Below are positions 1 to 64,000 of a stretch of 64,000 nt of DNA, piece after piece. The notes below the pieces were generated by a model. That model did no database searches and was not told the origin of the DNA. It was given only the letters and a program-made list of their open reading frames with translations. Where the stretch lies: positions 14,136,001-14,200,000 of the forward strand of contig OX597821.1 of NCBI GenBank assembly GCA_951406725.2, read 5' to 3'. The stretch comes from Octopus vulgaris (Eukaryota). Positions within the stretch are counted from its first letter, which is position 1. Each line of letters begins with the position of its first letter. Both the position numbers and the translations under genes were made by a program.

Positions 1-179
1 TATGATTTCAGCTTCTGAGGAACCAACGAAACACATACTTAACTGCATATATTTTCTAGAGAAACCACATCCTCTGTCTGTCTGTCAATAGATGATTGTT
101 AGTATATATATACATATACATGCTTACATATATATATATATATATATTGTTAGAAGGTTGTTTGTTATGGCTGGTCAGA

Positions 180-237
180 GAGTGACTATTGGTTTCATAC
201 TTATAAATCACTTAGCTGTAGGTGCCTCATCAGACTC
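180..237 (-). ncRNA. Type I hammerhead ribozyme motif, partly decayed (Penelope-like element relic)
   Basis: Minus strand reads GAGT-CTGATGA-G-gcacctaca...tataagtat-GAAA-CCAATAG-TC-ACTC. Stem I GAGT/ACTC, full core and GUC triplet are present; stems II and III have mismatches. Lies between (TA)n tracts. Confidence 0.6.
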
Positions 238-458
238 ATATAATCTGAGGCACATAACCTCTCTACAACTGGAGCCTTCTAAGTATACTATTGCTTTAAT
301 GTTTTAGAGTTTGGTTTGTTTTCGGATCTATGAACTGCTGACCAATATATATATATAAATACGCATATACACACAAACACACATATATGTATGATTATCA
401 GTGTCTATCTATCTATATGCATATATACATACACCATTACTACACTCTCTCTTTCTCT

Positions 459-461
<3 letters not shown>

Positions 462-510
<49 letters not shown>
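462..510. repeat. (TA)n microsatellite
   Basis: Direct reading. Confidence 0.95.
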
Positions 511-515
<5 letters not shown>

Positions 516-633
516 CCGATAGAATAAGTACTGGGCTTACAAAGAATAAGTCCCGGGGTCGATTTGCTTGACTAAAAGTGGTGCTCCAGCATGGCCGCAG
601 TCAAATGACTGAAACAAGTAAAAGAGTAAAAGA
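511..633 (+). mobile_element. SINE family A, 3' fragment
   Basis: Matches the 3' part (gagaccgatagaataagtact...gactgaaacaagtaaaagagtaaaag) of the copies at 23805 and 55245. Confidence 0.9.
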
Positions 634-3600
634 ATATATATATGGGATATTTTAAAATCTTCCATTCAGGAGGAAAGGCAGTGCTTATCACCCTTTATGG
701 GGCTTCTGCAACTGGTGGAAAGGAGAAAAAGAAGTCATTCTCAAATAAGAAACCCAGCCCAAATGCTTGCAGAAAGTGAACACCACTAAATGCAAAAAGG
801 TGCCAGCTGATGGTCAACAGATTAACACTATATCTCACTATTGAAGCATATGTTATATTAGCACATACCTACTTCTATGTGTGCACCTTCATGTTTTAAA
901 TAATTTTTTTGCAAAGCTAAAATATATTAGCAAAACAGCTGCATAGAAATCATGAAAGGATGAATTCATAATTTAGAATAGAGAAAAATTCTGTGGTTGG
1001 AATCCTGCACCAAACATTATATAATAATGTAATTGGAGACAAAAATTTGAATCTAAGACTTTCGTATTGAGATAAAATTAGAAAAAAATTATATTCCTTA
1101 AGTCTTTTGCCTAGTAGCCTTATTATTAATAAACACAACAACAAAAAAATGAGAAAACTAGGTTAGGTTTTAGGAAATTAGAAAACATTAGTAAATTATA
1201 ATACTAGTTACATATTACAAATTTAGATTTTAGGTTAGGTTAACTATCTAATAATTGATAATAACTGAAATATCGTACCAGCTACAGCTATTAGTATTTA
1301 TAACAAAGAAAGCAGTAAACATTGTCAGGTGTGATGTTTCCATCCATTTTAATTGAAAATGAAAGAAAGAAAAAAATGTTTAACAAAGCCAAGAGAGAAA
1401 ACAAGAGAATTAGCCAAGGGAAGTTACTCTCTCATATTTATATTGCTTTTCTTTTACTTCACAGAGTTTCAGATATCAAGAGAAGATAACTGGACTCAAA
1501 TACGCATTATATATTGATGTTTAAAACAAATTTTGTTTTTTTTTGTTATGGAAGAATGTGAGAGTAGTTCTAGCAGTTATTTCATATATTCGTTACGTAG
1601 GAACATTTTATACAGCTTCACTTCATTGTTAATGACAGCTGTTTAGTGACATAAGAGAGAGAAAGAGAGAGAGAGATTTTATATTAGCCTATTTCTCCAT
1701 GTTTGCTTAAATCTAGCTTATAAACTTATATCTTTGCAATACGCAAAAATGTGTGTATATGCACTAGTTGATTATATATTCCAATTATTAAAATTATAAA
1801 AACAAAACATTAAAATAGGTCTAATTAGTTTTGTTGATTTAACATCTTACTCTTACCCCTACTCACACATGCACACACATATTTTCACACTCACACACAA
1901 TAGATAATGTACGAGACTATATATATATATGTACAGTATTTCCTATAACTTATTTGTCATTGATTTTTTACTACTTGAGTATTCAACCTGTCAATTACTA
2001 CATGTAATTTTATGAAATATAGACTATTATATATGATTATGGAAATATTATGATTTGTGTGATAATTGGAACAAATAATATTCTTATTGTGAGAGAAGAA
2101 AAACAACTCAAAATTTAGTTTGCTTTTTGTCTTTTTTAGATAGATTTTTCTATAAAACAGAGTAAAATGACTTTTGAAACATTGCAAGAAGTGTGTTGTT
2201 TTAGGAATATGATAAAGCTGTAAGTAATGTTTAGGAAATCCTTACTATGCAATATTCCAATAAGAGCTAATAAAAAAGCTTAAATATTAAATCACATCAT
2301 GCTATTTGAATTTTATAGCAACTTATAGTTAAGGGTAGTTATTTTAAAGTGTTTGAACCATTTTGTAGAGATTTACTTTTAAACAATATTATCTTCTACA
2401 GGAGCTCATTTACAATAGTTTTTTTTTCTCTAAATTTTAAGGAATTGAAGGTAACAGTTTTAGCAATTATAGAAATAGCTTGGGTCTCTAAAATGTAGTT
2501 TTAAAATGCATATGTGTTGCATTTAAGGAATAAAATCAACAGAAAACATTTTGAAACTTCCAAAATTTGGATCAATAAAAATTTGAGGCATTCAATAGGG
2601 AATGTTTTGACGACTTTCAGAAAAGTCAAGATAAATTAAAAGATTTCTATACAAACAAATGTTTATATACTCTGCATTTTCTAAAAAAAAATTTAATCTA
2701 AAAAGAAGACAACAAAAAAATTTTATTGTAATTTTCTAATGAAAGTTACCCTACAGAACCATAACAACTAATCATAAATGGATGTTATCATTCCAGTAGT
2801 TTGTTGAGAGTAAGTGATGTATGCAGGAAAAGAATTATTGTAGAAAATTTCATAAAATCATAAGGAATAAATGAAATATAATTTTTAAAAATATCATGCT
2901 CTAAAAGTAATCTCAATAATGGAAATATAAAAATAAAATTGTGAAATAGAAAGTAGAAATGTTCTTTTAGAGAAATGATTGAAATGATTTTTAGCCTTGC
3001 TTAATTTTGTTTGACAAAAGTGCATAATGAAATTTCCATTGAGCTATTATAGAAGAAATACAACTTATATATTGGAATTTAAATAATAGAACAACAATAG
3101 TTAACATTGCAATTTTTGATTCTTTTCTTCGTGTTTCTCTTCCACATAATTATTAGCAGAAATTATATTTTTCTTTGTTGAGACATTAAAAGTCTCCCTC
3201 TTTAAAAAGTAATTTTAACCCAAATTTCTTGGAAATCATGTCTTTTTTCCCTCAATAAATATGTAATCCTACTTACATAAATGAGTGATGTTGATTGTAG
3301 AAATAACATCAAAACATCTTAATATCACATAATCTATTAAAAGAAAAAACAAACAAACAAACAAAAAACAAGGGAATTACAATGATGAAAGAAAAAAGGA
3401 TCCTTCTGATCAAATATTTAGTATTTTCTTCTGAACAATAGTCTTTAAGGGCTTTTCTCCATATTTTTAAAATATTTTTAACCGGTGTATATTTTGATAT
3501 ATTTTCCTAACAAGTAGAAAAATTAATATATTCAGATGAAAAAAAAATCATTTTAAGAATAAAAGAGCTTGAATGATCAAACAATTGTTGGACATTTTTA

Positions 3601-4574
3601 AAAAAATGTAAGAATAGAACACAATACTATAATATAAAACTGAAATTATCAACAGATTGTTATAAACAAGTGAAATGGTTAGAAATCATCTTTTAAAGAT
3701 GGTCTCATCTGATATCTGCGTGAACCACCATTCATTTAAGATGGCCAACATATAATAACCAGTCCTGTGGTACAGACAGAGGATGTGGTAGAGGCTGATG
3801 AAAGGCTGAGAGTATGTTTAAAACAACAAAAAAAAAGGTAAGATCAACTTGCTTTTACAGTTGATCAGTCACAGAACCATCACAGAAGTGACCACTCAGA
3901 CAACCAACTCACAGTTTCTAAATGAAATATTTTTATAACATGACTAGCTACATGCCAAATTTAGAAATGAATAACTTATCATATAGACTCAAACAATTCA
4001 GGTTGTAGTTTGACGTAAAATTTCTAGTATACACGTAAAAATAGATGGTTATTGTAATTGGATAATGTCTATCTGGTCATGGAAATGAAATCTGATTATT
4101 TATCCACACCATGTTTTAAAAACTTTATCCTGTTTGCAAAGGTTACCCATCGTATGTTAATAATTTAGACATAAGCATAATATTTGAACAACCTGTAAAA
4201 AGATGCCAATCTTCTACAAATTTCTTAATTGAAATTAAGTTGAGAAGATACAAAAATTATCATAGATAATTTCAGGATTATGAGAGATTTCCTGGCAGAA
4301 AAAACAGCTGTAGCAAATTTTTAAACTTTGGAAGAAAGATAACACTTTACATTGTCTCACCCATTTAAATTTTTACTGCAAATTCAATTTTGGATAAACT
4401 ATTTAGAAGTAAAATATAAAAATGAATTGTCAATAGAAACTTTGAATTAGCTAAGTTTTGAAGCAAGTAATTTCTGTATTTTTAAAGCTACTGTTTATTT
4501 TAAAGCTGTATTTATCAAATATACTTAGAGCAAACACATAAAATTTGTATGCAAGCAACATATATTATGCTTCA

Positions 4575-4586
4575 TATATATATATC

Positions 4587-4618
<32 letters not shown>

Positions 4619-4649
4619 TATATATAAATACATACATATATACATATAT

Positions 4650-4707
<58 letters not shown>

Positions 4708-4906
4708 CTATATATATAAATTTATATAAATGTATTATATACATATACATGTATAAGGTATATAGTTATATATATGTATATATATATAAAATATATATAG
4801 TTATATATATATGCATGTGTGTATATATATATATAATATATGTATATATATATTATATATAAAATATATGTATATATATATATATATGTATATATATGTA
4901 TGTATG

Positions 4907-4938
<32 letters not shown>

Positions 4939-4965
4939 TGTATGTATGTATGTATGTATGTATGT
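4575..4965. repeat. Compound (TA)n/(CA)n/(TATG)n microsatellite
   Basis: Direct reading. Confidence 0.9.
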
Positions 4966-6248
4966 GGGTATATCTTTGTATAGAGATATGTATGGTTTAA
5001 GCTATTGAATATTTTTATAGCTGAAGATGTTTTTGTTACTGTAAGTTATTTTAACATGTATATTTTTTTTTACTCAATTCTTTGCCTATAGCTAAATATT
5101 TTAAGATTGTGGTATAAATAAAATAATAAATGGAATGTAATCCAAGATTAAGACAATTCCCAACACGTCTTTTAATTTACAGATCATTTAAAAAATCATA
5201 AAGATCAATATCACATTGTTTATTTTTCTATTTCTATCTTACAGTATATTTTACATTGATGCATAAAGTAAATATCTTGTTATGCACCTAAGACAGATGG
5301 TGATTATGGAATTTTAAAAAAAGAAAAATTCCATGTAAATAGATATTCTTTTCATCCTAGAAATACGGAAATTTGTAAGAAATATAACTGATTGGATAGT
5401 GAATTCATAACTACTTAGCTGCGAAAAGTACCATGATTGTTAGTAATAAGCTTGTTAAAAGTGCAGTGGTATACATCTGCAAGCAGTCATAATATATCTT
5501 TTCTATTTGTTTGTTTTGTTTTTTTTGTGGCATAGAATTTAGTTTGCATATACAACAGGAGATGCTTAAAATAGTGAAGCATAAAACTATGATTATTTTG
5601 TACCATGAGAAGCATATACAAAGATTTTGGAGTATGTAGTAGCAAAGGTGCTGATGAGCTGACCTGAAGATTAATCAAGAGAATGTCTGTCAACAGAACT
5701 ACTAACCTACAATGTTTGTTTGAGTCTCAAGATGATGGTTTTTGTTTATTTATTATTATATTTTTTTGTAGTAAATTAACGATAAAAGGCAATATTGATT
5801 TAAGAAGAAATATTTTTAATGTCATCCATTATTAAGAAGCTATTCTTTTTAATTTTTGGCATGTGACTTCATATTTGTTTTGTGACTAGGTTGATAATTT
5901 TCATCACTTCATGAACAACTAGCGCCATCTATTAGACATGAAAAAAAAAATAATAATCAAAATAAATTTGCAACAGTTAATTTATCAATTACCCTTTAAA
6001 GAGAGGCAATTAATATTTACAATGAGCCTTAAATAACAGAACTATTTAAATAGAATATACAAATAACCAACAGTGAAAAATGTACCTTTTTTTTTAACTG
6101 TACAGATTGCTGCTTGCTTCTGTAGTAGGAATTGTCATAGCCTTTGAAAATTCATCTTGCATTTCTTTTTCGCTTTTCATACATGTTTATTATGACAAAT
6201 ATGGAGTAGTTTTTCTCTCAGCACCCTGTCCTTCATATTTAATTTTGA

Positions 6249-6305
<57 letters not shown>

Positions 6306-6775
6306 TAAATTTGGATAAAAATGAGTTAAAATAATTATAATTTGGCAAATTCAGTGCTCCTAACAGCTACTGTCAGCACCGTCATCAACCCAACAATAAG
6401 TTCGTCAAAAGTCAATAGCTACTCATTGTAAAAAAAAAAAAAAAGTCTCCAAGCAGATATATTCCGATATATATATGATGCCAGAGAGAATTTCAACTAT
6501 AGCATGTCGTATTATTTTTATTTTTTTGCGGTTTGTTTTGTTTATTTATTTTTTTTGGAAAATTTTAATTTATATATTTTTTATTGTTGATTTTATTTTT
6601 TTTAGCAAGAAGAGAGCATAACTAGCCTAAATAATTGTATTACAGTCATTATAACATTCATTCGTTCGTCTTACTTAATTAGATAAAAAAAAATGTTGCA
6701 AATCACAGTTATAATTAGAGGACAGATCAAACCCAAAGCAGATTAAACTCTGATGTTTAGCTATTGGTCTATCTT

Positions 6776-6826
<51 letters not shown>

Positions 6827-7504
6827 TCTTTTAATGTTAGATTATCTCAATGAGTTCAGTCATCAACAGTGCTATAGAGATTGGAAATACATAAACCTTT
6901 AAACAAGTTTACAACTAACTCAGTTAACTAGTTTATCATCAGCCAGTGAATTGACATTCAGACAAGTCAAATGATCCTGTCTTTCTTTATAGAATAGTGT
7001 GAAAAATATTTCACAATAACTTTGATACACACAGAAAAGAATTTCTTAATACTAAACACCTAATGTTATGCTTTTGAATATTTAAACATCAACCAGGATT
7101 GAAATTTTTTTTAATATTGTTATTAATTATGCATTAAAAAACAAACAAACAAACAAACAAGAAACGAATAGTGTAGTTTATAGATCCTTATTGTAAAAAA
7201 ATTTAACCAGACAGAAAGAAAAAAAGAAAGAAGGAAACGAAAAAATAATTTGATGAAGGCAAAATTAGATTTCCATTATTTGGAACATTACAACTGGTTT
7301 CAGTTTCGTTCAGAAATAAAGGAATTTGTCTGTGCTAATTGGCAACCTGGGCAGCATCGATGAAAAAAGTTTATGGAATACAAGCAGAGCTGCTACAATG
7401 ATGAAGATGATAATAATGATAGAAGTAGTAGCAATAATAATAATAATGATAATGGTAATAATAATAATAATAGTAATAATAATAATAATAATAATGATAA
7501 AGGT

Positions 7505-7723
7505 CTCTGAATTTAGGCACAAGGCCAGCAATTTTGAGGGAAAGGGGGGAATAGTTGATACCATCAACCCCAGTATTTGACTGGTACTTTATTTTATCAA
7601 CCTCGGAGGGATGAATGGCAAAGTTAACCATGGCAGGATTTGAACTCAGAATATAGTGTCAGAACAAATATTGCAAGGCATTTTGTTTTCCAACACTCTA
7701 ATGATTCTGCCAGCACACCACCT
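7505..7723 (-). mobile_element. SINE family B (tRNA-derived), diverged, within (AAT)n
   Basis: Reverse complement has gagttcaaatcc B-box and the family core ccattcatccctccgaggttgataaaataaagtaccag. Confidence 0.8.
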
Positions 7724-7731
7724 TAATAATG

Positions 7732-7785
<54 letters not shown>

Positions 7786-7948
7786 GTAATAATATTAATA
7801 ATAATAGTATTAATAAAAGATATTGAGTAAAATCTTGTTAGAAATAGCAGTTGAATGATGTCTATTCTATGTGTCAAGTTATGACATGGAATAACAGCAA
7901 TTTTCAACTGGCACTAATTGGATAACAAAGCAGTAATAGTAGCAGCAA

Positions 7949-7985
<37 letters not shown>

Positions 7986-7995
7986 TGTAGTAGTA

Positions 7996-8031
<36 letters not shown>

Positions 8032-8032
8032 A

Positions 8033-8079
<47 letters not shown>

Positions 8080-8080
8080 A
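7724..8080. repeat. (AAT)n and (TAG)n microsatellites
   Basis: Direct reading; source of the poly-I and poly-V ORFs. Confidence 0.9.
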
Positions 8081-8937
8081 TGACAGAAAGTTTTAATAAA
8101 GAAATGATATATAATTATAGTCGGACAATGGTGATTGCAATATTATAAAACAATAGTACTTATATTTAATGATGATAATATATAATATTAGCACTGTTAA
8201 TAAAATTAGCTGTTAATATGTATAAACCAGAATAATAATAGAGTCAATATTACTGATAACAATAATTCCAATGAAGGTTATGGAGAGTAATGCAAACCAG
8301 ATTGAATCTTAAGTTGGATATTGGAATTTAGCGTTTATTGAATCAGATATTTGACACAGCATTCACTAGACTAAATGTTTTTTCTTTTATTTAAAAAGCA
8401 AATGCCAGCTGCTAGCAAAGCACAGCTTCACATTATAAGGTATTTTCATACAAGTAGGCAAAAAAGCCGTTTGTCTTGTAAACTGAAAAGTTTTGGTTTT
8501 ATTTCTTGAAAATATGTGAGAAAGAGTTACGGTTTATATATTCCAAATGCTAAACTGATTTCTAACTATTTGTTAGATAGAATTTTTTATATATGGTTTT
8601 TATATTTGCTTAATATCCATAGAAATGTTTTGGGTGATTTAAAGAATTCAACTAACAGCCATACATAAGCATGCTAATCTCTGGGTTAAGTTGATTCAGA
8701 ACAGTGATTAAACTAGGGATCAATTTAACTGAATTATAACATCACACAATTTTAATATTCTACTAATACTATTTCTATAATAATCCTCACAAAAGTCACA
8801 AAAAATACTAGTTTAGCAAATATTTAACAAAGAATTTAGTGAGTTACTTCAAAGAAAACAACCATATATAGAATGACAAGATAGAAAGAATTATATTCTT
8901 CAGTATTGATTCAGAAAGAGAAGAGGAAGAGGAGTTT

Positions 8938-8986
<49 letters not shown>

Positions 8987-10318
8987 TTATAGTGATGAAG
9001 CTATATTGGCCATTTCATTTCATTCTATATCATCTCTTAACTATTTAATGCGAATCATAATTTTAACTAATTTCATTTTTCATATAATACCTATACTTAT
9101 CTACAAAAAAAAAATTTTTTTAATCTATTTCACTTAACTAAATTGCTTAAATCATATATCTAATCAATACATAAAATATATAATTTAATCTTGTCATTCC
9201 AAAGGTGTTTTCAGATTGTGACATCTATCTAATTTGTATTCTGAGTTTTTGCTTGTATAGTTATGTGATTGCTTTAAAAAATAGTCAAAAACTACTATGT
9301 AAAGCTTGTTTTTGTAAATCAAGATACATTTATTGACTTTTGTTTTTCCCTTTGCAATACCACGAGCAAGCAGAAATAGCAGTAATGCTCCATACATGCA
9401 TGTGGATGTATTATTGCATATCTAAATTACTCCATTCATACTAGTCTAGGATATATATATATATAGATATATACAAGTATATTCAGTCTCTTTACTAAAT
9501 TTTTAGTTAGGTGTATTTATTTCTAATGAAACATGATGCAGCCCTTAGAATTTTCTAAATATTGAAAGAAAACATATTGAAAGAATATTTGTAATATGTA
9601 TTTTAGATTGTTTGTTCAAATGCAATGAATTTACACATAATATTTATGTGAAATATATAAGCATAGTGTTATTCATTTTGAATATATTTAAGACAAGGTT
9701 TTCTGAACACTAAATCCAATAAATATTCATGCTGTGAGAAATTGGTTTCAAGACTGTTTGAATCAGAGTAATCCATGGCCACAATGGACACTATTCTTTC
9801 ATAGTACCTGAAAATACCAAACTCAAGCAAATTCATATTTGTTGAATTAAAATTCACATTAATTCTTTTAAGCTAGTTGCTTTTTTTAGATGAAAGGAAG
9901 ACAATGTGAAGAACAATTCAACTAGATTTTAAGTGTCATAAATTGAGATAGAAATTACCAAATTATTGTCACATGTCAAACATAATGGTTTTATTATAAC
10001 AGTAATAATAGAAAAAATAAAAGGAACAGCTGCCAGATATCAAAACCCCCAAATTTCTCTGTGATACTTTGTACTAAATATTCTCTCCTTCTCATCTGCA
10101 TATTTCATTGTAATGTATGCGAGAAGGAAAGACCGAAGTCTATATCTTAATTATTGATTAGTCCATTAAATGAAAAATTTTCATCTTTCTATAAATTTCA
10201 TCTAATAAACCAAAGATAGACTTTTTCTATTCACATGAAAAAGAAAACAAGTTTTTATATAAACTAAATTTCCTTACATTTGTATAAATCAAGTTGCTTA
10301 TTAAAAATTATAAAGAAT

Positions 10319-10478
10319 ATGATGTCAATGATGATGATGATGATATTGATGATAGTGGTGTTTGGGTTGTAATAATAATGGTGATAATAATAATAATAAT
10401 AGTAATAATAATAATGATAATTATAATAATAATAATAATAATGATAATAATAATAATAACAACAACAACAATAACAAT
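10319..10478. repeat. (GAT)/(AAT)/(AAC)n trinucleotide tract
   Basis: Direct reading. Confidence 0.9.
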
Positions 10479-12088
10479 ATTTATAATTATCATAAACTTG
10501 ATGAAACCTTCTTGCATTGCAAGCAACCAAGCAATCTTTTAACTGAACATTCAGCAGATAACTACTGACTTTGCTTACCTCTGTTTGCCGTCTATTAAGC
10601 AACATGCTTAGTTTTGGCTCTAACTACGAGCTATTTAGGCCAAGAAATTTTTGATATTGGCCCTTTGAAAATCAGTTTAGTCCTTCATTTAGAATTCCAC
10701 AAGTTCAAGCACCTGTTTTACTTAATTTTGGTAGTGTAAATTGTTCTGTTTCGTCGATAGTTTCTTTGTACGCAGGTAGTAACATCGATCAGGAGCAGTA
10801 AATATTATTATTTTGCAATGTTTTTTTTTTCACATTTTTTTCTTATGCATGTAAAAATAAAATTAAACAATCTGTTCATTAAGTGACACTTAATCTAATA
10901 ATAATTTTTGTATAAAGTTATTGTAAAAAAAGAAATATCAGAAATGATGGTAATTTTACTTGTAAATAAGTGAGTATCGACAACCTTTGGCTTTTTGATG
11001 TTAAATATTTTGTTGCTTCATGTTGTTTGTTCTAGTTTTGTTTTTTTAAAAATATCATATATCTATATATATATTTTAAGACATCAAATTAGGTGTCCCC
11101 CAAAGCTAGTTATATCTATTTTCTACAGTTGTAGAACATTTAGTTTTAATTCTCTCTCTAAGCCAGCAAGCCAGGTAATGTTTGCAAACAAACCTATGTA
11201 GAGTATCTTTTATTGTCAATAAATAAAAAAAAACTCAATTAATTTAAAGAAAAACTAACATTAATAAGCATAAAAGAGAGACACTTGTCATTGCTTTAGT
11301 TATCTTATTGAAACGATAATTTTTAAGTTCAAATTTTCTGAAATTTTGAGCTGTCTACTGAAAGGGACAAGAAAATAAACAACTTCTCCGCAGATTATTC
11401 ATCAACACGAGCACCTAATCTTTATAGGGCTTTTTTTTTTATCCAAAGCTTCTTTTTTAGAGCTAATGTTGTAGTAGGTCAATGAATTGAATTATTAACT
11501 GTTGTGAATGGGTGTTGCTTCATGAGGCTAGCAGAGGAAGGCACAGAAAAATATACCAACAGGTTCTAGCAAGGAATACAACAAAAATATTGAAATAATT
11601 TTGTTCCAACATTGCATACTAATTTGACTTAAACCTTTAAGACTTAATTACAAGTTTCTGTTAACAAACAATTTGTGTTGTTTTTAAAAGGTTTACTAAA
11701 TATAATTTTATATTTCTAGTTTGAATCTTTTATCCAACTTAAGACCTTTTAAATATATATACGGAAAAATGAAAAATTAAACACAGCCTCCTTTGTTATT
11801 AGCTAAAACCATATCATAATTTAGATATATTGATGGATCTAGAAATAATTATAACATATTATTAAATAGTGTTTTAAACAATAATGCAATATAGAAGTAG
11901 TATATTCTACTTTCAAGAAAAAAGTTTCTACCTTCATATAGTTCCAAAGATAATTTTTTTAATACTTTAAACAACTGGGAAATACAGATAGAACAAATTT
12001 ATTCTTGGTTCAGCAAAAACTCACACACAAACACACAGATGATTTTATGCATTTAGTTATTTTGTATGCATGTATGTGTATATAGTTT

Positions 12089-12138
<50 letters not shown>

Positions 12139-12160
12139 TTATGACATACACACACACATG

Positions 12161-12206
<46 letters not shown>

Positions 12207-12873
12207 GAAGGACAAAATGATCATCGAAGATAAGAGGGACGATGGATAATTATCTGCTGCAACTTTTATCATACAAATAATATTTTTTCCCATATCATTC
12301 ACTTCACAGAAAAGTGCTTATATAATTAATTGATATTAATATATTAGCAAATAAGGCAAACAGCAACAGTGACACTGTTACAAATCAGAGGAATTCGTAT
12401 CATACTTACAAACCTTTACTATTATAGCTTTATTATGTCATAAATAAGGTGTTGGCTAACTGATTCTGACATGTGCAGACTTAAAGGTTTAGAGTTTGGA
12501 ACTGAAAGACACATAAACAAAACATCAAGCTTTTTCTTTTTTAATATCTATGATGAAGAATAATGAATAAAATTACCTATCTGAGGGGACTTGTATGATT
12601 ACTAGTCCCTATCATAAACGAGTTTTTCAGCCAATGGTTGGTGCACATTTCACACATTCAAGAGACACAAAAGATTACTCACATAAAGGCTAATTTATTT
12701 CTATAGTGTTGTGCATACGTGTATATGTGTATGAGTATATATATATGCATATATGTGTGTGTGTGTGTAAATATATGTATGTATTTATATATATGCACAT
12801 ACATGCATACACACATAAATATGCATTTTTATAGATGTATATCAATTATGCATGTGTATACAAACATATGTAT

Positions 12874-12908
<35 letters not shown>

Positions 12909-12961
12909 AACATGTGTGTATATGTATAATTTATACACACACATATATATACACACATACA

Positions 12962-13011
<50 letters not shown>

Positions 13012-13664
13012 TATATATATACACACACATATGTATTTATATATACACACACACATACACACTCAAACACACACCTCTATACACTACATATGTACATGTG
13101 AAAACAGATGTATAAGTATTTACCAAAACGAAATGTCATTATATATACTAAACAGCACTAAATAAGTGAAGATTTCCAAATAGCCAGATTTAGCATAAAA
13201 AAACACTGAAATACCTGAGATATGACACTAGTCTGGCACTGGTTTGAAATGAAAATAGACATAAAAACCTTGTTAATGTTGGTTTAAACAAACTTCATTT
13301 TACGTCAATCTCTTTACTTTTATTTGTAATATCAATCTATTTGCTTTTTGCTTAAACCCCCTTTATCTGTTCATAAATATTTTTTGTTTTTTTTTTTACC
13401 AAAATATAAAATTTTTCTGAATACAAAAAAGAAGGAAGCTTATATGACACAAGTAGAAAAAGTTTCCATATTAAAACCTTTTAAATATTTTCTTAAACAT
13501 TTTTTAATATTCCATTCTAGAAATGATCTTTTCCATTTTTTCCCCACTAAAAGACTTTGTTTCTTTTGCTTAGGAGAGAAATCAATCATTACCAGAATAT
13601 TTCTGAGAAAAAAATAATTTTCAAAATATATTAATATTATCTTTGCAATTATACTTTTAATTAA

Positions 13665-13667
<3 letters not shown>

Positions 13668-13723
<56 letters not shown>

Positions 13724-13842
13724 TAATATATATATTGATACATATGTATATATATATATGTATGTATATACATATATATATGTGTATATGTATATGTAAT
13801 ATATACATGTAATATGTATACATATATATATGTATATATATG

Positions 13843-13899
<57 letters not shown>

Positions 13900-14115
13900 A
13901 ACTTAGATAAACTTAGATATATTTCGACCAAAGATTGGTCCAGGCCATGTCTAACTTAATAGCACCACCTGATATACATATATCTAAGTGAACATATATA
14001 TATATATATGTATATATATGTATATTTATATATGTATATATATGTATATATACATATATCTATGTGTACATATATATATATGTATATATGTATGTATATA
14101 TATATATTTATATAT

Positions 14116-14148
<33 letters not shown>
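13668..14148. repeat. Degenerate (TA)n tracts with a short unique insert at 13899-13990
   Basis: Direct reading. Confidence 0.85.
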
Positions 14149-14149
<1 letters not shown>

Positions 14150-14349
14150 GATTCTATAATCAATGTAAAATGAAGCAAAATAAAATGATAAAGAATAATC
14201 TGGACATTGCTGGTATGTTGTAAAATTTAAGTAAAAGTTGCCTTTCACTGTTTTACCTTAGACCTCTAATAGTCGGAGTGTTCTTATCATGATTTTCAAA
14301 AAAAAAAAAAATTCTCCTTCCTGAAGGCATTTACAAAATCACTTCTTAC

Positions 14350-14396
14350 CCTGCCCGATGCTATTAAACCCAAGGTTGTCGATAAACTTTGTTGTA
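14350..14396 (-). other. Candidate 47-nt exon (possibly downstream/UTR exon of the minus-strand gene)
   Basis: Minus strand: pyrimidine-rich tract ttttttttaatctttatttatag, then 47 nt, then strong donor cagg|gtaag. Confidence 0.3.
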
Positions 14397-16619
14397 CTAT
14401 AAATAAAGATTAAAAAAAAAGGAAAACTCAAAGGCAAAATATCTTCATATCTAAAAACTACTGTAAACAAATTTTCTTTTATACTTTTTTTTTTGTTTTT
14501 GCAAGATTAACGGGTGGTCCTCAGAGGGAAATTTTTATGATTATTCGTTCATTCTTTTTCCCTTTGCTCTTCTCAGTCAAATATGATCTACTTACAAACA
14601 GGTGCCCTTCACAAAATCAAGAGAATTCCTTTTTGGCAAGAATCATAGACTCCATGAAATATTGCCAGATTACTGACACTAAGCTTCACTTTTGCACGTA
14701 CACTTGTGAATCCATACTTAATTCTTTTGCTGTGGGGGAAGCACTCAATTTCTCATATTCTTTAGTTTTTGTTTGTTTTCTAATTTTCTTTTTTCATTAG
14801 CAATTTTTTTTAAACCTTTTCATTGTGACAGTTGAGTTATGTCATTCATTAGCTGGTGTTGCAGACAGTGTCTTATTGGCTAAAATATCACAAGTAAATA
14901 CTACAGACACTGCACATCAGTTTACTGTCTGTCACGAGAACAAGGTTTCATAAACATCTCTTTCTGCATCTTGACAGCATCTGTGGCAATCTGAGGCAGC
15001 AAAATGTTAGGTTAAACCTTTCCTGTGAAAATACAATAACACTTGTTGAAATATCAGCATAAACAACCATAACAACAATGGTAAAAATTAACAAATTTAA
15101 ACATTTAAAAAGAGTATTCTAATTCTTTAATACATTTTTCACTTCTCATGATTGTTTAAAAATTTCAATTTATTTTTGTGGATTTTTGACAATGCTTCAA
15201 ATGTTAAAACATAGAAGTTAAATGTTGAAGTTAATACACTGTTGAAAGAAAACTGATTAATGTATCAAAATCAGTTGAACATTCAATTATGACATTATGT
15301 ATGTTGGTACCATTACTTTGTATTTATTTAACTAAAAGTTCTTTAAATGTTTCAAGAGAATTCTGAGAATGATGACTGAGAAGAAACACAACAGAATTGG
15401 AACCTTACAACTCCAAGATAATGCTCTGTTAGTGTGAACTTACCTTTGCATATTAATAATAATATTCACCTTAAATTCCAGTGCTACTCCTATGTAGTTG
15501 ACTAAAATAGGGATTTCACCCACTTTGGAGTCAACTTCAGATAAAAGTAAGTGAAGTTAGCATCCAGAGAATGTGCCTTTTCACTTATTCATTCACATAG
15601 ACATTAAATGTGTGAAGGTAGATATATTATGGAGACACTGGCATTTTGTTAAGATACATTTTATAGAAAGATAGATTGGTATATATGTGAGTAAGATGAG
15701 CCTGAATCCAGTATGATTTAGAGGTATGTGAAGAATATAGCAAGTGCTGTAACCAAAGAAGAAACATAGCTTATTGAGGAATGCTACTAATTTCTTCATG
15801 TGGCATGAGATATTAGCACTGTAGAGAGCTTTTAGTGAAGTAAATAAAGCAGTTCCAGCTGGAGAGGTAAAAACTGGGTCGCAAATTTGGATTCTCAACA
15901 ACTTAATGCTATACCTTGGTACTCACTACCGATAATAAAACTAGATTTTCATTAGATAAATGATAACTTTAAGTGCTATAATATGCTTGCTTAAAAAGAA
16001 GGTAATTAATGTGAAATGATATTTATAAATTTAAATGAATATGATAGAAAACTATATATGTTTAAAACATTTAAGTATTTGATATTCATACATGCTATAA
16101 CGATATCAAAGGGTATGATAAATCTTATCTACCAGGTCACCCAGTTTGAGCCGTCTTGTAGATGAGGCTCTGCAAAAAGAGATATGTGAAAGCAGATTGC
16201 ATTAACATGAATTTCATACAGTTTTGAACAGTGAAAGAAAATCCAAGTAAAACAAAATTGGAAATATAAGCAATTAGCTATAAAAGGATTTTCTAATGTA
16301 ATTTCTTTCTCTCTCATTTTTTCTTTTGTATTCCAAGGGAATAGTCAAACATGTTTAAACAATAGTGATTACCATTCATAACAGAAACATCGAGAGGCAA
16401 GAATATGTTCCATGAAGTAAAATTTACATAAAAAATATTTTGTTAAATAAAAATCCATATCAGAATAGAATGCTTTTCTGACATAGAATTGACAACTGAG
16501 ATAATCATGGGATAGTGAGGTAAATGAGGAAATTGTGCATTTATGTTAACAGACAATTAAGAATGTTAATTAGGGTCATTAAGAAATCTGACATGACATT
16601 GTGCTACCTGTGCCTAATA

Positions 16620-16831
16620 TTCTTTTCTACTCAAGGCACAAGGCCCGAAATTTTGGGGAAGGGGGCCAGTCAATTAGATCGACTCCAGTACGCAACTCGT
16701 ATTTAATTTATCGATCCTGAAAGAATGAAAGGCAAAGCTGACCTCTACGGAATTTGAACTCGGAATGTAAAGACAGACAAAATACTGCTGAGGATTTTGC
16801 CCGGTGTTCTAATGTTTCTGCCAGCTTACCA
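16620..16831 (-). mobile_element. SINE family B (tail variant ...gggccttgtgcc)
   Basis: Same head and core as 18933-19165; tail shared with 54941-55160. Confidence 0.85.
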
Positions 16832-16929
16832 TTTTCTACTTGTACATTGTATTACAATGTTAATGGTATAAATATTGAAAAAAATGTTTATAATATATTT
16901 TCTCTTTGAGTTATGTGCCCTCTTTAAAA

Positions 16930-17900
16930 CAAATTGGTAGGTGGCTTTGAATTCAGCCTTCTTTGCATTGAGGAAAAGACTGACTTTGGTTGCAGCATTC
17001 TCTAGAGATGTTAACAAATCTTACACATTGCATTGTTTATGAGCTGTGAGAGCAGGGTTAAGATCAGAGATAAATGTTCTGCTGACATCTTGATTGCTAC
17101 TATTTGATAGCAAAGCCTAGCAAGCTTCAAAACATCTCACAATCAAGTATTTCAAAGTCAACAAGGCTTGCCTTCTTCAGCCCATATGTAGAGAACCTCA
17201 TTCTCAATGCAGCTGAAACATAGATAATGAAGAAGAAGGTTTAAGATTGCCTTGATGGTACACACACCAGACTTCTCTTTATTTATCGACATATTCCATT
17301 CATGCCTACTAATATTGCTTAACACAGGGTAAGATTTGCAGGACACTGATTTCTTGAAGAACAACAAGCCATATTTACTCTTTACTCTTTTACTTGTTTC
17401 AGTCATTTGACTGCAGCCATGCTGGAGCACCGCCTTTAGTCGAGCAAATCGACCCCGAGACTTATTCTTTGTAAGCCCAGTACTTATTCTATCGGTCTTT
17501 TTTGCCGAACCGCTAAGTGACGGGGACGTAAACACACCAGCATCGGTTGTCAAGCAATGCTAGAGGGACAAATACAGACACACAAACATACATGCACACA
17601 TATATATATACATATATACGACGGCTTCTTTCAGTTTCCGTCGACCCGGGGCTATAGCAGAAGACACTTGCCCAAGATGCCGCGCAGTGGGACTGAACCC
17701 GGAACCATGTGGTTGGTTACCAAGCTACTTACCACACAGCCACTCCTGCGCCTGCTTTGGATGTTATATTTTAAAGCCATTTGAATCCAAACAGAAAATG
17801 AAGATCACTCAGCTATAATGATGTTATTGGCAGAAATAAACAACATGACATTGAGGATCTGACAAATCCAATAAGGAACAGGGATTCCTGGTGCAACATT
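16930..17900 (-). mobile_element. Decayed RTE-like LINE reverse-transcriptase fragment, interrupted by a SINE A
   Basis: ORF 16826-17017 has LLTSLENAATKVSLFLNAKKAEF, resembling the segment after the YADD motif of RTE RTs; ALLSNS and SGV..QG-like remnants upstream; many stops. Confidence 0.45.
17374..17752 (-). mobile_element. SINE family A (tRNA-derived), with ~30-bp internal deletion
   Basis: Head ggcgcaggagtggctgtgtggtaag (A-box) and gggttcagtccc (B-box); internal (TA)/(CA) tract; tail aagtaaaagagtaaagag. Confidence 0.92.
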
Positions 17901-18809
17901 GTGAAATGCTTCTTTGTTGTGACCACTTGAAGAAGGGAAAGAATAGAAGTTCTAATTCTATCTACAGCCTTTATACCAATCACAAATATTCTGAACTAAC
18001 AAAGTATGTGGAAATACATACTTTGTCGGGCATGCCTGTGGAAAGTGAACTTAAATGTAAAAGAAGTAAGCTATTATGAATCTTGGACTGTTAACGCAGT
18101 TGAAACTAAGAAGTATTTCAATAAATATCATAAATTAGAATGGTCAACTTTTGGTGGTTGCAAAAGTTAGGAAAGTGAGAGAGGTGATAGACTATTTCTC
18201 AGGAGTTCAGTTTCATCTTTATCTCTTTTGTTTTATGTAATTCAAAAAGTTTGAATATTTTGATATGAAAATTAAAATGAGAATGAATTTGGATAGACTC
18301 TAAAGTAAACATTTTGTCAAAGATATAGTATATGTCATATCTTGATCCTGTTAATTTTTTAAAGGATAGGTTTTGGTATATGTTTCACTTATAAAAAGAA
18401 CAAGTCAATAATTTGTAAATAGATGAGGAATTAGATCAACATTAGCATAAAATTAGACATTTAGAAAGGTGGAGGAATAGGCAGAAGAGAAAAAAGAAAA
18501 CAAACAAGAACTCAAAGAAAAAAAGAAAATGGAATTTTTAATTCATTAAGGAACCTCGAATGTTAACTCCATTTTAATTTCAAGCATGTTTTAACTGAGG
18601 ATGGGAACCATTAAAAAGCTTGCTATATTTTGTTCGCAAATAGGTTACTTGATGGAGTGGAAGAGGTATGGCATGACATGTAGTATGTCATAGACATTTT
18701 TAGACCTTTCAGAGCCCATTCAACACAAAGTCTATCACAGGCGATTTTTTTTTCAGAAAGCGAGACATACAGACAGAGAATGAGAGAGAAAAACCAGCTT
18801 CTGTACAAA

Positions 18810-18925
18810 TCTTATTAACCCCAAAATGATGAAGGCAAAATTGACTGTGGTAGGATTTGAACTCTGAATGCAGAGAAGCAGGGCAATCACACAGCAATTT
18901 AGCCAACACTTTAATGACTCTGCTA
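18810..18925 (-). mobile_element. SINE family B, diverged 5' part, head-to-head with the next copy
   Basis: gatgaaggcaaaattgac...ggatttgaactc matches the reverse of the family core. Confidence 0.65.
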
Positions 18926-18932
18926 GATAATA

Positions 18933-19165
18933 AGGCGGCAAGCTGGCAGAAACGTTAGCACGCCGGGTGAAATGCTGATCGGTATTTCGTCTGCCTCTAC
19001 GTTCTGAGTTCAAATTCCACCGAGGTCGACTTTGCCTTTCATCCTTTCGGGGTCGATTAAATAAGTACCAGTTATGCACTGGGGTTGATACAATTGACTT
19101 AATCCGTGTGTCTGTCCTTGTTTGTCCTCTCTGTGTTTAGCCCCTTGTGGGCAGTAAAGAAATAG
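18933..19165 (+). mobile_element. SINE family B, full-length young copy
   Basis: ggcggcaagctggcagaaacgttagc head, gagttcaaattcc B-box, core gcctttcatcctttcggggtcgattaaataagtaccag. Confidence 0.92.
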
Positions 19166-19440
19166 GTATCAACCATTAAATACTGATGGCCCAATGCCTT
19201 TTATGATTAATTTAAAATAAATTTGAAAGCACTGCAATCCATAGTAACCATATGATAATAATATAATCACAGTGAGATTATGCATCATTGAATTACAATA
19301 ATATTTATATATAGTTTAGAAAGAGGATATCTGTTAATAAAGCAATCAACTCTAAATACTTATAAAACTTATCTACCACTGCTATAATATCGTGACTGCT
19401 GACTCAAATAAATTCTCATTGGATTATATCCTTTATATTC

Positions 19441-19817
19441 TTTTTTGCTTTTTACTTGTGTCCATTAGACTGTGGCGATGCTGGAGCACTGCCTTGAGGA
19501 ATATTAGTTGAACTAGTTGACCTCTATTGTTATTTTCTTTTCAAATCTGGTACTTATTCTATCAATCTATTTTGTTGAGCTGCTAAGTTAATGGATGTAA
19601 ACACACCAACACCAGTTGTCAAGTGGTTATGGGGCACAAACGCAGACACACACACACACACACACGATGAACTTCTGTCAGTTTCTGTGTAGCAAACCTA
19701 CTTATAAGGCTTTAGTCAGCCCGAGGCTATAGAAGAAGACACTTATCCAAAGTGCGGCACAGTGGGACTGAACCCAGAACCATCTGGTTGGGAACCAAAC
19801 TTCTTATCACACAGCCA
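19441..19817 (-). mobile_element. SINE family A, older diverged copy
   Basis: Colinear with other A copies. Confidence 0.85.
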
Positions 19818-20468
19818 TATATATCCCTTATCTATATCACTTATGCAGTACCTTACTTACCCAGCAGTAGCTTCATCACTGTTTACAACTTCCGATTATT
19901 GTACATCATTCCACTCTTGAGTGATAAGCAATCTGAGTATATATATCACAATCTTATCTGTCCACAGCATTCCAGACAATACCACACAATAAATGCAAGC
20001 ACACACCAAACAGTATAGAACAAATTGCCATGAACTGAATCATCAATTGTTTTAATTGCAACACTGGAGATATATCCTAATACTGCATACAACACATATA
20101 ATAATAATGCCATCATTAGCACATTAAGAATGATTAACATTCTTCATATCACAGAGAATATCCCAGCAGTGTTTCTACTGAAGATACAACTATGAAATAA
20201 TGAAAATAATGATTGTTCTGTAAGACATATAATGTATTCTGCTTTACCAACTTTCCACTAAAACTCACATCGAATGAGAAATAATACAAAACAATATATT
20301 TCTCAACATAGCAAGGTGTATTATAACACCAACACCTTCAATGAACCAACTATATATTTATCTATATTAAATACATTATAATATAGCTGGCTATAGCAAT
20401 TAAAACCCAAAATGAAAATTAATAAATGAGGGTGCAAAACAGCACCTACAATTACTAGAAATAAGTTA

Positions 20469-20526
<58 letters not shown>

Positions 20527-20541
20527 ACATATATATATGTG

Positions 20542-20631
<90 letters not shown>

Positions 20632-20767
20632 CATATATAGATAATTATCTTTTTTTAATAATTTTGATATATATTTAAAATAATATAAATTAATTAATCT
20701 TATGTATTGGCTTAAGTTTTTCATTGTATGATTTGCCTAATAGTGGTTTTATCTCTAATTTAATATA

Positions 20768-20829
<62 letters not shown>

Positions 20830-21080
20830 TATATATATTATTTAAAGCATTTTGATATGGTTCCATGTGACATAAAATTTTGCAGGCCTCTAAACAGAGG
20901 CACTTTGGAGTGCCATATATGATAAAATGGAAATGAGAACCATTCTCCCATGTGACTGGCTTGAAAAATTGTTAAGATATTAAGATATTTTCTTAACATG
21001 AAACCAATGGAAAGCTTTATACACAAATGAAATTTCATCAGCCAATGCGGTGTTGAGCACTCATTCTCATTGTTCAACAT

Positions 21081-21497
21081 TTACTTTTTTACAAGTTTCA
21101 GTCATTTGACTGTGGCCATGCTAGAGAACCACCTTTTGTCGAAGAAATTGATCCCAGAACTTATTCTTTGTAAGCCTAGTACTTATTCTATTGGTCTCTT
21201 TTGCTGAATTGCTAAGTTTTGGAGACATAAACACACCAGCATCGGTTGTTAAGCAATGATGGGGGGACAAACACAAAAACAAAGATGCACACACACACAC
21301 ACACACACACAAACATATATATATATATATATATATACAGGATGGGCTTCTTTCAGTTTCCGTCTTCCAAATCCATTCACAAGGCTTTGATCAACCTGAA
21401 GCTATAATAGAAGACACTTGCCTAGGTGCCACACAGTGGGACTGAACCCAGAACCATGTGGTTGGGAAGCAAGCTTCTTACCACACAGCCACACCTA
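21081..21497 (-). mobile_element. SINE family A
   Basis: Colinear full-length match. Confidence 0.9.
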
Positions 21498-21637
21498 TAT
21501 GTGTGTACCATTTAGCAGCCATGCTGATGCATCAGATGGTCCAACAGAACATGATGGTCCAGAGGACTGAGTTGTGCTACAATGTCTAGTTTGGCATATA
21601 TAGCTGTATCTAAATTTAACTATCTGTCTGTCTCTCT

Positions 21638-21789
<152 letters not shown>

Positions 21790-21830
21790 AGATAGACAGA
21801 CAGATAGATAGATAGATAGATAGATAGATA

Positions 21831-22058
21831 TATTTCTTTACTGCCTACAAGGGGCTAAACATAGAGGGGACAAACAAGGACAGACGAAGGGATTGAGTCG
21901 ATTATATCGCCCCCAGTGCGAAACTGGTACTTTATTTATCGAACCCGAAAGGATGAAAGGCAAAGTTGACCTCGGCGGAATTCGAACTCAGAACGTAACG
22001 ACAGACGAAATACCGCTAAGCATTTCGCCCAGCGCGCTAATGTGTCTGCTACTCACCG
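21831..22058 (-). mobile_element. SINE family B inserted in a (GATA)n tract
   Basis: Near-identical reverse complement of 18933-19165; agat repeats on both sides. Confidence 0.9.
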
Positions 22059-22059
22059 C

Positions 22060-22093
<34 letters not shown>

Positions 22094-22624
22094 GCATGTA
22101 TGTGTGTGTGTGTATGTATATTTGTATACACATTCACACTTAGCGGCTAGTATGGCATTGTGGTTAAGAAGTTCACTTCAGAACTCTGTGAAACATACGC
22201 TTTTTACAAGCAGGTAAAAGAGCCCTCAGTTCATACACCTGAATTGCTGTTAATGATTTTAGTGGGTAGAGTTTTAGTACCAAGGCATTTATTAAATGAA
22301 TTTAATAAACAAATGCTTTGGCATAAACTCCTAGTTTTTGAGTCACTCCTGCAGCAACATCAGCTAATAAAAGTTTACCCTCCTACCACACATACACAGA
22401 CAAATCACTAAGTGTATATCCTTTACAACCAAGAAAGAGATCTAACTGATGGCGGATGCCTATGTATAAGTAGTAATAACTAAAAATAGTAACATTAAGA
22501 AATATATCATTATTCTTATGAGAAATATTTGAACATAATTTGTAGAAAATTGCATTGACACAGACGTCAACATACTTCATTCTCAGTAAATAGTTATAGT
22601 TGAAATGCAATAAACACAAATATG

Positions 22625-23257
22625 ATATTGGTTTTCAATTTTGGCATGGAACCAACAAGTTCTGGAGAGGTGGCTAAGTCAATTACATTGACCCCAATGT
22701 TCAACTGGTACTTATTTTATCATTTCCAAAAGGATGAAATGCAAAGTTGATTTTGGTGGAATCAACTCTAAATACTTATAAAACTTATCTACCACTGCTA
22801 TAATATCGTGACTGCTGACTCAACTGAATTCTCATTGGATTATATCCTTTATATTCTTTTTTGTTTTTTACTTGTGTCATTAGACTGTGGCCATGCTGGA
22901 GCACCGCCTTGAGGAATATTAGTTGAACTAGTTGACCTCTATAGTTATTTTCTTTTCAAATCTGGTACTTATTCTATCAATCTATTTTGTTGAGCTGCTA
23001 AGTTAATGGATGTAAACACACCAACACCAGTTGTCAAGTGGTTATGGGGCATAAACACAGACCCAAACACACACACACGTACACACACGGTGAACTTCTG
23101 TCAGTTTCTGTGTAGCAAACCCACTTATAAGGCTTTAGTCAGCCAGAGGCTATAGAAGAAGACACTTGTCCAAAGTGTTGCTCAGATTGTAAAGATGGGT
23201 GAAATGCTTCTAAGCATTTTGCCCAGCATGCTAATGATTCTGCCAGCTTGTTGCCTT
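22625..23257 (-). mobile_element. SINE family B split by a ~418-bp templated insertion
   Basis: Core 22625-22762 and head 23180-23257 flank a copy of 19344-19754. Confidence 0.75.
22760..23177 (+). repeat. Direct duplicate of 19344-19754 (unique flank plus partial SINE A)
   Basis: Near-identical including ~100 bp of non-SINE sequence atcaactctaaatacttataaaac... Confidence 0.92.
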
Positions 23258-23394
23258 GAGACAACTGTTGTTATCACTAGGCCTAACTCATCGTAAAGTC
23301 AATACCACCATGACTGATATCCAATCTACAGTGGAGAAGGCTAGCCACTGGATTTGGTTAAAAAAAGACGATGAGTGATGGCTAGACGTATATT

Positions 23395-23544
23395 GAGTTC
23401 TTCATAACCAGCTGATCTAGCAAGCGGGGCCTAATAGTGAGGGGGGCTGGTGCGCATTGATGCCGTTGAGAGGTAGGCCCCGAAACGGCGCGCATTCTCT
23501 CCTGATGACCCCATACACTTGCTAGCTTCAGGTATACAGAGCTT
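23395..23544 (+). ncRNA. Candidate structured RNA: hammerhead-like core in permuted, pseudoknotted arrangement
   Basis: Pairs CTAGCAAG/CTTGCTAG, GGGGCCTA/TAGGCCCC, GTGCGC/GCGCAT, GCCG/CGGC, GAGAG/CTCTC, GGGG/CCCC, plus core GCCG-TT-GAGAG, GAAA-CGGC, CTCTC-CTGATGA. Confidence 0.55.
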
Positions 23545-23774
23545 TTAACTGGCAGCACTTGCATGTGCAAGTTGTTTGCAAGACATATATTGATTTAAAA
23601 TTTTAGTGCAAGACCAATACCTCACTGCCATAGACACAAATATAATATTAAAATATGGAGCCTATTAGTATGGTGGGTTAAAGCACTTTTGCTAAGTTAT
23701 TTCAACTGAGTGGTACCATTTATTTAGAATACCAATGCTTATTTTATCTGGATGAAAGCAGAACAAAGTTCATA

Positions 23775-23963
23775 TAGGTACAGGCATGGTTCAGTTGTTA
23801 AGAAGAAGTGGCTGTGTGGTAAATAGCTTGCTTACCAGCCACATGGTTCCGGGTTCAGTCCCACTGCATGGCATCTTGGGCAAGTGTCTTTTACTATAGC
23901 CTTGGGCCCACCAAAGCCTTGTGAGTGGATTAGGTAGATGGAAACTGAAAGAAGTCCTTCGTA

Positions 23964-24016
<53 letters not shown>

Positions 24017-24576
24017 ATGTATGTGTTTGTGTGTCTGTGTTTGCCCTGAACATCAGTTGGCAACCATGGTGGTGTGTTTATGTCCCCGTAACTTAGTGGT
24101 TCGGCAAAAGAGACCGATAGAATAAGTACTAGGCTTCCAAAGAGTAAGTCCTGGGGTTGATTTGCTCGACTAAAGGTGGTGCTCCAGCATGGCCGCAGTC
24201 AAATGACTGAAACAAATAAAAGAGTAAAAGAGAAGTATTTTCAGTTCCATTCCTACAGTGCTGCCTTGGGCAAGTCTTCTCCTATAGCCCTGGGCTGATC
24301 AATACCTTGTGAGTGAGTCTGGTTGACAGAAGCTCTATGGAAGTCCATCATATGTGTGCGTGTGTTCATGTTAGTGTCTGTCTCCTCTATCTATCACTTG
24401 GCAACTAATGCTAGTTTGTTAACATCTGCATAACTTAGTAGTTTAGCAAAATAATCCCATAAAAAGTATCTGATTAAAAAAAACCAAAATAAGTATCGAG
24501 AACAATTTGTGTAACCAAACTCTTCAAGGTGGTGCCCCAGTATGGTCTCAGTCCTGTAACTGAAACATGTAAAAGA
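23775..24576 (+). mobile_element. Old SINE A host copy interrupted by a younger SINE A
   Basis: Diverged head at 23775-23804 continues at 24233 through ccttgggcaagt to tail actgaaacatgtaaaaga. Confidence 0.7.
23805..24232 (+). mobile_element. SINE family A, young nested copy
   Basis: Full colinear match; agaag at both junctions. Confidence 0.92.
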
Positions 24577-24686
24577 TTTCAGCTTAGAAGTCTGAGACAG
24601 CTAAGTCAATGCAGTACAACATCTTGTCTTTCTGCTGTCTTATATTTAACACTGAAATAGTATCTCTATACTAAAATAACAAGTAA

Positions 24687-24747
<61 letters not shown>

Positions 24748-24879
24748 AAGCAGAAAAAAAAAGTTAGTAATCTTATCTGATCAGTTGATTTAAAATATTT
24801 AGGGTCAATCGCACCCAACAACTTATCTCTAAATTCATAGATTGATGTGTGAATCAATAACACAGCTACAGTGATAATT

Positions 24880-25104
24880 AACCTTTTAATTACCTTATTT
24901 CTGTTGAAATACACTACTTTTATTTCAGCTGATTTTGAAAATAATAAAGAATTTAGTAAATTAACTTTGTTATTATTAAGCAGATGTTTGGAACATAAAC
25001 TCAGGCAAAACTTTCATGGATGGTTTTTATTCATATTTGTTTAAACAGCAAGTTTGCATTGCAGAACCAAGGGAAAGTCTCAGGTACTTTGTTTATCAAA
25101 AGAG
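24880..25104. mobile_element. Possible piggyBac-type MITE
   Basis: ttaa-cctttt...aaaagag-ttaa termini, imperfect. Confidence 0.35.
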
Positions 25105-25249
25105 TTAAACTCACTGACAGAGCTGGGGAGAATAAAAACCTTTCACTGAATATCAAGATAAAGGTGTATCAAGCTTAGGTCCTCTCGTAAACAAAACGTG
25201 GAGACATGTCAGATAAGAAAGTGAGTTAAATGTGTATTTCATGAGATTA

Positions 25250-25505
25250 TCATCATCATCATCACCATCATTATCATCATCAGCATTATCCCCATCATCA
25301 TCTTCATATCATTTAACGTCTGTTTTTCATGCTGGCATGGATCGGACATTTTGACGGGAGCTGATAAGGTCAGAGGCTACACCAAGCTCCATTTTCTGTT
25401 CTGGCATGGTTTCTATAGCTGGATGCCCTTCCTAATGTCAACCACTCCACAAAGTGTACTGGGTGCTTTTTATGTGGCACCAGTGCTTTTGATGTGGCAC
25501 CAACA
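25250..25505 (-). mobile_element. RTE-tail element (family D)
   Basis: (cat)n-ttaacgtc tail and gctggatgcccttcctaa motif shared with 41718, 54072 and 60763. Confidence 0.75.
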
Positions 25506-25559
25506 CAAGGTCTTTGTGAAAACTTAAACACTACATTAAGTTGAAAAGGTTACCAACTC

Positions 25560-25780
25560 TGAGGAACTTAACAGAACAGTATCTGAGCCTGGATATCCAC
25601 TGTTCAGTGAGCGTCATCTTGGCTACGTGTGCTTCATGGATAGAGGCTGCATTGCTTTAATCTATTGTATGGCCTGCTTAATTGCGAAATGCATCCATCA
25701 AGCAGTCCGTATGCAATATGAAGGGATGTGTGCAAAAAGGGATGTGTTCATTCAGTGCACATTGAAATGGAGTCATGGGA
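25560..25780 (+). mobile_element. Decayed RTE LINE ORF C-terminal fragment
   Basis: Broken translation LGYVCFMDRGCI...LLYGLL...DVCK resembles the RTE C-terminal LGHV.RM...LLYGEL...KDVCKRD pattern. Confidence 0.45.
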
Positions 25781-26051
25781 AAAGAGTATCAAACTGCTTA
25801 TCTTGAGTATATGCAGCGAAGGCAGGGGTGATGCATTGACTCCACCTGATGACTCAGTATTCTTCTGTGGTGGTCACACTTAGTACTCTCTCTCAGATAG
25901 GCCCAGAGAGTTTTTGCATATAATGAACCAAATTAAAGATGGTACAGAAAGGGATTGAGTAGGAGGGGGACGAGGAAAAAAGGGACAAATCTCCACTTCC
26001 TCCCTAAAATGCACAGAGGCTGATGATGACTGAAGTTGTCATCATCATCAT

Positions 26052-26084
<33 letters not shown>

Positions 26085-27084
26085 TGGCAGCAGCAGCAGA
26101 TAGAAATGAATTAAAGTGTTTCCTACCTCAACTCCTGATGCTCAATTTGCAGTTTTAAAGGTTTGAAGGTTTTAAAATAATCCTGAATTAGTGTTAGTAA
26201 TTGTAAACTATTTTGATATTTATCATTTCTTAATGTATTCAGAAATAACCTTCAGTTTTGACATTATAATGAAAGGATATTTGAGCCAAATTTGGAATAC
26301 CTGTTAAAGAATTAAGACTTGGAAGTAATGTGCAATAGGCTTTCCTCAGATACTTTTAATCATGCATTTGGGAAAAATACATTTACTTTTCTTGAATTAC
26401 TCTGTGTAACATAATGGTAGTACATTTAATAAAGCACTTGTTTCTCAGATAACACCCTAGTTCTTATATCTGATAATGTTTTTGTGACTGTCCATCACAA
26501 TACTACAGTTATGAAAAGATGTGCCATTGAATGGACAATTGAGTCAATTTAAGCTGTTCCCTGAGTGTTGTTACAGTAAAGTGAGAAGTTACTTGATATT
26601 TCAGTAATCTTAATTATCCCAAGTCATTTAAGGCAACATGTGAGTGCAAGGATTTAAAAAAGAACTTCTGATTCTGTTATTAATATTAATATTGTCAAAG
26701 ATTGGAAATTGCATATAAATACATATAGTGGAGCAGATAAGAAATTGAAACCATGTGTTTCAAATAATGGTTTGTGTGCATGCTTCTTTCGAGTACAAGG
26801 ATTAAAATGACACCTGAAGTTGAGGAAAGAATAGACCAACTGAAATCTAGTGTAAATAGAAGCAGGAAAAAATTATGGTCAATAGTCCAACCTAATCTAG
26901 AATTAAACTCATCTTACAAACACAGACGAAGGGAAAATATTTTCATTTTAAAATTCGTATTTATTTGATTTTTAAATGTTAACGAGAAACTATTTTTCAT
27001 TTTAGAAATAAAGTGTAAAAGAATCAATAAATTAAAAAAACAACTTTATCTAATAATTTAGCGTAGATTAATGAGTTTTCCCCA

Positions 27085-27470
27085 TCAACACCAGCATTGT
27101 CGTTATCATAATTTCTATGTCTGCTTCCCATGCTGGTTTAGATGGGTCATCATGATCTGTGACATCTCTTATTAGTAGCTGTTCATACATGTCATTTAGT
27201 TTGGTCTCTATGGCTACATACCTTTCCAATCACCAATGACTTTACAGAGTGAATGGGATGCATTTTCTCATGGCATCAATACTGGAAAGGTTGAATAGTC
27301 TTTGGCAAGATAAGACTAAAAGCAACTCTATGCTTTCTCTGCTTGTTTACTACTACTTAACAAAGTGTAGTGAGTTCATTTTTTTCATGGCACCAGCACT
27401 AGAAAGATTGTTTCACTCACCAATCATTCTAGAGTGAGTGGGTAGAGTATGACTTTTTATCATGGTGCCA
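27085..27470 (-). mobile_element. Diverged RTE-tail element (family D)
   Basis: cccatgctgg..., tttctcatggca repeats, diverged family D motifs. Confidence 0.5.
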
Positions 27471-27621
27471 GTATAAGAGGTAGGGTGCTTGTACAAAGTA
27501 AATGCAGAGTGTATTCAGAATTTTATTAATCTTTAAATAGAAAAACGAATGCAATCATTTTTATAAACAACACAGTTTTTAGATGAAGAAGATGAAAGTT
27601 CAGTTAGCAGAGAACCAGTTA

Positions 27622-27986
27622 TCTTTATATATAAAAGTAAGGTTGTGTGCTGTCTGTCTCCTACGATTTAGATTCCTAACTACTCCCACATTTTGCGGTG
27701 CAGTTTAGCTAAAACCAGGTATCTTATAGTCGTGATTCATATCGAGCCCTTCTGAGTCTATGATTTAAAAAAAATTTACCATCAATTTTTCCCATTTTTA
27801 ATGCATGTTTGGAATATATAAGGGAAGTAACTCTCTAAAAATTTATTATTAAATCTCAGAATGTAAAAAGCTACAGTAACACTTGTGGTTAGCCATATTG
27901 AGATGATTATTATACTTTACATCTCTAAAAATGCTTATATAGTTATTTCCCTTACAAACCCGAGCAACGCCGGGCAATACTGCTAG
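27622..27986 (+). mobile_element. Non-autonomous Helitron
   Basis: A|TC 5' start (tctttatatataaaag), subterminal hairpin cccgagcaacgccggg at 27959-27974, CTAG|T 3' end. Confidence 0.85.
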
Positions 27987-29206
27987 TATATTATGGAATT
28001 CTTTACTTATAAGAATTGCAGCATATTTTTACTGTGAGTCTCAGTTGCAAAGTGAATCGAGAAACCAAAAACACATCAAGGTTGCACTTCAAATAACAGC
28101 TTATTGGTTTCATGCATGCTATTTTTAGGTTTGTTAAATAGCTGAAGAAATGTCTAGATATATGCTTAACAACTCACATGAACAATTTTAGGATAAAAAT
28201 ATAGTTATCTGCAGTCATATTAAAATCTGCTTTCAGGTAGTCACAAGATCCAAATTTATGCAAAGAACTGTGTTTTCATGAAATCTGTTCATAGAAGGGG
28301 ATTTATCTATAAGCTCTTAAGGATTATACCGTAACCAATTGAAACTGAAAACTCTGTTTACCACAGATCGACAAAGAAAATTTGTATCAAGATACATTGG
28401 TATTTAAATGGGCTATGTCCGAGAAACTGATTTAAGCATTATTCAGTTGCAACCTCAATTAAAAATAAAACTGCCAATAGTAATAATATTAAAGATTGAC
28501 ATAGTAATTATAGATTTGCATAATAATTGAGATTAAAGATGGTTGCTTGCCAGAATACAAAAGAGCAATAGAGAGAACAGTTAGAATTTGTTGCATGGTT
28601 CAGGAACTTGGAAAAAGAATTAGAAAACCTTAAAAGTTTGGTAGGAATTATAAGTCACTATTTGTATAATGTAAATCTCGGTGATAAATTAAGATTCTTT
28701 GAGCTGATAGGACATTTCAAGAATGAAAGATATCATGTGCGATGTATAAAACTGAAAAGACTCTTGTAAGTCTTGGTAAACGGTTAAGAAATAAATCTTA
28801 GAAGGTGATGATAATTTCGAATTTTTTTTTGATTGGTAAACAGAAATATTTCTGATTGAGTATAGATGAGACATGAAGAAGTATAATATCTATGTACATA
28901 AGAATTAGCAGTTATTTGATGAAGAGTCTATTAATGAAAATAGATGCCTTTCTGGAAAGTAAAATAAATGGATAAGATGCCTAATGTCCTCTATGATATT
29001 GAGAACGGTAAGAAGACTAACTGACCAACCATGAGTAGAATACACATTTACAGGCGATCTTACATATTATTAGATGAACAATGGTTCAAGTTAAATATAA
29101 CTGATAGTCATTTCTCTACTCTATTGAATCAATGGTCAAATTGCTGTATAGTTATGCCTGTTATCTAGGGTGGATGCACAACCATTAGGAATGAAACAGA
29201 TTGTTT

Positions 29207-29270
<64 letters not shown>

Positions 29271-29425
29271 CTACAATTATACCATTAGAAAATGTAGGGT
29301 GACTTAATTTATAAATATTAAAGAAACCTTGCATGAAATTAAAATTTCAGTTAAGTATTTTGAAATGATTTGTAAAAATCTTGACTTACCATTTAATTTC
29401 CATTTAGCTTCCGCTAATGACATAA

Positions 29426-30393
29426 TTAGCCACTGGCGTCAGCTGATACTACATTGTCTTTTGGATCATCAGAATTTTTTTCAATATCATTAATTAAATT
29501 GTCGAGAGGATAGTCTCCATTTTGAGCTAACGTCAAAGAAGTCATCTTTTCGGTCATATAGTCCGCACATTTGTCACCATATTTATCAATGTCCATATGG
29601 TTATCACCTTCATTGGATGGGGATGACCTTGACGTTGGCTGTTCAATGAGACTAATATCTGAGGCTGATTGGTCAACAGAATTTGTACCTTGATAGCTTT
29701 CATCATTATCCATATTGTCCGAGGGGCTTGTGTCCTGTTGCCAAAGCAACTGTTGCTCTTTATTGTCCAAGTCTTTCCAGCACTTAAGTTTCTCTAGGCT
29801 AGCTGCACTGTCACTGAATTCCAGTTCTTCTCCTTCCCGTTCTTCAGAAGTGTTGCTCTGGGTGTCACTGTCTGGAGAATCCAATTCATCTGTTGGGCCG
29901 GTAGGTGAAGGGGTAGGGGTGGAAGAAATAGCCATGGCACCAGACTCCTCGTCCAAGTCGATGCTTGGACAGATTACTTTAATCGGTGGAGACGTTACCA
30001 TGGCTGATAGGATGGTTGGGTTGGCAGTTTCCAATTGTTGCTGTTGCAGTTGATGGTTTTGGTTTTGGTGATGGTGGTGGTGGTGGTGGAACTGATGTTG
30101 GTTGTTATAAAGTTCGTTATTACTGTGATTATTGAATGTTTGATAGTTGTTGACAATAGTCACAGAGTCCATGATATTTTTGGGACGACACGTCTGGGAA
30201 CATAGAGTTTTTTGATCCCCGGCGAAATTTTCAAGAAGAGTTTCAGTCTCTTCTTTATTTAAAGCATCTTTTTTCAGTATCGATTTTTTTTTCAAAGTAG
30301 CAGGAGAATCTGAAATGATGGTTGGTGTAGCTCTCTTTACTGAGGGTGACTGCTCTGAGTAGGAATCAGAGGAGGAGTTATCTTTGATTTTAT
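29426..30393 (-). CDS. Last coding exon of an unidentified gene; ~320 aa Ser/Asp/Glu/Gln/His-rich, likely disordered region with KKKSILKK (SILK-like motif)
   Basis: 340-codon non-microsatellite ORF with raised GC; acceptor tttgtttttattgtag|AT at 30394 (phase 1); stop TAA at 29426-29428; donor aatg|gtaagt at 29389. Confidence 0.8.
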
Positions 30394-30861
30394 CTACAAT
30401 AAAAACAAATCGAAAACAAACCATTAAATACATTTCTAATAAAAACATGAAATGTTATGAATAAGCTAAAAATAGACAACATGGTCTTCAAAAACTGAAT
30501 ATGAAAGATTAACAAATATAAAAAGAAAATTACTTTCAGAGTATAACAATAAAATAAAAGTTTCATTTTGATAGAATTATCAACCTTATATAAAGATAGA
30601 TATTTATAAATGTTAGGGTGATGGTTAACTTACTTCCAATTTAAAACCTATTCATGATAATCTTAAAGCAAGCCTAATGAATATGTAAACATCTAATGGA
30701 CATTACAATAAAATTGCAGTAGCTGAGTTAATTCAGTTCTATAAATAGAATTGTTTATAACACTATATACAATTTGCTGTTCCGTTCTGATATTTCAATA
30801 CTTTTTCTCTTTTTCTCTTACACGCACACACTACATACACTGTATACATGTGTGTGTGTGT

Positions 30862-30922
<61 letters not shown>

Positions 30923-31105
30923 TACACACACAGGCATATACACACTGTATGTATACACATCACACATGCACGAACAAAAATTTCTCTCTTTCTCTCTCTC
31001 TCTCTCTCCTTGTGTACACACACACACACACACACACATCTGCATGTGCATGTATATTTGTGTGTGTGTTTGTATGTGTGTATGTGTGTGCATATGCACA
31101 TGTGT

Positions 31106-31308
31106 AAGGGGCCTGAAAGAAATTTGGCAAAGTGGTACAAGACTGTTTCAGACCCTGGGAGGTATGGATTCTCACAAAATTGAAGGTAGTGGGACTGTAA
31201 GTTTTTTTTCTTTTTAATCTTTCAGAGTACCTAGTAGACAGTCACGGGCCCCATCCCCTGGTATTCTGGGTTTCAGATCAATGTACCAGCCAAACCCATT
31301 TCTTAAGG

Positions 31309-31312
<4 letters not shown>
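31106..31312. mobile_element. Possible old MITE with imperfect terminal inverted repeats
   Basis: ggggcctgaaagaaat...tggtaca versus tgtacca...atttcttaaggcctc. Confidence 0.35.
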
Positions 31313-31354
<42 letters not shown>

Positions 31355-31868
31355 ATGTTAATCATTAAGCTTTGTACTGGTTTTTATAATTAGTTTGTAA
31401 AACTAAAAGTAGAAATAAAGGGTTTCAGAAAAAGAGAAGCAAAACTGTTTATATTGGATTCTCATACTACTGGAATATCAATATAGCCATAAAAAAAAAT
31501 CAGATATGCTCCAAGTTAAGTAAAGGAGCTCTGTATTCTTGTAATGGCCTTGATTCATGTGCAAGAAAGCAATATGCAAATGAGTATAGAAAGGGTGACC
31601 TAACAATCAGGGTGCACCAAATGCATTTTGTAGTATTTAATATAATAATAGAAAGAATCATTAATGCTGAGTGAAAGACTAATTATATAATGTCAGTGCA
31701 AGCCATGTGGTGCTATGAAATTATATGATGTGAGTGTGTAAGCTGTGGAATAAAATCTTGAAAATATTGCTAGATAATATAGAGCAATGTTTCTTAGTCA
31801 TTAGTCATTAGTCATTTTGCTTTGTTCAGGGCTCTATTTCAACTGTCCCAAGATATGTACATCCACCA

Positions 31869-31914
<46 letters not shown>

Positions 31915-32507
31915 CACACATATATACATATATAAATTTATTACACAATTGAAAGAGTTACAAATTGTTTTACGCTTTTATGATACTTTACCCAGGCATA
32001 TTTATAATATGCCATATATCTCCAAGCAATCATTCAAGTGTATTTTATAAATATGTCAAAGTGTCATAAAAGCATGAAACTGTTAGTAGCTCTTTTGGTT
32101 GTGTATTAAATTGATATCTATCTCTTGTGCAACTGAGGAGCAAAATGATTGGATGTGCTCTTTTAGGTGCCTAGTTTTAATTTATGAAAATTTGTGTGCA
32201 AGTGATTTGAGAAAGCATAGTGACAACTATACACACAGTCATATATATAGTTCAAATAGGCAATATATATGCTAGGTGTAATGTGTTGTGAAAATGGTAA
32301 TGGGAGGTAGAAATGATAAAGTTTAATAAAACAAGACTTGGAATGATTAGGTGAATTGTTAGAAAATTGAGACTTGATAAAAGATGATTTAGAATCAAAG
32401 TGCATATAAGAAAATTTCACATGCACATACATATATATGTATATATCTAATATCACCTGAGTAATAACCTCACAATGTGCATTTTAAAGCTTCCTCTACA
32501 GTTATCA

Positions 32508-32582
<75 letters not shown>

Positions 32583-32593
32583 ATATATATATA

Positions 32594-32652
<59 letters not shown>

Positions 32653-32655
<3 letters not shown>

Positions 32656-32911
32656 GAGGCACAATAGCCCAGTGATTAGGGCAGCAGACTCATGGTCGTA
32701 GGATTGCGGTTTCGATTCCCAGACTGGGCATTGTGAGTGTTTATTGAGCGAAAACACCTAAAGTTCCATACAGGGGGTGGTGGCAACTTTCTCTTACTCT
32801 TTCTTCTCTTGGCCTGCTCGCTTAGCCAGTAGGGTGGTGTCATTTGAAGCGCATTGTGACCAGCGATGTGTAGCAACATCTGATAGCCTGGTCGGTCACA
32901 TGATTACGTGA
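32653..32911 (+). mobile_element. SINE family C head with an alternative tail
   Basis: Head matches reverse of 56100-56213 (B-box gtttcgattccc); 3' part instead resembles 62220-62325. Confidence 0.85.
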
Positions 32912-33949
32912 TATATATATATGAAGGAACAGTATAAAATAGGGATTCAGAGAATTGTACACCCATCACAGCAAGCTCATCCAATGGACTTGGCTATCAG
33001 TCTTTGTTGCAATCAATTACAAATTTTGTTTATTTGCATTAATTTGTGAATATACAATTGTGTTGTATAATGCTGAGCATACATATTAAGGCATACAAAA
33101 AGATTATGAAACAGCCATAATCATATGGAAGTCATATAGCTAAATAAATCTATCTTTATCTCTCACACCTCCTGAAGTTATGCGTTATATTATAAATTAA
33201 GTATTTTAGATGTTAATCATTGCCAAAAAATATAGGCTTGAATGGTACTTAAAATTGCAAGCATGATAACTCAAATGCAGTGTGATTTCATGTTTTGATT
33301 TTGAAATAAATAAATGGATAACTAACTGAATAATTAAATAGCGCCTGAAGCCTGTCGGGTAAGGTCACAACATTCATTGTGAAATAACTCATTTTAATTG
33401 CTATATTTTGTAATAGTATTCTTAATTATCGCCCTTAGAATTAGCGTGTATATGTCAAGAACATATGCATGTAGCACTCCAAATTTTGATAGAATTAAAA
33501 ATTGCTTCTTTATTTAATCCCATGCACCTTAAATTTCCCATTATTTCAGAAAGCCTAATAGAAGTTATTATGTAAGATTTGCAGAGAAATCTAAACTATT
33601 CTGCATACATCACATTGCTTAATCTGTTTAGTCAGACATTTGGACTTAATTCTTGTGGCATACACCTTGAGATTGGACATTCTGAGTAAACGATTAAAAC
33701 TAATGACCATATGTATTGTCACAGATCCAGTCAAAACGTTGCAGTAAAAAGATGCATATTCACATGAAATTTCCTGGGTAAAAAAACCTAGATGTAAACT
33801 TTTGTAGACAAAAGTGCTATTTAGTGATACACCCAATGACACTGGGAAGTGGTCTCCTGTACTTAAAATGGCAAGATCTGCATACTGTATACTCAGTACA
33901 AACAATACATACGCAGAAAGTTTAATAGGCATCTTTGTAATTAGAAACA

Positions 33950-34480
33950 AATCAGAGGTTAAATGTGGCAGGTATACACTAGTGAAGTTTGAATCATGAA
34001 TGCCTAGAAGACATACTTGCTGTATGTAATTGAAATAGCTTATCCTTAAGTTGACAGCAATGAAGGTTTAATAAGAAGGCTAGTGAAGATTTAGAAGATA
34101 ATCAGAGAGAAGCTATCTGTGCCTGCAACAAGGATTTGTCTAGGAGCATGCTTCATGCAGCATGTGCAAGAAATATGATGTTGCATGGTGAAGCATAATT
34201 ATTGACTGCAGATCTGCAGATGCAGAAATGAAATTACTTAAATATAATTCATTGGCTGTGCAACATAAATGTTCATGAAAAGCAGAATGGAAGACGAGCC
34301 GGAAAGAAGCTGGGTAATGCAAGCATTATTTTGATGTGTGCAGAAAAGATGGTTGCATGATATAGCCAAACAACATGAATGTTTGACGCCTGCAAGTCAG
34401 CTGTGCTTTGTGCTTGTGGAAGAAAGTTTTTATGACCAAGGCAAATGAAGAAAGATATGCAAAAATGTTGTGGGATCAAA
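33950..34480 (+). mobile_element. Possible highly decayed RTE LINE 3' end
   Basis: Remnants CNKDL and CACGRKFL (zinc-finger-like end); frameshifted. Confidence 0.3.
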
Positions 34481-34784
34481 TGTGATAAAGATGACCACCA
34501 CATCTGGGATGACACAAGATTAAAAAGAATAACTTGGTGTATTGCAGACCTGTATTACTGTACCAGCTTGGGAAAGCAATGAGAATTACCTATATAATTT
34601 TTTTCTTCATACATGTGTTGTAAAAATAGCAAGATCAGTAAAGGCAATATTTCATTAGTTGTCTCAGAAAATCCAGCTTTATCAATTCCAACAAATGCTG
34701 AATATTGACTAAAATAATTTGAAGTAGGTAATTATGACTTTATTTCATGAAAACTGGTTCCTTATAACACACACATACACACAC

Positions 34785-34960
34785 ACACACACACTACAGC
34801 ACATGCACTACAACACACGCACACACTCATACACACACACACACACACACACACACTACAACACATGCACTACAACACACGTACACACTCATACACACAC
34901 ACACACACACACACACTACAACACATGCACTACAACACACGTACACACTCATACACACAC
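34785..34960. repeat. ~60-bp CA-rich minisatellite, about 3 copies
   Basis: Repeated cacactacaacacatgcactacaacacacgtacacactcatacaca. Confidence 0.85.
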
Positions 34961-34968
34961 AGGCAAAT

Positions 34969-35001
<33 letters not shown>

Positions 35002-35127
35002 TGATATGATATATGATTTATATATGCATGATTAGAAAATAAGATGACATGTTTCTGCTATAAGATGTATAATATGTATGTATGATTACATATTTATATA
35101 TTTTTGATGATGATGATGATGTATATG

Positions 35128-35277
<150 letters not shown>

Positions 35278-35496
35278 TGTATGTATGTATGTGTGTATGT
35301 ATATAATGGCAAATTGAATGTTATGAATGTATCTCCTATATTACTGATGACCTGAAAGAAAATCAGGGAAATAAAATTTAATTATTAGTTATATTTCTCC
35401 TACAACGATTTCTGTATTTCTAAGACTTGTATGTCATTCAGCATAGCTCTAGATTATATTACATCACTGTATAAAGCATGGTTAAAAGGGACAATC

Positions 35497-35700
35497 AGTG
35501 GTGCAGTTGTTGCTTTATGGTTCAGAAATTCACTTTGGTTGCATATGTTTGAGGGTTCAATCCCACTGCACAGACACTGTCCTCTGGCCTCTTCTGTCAT
35601 AACTATGAATTGACTTGTGTCACATGAGTGAAATTTGCTTGACAGAAACTGGAGAAAGGGCCATTGTGCATGTGTATGTGTGCACGTTTGTGTGTGGGAG
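35497..35700 (+). mobile_element. Diverged SINE A 5' half
   Basis: gggttcaatcccactgcac B-box region, gacagaaactggagaaag. Confidence 0.55.
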
Positions 35701-36144
35701 ACTGTATGCTTATTATCAAGAGAGGCAGTGTTCATACAAACTGTGTTGCAGTGGTGTAGCATGGGGTGAACAGAGTGTGTAGAACACACTGGCAGTTACT
35801 TTATATATGTGTGTGTTTGCTATTGTTAAAAACTTGTAACAGTTAAGGAAGTGGGATGGCAACCAATTTAGCAAATACATTATAAAATGTAATGCGTATT
35901 TATTCACCTTGTTTTTAATTATATTTCTATATTTAAGAGATGAGGAATTGTGTACATTATTTACATTATTTACAATTGATAGCAATTTGTCCCTATCTTG
36001 TTTGTTGTTATCATGTTTCGGCTGATATACTCTCCAGCCTTCATCAGGTGTCATGCAGAAATTTCGAACCTGGGTTCTCATTTCTAGGTTATTTTTCGAT
36101 GTTATTATTATTATTATTGTTATTATTATTATTACTGTTATTAC

Positions 36145-36178
<34 letters not shown>

Positions 36179-36189
36179 GTCATTATTAT

Positions 36190-36635
36190 TGAGTGAGAGA
36201 GCAGTTCATGCCATCAAAGTGACACTGGGGTAAAATATACGAAGCCCAATATACCCATCATGACTACCCGTCTGATAAGGGTACACCAGGCACATGCATC
36301 ACAACCATATGTGCACGACATGGTGATCTCATATCAAGATAAACAGCACATGACCTTGCAGGTGGGGCCCAGTTAGAATTTTCTTCAGGTTGAGTAGGCC
36401 ATCCCGCTCAAAAGGTCCCTGAATAAGGGTTGTTTAAGGATGTTGAAAGAACCACCCATGTTTCCAGAGGTGAATTATTCAAACCCCAAAGAATTCCACT
36501 TAACACATGGCTATGATGCTCCCCCACTACTTCTGCTCGTCGTCAGAGATGCACATATCATCAGCCACTAAGGGACATGCTCAACTGGTTAAGGTCAAAC
36601 AACTGACAAGCAAATCTGTGGTATTGAGCAGAATA
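36190..36635 (-). mobile_element. Unclassified insertion with (AAT)n at its end, nested in the composite element
   Basis: GC-richer unique block bounded by (ATT)n; absent from copy 2 of the host element. Confidence 0.55.
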
Positions 36636-36659
36636 TTTTATTATTATTATTATAATTTA

Positions 36660-36889
36660 ATTCTTTATTGCCCACAAGGAGCTAAACACAGAGAGGACAA
36701 ACAAGGACAGACAAATGGATTAAGTCGATTACATCGACCCCAGTGCGTAACTGGTACTAATTTAATCAACCCCGAAAGGATGAAAGGCAAAGTTAACCTC
36801 GGTGGAATTTGAATTCAGAACATAAAGACAGACGAAATAACGTTAAGCATTTCGCCCGGCATGCTAACGATTCTACCAGCTCGTCACCT
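36660..36889 (-). mobile_element. SINE family B nested in the composite element
   Basis: Colinear with reverse of 18933-19165. Confidence 0.9.
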
Positions 36890-37197
36890 GTAAGTATTAT
36901 TATTATAATTAATCAGGTCATTGCCTGGAATCAAACTCGGAATCTTGGGGTTAGTAGTCCGCGCTCTTAACCACTACACCCTATGCTCACTTTTAATTAA
37001 TCATGCATTATCTCATAGCTTCAAGATTTCAACGATGAGATTATTTATTTTTACAATAACATCGTAGAGTAGGTATGAAATGTTCAATTGGACCAGTTTG
37101 AATACAAAATAGGTGGAATATTTTGACCAGATACAGCTAATTTAAATGGAAGTGGGATAACAACTAATTTAGCAAATACACTGTCTGTCAAATATAA

Positions 37198-37611
37198 TAC
37201 TCTTTTACTCTTTTACTTGTTTCAGTCATTTGACTGCGGCCATGCTGGAGCACCGCCTTTAATTGAGCAACTCGACATCGGTACTTATTCTTTTGTAAAC
37301 CCAGTACTTATTCTATCGGTCTCTTTTGCCGAACCGCTAAGTAACGGGGACATAAACACACCAGCATCGGTTGTCAAGCAATGCTAGTGGGACAAACACA
37401 GACACACAAACACACAGACACACATATATATATATATATACATATATACGACAGGCTTCTTTCAGTTTCTGTCTACCAAATCCACTCACAAGGCTTTGGT
37501 CGGCCCGAGGCTATAGTAGAAGACACTTGCCCAAGGTGCCACGCAGTGGGACTGAACCCGGAACCATGCGGTTGGTAAACAAGCTACTTACCACACAGCC
37601 ACTCCTGCGCC
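37198..37611 (-). mobile_element. SINE family A, young
   Basis: Full-length, CpGs retained. Confidence 0.93.
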
Positions 37612-38091
37612 TATGTTTATTTATTCATATTGTTTCTAATTAATCATGCATTATCCAATAGTGTCAGGATTTTGATGATGATATTGTTTAATTTTAGAAT
37701 GGCATTGAAGGTTATGTGTGAGAGATCTGACTGGTTTGGCTATGAAACAGGTAAAATATTTGTGCTGGATATGGCTGGTTTAAATGCTCAAGGGCTAAGG
37801 AAATGGGATGGCAGTCAATTTAGCAGATGCACAGGGGAGCCAAAATGTATGCTATGCTACTGCTGTGTTATTTGTTTGCAATGCTCTGTGAAAGCATGTC
37901 CAGACTGTTTGTTGAACTTTAGACTAGGGGAAGTATTTTATTGCTTGGAAACAGGGAAGAGATGGCAACAAGAAGAGTATCTGGCTGTAAAATCTCTGCT
38001 TCCAAAAAGTTATCTGAACCATGAAAGAAAGGAAAAAAAGTGAATGCTAAAATGCTGATGATGAATTCTAAGAATTGTAGAGTTGCATGAT

Positions 38092-38480
38092 TCTTTTACT
38101 TTTACTTTTATTTGCTTCAGTCATTTGACTGCAGCCATGCTGGAGCACTGCCTTTAATCGAGCAAATCGACCCCAGGACTTATTATTTGTAAGCCTAGTA
38201 CTTATTCTATCGGTCTCTTTTGCCGAACCGCTAAGTGATGGGGACGTAAACACACCAGCATCAGTTGTCAAGTGATGTTGGGGGACAAACACAGACACAC
38301 AAACACACATATATATACGATGGGCTTCTTTCAGTTTCCATCTACCAAATCCACTCACAAGGCTTTGGTCGGCCTGAGGCTATAGTAGAAGACACTTGCC
38401 CAAGGTGCTATGCAGTGAGACTGAACCTGGAACCATGTGGTTTGTAAGCAAGCTACTTACCACACAGCCACGCCTATGCC
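38092..38480 (-). mobile_element. SINE family A
   Basis: Full-length match. Confidence 0.92.
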
Positions 38481-38979
38481 TATGATACTCAAAAATTATC
38501 AGCTTATAGTACATAATAAAACACAGAGTAGAGTGATAATTATTTAGATATAGAAATGCTACCAAAAAACCCCCCAGAAAACTGTAATATTAGCTTGTTT
38601 TGGCTATGCATAAAAGTAATAAAATTTTTAATGATTTGTAAAGGACAAAATGTGACATTTATGCCCTTTCCTAGGCTCTTAATGGCATGATTGAAAGAAA
38701 GGGTTTCAGTTGGGAATCAGAACTATAACAAGGAATTTGCTTGCTTAAAGCTTACAACTTGCTCTACAATGTTTGCATATTTCAAAATAGGGAAAAATAA
38801 GTTTTATTGCATTAAAAATAAAATGATGGGAAAAGTCAAAAACAAGTTTTGAAAAATCATTCATTTGCAAAGAGTTTCCAAATATGGAAGAAAAAAAATC
38901 TAAATTAGAACTAGGTCTTATATAATATGTACCTATCTATCGACCTGTCTGTCTGTCTATTTGCCTGCCTGCCTGTTTG

Positions 38980-39027
<48 letters not shown>

Positions 39028-39072
39028 CACATATAATATACATACATATATATATTTATGTATATATATATG

Positions 39073-39108
<36 letters not shown>

Positions 39109-39216
39109 CACACACATATATATGTATATATAAATATATATACACATGTACATATATATGTACATATATATACATACATATATGCATGCATACATACATA
39201 CATACATATATATATG

Positions 39217-39262
<46 letters not shown>

Positions 39263-39277
39263 TATATATATATAATA

Positions 39278-40241
39278 TGCAGGGTACTGTGAGACATGAC
39301 ACAGACAGCTACAATGAAGACTACAAGCAATGCTTTGGCCAGCAGGAAGGGACAAAAATTCATGCCAGAATTCATTCACACATTTTTGAACAGGGACTTA
39401 GACTCAAGTCAGATAGCTATGTGGAGCTGCTGGAAGGCCATATGTGTAGCACCAGGATTTGACCTCTAGCTATACCACAGTAAAGTGTCAGAAGTGGTTT
39501 TTGGAGAATCTGTATGGCTTCACCAGCCTCAGTTCTCTTGCTTGTAATCCCATGGATTATTATATTTGGGGTATAGTTGGGAAATACACCAACCACTCTG
39601 CCTGCAAGACCAAGGCCAAATTGGTGGCCCAGAGCAAGGAGGTGTTTGAAGATCTTTCCACAGACAGTGAGGAATACATATGCCAGGCTCTGGAGCCATC
39701 TTGAGGCATGGTGGAATCTGAAGATAGCTACTTGAGTAAGCCGTTATCTCCAACTATAACCTAGTTGATATTTTCATCTTTTATCTTTTATTTGTTTCAG
39801 TCATTTGACTGCAGCCATGCTGGAGCACCACCTCTAGTTGAGCAAGTCAACCCCAAGACTTATTCTTCATAAGCCTAGTACTTATTCTATCAATCTCTCT
39901 TGCTGAACCGCTAAGTGACGGGGACATAACCACAGCAGCATCGGTTGTCAAGCGATGTTGGGGGGAGAGACAGACACACAAACATATACATATATATATA
40001 TATATATATGCATACATGACAACTTCTTTCAGTTTCTGTCTACCAAATTCACTCACAAAGCTTTGGTCGGCCTGAGGCTATAGTAGAAGACACTTGCCCA
40101 AGGTGCCATGCAGTGGGACTGAACCCGAAACCATGTGGTTGGTAAGCAAGCTACTTGCCACACAGCTACTTTTTTGGGGGATGTGATATTGTGTTTGATT
40201 TTACTTTTATACAAACTGTTTAATTTAGTCTGAACACTATG
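39278..40241 (+). mobile_element. Decayed, internally deleted Tc1/mariner (mariner/maT-like) transposon
   Basis: Remnants [19 protein letters not shown] and QKWFLENLYGF..ACNPMDYYIWGIV..TKAKLVAQSKEVFEDL (SPDxNPxD-type motif); interrupted by SINE A; termini weak. Confidence 0.75.
39775..40169 (-). mobile_element. SINE family A inside the transposon relic
   Basis: Full-length match. Confidence 0.9.
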
Positions 40242-40544
40242 TGTGTGTGTGTATTATATATATATTTGCATGTGTATATGCATGCTTGTATGTAGGTATG
40301 TATTTGACAAGGTCTGCCTTGTCTAATACATACTTACAAACATACATACCAGAGTTCCTTGAGGGTACAAACTTTTAAGAAACTGTGTTGCAGAGTTGAT
40401 GGAAAACCAGGAAGGATGAAAGGGACTGGTCAATAGGATCCAAGTGCACTTGACAGGATATATACGTGTGAACACTCACATAGATTTGTGTGCACGCTTA
40501 CACACATAAATAAATATATTACAAAAATAGAACCACATTCATAT

Positions 40545-40951
40545 CTCTTTTACTCTTTTACTTGTTACAGTCATTTGACTGCGGCCATGCTGGAGCATCG
40601 CCTTTAGTCGAGCAAATTGACCCCAGGATTTCTTCTTTGTAAACCCAGTACTTATTCCATCGGTCTCTTTTGCTGAACCGCTAAGTTACGTGGACGTAAA
40701 CACACCAGCATCAGTTGTCAAGCGATGTTGGGGGGACAAACACAGACACACAAACACACACACACAAACATATATATATACATATATACGACGAGATTCT
40801 TTCAGTTTCCGTCTACCAAATCCACTCACAAAGCTTTGGTCGGCCCGAGGCTATAGAAGAAGACACTTGCCCAAGGTGCCATGCAGTGAGACTGAACCCA
40901 GAACCATGTGGTTTGTAAGCAAGCTACTTACGACACAGCCACTCCTATGTC
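40545..40951 (-). mobile_element. SINE family A
   Basis: Full-length match. Confidence 0.92.
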
Positions 40952-41139
40952 TATGATACTCAAAAATGAAGTGCCATGCACAGGTACAAAACACTTATGT
41001 ATGTGTATATGTATGTCAAGAATGAGAAATGAGTGCTCAATATGTGTTGTAGAGGATATTCTTATTATTGAAACTGAAGCTAAGAGTTTCTCTTGAGGCA
41101 TATGAATGGCAGATTGCAGTGGTATATGAAACTTGAGTT

Positions 41140-41710
41140 CCATAGTCTGTTTTGGTTTGGTTTCTACAGCTGGATGCCTTTCCTAATGCCAACTACTTTA
41201 CAGAGTGTACTGCGTGCTTTTTACATGGCACCATCATCAGTGCTTTTTATGTGACACCAATACCACTGCTTTGTATGTGACACTAATATCAGTACATTTT
41301 ACATGACACCATCACTAGTGATTTTTACATGATACCAGCACCAGTGCTTTTTATGTAACACCAGCGCCAGTGCTTTTTAGATGGCACCTGCACCGGCACT
41401 TTCATGCGGCATCAGCTCCAGTACCAGAACTTTTAATATGATACTTTGTTTTTAGGATATCAATTCTGCTGTCGTAGGTGAATCTTATTGAGTACCGGCA
41501 ATGTGCCACGTATGATGGTCCTTTGTCATCTTCTTCATGAGGCTCAATATTTTGAGATCATCCTTCAATAGTTTGTTCCATATCTTCTTGGGTTTCCCTC
41601 TTCTGCAACTTCTTTCCACTTAAAGTGATCAACATTTGCTTATACAACTGCCCTCATCCGTCTGCATCACATGACCAAACCAGTGAAATCTCCTCTCTTG
41701 CACACTGCAT
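41140..41710 (-). mobile_element. RTE LINE 3' end (ORF C-terminus plus 3' UTR with ~21-bp tandem repeats)
   Basis: Minus translation VQERRFHWFGHVMQTDEGSCISKC*SL*VERSCRRGKPKKIWNKLLKDDL; UTR repeats 41220-41420; family D motif at the end. Confidence 0.8.
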
Positions 41711-41717
41711 GTAATTC

Positions 41718-41968
41718 CTGTCATGCCTGGCATGTAAAAAGCACCAACCTATCGTGGTCATTGCCAGCCCCCCCTGGCACCTGTGCCGGTGGCACGTAAA
41801 AAGTACCCATTACACTCACAGAGTGGTTGGAGTTAGGAAGGGCATCCAGCTGTAGTGACACTGCAAGATCAGACTGGAGCCTGGTGCAGCCTCCTGGCTT
41901 CCCAGACTCCGGTTGAACCACCCAACCCATGCTAGCATGGAAAACGGATGTTAAATGATGATGATGAT
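41718..41968 (+). mobile_element. RTE-tail element (family D), young
   Basis: ggaagggcatccagc motif, tail ggatgttaaatgatgatgat. Confidence 0.85.
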
Positions 41969-42399
41969 ACACTAGTGCTTTGTTGCAAATGTACACTGAC
42001 ATTGCACATTCAATGGAGAATACCAGCTTTGTTCCTCTCTAGTCTTTACATATCTTTGCATTCAGGGCCCATGTCTCTCTGTCATGTAGCATTGCAGTTC
42101 ACATATATGCATCATACAATCTTCCTTTCACCCAGACAAAAGGTGGGGGCCTTCGGTTGCCAAGTTTGCAGTGATTTCAAAATTTCATGATGACACGGAT
42201 ACAGTAGACTAAAAATTTTGGTGTTTTGTGCTGTGAGTATGGTTTACTCATAGTGTAATTTTGGGTGTGTAAAAATTATTTTAATGTATTTTTTTGATTA
42301 GATGAAGAAAGAAATGTTGATTATATCAAATTGGAGCTAAAAGGTATTGATGAATATGTGCAGATATATCTATATATATATATATATATCAAAGGGTAA

Positions 42400-42645
42400 A
42401 ATGTCCTTCCTGAGCCATTGGCTCATAAGGCCAGTTTCTTGGATTCTGTGGTGTATATATTTCCCATCTTGATAGTATGTTGGTCTATCACAGATTTAAT
42501 CATTTTTGCCAGCTGAGTGGACTGGAACAACATGAAATGAAGTAATATTTGCTCAAGAACAGAATGCATCATCTGGCCCAGGAATTAAAACCCCAATTTT
42601 ACTATCATTAGTGCAACACTCTAACCATGAAGCCACCCACCTCCA
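42400..42645 (-). mobile_element. Diverged SINE related to 52694-52935
   Basis: ttttgccagctgagtggactggaacaac...tgctcaagaaca matches in reverse. Confidence 0.7.
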
Positions 42646-42832
42646 CATATGTGTGTGTATATATATATATACATAAGGCTAAAGATGGGAATGATGATTT
42701 CCCCTCGCAAATACTAATTGAACACAGACAGTGTGTCATTAACTAGCTGGAGTAAATGTTCTCCTAGAGCTAAAAGCAACAGTAGCATCATCCCCTATGG
42801 GACCACCACATCTAGTTGGCAATTATATTTTA

Positions 42833-42867
<35 letters not shown>

Positions 42868-44589
42868 AGAGTAAACACATAAATGTGAAACAAAGTGGAA
42901 AAAAGAGTACTCAAATACCTGTGGTCGAGTAATATGCTTTAAATAAAGTATATATATATATATATATACACATACACACACAAACATGCATACACATATT
43001 AAATTACCGGTCAGTTTAGAGTGTTTTGTTTCATTGTGACAATGTTATACAAAAGGTGATCAATAATTATCTTTGCCAACATTGTGCATTACAAGTGTTT
43101 ATAATATTTTGGTTAAACCAACACCCAGTGCTGGTAAAAGAAAAAACACACCCACCCATGTTTTATAGTTTTTATAAGTATGTATGTGTGTGTGTATATA
43201 CACATGTATATACATAGGAATTTCAATACTGTGACCTGAAATTTATGCTACTTTTTGAAAAATTTACTAAAATGATCCGAATAATTGTATTTTTTTTGTC
43301 TTCTTTCAGCTAATAATTATGCTTCAACTCTCTGAAATTATTGAAGGAGAAATTCAACACACTTCCAGGATTCTTACTTTTAGAGCAATCATTAGTAACG
43401 ATTAGAGGAATGAACTGTGATGCTTATTTGTTCCTTAGAAAACAAGTTGTATCACAAAAATGAAATTGATGCTTGTTTATGTCAGACCATAAATAACATG
43501 ACAAAACTAAGATTTTTTGTTGAAGTTGCTTGTATTCGATCTTAAGTTTATCTTCAATGGCTCATTGGAAACTCTAGAAAGTAGGTTGACAAACTGCTTT
43601 CTAAATGTTACTTTTATTTATTCATTCATTCATTTATTTATTTATTTATTTATTTTATCTTATTTAAGTGAATGCGTTCATGCATTCATTAAAAATCATT
43701 AAAGTAGAACTGAAAGAATTTCATGAGGAAATTTTTGCTGGCAATTTTCTAAACATGAGTGAAGATCTTTTAATGTGAAGAATAATGTTATCATGTAAAA
43801 GTTTTGTAAATAAAGGGAAAAACAAAAGAAAGTAAATATATCTTATAAGAAGTTAAGTTGATAAAGATGACAATCAATGAAAAGCTTTATATTTACAAAA
43901 TAGATAAAAGAATTTGTGAAAGAAATTTTCTAAAATAGAATATTTTATATAATTTAATTATACATCTGTCACATGGGATTTTATTGATTATTTTGTTCTA
44001 GTGTTCATTGATATTCAATAATACGTTTTCATTTGGGACCTAAAACAAAAAGTATCTATAGAATAGTTTTCAATATGAGCATGTTATGAGGAAAATGGAT
44101 GAAAATGAAAGAGAAAACAGAATGAATATACATATGAGTATCACAAATATAAAATAAAATTAAATGAAACTTATTCTGCGTGATATTCAGAATGTAACAA
44201 CTATTTTGTTTAACAGATTATCTATATCATTAATAATTAATGAATGCTAAAACTAATGATAATAATACTTAAAAAGAATGCTAGAAAAATTTTTATTAAT
44301 GACTCATCAAGTTATTTTATTTAACAGAAAATATCATTTCTGAATTCAGCAGTGTATAGATTTTGTTTATAAATAAATCTTTAAGTTAAATAAGCTGTAT
44401 TATTGATAGAACTATATTTATGTTAAAAGCTATCTAATTCTATTTTTTTAATGCTAATATATTCAGTCTGTATTTAAAAAGAAATATTTATATAATAAAT
44501 TTGATTTAATTTTCATTCTTGGATTTTAGTCTTTGCATACTTTAATCACTAACTTTTTTTATTTGTTTCACTCAGAACTGTACTGATAC

Positions 44590-44750
44590 TGTTGCTTCAT
44601 CTTCAAGGGTATAATTGATAATATTGAATGTAGTACTTGCAGAATATCAATATTATTAACTTTAGTAAAGTAAAAGATCAAGTCAATCTGAATGGTGTTT
44701 GTGCTCAGAATGTGAACAGACATAACCAAATACCACAAGGTATTTCGTCC
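44590..44750 (-). mobile_element. Highly diverged SINE B
   Basis: tttgtgctcagaatgtgaa...aaataccacaaggtattt pattern. Confidence 0.4.
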
Positions 44751-45043
44751 AATATAATATATTTTATATACACATTACAAGATTGATGAAAACCACAATT
44801 TCCTGTTTAATATATATTCCTTAAAAAATTTATATACAAAACAAGTTCTTCTTTTATACAAATAGCAATATTTAATTATAATAAATGAAATACCAACAGG
44901 TTTATACTGTTATACTGTTTTTCAATTTGTTACTATACTATATGTTGTGATATTTTGAAACAAAATTTCTTAGCTGGGAAACTGGGAGAAATGTACACAT
45001 GTATATATATATATATATATAAATGTACATGTACATATATATG

Positions 45044-45111
<68 letters not shown>

Positions 45112-45587
45112 CACACATATATATATATATATGTACACACACATATATATATATACATATATTCATATATGTAAAACATATATATTTGAATTTACTCAAA
45201 TATAGAGAAAAGCTTCTTTTTAATCATACTTTTGGTAAGTGATTCAATCAATACTTGAGTAAAAGAAAATATTAAAACTGAAATGGATTCCTTTATGTAG
45301 TGAAGTTTAGAAACAGAGAAAGAAAGTGAGGGTCATATATAAAAATTTGATAGGTAGATAGGTAGATAAATAGAGAGGAAGAAAGAGAAAGGGAGTAATA
45401 CAGAGAAATATATATATATAGAGAGAGAGAGGGAGAATGAGAGAGCAAGAGAGCAAGAGAGAATTAGAGAGAAAGAGTGAGAGAGTATATAGATATTTTA
45501 GATAAAGTATGAGTGGCATGCTTCAAAGCTGTATATCTACATGTACATACTTATACATATATACATACATATATGCATGTATGTATG

Positions 45588-45683
<96 letters not shown>

Positions 45684-45787
45684 AATATATATACATACAT
45701 ACATGTATGCATATATATGTGTATATATATACATATATATATATATATGTATGTATATATATGCATTTATATATGAATATATATATA

Positions 45788-45826
<39 letters not shown>

Positions 45827-45859
45827 ATCATTGTTTAAAACTTAAGTAAAGATAGTGAT

Positions 45860-46590
45860 GACAGAAACTGAAGGAAGAAAGGCAATTAGTAATGTTAGTA
45901 CATCATCAAAGAAAGGACTATTTTCCTAAATAGAAAGGAACTATTAAGATATGTTGCAAATTGAAAATGTTAAGCAAAAGCGCCATTTTTAAGAACCAGA
46001 CATTATCTAATTAAATACAAGGAATGACTCACAGAAAGTATATTCAAGCATTTTAGAAAAAATATACAAATCAAGTCTAAAAGCATCACCAGCAGAAAAA
46101 ATATAGTTGAGGAAGAGATTCCCAATAAAGAAAGCACAGAAAGTTGTTCCAGTTGAGTATTTAATGAAAAAGGGACTAGAAAATGAGACACAGAAACTGA
46201 CATTAATTTTTTTGTCCAACAAGAAGGAAAAGTGACCAAAGCTTGGTCTTGTTTACAGTAGCATGCAAGAGATCATTAAAGCCACACGTCACGGAGACAT
46301 GATAGAATGCTGGAGATATTGTCACAGAAAGCAGAAAAGGAGTCCAAATAGAGGAGCAGAGGTCATGAAGATTGTTACGTGGTTTCAAGCTGGATAAAAG
46401 ACAATCCAACATTAAGACCACAAACCTTCATGCAAAATTGTCACAATGGTCAGAAAGAAAAAATCACACACCTTTCTTGGCTTTCTTGTAAGGTTTGTAC
46501 AACTTCAGTTTGTATACAGTCAGACATTGAGACACTTGTTGTCCGTACTGTTAAGGGTGAAAGCTACACAAATAAAACATTATGAAGTTA
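45860..46590 (+). mobile_element. Possible decayed Tc1-like transposase
   Basis: Weak remnants YLMKKGL and C-terminal VVRTVKGESYT, reminiscent of the Tc1 C-terminus; heavily frameshifted. Confidence 0.3.
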
Positions 46591-47640
46591 TCAACAAGAA
46601 AGTAAAGCACATTAAGGATAAATGATAGAATATGAACTCCTTAGTTATCCTCCATTGTTGACATCCTTCTGAAAACACTACATTAGGAAATAATTATTTT
46701 TAAAAATTGAACATTTTCAGAGAAATATGTACACTTCCAAAACCATGCTAAGAACACTAAGAGCCTGAAAACAGGAATTTTATATGAGTAATTTTTAATC
46801 TTTCATATTGTCAGTTTGATGAATTGAAGACCATAGGCAAAATATTTTCCATTTTAGAATGATTATCATTTTATTGAAAGAATTATTTATTGTTTTATTT
46901 CTCTATTATTTTCATTTTATTATAACAGTATTAAATTAGTTAAAAATCCTTTGGAGAAAGAATTGTTTTATATGTAGATTTAATAATATATTATTTATTA
47001 ATTTGATAAAATAGTTTTTAAAGAACAATCCTGGTAACTAAAATTCGTTTTATAACAGCACTGAATAAGATTTTTACCAAAGTGAACATGAAGATATTAT
47101 CTTTGCTAATCATTCAGTGCAGTTATGAGTGAATCTTTGAAAATATAAATACTAGCAGAATTTTGAACATATATGTATTCTTATTAGAAAAATATATGTA
47201 TGAGTAAAAGAAAATACATTGTTTAATAAACTAGAAATTGTATTTTTATTACATATAATTAAAACTGTTATCTAGAAGCTTTTTATGTGATAAATTTAAT
47301 TAACTCTTAGAATAATTTAATTTAGAAAATGTTTAGATTATTTGTAAAAGTGCTATGTAATAAATAATTTTGTTGGTACCCTAACAGTGGAAAATGATTA
47401 GAGTTGTATTGATCTTGAATTAGTTTTACTGAAGCATTCACAATGCAGCCCATCAGAAAATAAAATTATTTCAGAGATGAATAAATAAATGTAGTGAAAA
47501 TGTATAGTGTATAGATTTATATATAATTGCTATCTCATGAAAGTTTTACAATGAAAAATTGTGATCAGATGTAATGGATTATGGCAAATGCTCTTAAAAA
47601 GATCTTACTGTTTTGGTGATTCAGTACTAGGCAAAAGCAG

Positions 47641-47672
<32 letters not shown>

Positions 47673-47729
47673 TGTATGTATGTATGTATGTATGTATGTA
47701 TGTATGTATGTATGTATGTATGTATAAAC

Positions 47730-47767
<38 letters not shown>

Positions 47768-48093
47768 GTATATGTATATATATATCCATCAAAGACTAAC
47801 ATTAAAATCTATCCCAGAGAATCAAATTATATGATCAATTTAAAATCTATATAAATATCTGCAAGATCTGTATCAATCAATATTCATTATAAAATGTGAG
47901 AAAATGATATCATAATAGATAGTAAAATAGAAGTTTTCAAATGGTTATATGAAAATGTATCACTGAAAATACGAAAAAATAAATCTTCATAATCATAAAA
48001 TTTTATTTTGACCTAAAAGTAATAATATATAATTACTTTTAATGTACTAAAAGAGAAAGCACACACAAAGAGTAATTTTTGTTTGTATCACTA

Positions 48094-48177
<84 letters not shown>

Positions 48178-48244
48178 TATATATACAAACATATATGAAT
48201 ATGTATGTATATATATATGTGCAATGAAGATCCATTGCAAACAA

Positions 48245-48307
48245 TTTCACCAATCAGTTTCACCCATGAGTTAGGGGAGTACTTACTCAAACTGATGTTA
48301 TCAGAAA
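48245..48307 (-). ncRNA. Decayed type I hammerhead motif
   Basis: ttt-CTGATAA...tgagt/actca...GAAA-CTGATTGG-TG-aaa; core changes at G8 and H17; between microsatellites. Confidence 0.35.
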
Positions 48308-48357
48308 GGCCGATTTACAGATTCTTAGATGCTGATGAATATGTATGTATGTATGTA

Positions 48358-48390
<33 letters not shown>

Positions 48391-48745
48391 GTACAAACAT
48401 ACATATACTTACATACACACACACACATGCACACACACATATATTACATATACTCTCGAGTTCCATCACAGCCAGGTCAGTACTACTGAGAAAGTATGGA
48501 ACTATTTGTATGCTTTTAAATATGAAATACAATATAGATATTAGATATTCGATATATTAGATATATTATATATTAATGAAATTATATATATAGTTTAGGT
48601 TTTCAGTATCTTTTATTTATATTTAGTTGAATGTTAGCCTTTTCAGTAAAAATTGATTAGGAGTTCCTATACTAAACTCCTCCAGAAACTGGAGTATCAA
48701 CATAAAGCTTTATATTCAATGATTGAGGTGAATATGTTTCTTTAT

Positions 48746-48993
48746 CCCTTTAGCTCTTTTCTTTTACTCTCTTTTACTTGTTTCAGTAATTTGACTGTGG
48801 CCATACTGGAGCACCGTCTTTAGTCGAGCAAATCGATCCCAGGACTTATTCTTTGTAAGCCCAGTACTTATTCTATCAGTCTCTTTTGCCGAACTGCTAA
48901 GTTACAGGTACGTAAACACAGCAGCATCGGTTGTCAAGCGATGTTGGGGGGACAAACACAGGCACACAAACATATACACATACATATATATAT

Positions 48994-49052
<59 letters not shown>

Positions 49053-49415
49053 TACGATGGACTTCTTTCAGTTTCCATCAGCCAAATCCACTCACAATGC
49101 TTTGGTTGTCCCGAGGCTATAGAAGAAGACACTTGCCCAAGATGCCATGCAGTGGGACTGAACCCGGAACCATGTAGTTCATAAGCAAGCTACTTACCAC
49201 ACAGCCACTCTTCTTAACCAAATGTAATTCTTATACATTGTTTTGAATTAATCACATACCTTTTGAATTAATCACATACCTTTTGAATTAATCTTGTACC
49301 TTCAAGATTTCAATGAAGTGTTTGTATAATTTTAAGGTAGGTATGAGAAGATGGATCCGGTCAGTTTTAACATAAAATATTTAGGCCAGATATGGCCGGA
49401 TTAAATACTAAACGG
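48746..49415. mobile_element. piggyBac-type MITE interrupted by SINE A
   Basis: ccctttagc start, actaaacgg-ttaa end; body matches 61380-61600; internal 20-bp repeat (about three copies) at 49241-49300. Confidence 0.7.
48755..49211 (-). mobile_element. SINE family A
   Basis: Full-length match. Confidence 0.92.
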
Positions 49416-49429
49416 TTAAATATTGTGAA

Positions 49430-50460
49430 AAAGGGAATGGAAAATGACACCAGGAAAAGTTAAGCATTCTAGATATTGCCCAATATTATTTTCCTCAAGC
49501 AAATAAACTTTCATCATTATATGAACCTTTAAAAGGTATATAACAGCAAGAATTGCTCTTCTACAAAATCAATATGTTATATAAAGACTAGAGATATGGT
49601 TTTTAAAAAATGGAGGAAGAATTTAAAAAATTTCTGGAGTTATAGCAAACTTAGTGTATAGTTATATGCAAATACCGTTGAACTAATTCTGAATATTTGC
49701 TAAAAAAGTCTGCCGATATAAGAATGAAAAACAAAAGGGACTGAAATTTTGTAAAAATGATAAAAGATTTTGAAAGAGAAGGGTAAAAGAGAAAAGGAAA
49801 TTTCAAATAGTTGGAAAGCTATTTCAGAGCAAAGAGTTTTGATTTGTTAGATATTTCTTTCAATCTATTGTTCTTTTAATGATAGATAATGTTGAAAGAA
49901 TGTATAAATAAGGGTTTTATTGATTTTTCAGAAATCCTTTCGATGGTTTATAGCAAAGAGTACTATTTTCAACAACTATTGAATGAAGATGTTTTAGAAA
50001 TTGTTTTACTTTTAATGTACTGAAGTTTGATATTCTGTAGTTAAAAGATAAATCTATTCCAATAATAAAAAAATATATTCAAACTAAAATAATGAATTTT
50101 TTGATTAAAATTATTGGCCACAGATCTTTAGTGAATCTCAAGACAGTGAACAAGTTGTTGCTTATAATTTTTATGCTGGTTGATTAAATAGTAAATTATT
50201 TTACCTCATGTTTGGAATAGAGAATTTGTTAATATGAAAAAGCAAAAGATTAAAAATGATGAAAGAAAATATAATCAATGTTAGTTACTAAGATTAAAAA
50301 AGTTAATTGATAACAGATAGGCGAGATTGAACTCATTATTTTGTCCCAGAAGTAAAACCTTGTTTTAACAGTGAAACATTGAGTATCAAAAAGAGCTTGG
50401 CTCATAAAATTAAACAAATTTAATAGGGAAGATATTAGGTAAGATTTCTATAAATATTCT
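49430..50460 (+). mobile_element. Possible ancient LINE RT relic
   Basis: A-rich; FIDF.KSFD-like and NYWP.SLVN-like fragments, but in unexpected order. Confidence 0.25.
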
Positions 50461-50481
50461 TATTTTAGGATAAATATACTT

Positions 50482-50780
50482 TCCTATATTTAAGAAATGA
50501 GGAATTATGTACATTATTTACATTATTTTCATTTGACGGATATTTGTCTTCATCTTGTTTGTTGTTAACACAACATTTTGACTGATATATCCTCCAGCCT
50601 TCATCAGGTATCTTGGAGAAATTTTGAACCCGGGTTCTCATTCCTAAATTATTTTTCAATGTTGTTGTTATTATTATTGTTATTATTCTTTAGGTCACTG
50701 CCTGGAATTGAACTTGGAATCTTGGGGTTAGTAGCCCATGCTCTTAACTACTATACCATATGCCCATGGGCATAATGGTG

Positions 50781-50835
<55 letters not shown>

Positions 50836-50997
50836 TAATAATAATAATAATAACAACATCGAAAAATACCTTAGGAATGAGAACCCAGGTTTGAAATTTC
50901 CCCAAGACACCTGATGAAGGCTGGAGGGTATATCAGCCGAAACGTTGTGTTAACAACAAACAAGATGAGGACAAATATCCGTCAAATGTAAATAATG
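50482..50997 (-). mobile_element. Composite tRNA-head/(AAT)n/hammerhead-tail element, copy 2, with inverted second tail
   Basis: 11-bp direct repeat taaatatactt (50471-50481, 50998-51008); minus tail 50482-50660, head 50692-50765, palindromic junction tatgcccatgggcata, plus-strand tail 50858-50997. Confidence 0.85.
50906..50951 (+). ncRNA. Minimal type I hammerhead ribozyme (Penelope-type)
   Basis: GACAC-CTGATGA-A-GGCTG-gagggtatat-CAGCC-GAAA-CG-TT-GTGTT; stem I GACAC/GTGTT, stem II 5 bp, palindromic AACGTT stem III. Confidence 0.75.
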
Positions 50998-51280
50998 TAA
51001 ATATACTTAGTTTGGTTATATTTGATATTTGAAGAAGTTTCTATATATCCAAATCAGAATATGAATCTAAGAGAATTATATAACTGAGGAAAGTTCGTAC
51101 ATTAGAAATATATAGTAAATGATTTCTACTGAACTATGAGACAAACTAGCTTAGATAACTGGAGTCAATATATTCAGTCATTAAATATATAAGAATCAAA
51201 AGTGTTCAAAATATACATCAGCAGAAATAAAATATGTTATGTAATAACTTGTGTATATATATATATATAATTATATCTTT

Positions 51281-51327
<47 letters not shown>

Positions 51328-51337
<10 letters not shown>

Positions 51338-51569
51338 TAATTAAGGGTTAAGCAACAAGTTGCTTCACCACATACCGAAAATTTAGAAACAGCGACCAAA
51401 GACAGCTCATTCCTTTTACTACAGATATTACTCCACAGATAACATTATTTGTAACTCTGTGGAATAATATCTGCAGTAAAAAGGAATGAGCTGTCTTTGG
51501 CTGCTATTTCTAAATTTTCGGTATGTGGTGAAGCAACTTGTTGCTTAACCCTTAATTATATTTATATAT
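51328..51569. repeat. Near-perfect foldback (arms ~110 bp, spacer ~16 bp) at a (TA)n tract
   Basis: taattaagggttaagcaacaagttgcttcacc... versus ...ggtgaagcaacttgttgcttaacccttaatta. Confidence 0.9.
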
Positions 51570-51706
51570 AAAAAAAACTTTTTGTAAAAGTTTCTACCGA
51601 TAATGTTTTTTTTTTCCATACCGAAACTACTAGGTAAAATTTATTAATTACTAAATTAATAATTCTTTACCCTATATCTGTAATATATATATGTATATAT
51701 ATATAC

Positions 51707-51765
<59 letters not shown>

Positions 51766-51832
51766 AATACGTAAGTCATCTAAAAGTTCATAGGTCAGGA
51801 AAAAGCTGCACTCATATATCTCTTAAGTGGGT

Positions 51833-52080
51833 ATATTATCTGAAGTGTACAATATCATATATCCATCGTGGTTGATCTTACTAATCGGTTTTGCACTAAG
51901 GATACATCAGATTGTTAGGTAACAATTCAATTATATAACCCTACACTCATCAGAAGTAGCTGATATGGAATGAAATATGGTAGACGTATTGTTACCTAAC
52001 ACTCTATTGTACTCCTAGTGTGAAACCGATTGGTAAGATTAATAATGGATATATAATACTGCATACTTTGGATAGAATAT
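51833..52080. repeat. Imperfect inverted repeat (~93-bp arms) carrying hammerhead half-motifs
   Basis: Arms 51833-51926 and 51988-52080; GAAACCGATTGGTA in the right arm; CTGATGA on the minus strand at 51947-51953. Confidence 0.7.
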
Positions 52081-52453
52081 GAATGTGTGTGTGCATGCAT
52101 GTGTGTATGTGTGTGTATCGAAGTATAGTGACTTCCATTTAGGAACTCTGTGTATGTGTGGTTATAATAAGGCCTTGCTATCCATTGCAAATCAAGCATA
52201 TATGAATTCATTCCCTGTATGCCCTGAATTTAAATGTATGTGATGGTGTGGTCTCAAGGTTTTTCCCCCGAGCTAAACATTCCCATGCTAGACTTACTGA
52301 AATAAACTGAGCTCCACTTTTATCGTATTTTGTTATAAAATTGGCTACTATAAAGCATAAGAAAAATAGTCACTGAAACTATTTCATAGACTGAAATAGT
52401 AGATATGATGTGTGCTTCAAAGTCTATATGTTTCAGTAATCCATACACACATA

Positions 52454-52515
<62 letters not shown>

Positions 52516-52545
52516 CATGTATGTATGTATATATATGTATGGTTG

Positions 52546-52625
<80 letters not shown>

Positions 52626-52657
52626 CATACATATATGTATGTATATATATGTATGGT

Positions 52658-52693
<36 letters not shown>

Positions 52694-52697
<4 letters not shown>

Positions 52698-52935
52698 GGC
52701 ACGTGGCTTAGTGGTTAGGGTGTCAGCATCATGATTGTAAGATTGTGGTTTCGATTCCTGGACCCGGCGACGCGTTGTGTTCTTGAGCAGAACACTTCAT
52801 TTCACGTTGCTCCAGTCCACTCAGCTGGCAAAAACGAGTAACACTGCGATGGACTGGCGTCCCATCCAGCTGGGGAACACATACGCCATAGAAACTTAGC
52901 CTATGAGCCTGGCTAGGCTTTAAAAGGGCGCATTT
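52694..52935 (+). mobile_element. tRNA-derived SINE with V-domain-like core
   Basis: tggcttagtgg A-box, gtttcgattcc B-box, ctgcgatggactggcgtcccatccag core. Confidence 0.85.
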
Positions 52936-52949
52936 ATTATTATTACTAT

Positions 52950-52988
<39 letters not shown>

Positions 52989-53003
52989 TAAAGGCAAATT
53001 TAA

Positions 53004-53107
53004 CAGCACCAGCTATTGCTAGAAACTAGAGTGAAAACAACTCAAAAGCCACAAAAGCACTATCTTAATGACTGATCAACTCTTGTTTCTAGCAATAGCT
53101 GGTGCTG
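53004..53107. repeat. Inverted repeat, 29-bp arms (28/29 match)
   Basis: cagcaccagctattgctagaaactagagt / actcttgtttctagcaatagctggtgctg. Confidence 0.9.
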
Positions 53108-53140
53108 GTCAGTACCCTCTGTCACTTTTTAGACCTCTAT

Positions 53141-53210
<70 letters not shown>

Positions 53211-53248
53211 CACATAGCCATTACTCAGAGATACATAGGCATGGAAAC

Positions 53249-53311
53249 ACATTTCTTGATGAATCAGATGTCTGCAATTATTGAAACCTGAGCTCATTCA
53301 GCTTGAAATGT
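53249..53311 (+). ncRNA. Decayed type I hammerhead motif
   Basis: ACATTTC-TTGATGA-...-GAAA-C-CTGA-gctcat-TCAG-C-TT-GAAATGT: 7-bp stem I, 4-bp stem III, C3U change. Confidence 0.55.
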
Positions 53312-54071
53312 AGTTTGTTATTGCAGTATGTAAGGTATCATTATATTCTGAAGATTATACTCTAGTATTCTTGCTTTTCCTTGATACCATTTTCCAAATC
53401 AGTTGGTTGGAACTAACTCAAAACCAAAGCTCAATTAAAGATCACTTCAGAATTTTTGTTGAGACATACTGCAAAGTTTTTCAGAATAAACAATTCTTAA
53501 ACAAATAGGGTCTGGAATTATGGAGGAACCCTAGCCACACTACTTAGAGACCTAGGACATGAATGCCAGTGATTGTCTATCACACTGTCTGTCTGTCTGT
53601 CTATACATGTCTATCTTCTCTCTGCCATGCATACATACTTAATCATTATTAATATCAAGAAATCAATATTAGAAAAGTTTTCTAATTTATATTTCAAACA
53701 AACACCATTTTATAGTATTCCTTAAAATTTAAAAAAAACTACTATTCGCTATATTATACAAAATTCAAATCTTATATCTCTGAAGAGCAGAAGAGTTGTC
53801 TATAAATGCTTATAAATATAGGATTCCATTATAGGGACAGCACTTCTGTGAAACGTTCGTAAAATGCTTTTAAAACTTAATTCAAAACTTTTAAACTGTC
53901 ATATACATTATAAATTTATACTTATTTATATTTACATACTTTTTATATATATTTATAATTTTAATACAACAATTATTTTACACACGTATATATCTTTCTG
54001 AAGAATTTTCTAATATTGATTTCCTGATATTAATAATAATATGTTATAAAATATTTATAATCGCTCGTATT

Positions 54072-54312
54072 ATCATCATCATCATCGTTTAACGTCCACT
54101 TTCCATGCTAGCATGGGTTGGACGGTTCAACTGGGGCCTGGAAAGCCAGAAGGCTGTACCAGGCCCAGTCTGATCTGGCAGTGTTTCTACAGCTGGATGC
54201 CCTTCTTAATGCCAACCACTTTGTGAGTACAGTGTGTGCTTTTTACGTGCCACCAGCACAAGTGCCAGACGAGGCTGGCACACGGCCACGATCGGATGGT
54301 GCTTTTTACGTG
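54072..54312 (-). mobile_element. RTE-tail element (family D)
   Basis: Reverse match to 41718-41968. Confidence 0.85.
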
Positions 54313-54605
54313 AAATATATAAATACTTTAATAGTATTAATACTTTGATACAATAGAGTACTCAATATAAATTCAGTATATAATATTCTCATTGAATATT
54401 TTTAACTAAAGATTTACATACTTAATCATTTAATACAAATTTGGGTATCCTGCAGCAGTCTACTGAATTCTTTGACAAAAGATATAAAGTGATTTCTAGT
54501 TGCTATCACAGACGAACTTAAGTCTTGAGCCCATTCTAATTGGTTTACTCAAAAATTAAAACTTGGGAAAATCAAGGAGTTAACTGTTTTAGAGATGGAA
54601 TTTAA

Positions 54606-54781
54606 TCCTTTAGCATTTAAACTGGCCATATCCAGCCTCTTACACCTATCCTACAATATCATTCTAAAAACAAACAATCACATAATTGAAATCTCACAGC
54701 TACAGGATAACGCATGACTAATTCAAAACAATGTGAATGAATAAGCATTACACTAGACAGGGTAATCTGAATGGTAAACGG
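54606..54781. mobile_element. piggyBac-type MITE
   Basis: TTAA on both sides; TIR-like tcctttagcatt / aatggtaaacgg; reverse of 61380-61600. Confidence 0.75.
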
Positions 54782-54940
54782 TTAATCAGTTGGATTACTT
54801 CTTCTATGCAACTGTAACACTTATGAAATTTAATAGCACCATACAGTTTACAACAGTTTTCATCACATGACCTGGCTCATCCAATGAAAATGTAGCTTAG
54901 TAAGCGAGTTTTGTAAGCATTCTAGTTTTTTACATAATAT

Positions 54941-55160
54941 TCTTTTCTTTTCTACTCTAAGCACAAGGCCTAAGATTTTTGGGGAGGGGGGCCAGTCGAT
55001 TAGATCGACCCCAGTATGCAACTGGTACTTAATTTATCGACTTTGATAGGATGAAAGGCAAAGTCAAACTCTGTGGAATTTGAATTCAGAACATAAGGTC
55101 AGAAGAAATATCACTAGGCATTTTGCGCATTGTGTTAACGTTTTTGCCAGCTCACCGCCT
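54941..55160 (-). mobile_element. SINE family B
   Basis: Matches 16620-16831. Confidence 0.88.
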
Positions 55161-55244
55161 TCATAACAGTAAATATTGCAATGCTTATAATAGAATCTTT
55201 TCGGGAGTTGGGGATATTTGATAAATATATAAATGTACTATAGT

Positions 55245-55407
55245 TGTAAGAGTGGCTGTGTGGTAAGTAGCTTTCTTACCAACCACATGGTTCTGGGTTC
55301 ACTCCCACTGCGTGGCACCTTGGGCAAGTGTCTTCTACTATAGCCTCAGGTCGACCAAAGCCTTGTAAGTGGATTTGGTAGATGGAAACTGAAAGAAGAC
55401 CGTCGTA

Positions 55408-55468
<61 letters not shown>

Positions 55469-55676
55469 GTATATGTTTATGTGTCTGTATTTGTCCCTCC
55501 AACATTGCTTGACAACCGATGCTGGTGTGTTTACGTCCCTGTAAATTAGTGGTTCGGCAAAAGAGACCAATAGAATAAGTACGAGACTTCCAAAGAATAA
55601 GTCCTGAGGTCGATTTGCTCGACTAAATGCGGTGCTCCAGCATGGCCACAGTCACATGACTGAAACAAGTAAAGAG
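55245..55676 (+). mobile_element. SINE family A
   Basis: Full-length match. Confidence 0.92.
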
Positions 55677-55827
55677 TATACATCTATTACGAGGTGTTTG
55701 ATAGCAGAGAGGAAGAAGTGTTACAAGTTGAATTAATTGGACAAAACTTTGATATAATAAATATAACCAGTGATGCTTTCTCAGTGTCAGGTTATTTTAC
55801 CTGTCCTAACTCAAGGATGCAGGAAAT

Positions 55828-56213
55828 TGGAAGCACTCCGTCGGTTACGACGACGAGGGTTCCGGTTGATCCGAATCAACGGAACAGCCTGCTCGTGAAA
55901 TTAACGTGTAAGTGGCTGAGCACTCCACAGACACGTGTACCCTTAACGTAGTTCTCGGGGATATTCAGCGTGACACAGAGAGTGACTTGGCCGGCCCTTT
56001 GAAATACAGGTACAACAGAAACAGGAAGTAAGTGTGAGAGAAAGTTGTGGTGAAAGAGTACGGCAGGGATCACCACCATCCCCTGCCGGAGCATCGTGGA
56101 GCTTTAGGTGTTTTCGCTCAATAAACACTCACAACGCCCGGTCTGGGAATCGAAACCGCGATCCTACGACCGCGAGTCCGCTGCCCTAACCACTGGGCCA
56201 TTGCGCCTCCACT
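55828..56213 (-). mobile_element. SINE family C, full-length, very young
   Basis: 12-bp TSD gatgcaggaaat (55816-55827, 56214-56225); tggcccagtgg A-box, gtttcgattccc B-box; 3' hairpin cgtcg-taac-cgacg. Confidence 0.95.
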
Positions 56214-56704
56214 GATGCAGGAAATATAACAGTAATTAAGCAATGGCTTTGTATCAGCTGATTGTCTGGCACTTCCTGTAATATTCCTACAATGATGGTT
56301 TACATATTACTATCTATGTTGTTGTTGTTTTTGATGATGTTTTATCCCTTAATTATATTTGGATGAGTGGTTTTAGCCATTGGATTATAACCATGCTAAG
56401 AGAGGTATTACCTTTGATTTTAGTCAATCATATCAACACAACTATTTATGTTAGTTTGATACACAAGGTCCAGTTATTCAATTGATAATGTATATTTTTG
56501 ACATTATGAAGTGCAACATGATACACTAGTTTACAACTCTGTTAAATATAAGCATATGTATAAATGTTTACAGAACATAGTATGTTTATGCTGTAGTACG
56601 GAGTAGGTGTATGCAGATATTGATAAAATACACACATACTTGGTCAAAGCAATGCATGACCAATCTTTCTATTTTTCTCTCCATCCATCCATCCATCTAT
56701 CTGT

Positions 56705-57155
56705 ATGTATGTACATACATACACACACACATACGCACACACATATATACACACACATACGCACACACATACATTCATATACACATACATACATATATAC
56801 ATACATACACACATACACACATACACGCATACATACATACATGCATATACATACATACATACATACATGCATGCATACATACACACACACACATACATAC
56901 ATACATACATACATACATGCATACATACATACATACATACATACATACATACATACACACATACATACATACATACACACATACACACATACACACATAC
57001 ATACATACACGCATACACGCATACACGCATACATACATACATACATACACACATACATACATACACACATATACATACATACATACATACATACATACAT
57101 ACATACACACATACACACATACATACATACATATATGTGTATATGTATGTATATA
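56705..57155. repeat. (CATA)n/(CA)n microsatellite
   Basis: Direct reading; source of the 150-226 aa YIHT/MYVC ORFs. Confidence 0.95.
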
Positions 57156-57837
57156 TGGTTTAAAAGAAATTTAATTATCCGCATTTGTAAAGTGAAGAAA
57201 TAAATTTTAGTAAAGCTATTTCCAACTCTAAGAGCATCAGACGTGTTTTTAAACTCACTAATACCTACATCTCTCTTTGTGTTTGACTGTTTGTCTGTAT
57301 GCTGCTGTCTTCTCTCTGCCATGAATACAAACATAATCATTTTGTACAAACAGATATATTCAGTTTAACTAATTCACAACCATATATATGTTTCAACTTT
57401 GTCTAAGTGCTATAAACGTCTAAGAAAGTTTAAATAGCATAAAAAAACCACCTCAGTAACCATTTATCAAACTAAGTTTTCCTGCAATCCCATTAATTGT
57501 AGTAACAATTCCAAATACAATTAACGTATCATTAAACTGATTGCTAAGTATAATTCTCTAATTGTTTTTTAAGAGTAAATAAGAAAGAAATTCTACCCAA
57601 CAGTTTGTTTACAAACTGATTCTGAAAGAAACTATGACAGCAAAATGTCATTAAATGTTCTTTTTTATTGACTGTCTTCTCAAATATTTTCATATCTTCT
57701 TTCTTTTCCACCTAGGACAATCATATATCTCCCCTAGGGTAAGACACCTGTTCCTGTTCTTCTATCATACTTCAGCTGTCCATAATCTGACATAAAGCCA
57801 CCACTATTAATACTACTTGCCCACTTAGCTGAGGAGT

Positions 57838-58100
57838 CATGTCTTGTGAGCTACCTAGTGACCTTGATACTACTGGTTCCATGAAAAATCAAAAAAGAAA
57901 AAAACACACTCAGTACTGTCTGTAAAGTGGCTGGAAAGAGGAAGGGCATCCAGCCATAGGAACCATAGAAAGGCATCCATCCAATGTCTACTTTGGCAGA
58001 CTTTGGAGCTTGGTGCAGTTCTCTGGTTTGCTAGCTCTGGTTAACCATCAAACTCATGCCAGCATGGAAGACAGATGTTAGACGATGATGATGATGATGA
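57838..58100 (+). mobile_element. Diverged RTE-tail element (family D)
   Basis: ggaagggcatccagcc, catgccagcatggaa...gatgttagacgatgatgat. Confidence 0.7.
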
Positions 58101-58333
58101 CGACAACAATAATGAGAATAGTTTCAGTAGACAAATTTTCAGATTTCAATTAGTGTTCTTATAATTAAGAGTTAATATTATCCCAGTCATCAGAAGTTTA
58201 CACTGTTTTGTGGTTGGTGATGATATTGTCAGTACTTGGTATTCCGTTTGTAGTAGGTAGAAACACTATATTTTGTTTCGTAATCATAATATACTACCAA
58301 GTCGGTTAAAGGCTTATGAGACAGTACTAACCT

Positions 58334-58511
58334 ATTTCAAGGGGCCGGCCTTGTCACTCTCTGTGTCATGCTGAATATCCCCGAGAACTACGTTAAGGGT
58401 TCACGTGTCTGTGGAGTGCTCAGCCACTTGCACGTTAATTTCACGAGCAGGCTGTTCTGTTGATTCGGATCAACCGGAACCCTCATCGTCGTAACCGACG
58501 GAGTGCTTCCA
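58334..58511 (+). mobile_element. SINE family C, 5'-truncated
   Basis: Reverse match to 55828-56005. Confidence 0.9.
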
Positions 58512-58689
58512 TTTTTGTATTGGTAGTGCAATACAACCACTTTTAAGTTTACCTCAACAGATTTTCTATAGAATTTAGAGCCAGCATAGAAAGTTACAAT
58601 GTTTTGTATGTAAATACATCTATGTAAACAATGTGATCACAGATAGAAAAATATGTAAAGGTGGATATGCATATTGTTATTAATATTAT

Positions 58690-59006
58690 TAAGGTTATGA
58701 ACTTGTAAAATCATTAGCATGCGGGAAAAATGCTAAGAGCATTTTGTCTGGATTTATGTTCTGAGTTCAAATTCCACTGAGGTCGACTTTGCCTTTTTAT
58801 CTTTTTGGGGCCAATAAAATAAGTACAACTGGGGTCGATGTAATAGACTTACACTCACCCCAAAAATTGCTGGCCTTGAGCCAAAATTTGAAGCCGTTAT
58901 TATTATGAAGGTAGCAAGCTGGCAGAATCGTTAGCATGGCTTTCAACCTTTAGGGGTCAATAAAGCAACTATCCCCCTCCAACACAGATTCCAGGCCTTG
59001 TGCCTA
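58690..59006 (+). mobile_element. Two adjacent diverged SINE B copies (second internally deleted)
   Basis: gagttcaaattccactgaggtcgactttgcc core; second head aggtagcaagctggcagaatcgttagc. Confidence 0.75.
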
Positions 59007-59015
59007 TATTATTAA

Positions 59016-59075
<60 letters not shown>

Positions 59076-59603
59076 CATTATTATTATTATTATTATTATT
59101 ATTAAATGATATTGTTTTACTTATCAGATAATCTCCAGCAGTCTAGTTGGCATTTACCTAAATGCTATGCTGAACATTTCTTATTTAGATATTTAAAAAT
59201 AAAAAGTATCTCATGCATTTATGATCAATGGCTTTGATGGACATTTGAATACAAAAACAGCATCCATTATACTTATTAATGGTTCACTGTACTATTGTAT
59301 GGGAAAATAATTAGGGGTATTAATGCACTCAACTTTTGATGCTTGTATTTCATTTGGCAAGAAGATTCCGATTGTAACTTATGGAAGTTTGTACAATATT
59401 TTAATAAACAAACACACACAAAATTACTGCATAATGTGTGAATATTGGCATGAGATAGCTATGATGTCATATGAACAAGTCTGAGTGTACAATTCATGAT
59501 GTGGGCATCATATCAATGGGGAAACATTGAAAGCCTCTTCAGTTATGTGGCATTATTTTGATATGACCAATAGAGGGTATATCACTGATGATAGTGGCTA
59601 GAG

Positions 59604-59805
59604 CAGTGGTTTTCAACCAGGGTTCCGCTAGTACAGTCCAGGGGTTCCGCAAGAAGTTACAAAACTGCTAAAATCGGCAGTCATTTTTTAATTCCCCTGT
59701 GCAGATTTGTGTGCATAAGACTATTAAATTATTGCACAGGGGTTCCTCGAGCCAGTGGAATGTTTCCTTGGGGTTCCGCTCCAGCAAAAAGGTTGAAAAG
59801 CACTG
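59604..59805. mobile_element. hAT (Buster/Charlie-type) MITE
   Basis: TIRs CAGTGGTTTTCAACC / GGTTGAAAAGCACTG; exact 8-bp TSD GGCTAGAG with central TA; subterminal ggggttcc repeats. Confidence 0.93.
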
Positions 59806-60094
59806 GGCTAGAGAGAGTTAGCAGTTGGTCATCATCATCACCACAACTACCACTACCACCACCATCATCATCATCACCATCATCATTATCTTCATCATTG
59901 TAAATAGAAATATTTTGAAGTAGATTATTTACTGCCAGATGCCTTTCCTGTTGCCTACCCTCACTCACTTGTTTCCAAGCAAGGTATTATTTCTGCATGG
60001 TCAAACATGTTTTTTTCTTGGAAGACAGAAACTTGTAGCAGTTTGCAGTATGTGATAAGATAGGTCAAACTAAGTAAAAGTCTTGTAAAAAAAG

Positions 60095-60450
60095 CACACA
60101 TTTTGGTGCCACGTAAAAGCACTTGAGTTGGTGACACATAACGGCACCCATACCAGTGCCATGTAAAAGCACCCATGCCGGTGCCACTTAAGAGTGTCTG
60201 TGTCAGTTGCTAGGGAAAAGTGTCTATGCTAGTGCCATGTAGAGAGTACTGATATTGATGCCATGTAAAAAAGCACTCAGTAAACTCTGTAAAATGGTTG
60301 GCATTAGGAAGGGTATCTAACTGTAGAAACCATGTGAAAACAGATGACATGAGCTTGGTGCAGCTCTCCTGCTGGCCAGTTCCTTGTCAAACCATCCAAC
60401 ATATGATATGCCAGCATGGAAAACGGATGTTAAATGATGATCATGATGAT
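60095..60450 (+). mobile_element. RTE-tail element (family D) with ~21-bp tandem repeats
   Basis: gtgccatgtaaaagcac repeats, ggcattaggaaggg, ggatgttaaatgatgat tail. Confidence 0.75.
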
Positions 60451-60615
60451 ATATATATATATAGGTATATATGTTCATAGGTATATATGTATTTATGTAT
60501 GTGTGTACATATATATATATGATATATCGTTGATAGATAGATCATTGATATGATAGATCGTTAGCCACTACACACAACTTTTTCTCTCCTTGTTTTTCTC
60601 CTTGTTTTTTTCTGT

Positions 60616-60657
60616 GTCCCTTTCTGTAGAAGAGCGTAGGCTCGAAACATAAAAGAC
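60616..60657 (+). ncRNA. Minimal type I hammerhead-like motif with core variant
   Basis: CTTT-CTGTAGA-A-GAGC-gtag-GCTC-GAAA-CA-TA-AAAG; A6 replaced by U. Confidence 0.5.
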
Positions 60658-60762
60658 TTTTTCTATTCCTGAGCGCTATACTAATACATCAGTTTGTTTT
60701 GTACACCACCTGTCTTTGTCTTTTGTTTTTTTTTGTTAACTCTCCCTATATATATATATATC

Positions 60763-61003
60763 TCATCATCATCGTTTAATATCCACCTTCCGTACTGGCA
60801 TGGGTGGGACAGTTTGACAGGAGCCGGCAGGCAGAAGCCTGCACCAGACTTCTGTGACTGTTTTGGCAGGATTTTTACAGCTGGATGCCCTTCCTAACAC
60901 CAACCACTCAGCAGAGTAGACCTAATGCTTTTTACATGGCGCAAGCACAGGTGAGGTCAGTTTTGGCAAGGTTTTTACAGCTGGATGCCCTTTCAAACAC
61001 CAA
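60763..61003 (-). mobile_element. RTE-tail element (family D)
   Basis: catcatcgtttaat tail; gctggatgccctt motif twice. Confidence 0.75.
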
Positions 61004-61379
61004 TGTGTGTGTGTGTGTGTGTGTGTGCATTCTTGTGTTTATTTCTTATGTCTGTCCTTGCATTTGACAGCACAATAGATACAAATTGCAAAAATATAAT
61101 TACTAAACTTAAAAACAATACCATTGTTAGTATGAATGACTAATGCCTTCAAATCAGTGCTCAAGCATGACCACAACCTAATGACTGAAACACTTCAAAG
61201 AGTAGCAAGAGTAAGTTGTAATTGTAATTATGGAATACAAACTTTGAAAAGTTAAGTTCACAAACAACTTTTGTAACTTCCATCTTCAAGAATACGGTGG
61301 ATCATGAACTGTCTCCTAGATATGCATTTGAGATGAAAGGAGCTGCACATCCGATTTTGTCATGATAATGCTCTTTTAA

Positions 61380-61600
61380 CCCTTTAGCATTCAGATTTCT
61401 TAGTGAAATTTATTGCTTATTTATCCATACTGTTTTTGAATTAATCACATATTATTTTGCAGCTTCAAAATTTAAATGGTGTAGCTATATATTTTTAAAA
61501 TGACATTGTAGGGTAGGTGTGAGAGGTTGGATCCAGACAGTTTTAACATAAAACAGATGGATTATTTGGGCCAGATATGGCCGGATTAAATGCTAAAGGG
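61380..61600. mobile_element. piggyBac-type MITE
   Basis: TTAA TSD both sides; TIRs CCCTTTAGCATT / AATGCTAAAGGG. Confidence 0.88.
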
Positions 61601-62039
61601 TTAAATCTCTTACGGTTATCTGATCATCTATAAGTACACATATATTTGTACTCCGTAGTACTAATTATATCAGCATATCTGTCATTGACCTTAAAGGGAA
61701 GCTGATCTATAATTTTGCTTTGCTTATTCTGTTTCTAAGTAGTAACATTATTTTATAAATTGATTATACAGTCGTAAAAAATAATTATCAATCACTTATT
61801 CATAAATAGATCAATTCTGTAAATCAATCAGTTAGTAATTACCATAACATTTTTCAGAACGAATACAGTAGTAACAACTTCAAATTTCATAACTTTACAC
61901 CATAAAATTAGGAATTATGCCACCAAAACAAATCAACATTCACATTGAAATACAGAATAGATAAATATGCTGGTCCACCATATAATAGTTGAAATAAGCC
62001 TCCACAAAAATATACATAGAAAGTACATCACCTAGGGGT

Positions 62040-62325
62040 AAGGGCATTGTGCTCACAACTGCAAGATTGTAGCCTTGAAATCCAGACTGATGGTGTGCTA
62101 TGTTCTTGAGTAAACCCATCATATTATGCTGCCCCAGCTCACTCAGTTACTCTGTGATAGATTGACATTCTGTTGACTGGGTAATGTCATAGTTTTGATC
62201 ATTTATGTACAAGAGACCTGCTTGCCTAGCAAGCAAGGGGGCATTATTCAAAAGCTACAACAATGCAAGTAAGAGTATTGTGACCAGCAGTGTATAATGA
62301 CATTTGATAGTCTGGTTGATAGTAA
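62040..62325 (+). mobile_element. Diverged SINE (head like 52694, tail like 32810-32900)
   Basis: gttcttgagtaa...cactcag and gtattgtgaccagcagtgtataatgacatttgatagtctggt. Confidence 0.6.
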
Positions 62326-62360
62326 TATATATATATATATTGACGAGTTTCGTTTTTTTC

Positions 62361-62446
62361 ACTTTCCTGAGGAGAAGATTGCATTGTTTATACCATTTAT
62401 TCTTTTGAATAGTATCAGTGGAATTTTCGAAACATGTGTCGAAAGT
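62361..62446 (+). ncRNA. Canonical type I hammerhead ribozyme with long stem II
   Basis: ACTTTC-CTGAGGA-GAAGATT...AATTTTC-GAAA-CA-TG-TG-TC-GAAAGT; all core positions canonical, GUC site, predicted cut after 62440. Confidence 0.8.
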
Positions 62447-62609
62447 AAAAATATTTGATTACACCTGCGTTAAACTCCATTTATTTATTCATATATATAT
62501 ATATATATTGAGATCCCCTTTGGTCATGACTGACAATGCAAGTAAGAGCATTGTGACCAGCAGTGTATAATGACATTTGATAGTCTGGTTGATAGTAATA
62601 TATATATAT

Positions 62610-62877
62610 ATTGAGACCACCTTCAGTCATGACTGACTGTGGGATTGCACCTAGAAAGTTACCCTCCCAGGCACAAGTCCGGGTAAGGTTGCTTATGGAA
62701 GACCAGCAGTCGCCCATGCATACTGGCCTCCCCTCTCCATGCCACCAGTGTTATCCAAGGGAAAGGCAACAGCAGATACAGCTTGGCACCTGTGACGTCC
62801 CAACTCATTTCTACAGCTGAGTGAACAGGAGCAACGTGAAATAAAGTGTCTTACTCAAGAACATAACATGCAGCCCT
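62610..62877 (-). mobile_element. 5'-truncated SINE sharing a core with 52694-52935
   Basis: Reverse reads gttcttgagtaagacactttatttcacgttgctcc...cactcagctg. Confidence 0.75.
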
Positions 62878-63279
62878 AAATATATTTGTATATTCCAAAA
62901 CAACATTGGACTATATTTTTTTTTATGTTCATTGACATAATAAGAAGTAGTTATCATGTTTTAAGGGGTGGAAATTTTAAGGGTATCCCAATTGACAGCT
63001 GATGAGGAAAATTCCCTTGTTATGTAAATGTGTTTCCTTTGTCTCTACTAGTTATTCTGTTTGATTTGTTTAATGTACCCTGGATAGAGCTAGTTCTTTG
63101 ACAAAGACAATGGGTATTGTATGAATAAGAGGGTTTGTCATCAGATTTTATATAAGCATGATAATGTTTTTCTAAATACATATACTTTATCATTCGCATA
63201 ACATCTCTATATGGCAAATAAAATACAAACGCACATATAAATCTATGTATGTATGTGTGTGTATACACATACATACATA

Positions 63280-63321
<42 letters not shown>

Positions 63322-63326
<5 letters not shown>

Positions 63327-64000
63327 TATTATAAAAGGCAGATTTTATCTGCCTCCCTTTGGGAGTTATACAAATCTACAATAAAGGATTTCTTCAATTA
63401 CAATTTACCTGGCATTTTTAAGAGTACAATGCATCGCGTCATCCAGGTCCAGTTTTAAAATTTAAACTCCAATTAAGCAAATTTACAGAAAACTCACATT
63501 CTGTGTGTGTGTCAAATGTTTTTCTTAATGTGGTTTCACCACACGCAAACGCACACACACAAAGGGAGCGAATTGTTTCACTGACGCTATCACCTTCTCC
63601 TCCTTTGTCTTTGCAAGTTGGCAGCTATTAAAGTGAAAACAGTGAATCCGACAGCGATTAAGAACACGAATTAGCACCTGAATGGAGTATTTAAAAACTG
63701 TTTCTTTCGGTGATTTTTCTGAAGAAACTGCACCAAGCCACAGACTTTCCCAGAAGAGTATTACAGCAGAAACGAAACGTTACGCTAAACGTAAACAAAA
63801 CGAAAGAAACGATAGTTTGTTATTTCCCACAACCTTAATAAATTAAGGCCTATTTTGCCATAAATATTATTATGGGTATCAGAAAGTTACCCAGAATAAC
63901 AAATTCTATCGTAAAATTTTGTTGTATACCCAATTGAATATTAGCTAATAACCCATTTTCTATAGCGATGTTTGAACAAAATTTTTATAATTTTACAGAA
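63322..64000 (+). mobile_element. Probable non-autonomous Helitron 5' part (runs off window)
   Basis: A|TC start tctcttattataaaagg like 27622; CpG-richer than flanks; 3' end not visible. Confidence 0.45.

Follow-up and report, generated by a model that had tools for sequence, protein, structure and literature searches.

A split hammerhead-like core in the 3' UTR of an RLE-type retrotransposon of Octopus vulgaris and its possible role in copying through circular RNA

A GC-rich island lies at positions 23395 to 23544 of the window, a 64,000-nucleotide stretch of Octopus vulgaris contig OX597821.1. The first-pass annotation read it as a hammerhead core with two pseudoknots and a strand order matching none of types I, II and III. 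What is this island, is its fold conserved, and what might a hammerhead of this order do? All strands named in that annotation are present where it placed them, and the cut that it predicted after 23467 agrees with the register of the core.

As judged from its sequence, the island belongs to a non-LTR retrotransposon of the RLE (restriction-like endonuclease) type, present in many copies, and forms its 3' UTR. The window carries a 330-bp, 5'-truncated and decayed copy (23257-23587, plus strand) of a 3737-bp unit. A first look at the 2.8-Gb genome (227 contigs) gave 1971 candidate copies; 40 of these were scored, and 40 of 40 had 94-100% identity. The copies shared a common 3' end without a poly(A) tail, and their 5' truncation was variable. 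Insertions were spread across most chromosomes with unrelated flanks, several of them in microsatellites. Such mostly non-target-specific insertion is a trait of the HERO clade. Neither a target-site duplication nor a poly(A) tail was found at the window copy. A crude search of 30 copies detected a clear target-site duplication in one (L009) plus one microsatellite match; two copies gave no readout.

The full unit contains a single ORF of 1088 aa, counted from the first Met, with a match to RVT_1. Its best PDB matches were R2 proteins. A zinc knuckle and a PD..D/E endonuclease motif were identified in the ORF by eye, and no Pfam match for RLE was found in it. The element thereby has the features of RLE non-LTR elements, namely one ORF with RT, zinc knuckle and PD..D/E (knuckle and RLE by eye) and 5'-truncated copies with a common 3' end. 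We take it to be HERO-like, a name assigned from the C-terminal motif. Many copies had intact ORFs. Longer copies extend into the ORF, which terminates at TGA 23394-96, and the upstream CTAGCCA/TGGCTAG hairpin noted earlier sits within the coding end of the element.

Compared with the intact copy L009, the window copy had 13 substitutions and one 3-nt deletion. The lesions affected hairpin H, stem II (C>T at 23448) and the triplet (GUC>GUU), and they created a premature stop at 23376-78. The window copy is a decayed passenger and is itself probably inactive or weak. The GUU triplet of the first-pass annotation is in register; it is a decayed GUC, with C in 30/31 and 24/26 copies picked without the window query. 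CpGs are indeed retained, as that annotation remarked, because the copy is young (~95% identity to its paralogues), and CpG decay has already occurred at 23376, 23448 and 23467. Elsewhere in the window, a 342-aa open stretch (29426-30454, minus strand) is probably a host-gene exon, to which the element copy would be antisense. Another abundant short repeat, presumably SINE-like, was found at 23791-24300, 37356-37643, 40621-40956, 48795-49189 and 55338-55651.

Table 1. Features of the retrotransposon copy and of the proposed fold in the window
Feature	Position	Strand	Basis
RLE-type retrotransposon copy, 5'-truncated	23257..23587	+	alignment to paralogues
End of RT-RLE ORF; stop TGA 23394-96; premature stop 23376-78 in window copy	23257..23396	+	
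Outer helix P, 5' strand; pairs with 23518-25; prolongs helix E across an internal loop	23417..23424	+	
Helix E, 5' strand GGGG; pairs with CCCC 23509-12 right after A9	23426..23429	+	covariation
Hairpin H; abuts E and G10.1 without an unpaired base	23430..23442	+	
Stem II, 5' strand, displaced upstream; G23443 = G10.1; pairs with 23476-81 (pseudoknot)	23443..23448	+	
Helix B, 5' strand; pairs with 23490-96	23449..23455	+	
6-nt bulge separating B from stem III	23456..23461	+	
Stem III, 5' strand (23462-65) and NUH triplet; predicted cut between 23467 and 23468	23462..23467	+	
Stem I, 5' strand; pairs with 23496-501 (pseudoknot); 2-nt linker, then stem II	23468..23473	+	
Stem II, 3' strand; GAAA 23482-85 (G12-A15.1); stem III, 3' strand 23486-89	23476..23489	+	
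B, 3' strand; stem I, 3' strand; CUGAUGA 23502-08 (C3-A9); E, 3' strand 23509-12	23490..23512	+	
Remaining 3' UTR: small hairpin (broken at 23530 and 23538 in window copy), palindromic hairpin near 23559-72	23526..23587	+	

The wiring order of the fold was E, H, II5', B, III5'-NUH, I5', II3'-GAAA, III3', B', I3'-CUGANGA and E' (Table 1). Stems I and II form the two pseudoknots. Hairpin H had 6 bp in intact copies and 3 bp in the window copy (C>A at 23433 and the 3-nt deletion). In many relatives, a longer continuous E took the place of outer helix P. A kink-turn-like GA/GA motif, by the k-turn consensus, replaced the bulge between B and stem III in 13 of 26 representatives. The fixed, tail-less 3' end lies ~115-121 nt downstream of the predicted cut.

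The partners of the two G-runs had been assigned the other way round in the first-pass annotation, with the first run in stem II and the second paired with CCCC. The two pairings were compared in six aligned sequences from the closest lineage, with 500 shuffles each. In the original pairs, 72% of cells were paired and no change was double-sided, and 500/500 shuffles reached their covariation score. The swapped pairing with hairpin H had 92% paired cells and 7 pairs with double-sided changes, and 0/500 shuffles reached it. Covariation supported CCCC (23509-12) with GGGG (23426-29), and GGCCCC with GGGGCY (23443-48). The eighth pair of the original assignment exists solely via A23433, a change private to the window copy.

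Nested folding was modestly unusual: the z score was -1.86 for the window copy (8 of 200 shuffles folded as well) and -0.57 for an intact paralogue. The case against chance is made by homologues. The protein search found 45 homologues. Alignment of C-terminal protein parts retrieved 74 related loci, mostly with 37-57% identity. A descriptor that demands only the hammerhead core and stems I and III, with H17 imposed as not G, matched 29 of the 74 loci in 19 clusters, all in the sense orientation and 3' of the ORF. Dinucleotide shuffles gave a mean of 0.18 matches (maximum 1), and the reverse strand gave 0. No descriptor match was found in the other 45 of the 74 loci; 6 of the 74 had <150 nt after the match, and some of the missed loci were degenerate. 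In a group of ~11 loci with a different tail, the descriptor detected no core, and visual inspection of 600 nt in three of them showed none. This related lineage (L111, L112, L114-L116, L118-L120, L122, L125 and L126) has a long GC-rich 3' UTR and may use another structure.

In all 29 relatives with a match, the bases after CUGANGA formed only 0-2 bp with the strand preceding GAAA. A9 is thus not joined directly to stem II, as the first-pass annotation had seen. A G-first, 4-6 bp partner for stem II was present 19-25 nt before U16 in 29/29; local shuffling gave such a partner with 8% chance, for a range chosen after data inspection. We compiled 25 representatives (18 of the 19 clusters, the truncated L090 being dropped, two extra members, four near-misses found by eye, and L009), for which the partners of II, E, H and B were picked by best pairing. 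All six helices (E, H, II, B, III and I) varied in pair type. The junction A9-E/H-G10.1 had zero gap in 20 of 25, G10.1-Y11.1 was kept in 24 of 25, and N7 was free (U in 13, C in 6, G in 5 and A in 1). The linker between stems I and II was 1-9 nt long.

A plain MAFFT alignment of 20 relatives was 90.7% paired with 97 double-sided changes, and slid controls were 31-50% paired. None of 500 shuffles reached it on four of five measures, and 23/500 did on the number of pairs with a double-sided change; these shuffle tests are inflated by relatedness among the sequences. Helix B was 94% paired, with double-sided changes in 3 of 5 pairs. Stem II was partly misaligned in alignment A4 (71% paired), and the whole-motif MAFFT alignment A3 was left out of the counts, with E, H and II misaligned. 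C3-G8 was seen as U-A twice and as U-G once in the 20-relative alignment, a covariation known from natural hammerheads (PMC3088659, as far as the part of that source available goes). Core positions were invariant while helix sequences turned over completely. CUGANGA and GAAA were kept among the homologues, with compensatory changes in all six helices. A real and conserved six-helix fold around a hammerhead core is nearly certain. A conformational switch, also raised there, is possible; the ViennaRNA pairing of the core varied among relatives, in a program blind to pseudoknots.

Is this fold a hammerhead? CUGANGA, GAAA and NUH were conserved (H as not G was set by the descriptor). Stems I, II and III were in register with the core and covaried, and helix B would provide the tertiary contact between stems I and II. 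A9 and G10.1 were not joined, either directly or with up to 1-2 inserted nt. The order was not a circular permutation of blocks C, G and S without core pseudoknots, as in types I, II and III. It was S-G-C, with the short linker and interaction helix of type SGC and without an intact block C. The RNA therefore appears hammerhead-like in each feature that can be checked in a sequence, yet outside types I-III and SGC.

Non-circular permutations, type SGC and CSG, have already been published, and Eckert et al. (2023) validated type-SGC hammerheads, including HRIMA-1 and variants (PMC10085705). In the part of that paper available, CUGANGA with its adjacent stem strands was assumed to be uninterruptible, and no insertions of >1-2 nt between A9 and G10.1 were known to the authors. 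The present RNA shares with type SGC the order of cleavage site, GAAA and CUGANGA, the short linker between stems I and II, an identical core, two pseudoknots, and an interaction helix (here B) that links the other sides of stems I and II (PMC10085705). Unlike type SGC, its stem II strand lies upstream of the cleavage site and not directly after CUGANGA (block C), with helices E and H as a clamp over the gap between A9 and G10.1. It can be drawn as the SGC ring in which block C is closed onto block S and the opening is moved to A9/G10.1. SGC hammerheads are described in the same part of the paper as almost only metatranscriptomic, with none in genomes of known organisms, whereas the present RNA lies in animal retrotransposon DNA. 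The claim of a hammerhead order outside types I, II and III thus held, and what the first-pass annotation missed were hairpin H, the retrotransposon context and these published permutations.

Rfam gave no match at the gathering threshold in the window; at an E-value threshold, 23000-23900 gave only one chance CRISPR match (E 1.2), away from the island. No tRNA or tmRNA was found by scanning. A minus-strand ribozyme was rejected, with an unremarkable fold and 0 descriptor matches on the minus strand of the window and on reverse strands. Twister, HDV-like, pistol, snoRNA and Pol III RNA readings, judged by eye, were dropped given the ORF context and covariation. A literature search outside subscription journals, Repbase Reports and paper supplements found no account of the split-core wiring, and no ribozyme or circular intermediate described for HERO.

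Genomic copies carry traces of their template. Thirty copies were chosen by their 5' UTR from the 40 scored of 58 candidates. Twenty-six of the 30 ran head-to-tail into their own tail without a fixed start: 20 extended past the predicted cut and 6 started between the cut and the joint, three of these at +94/+95. Of the remaining four, one began at the joint and 3 within the UTR. In several full units, a truncated piece of the unit's own tail lay in front, and the joint was identical. This head-to-tail junction was uniform, and there was no indel at the predicted cut in 31+26 alignments. Neither a cut-site scar nor cleavage-product ends were seen in the genomic copies (31+26 alignments; 30 copies). 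The template was therefore continuous across the joint and the cut, and so either circular or a multimer left uncut. Without such continuity, a monomer with both ends cut could not be copied, because copying starts ~120 nt from its 5' end. Uniform head-to-tail copies can also arise by read-through of a tandem master without cutting.

Deleted forms were also found. L194 (907-2354) was an internally deleted, non-autonomous copy, just over one unit long, with short terminal redundancy. Run X1, which we guess to be RNA, contained a different deleted form as a closed contig of 1283 nt, at depth 76 vs 0-49 where it was absent. Its deletion joint was in 0 of 30 genomic copies (30 of 79 candidates) and was not among the matches listed for two runs that are probably DNA. 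A tandem in DNA could also account for the closed contig.

Several further observations concern the arrangement of copies. L163, L168 and L169 (the L194 locus) start at the loop of the palindromic hairpin in the tail, 26-27 nt short of the joint; such starts may mark an RT stall on return to its own start. The 5' UTR of full units (L071:1450-1550) contains about five short hairpins with a GAAAGA loop after the head-to-tail joint. These were also present in L082, L085, L096, L102, L104 and L108, with similar ones in distant relatives, and are possibly a protein-binding or cap-independent translation element. A head-to-tail ORF downstream of the motif was found in L082, the only case in 24 relatives, many of whose contigs were short. 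L072 and L186 each had two element copies close together and inverted, L186 with an internal inversion, as in Penelope-like insertions. Searches of viral contigs gave 0 and 2 weak loci. Three loci came from prokaryote genomes, two of them with the motif, probably by contamination or chance; in L149 (930-1045) and L150 (4995-5105), the motif and an RLE fragment lie in bacterial MAG contigs, probably binned-in animal DNA.

We propose the following mechanism. E and H would stack coaxially, so that A9 and G10.1 meet at a nick as if bonded. Such a two-helix clamp is plausible because a single unpaired base at the 5' end of stem II, the step in question, is accepted in natural hammerheads (PMC4209133). 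Helix B would stand in for the loop contact of stems I and II, as in type SGC, and the bulge or kink-turn would bend stem III against B. Intact copies are likely to self-cleave, a catalysis predicted from the core. A transcript spanning two tails would be cut twice to give a 3737-nt monomer, whose ends would stay tethered by E, B, II and III; this would favor their ligation, carried out by an RtcB-like ligase or the ribozyme itself. Starting ~120 nt downstream of the ligated joint, the RT-RLE protein would then circle more than once and stop at random. A point against this scheme is that a ribozyme cutting its sole template must be held off or reversed. That the cut RNA is rejoined into a circle serving as template is fairly probable. 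We hold the whole explanation (a decayed 3' UTR copy, a split hammerhead core, intact copies that cut, and circles that template copying) with moderate confidence. That a widespread animal LINE-type clade copies itself via circular RNA made by a coaxially clamped hammerhead broken at A9/G10.1 is favored by a little.

An active ribozyme might instead serve processing or silencing, by trimming read-through transcripts or by limiting expression; the more-than-unit copies would then stem from tandem masters read through linearly without cutting, with RT initiating internally. Copies do cross the cut site without a scar, as an uncut template predicts, and tandem masters exist. However, a cutter that destroys its template would have to persist over deep divergence, and the deleted form L194 and the closed contig fit circles more simply. 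We consider this account unlikely.

Template recognition suggests another role. R2 uses a structured 3' UTR for it, and the present fold occupies the place of such structures in non-LTR elements. A scaffold without catalysis, derived from a hammerhead or resembling one and bound by the RT-RLE protein for template choice, would also agree with the genomic copies, none of the 30 showing cleavage-product ends, and with the missing A9-G10.1 bond, insertions of >1-2 nt there being not known in the available part of PMC10085705. What such a scaffold leaves unexplained is the core, which stayed invariant through the complete turnover of its helices, with a free N7, C3-G8/U3-A8 covariation and G10.1-C11.1; it seems improbable to us.

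Reverse transcriptase is reportedly able to jump between templates in R2. Jumping between linear RNAs with ends defined by the ribozyme could make head-to-tail copies, and the enzyme family is related, but variable joints would be expected, whereas the joint was uniform without added bases at the cut; this is very improbable. The original assignment of the G-runs, or dimerization that yields a canonical stem II, is the least credible: both G-runs pair either way in the window copy alone, but the original pairs lack covariation, and a dimer cannot supply a canonical stem II because complementarity was ≤2 bp in 29/29 relatives.

If the circle-based explanation is true, a hammerhead core can be built from four separate strands, against the published assumption of uninterruptible blocks, and there is a topology beyond the six thought possible. 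Descriptor searches would then have overlooked a ribozyme class in animal genomes. R2-related retrotransposons would gain a Penelope-like, circle-based life cycle with rolling-circle target-primed reverse transcription, and the long-proposed role of hammerheads in retroelements would become testable in a compact autonomous element. An RT-RLE protein starting inside circular RNA would bear on gene-insertion tools, and ribozyme switches would gain A9/G10.1 as a new site for insertions.

Other retroelements offer partial parallels, taken here from the available parts of the sources. In Penelope-like elements and retrozymes, a hammerhead near the element end and partial head-to-tail tandems also occur, and a circular template with more-than-unit reverse transcription has been proposed (PMC4209133; 10.64898/2026.07.22.740005; PMC6765202). 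Their hammerheads are type I or III or minimal/dimeric, in telomerase-related elements with GIY-YIG or without an ORF, whereas the element described here has an RT-RLE ORF of the non-LTR kind and a monomeric, rewired core. Naiad Penelope-like elements, a different retroelement class, have halves of a hammerhead core in their 3' UTR that fit no descriptor (Craig et al. 2021, PMC8557442). R2 and non-LTR elements with HDV-like ribozymes share with the present element the RT-RLE family and a self-cleaving, transcript-processing RNA, which is predicted here (PMC13580325; PMC4209133). The 5' ribozyme of R2 frees a linear RNA from rRNA, and insertion is site-specific; unlike R2, the present element has its hammerhead in the 3' UTR, dispersed copies and no fixed 5' end. 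With the HERO clade, whose name is applied here from a C-terminal motif, it shares an RT, a C-terminal zinc knuckle and RLE, and largely non-specific insertion (PMC4640811).

What the first reader, a model, noticed from the sequence alone, without database searches (positions are those of the whole stretch)
50482..50997. Copy 2 of the tRNA-hammerhead element: inverted double tail inside one TSD
Seen: one 11-bp TSD encloses tail(-)/(ATT)n/tRNA head(-)/palindrome tatgcccatgggcata/(AAT)n/tail(+). The plus tail has an intact minimal hammerhead (50906-50951, extra A after A9, palindromic AACGUU stem III, GUU site); the minus tail has GAAA changed to AAAA. Established: PLE insertions often carry inverted terminal segments, and minimal hammerheads with palindromic stem III are proposed to act as dimers. 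Inference: PLE-type fold-back priming produced this insertion, supporting PLE mobilisation of the element.
Basis: partly seen in the sequence, partly recalled or inferred. Interest (0 to 1): 0.75.

Follow-up and report, generated by a model that had tools for sequence, protein, structure and literature searches.

The report
Octopus SINE with Penelope-type insertion signature
This is a head-to-head double insertion of an abundant octopus repeat that joins a tRNA-like promoter to the ribozyme-bearing end of a Penelope-like retrotransposon, which suggests a SINE copied by Penelope-type enzymes, a pairing I did not find described, although the two arms differ too much to be a simple fold-back copy of each other.

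Summary
Observation confirmed: duplicated 11-mer, head-to-head arms, 16-bp palindrome, intact minimal hammerhead on the plus arm, decayed one on the minus arm. Translated-tail hits are Octopus gene models. Contigs of three runs show a very abundant family with two preferred 3' ends 28-41 nt apart (the Penelope 'tail' signature), recurrent head-to-head palindromes and inverted 5'-truncated tails. Here the minus arm ends near the long end and the plus arm exactly at a short end, so Penelope-type mobilisation is likely (about 0.85); no autonomous partner was found. Pure fold-back copying fits badly: against family majority letters the minus tail differs at 10 sites and the plus tail at 1 (p=0.012), and the arms end at different sites. 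Best reading: both target strands primed on two different RNAs, joined at the palindrome; later conversion of one arm is the main rival. The two hammerheads lie on opposite strands and cannot form a cis dimer. No empty site seen (left junction only tested). The scan has no note on this family; similar patterns were noted in other genomes. New variant of a known kind.

The parts
50471..50481 (+). Left copy of the target-site duplication
   Evidence: the left junction is also present in contigs of three other runs (records 1, 8, 16)
50482..50518 (-). 3' extension of the minus arm (PLE-type optional 'tail', 28-37 nt counting from the two short ends at 50510 and 50519)
   Evidence: (loose-end peaks 50484, 50510, 50513, 50519)
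50519..50661 (-). Minus-arm tail core, 10 changes from the family majority in the covered part
50567..50612 (-). Decayed hammerhead of the minus arm (G12>A, stem III palindrome lost, stem II C lost)
50660..50690 (-). Short, degenerate (AAT/AAC)n linker of the minus arm
50691..50765 (-). tRNA-like head; A-box match 50748-50758, B-box match 50705-50713; no run of 4 T until 73 nt beyond the element
   Evidence: ARAGORN and Rfam do not call it at normal thresholds
50759..50774 (.). Perfect 16-bp palindrome at the head-to-head junction
   Evidence: recurs in 31, 44 and 43 contigs of three runs (loose ends behind 50774)
50768..50774 (+). Inverted stub of the head start (7 nt certain, up to 50779 possible)
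   Evidence: the following letters also fit a degenerate microsatellite (match at 10375)
50780..50857 (+). Long, nearly pure (AAT)n linker of the plus arm
50858..50999 (+). Plus-arm tail, 1 change from the family majority in the covered part; ends at a short end, no extension
50906..50951 (+). Minimal type I hammerhead, predicted cut after 50946
   Evidence: cleavage not tested
50998..51008 (+). Right copy of the target-site duplication (first 2 nt shared with the element's short end)
35926..36989 (-). Copy 1 of the same family: head 36915-36989, linker interrupted by about 700 nt of other repeats, tail with extension, 3-nt deletion at the cleavage site, 9-bp duplication-like match

Best explanation
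The unit is a non-autonomous retroelement of octopuses: a tRNA-like internal Pol III promoter, an (AAT)n linker, and the hammerhead-to-tail module of a Penelope-like element (PLE). Inferred steps: Pol III makes an RNA that runs through the whole unit. The monomeric minimal hammerhead mostly does not cut, so head and tail stay joined. A PLE reverse transcriptase/GIY-YIG protein supplied in trans binds the tail, nicks both strands of an AT-rich target about 9-11 bp apart, and starts cDNA at one of two internal sites 30-40 nt apart. At this locus one strand was primed near the long site and copied a full unit (minus arm). The other strand was primed at a short site on a different, near-consensus RNA and copied only tail and linker (plus arm). 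The two cDNAs were joined at the short palindromic head stub, which comes from a brief fold-back or from a palindromic source locus. Shown: anatomy, the two end classes, recurrence of the junction, arm asymmetry. Not shown: Pol III transcription, cleavage, the partner protein, the two-template step. PLE-type mobilisation as such I put at about 0.85; the number below is for the whole account, two templates included.
For: Two end classes in each of three runs: loose ends at the long end (50484 plus 50513) in 366, 535 and 502 contigs, at the short ends (50510 plus 50519) in 140, 199 and 164 (18 of 847 loose-end rows shown). Depth over the extension is 0.39, 0.43 and 0.32 of the adjoining tail. 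The plus arm ends at 50999, the mirror of 50519. Of 15 joints shown (47 in all), 7 change strand and 6 of these join a 5'-truncated tail to 50736-50771 of the head. 31, 44 and 43 contigs run through the palindrome into a second head. Head and tail are linked in both window copies that have a head, and in one listed contig of each run (records 7, 15, 23). Sister repeat families share the module from the hammerhead on: 112 of 163 matches start at profile positions 9-11, and ends are bimodal, 46 at 50-56, 1 at 57-59 and 52 at 60-64 of 104. 18 of 150 listed hits hold the unit two or three times head to tail. Literature: inverted 5'-truncated copy plus a 30-40-bp tail (PMC8557442); 8-10-bp TSDs, junction palindromes and mobilisation in trans by pLTRs alone (PMC3846280); two RT start sites make the tail, both strands are nicked and extended, uncleaved RNA is the main template (PMC11167929). 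Different templates: 10 versus 1 changes (p=0.012), and copy 1 shares two non-plus states with the minus arm at 50617 and 50648.
Against: No protein with PLE reverse transcriptase or GIY-YIG domain was found attached to the tail (Pfam on 9 and 66 of about 250 hits), so the partner is inferred from footprints only. The tRNA origin rests on A- and B-box matches; ARAGORN and Rfam do not call it. If both arms date from one event, the plus arm looks young: the left junction is shared with a run whose flank differs by 5.5-6.7%, which predicts 3.8-4.7 changes in 140 nt against 1-2 seen (P 0.05-0.26), and its linker is long and pure. With copy 1 alone as outgroup the asymmetry is 11 versus 3 (p=0.057). 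The depths are summed contig depths, not copy numbers; joints were called at 80% likeness with sides of 27-44 letters.
Confidence: 0.45

Rival explanations
1. One PLE-type insertion with matching arms; later the plus arm was overwritten by gene conversion or break repair from a younger copy, which also removed most of its head. The long palindrome would have been a fragile site.
For: The plus tail is near the family majority (1 change; 4 CpG left against 2 in the minus tail), its linker is long and pure, and it has fewer changes than the age of the left junction predicts. Conversion keeps the duplication and both ends.
Against: The shortfall of changes is not significant (P 0.05-0.26). Stub-then-jump junctions also occur in other copies (joint 50543-50771 and short inverted stubs), so no later event is needed to lose the head.
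Confidence: 0.25
2. Two successive insertions: an old minus-strand copy, then a young 5'-truncated copy next to its head.
For: Unequal divergence. PLEs are said to insert into or next to existing copies (PMC6765202, passage).
Against: One duplication encloses both arms (chance 0.07-0.7%), no second duplication is seen at the junction, and the geometry is the family's recurrent one.
Confidence: 0.1
3. One reading: one RNA; the cDNA folds back at the head and copies itself to make the plus arm.
For: Perfect palindrome at the centre, recurrent in the family. Self-priming was proposed for such junctions (PMC3846280, Discussion).
Against: It predicts identical arms with one end. The arms differ at 14 of 140 sites, 10 to 1 in polarity, and end at different family ends; the plus arm skips about 60 nt of head and has a linker more than twice as long.
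Confidence: 0.08
4. No PLE dependence, or no composite family: an ordinary LINE-mobilised SINE that once captured a PLE end, or a tRNA head and PLE fragments that meet by chance in (AAT)n runs.
For: No partner found. The tail is 3-4.5 times deeper than the head. PLE endonuclease prefers ATT (PMC11167929). An earlier scan note found such a join to be a one-off in another genome (e1-7811937).
Against: The 3' ends abut unique flank at two fixed sites, without poly(A) or repeat tail. Head and tail are linked in both window copies and in further contigs, including three same-strand deletion joints from tail to head and six inversion joints. Excess tail depth is expected from 5' truncation.
Confidence: 0.1

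Closest known systems
Insertion units of endonuclease-bearing Penelope-like elements (Penelope/Poseidon, Neptune, Nematis; PMC8557442, PMC3846280, PMC11167929)
   Same: Inverted 5'-truncated copy at the 5' end, palindrome at the junction, optional 30-40-nt tail on one end, 8-11-bp duplication, AT-rich target, minimal hammerhead upstream of the ends.
   Different: No ORF; about 280 nt; a tRNA-like head stands where the coding body would be; the partner is not identified.
Minimal type I hammerheads of metazoan PLEs (Cervera and de la Pena 2014, PMC4209133)
   Same: Extra nucleotide after A9, G10.1-C11.1, long stem II, 5-bp stem I, palindromic 15.2-16.2 without loop. That paper also saw opposite-strand pairs 100-700 bp apart in Schistosoma.
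   Different: Not reported there with a tRNA-like head or in cephalopods, in the parts I read; cleavage untested here.
SMalpha / Sjalpha SINE-like elements of Schistosoma (second-hand, from PMC6765202 and PMC8490949)
   Same: Pol III-type promoter followed by a type I hammerhead in a short non-coding retroposon.
   Different: Described as tandem units freed by an active ribozyme; no PLE partner or tail signature is given in the passages read. The unit here is dispersed or inverted, with a minimal ribozyme.
Non-LTR retrozymes and other non-autonomous PLE derivatives (10.64898/2026.07.22.740005; MRC1 in PMC8557442; short non-autonomous Penelope in PMC6685494)
   Same: Non-coding, pLTR-derived, presumed to borrow PLE proteins. 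Sister families found here form head-to-tail repeats of the same module.
   Different: Retrozymes are tandem arrays; no tRNA head is mentioned in what I read (0 hits for 'tRNA' in the preprint). No tandem copy of this family lies in the window.
Octopus tRNA-derived SINEs (Ohshima and Okada 1994; title seen in reference lists only)
   Same: Same host group and a tRNA-like head; this family may be one of them or already sit in a repeat library.
   Different: Could not be compared: the paper and the repeat libraries were not available.

Membership tests
Autonomous Penelope-like element | ORF with telomerase-like RT and GIY-YIG endonuclease | tested here: not met
   The insertion is 516 nt; no such ORF in it; no RT or GIY-YIG domain in the scanned homologues
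PLE-mobilised non-autonomous element | Two alternative 3' ends about 30-40 nt apart (tail signature) | tested here: met
   sister families
PLE-mobilised non-autonomous element | Inverted 5'-truncated copy joined head to head, recurring in the family | tested here: met
   6 of 15 joints shown; 31, 44 and 43 palindrome-spanning contigs
PLE-mobilised non-autonomous element | Minimal type I hammerhead upstream of the ends | tested here: met
   no variant of 10% or more listed at 50601-50607, 50576-50578 or 50572-50574 in three runs; G12 is the majority state in 80-81% of depth
PLE-mobilised non-autonomous element | 3' end homologous to the pLTR of an autonomous PLE in the same genome | tested here: inconclusive
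   Only protein-level searches in one frame were possible; no genome held
PLE-mobilised non-autonomous element | True target-site duplication (one copy at an empty site) | tested here: inconclusive
tRNA-derived SINE | tRNA-related head with A and B boxes | tested here: inconclusive
   A and B boxes match at tRNA-like spacing in the minus head; in copy 1 only a one-base-relaxed B box matches; no ARAGORN or Rfam call at normal thresholds
tRNA-derived SINE | Short, non-coding, dispersed at high copy number | tested here: met
   12,267, 16,137 and 19,365 contigs laid; head depth 32,000-67,000 times the single-copy flank, an order of magnitude only
tRNA-derived SINE | Pol III transcription | not testable with these tools
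   No RNA run was laid; no run of 4 T inside the unit
tRNA-derived SINE | 3' tail shared with a partner LINE, or poly(A)/simple-repeat end | tested here: not met
   The ends are fixed internal sites next to unique flank; homology to LINE 3' ends was not searched
Non-LTR retrozyme | Head-to-tail tandem units, each with a hammerhead | tested here: not met
   Window copies are single or inverted; tandems were seen only in sister families
Active (dimeric) hammerhead ribozyme | Self-cleavage after 50946 as monomer or dimer | not testable with these tools
   Computed double-hammerhead fold -22.3 kcal/mol against -24.0 for two monomers and -29.2 for a different dimer; no cis partner at this locus

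The most novel reading that the evidence does not exclude
A major octopus SINE family is a tRNA-headed parasite of Penelope-like elements, a SINE-partner pairing I did not find in print. Its inverted insertions are made by one dimeric PLE enzyme priming both target strands on two different RNAs, so that tens of thousands of short two-armed insertions record the PLE integration step in vivo.
Probability: 0.4. Interest if true: 0.78.

Novelty: new variant of a known kind. Interest (0 to 1): 0.6.

Why it matters
The locus architecture is the known PLE pattern; what is unusual is the passenger. SINEs are normally tied to LINE partners (own knowledge). A Pol III-headed element that uses PLE internal priming would add a class of partner and reassign a sizeable part of the octopus SINE fraction (11.6% of the O. 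vulgaris genome, with 893 of 900 recently active SINE families unclassified, PMC13282606). It would also make an open question testable: how PLE inverted structures form is stated to be unresolved (PMC8557442, PMC3846280). Short two-armed insertions at high copy number allow an arm-by-arm comparison that separates fold-back, twin priming and later conversion, and they let one ask why the hammerhead is kept when cutting would separate the promoter from the priming site.

Tried and rejected
No genome is held, so no genome-wide count. Exact-pattern scan of metagenome contigs: 0 loci. Rfam: nothing at gathering score in the window, and only below-threshold matches near the element. ARAGORN: 0 genes at default and at -ps80; at -ps70 two implausible folds for the minus head and none for copy 1. 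Search for the autonomous partner through one translated frame of the tail: two Octopus gene models and about 250 short pseudo-ORFs; the only long hit (P0128) is an unrelated repeat protein; two hits carry RNase H-like domains of other retroelements. Other frames hold only short peptides and were not searched. Folding gives no support for a stable double hammerhead of the 46-mer. Assembly artefact rejected: the arms differ at 14 of 140 sites and the left junction is in three other runs. Selection on the ribozyme within this family is not shown: core and non-core tail positions are alike free of listed variants. The depth drop at 50566-50585 coincides with the mirror of the cut site (50572) but also with four clustered mismatches of the reference, so it was not used. 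Albertin 2015 and Lunse 2017 are not held. Scan look-ups by sequence, by the first set of words and by place gave nothing related.

Full report
1. Observation. The window is AT-rich (31.7% G+C) and full of microsatellites; no whole genome is held. TAAATATACTT lies at 50471-50481 and 50998-51008; among 20,000 random pairs of AT-rich, non-microsatellite 24-mers an exact match of 11 or more arose in 0.065% and of 9 or more in 0.72%. Between them lie, on the minus strand, a full unit (head 50765-50691, short AAT/AAC linker, tail to 50482) and, on the plus strand, a 7-nt stub of the head start, a long nearly pure (AAT)n run and a tail ending at 50999. The centre is a perfect 16-bp palindrome. The plus hammerhead has a 5-bp stem I, CUGAUGA, one extra A, a 6-bp stem II, GAAA, CG and U-U, with the cut after 50946; a stem-checked descriptor hit it and one weak other site, and 2 of 200 resampled windows had any hit. 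Rfam and ARAGORN call neither ribozyme nor tRNA at normal thresholds; the head matches A- and B-box patterns (recalled consensus) at tRNA-like spacing. One more copy lies at 36989-35926 on the minus strand, its linker interrupted by other repeats.

2. Host and family. A translated frame of the tail hits gene models of Octopus sinensis and O. bimaculoides that begin with this repeat, so the family is an octopus repeat. I laid four runs on 50186-50785 at 80% likeness. The raw-read run gave 7 reads and is uninformative. The three contig runs gave 12,267, 16,137 and 19,365 records; summed depth is 32,000-67,000 times the single-copy flank over the head and 148,000-187,000 times over the tail peak, an order of magnitude only, since the tool warns that this is no copy number. 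Head and tail are joined in both window copies that have a head, in one listed contig per run (records 7, 15, 23) and in three same-strand deletion joints, so the unit is a family and not a one-off join; the linker itself was skipped by the tool, so the fraction of linked heads is unknown.

3. The Penelope footprint. Loose ends pile up at a long end (50484, plus 50513 for copies that differ by the 9-nt repeat: 366, 535 and 502 contigs) and at short ends (50510 and 50519: 140, 199 and 164); 18 of 847 loose-end rows were shown. Depth over the extension is 0.39, 0.43 and 0.32 of the adjoining tail. The ends are 28-41 nt apart. The minus arm stops within a few bases of the long end; the plus arm stops at 50999, the exact mirror of 50519, so the duplication is better read as 9 bp with a 2-nt overlap. 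Of 15 joints shown (47 in all), 7 change strand and 6 of them join a 5'-truncated tail to 50736-50771 of the head. In 31, 44 and 43 contigs the sequence runs through the palindrome into a second head, whose consensus fades after 9-15 further letters; depth past the head start is 0.19-0.48 of that at 50754, depending on how it is averaged. This is the arrangement described for endonuclease-bearing PLEs: an inverted 5'-truncated copy and a 30-40-bp tail at one end (PMC8557442, passages), 8-10-bp duplications, junction palindromes and mobilisation in trans through pLTRs alone (PMC3846280, passages and Discussion), and two internal RT start sites that define the tail, with both target strands nicked and extended and uncleaved RNA as the main template (PMC11167929, main text). 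The ribozyme has the traits of PLE minimal hammerheads (PMC4209133, results and discussion), which also notes opposite-strand pairs 100-700 bp apart.

4. Sister families. About 250 short pseudo-ORFs from unnamed assemblies share the module but have other upstream sequence. 112 of 163 matches start at profile positions 9-11, at the hammerhead. Ends are bimodal: 46 at positions 50-56, 1 at 57-59, 52 at 60-64 and 5 earlier, of 104 (the query was built mostly from long-end copies and stops at 64). 18 of the 150 listed hits (184 in all) hold the unit two or three times head to tail. In the hits the two codons that carry one stem II pair read R and R in 45 of 75 scorable proteins each (103 examined), against W and Q here, which suggests a C-G pair in place of U-A; this is inferred from peptides, no DNA was seen. 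No hit carries a PLE RT or GIY-YIG domain (precomputed domains for 101 hits; Pfam on 9 and 66 proteins). The partner is therefore not identified.

5. The arms are not copies of each other. They are 126 of 140 identical. Against the majority letters of all three runs the minus tail differs at 10 sites, at each of which the plus tail has the majority letter, and the plus tail differs at 1 (p=0.012). Three further differences lie where coverage was too low; counting them gives 13:1 or 12:2 (p=0.002, 0.013), while copy 1 alone as outgroup gives 11:3 (p=0.057). The minus head has 6 more changes. Copy 1 shares two non-plus states with the minus arm. A fold-back copy would start identical and share the first arm's end, so fold-back can account at most for the central stub. 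Half of the 5.5-6.7% flank divergence predicts 3.8-4.7 changes in 140 nt: the plus arm's 1-2 is somewhat low (P 0.05-0.26) and the minus arm's 12 or more is too high (P 0.0006-0.003). That fits two templates of unequal divergence used in one event, or an older event with later conversion of the plus arm; the data do not separate them.

6. Ribozyme role. The two hammerheads are on opposite strands; in a read-through transcript 43 of 46 nucleotides of the intact one pair with the other arm. The inverted structure thus supplies no dimer partner. A computed double hammerhead of the 46-mer (-22.3 kcal/mol) is not favoured over two monomers (-24.0) or another dimer (-29.2). A cut after 50946 would part the promoter from the priming sites 53-90 nt downstream, so full-length copies must come from uncut RNA, in line with PMC11167929 and the low activity reported in PMC4209133. 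I infer that the ribozyme is carried as part of the recognised pLTR module; activity is untested.

7. Mechanism and odds. PLE-type mobilisation of a Pol III-headed unit: about 0.85. For this locus: priming on both strands with two different RNAs, joined at the palindrome, 0.45; one event with later conversion of the plus arm, 0.25; two successive insertions, 0.10; pure fold-back, 0.08; no PLE dependence or no composite family, 0.10. The stub may be a fresh fold-back or a leader inherited from a palindromic source locus; not resolved.

8. Novelty. Inverted PLE insertions, minimal hammerheads, non-autonomous PLE derivatives (10.64898/2026.07.22.740005, first fifth and passages; PMC8557442; PMC6685494, passages; PMC7761336, passages) and Pol III-plus-hammerhead SINEs (SMalpha, second-hand from passages of PMC6765202 and PMC8490949) are known. 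Nine searches gave no paper describing a tRNA-headed SINE with a PLE tail signature or a cephalopod hammerhead SINE. Term searches in PMC13282606 (also first third read), PMC8967140, PMC4758252, PMC3531059 and PMC10886601 showed no such link either. The library lacks most subscription papers; Albertin 2015 and Lunse 2017 are not held; Ohshima and Okada 1994 was seen as a title only; no supplements or repeat libraries were read, and the family may already be listed there. Earlier scan notes show similar patterns in other genomes, not this family. Verdict: a typical PLE-type insertion of an atypical passenger; new variant of a known kind; interest 0.6.

Noticed in passing
window 36190-36890: Two other repeats, each with AAT runs at an end, sit inside the (AAT)n linker of copy 1; the one near 36650-36890 has relatives at 18933-19164 and 21831-22049. 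The linker looks like an insertion hot spot.
   Followed up: partly
P0001, P0002: Octopus gene models (a cysteine-rich membrane-protein-like model and a dystrobrevin beta isoform) begin with peptide read from this repeat: exonisation or mis-annotation.
   Followed up: no
P0057, P0110, P0111, P0116, P0188 and others: Sister repeat families in unnamed assemblies carry the same hammerhead-to-tail module in head-to-tail runs of two or three units of about 42-46 codons, retrozyme-like, where a cis double hammerhead could form.
   Followed up: partly
window 50877-51002 (+), 50641-50483 (-), 36081-35926 (-): One frame through the tail stays open for about 52 codons in the minus arm and in copy 1 (one stop in the plus arm), and the indels seen are multiples of 3; chance or a relic of the partner's ORF.
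   Followed up: partly
window 50566-50585: Family depth falls by more than half across the mirror of the predicted cut site (50572) in all three contig runs; confounded by clustered mismatches in the reference.
   Followed up: no
window 35344-35371 (+): A second hammerhead-like descriptor hit (CTGATGA, 5-bp hairpin, GAAA) in AT-rich sequence with a weak stem I; probably chance.
   Followed up: partly
window 17374-17753, 21073-21506, 37198-37615, 38092-38484, 39772-40182, 40542-40955, 48758-49221, 55240-55673: Another abundant dispersed repeat of about 450 nt, at least eight copies in both orientations.
   Followed up: no
window 29426-30454 (-): 342-codon open frame, Ser/Gln/Asp-rich, probably a large exon of a host gene; no Pfam match.
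   Followed up: partly
window 51345-51565: Short inverted-repeat element just right of the insertion, next to a (TA)n run; MITE-like by eye.
   Followed up: no
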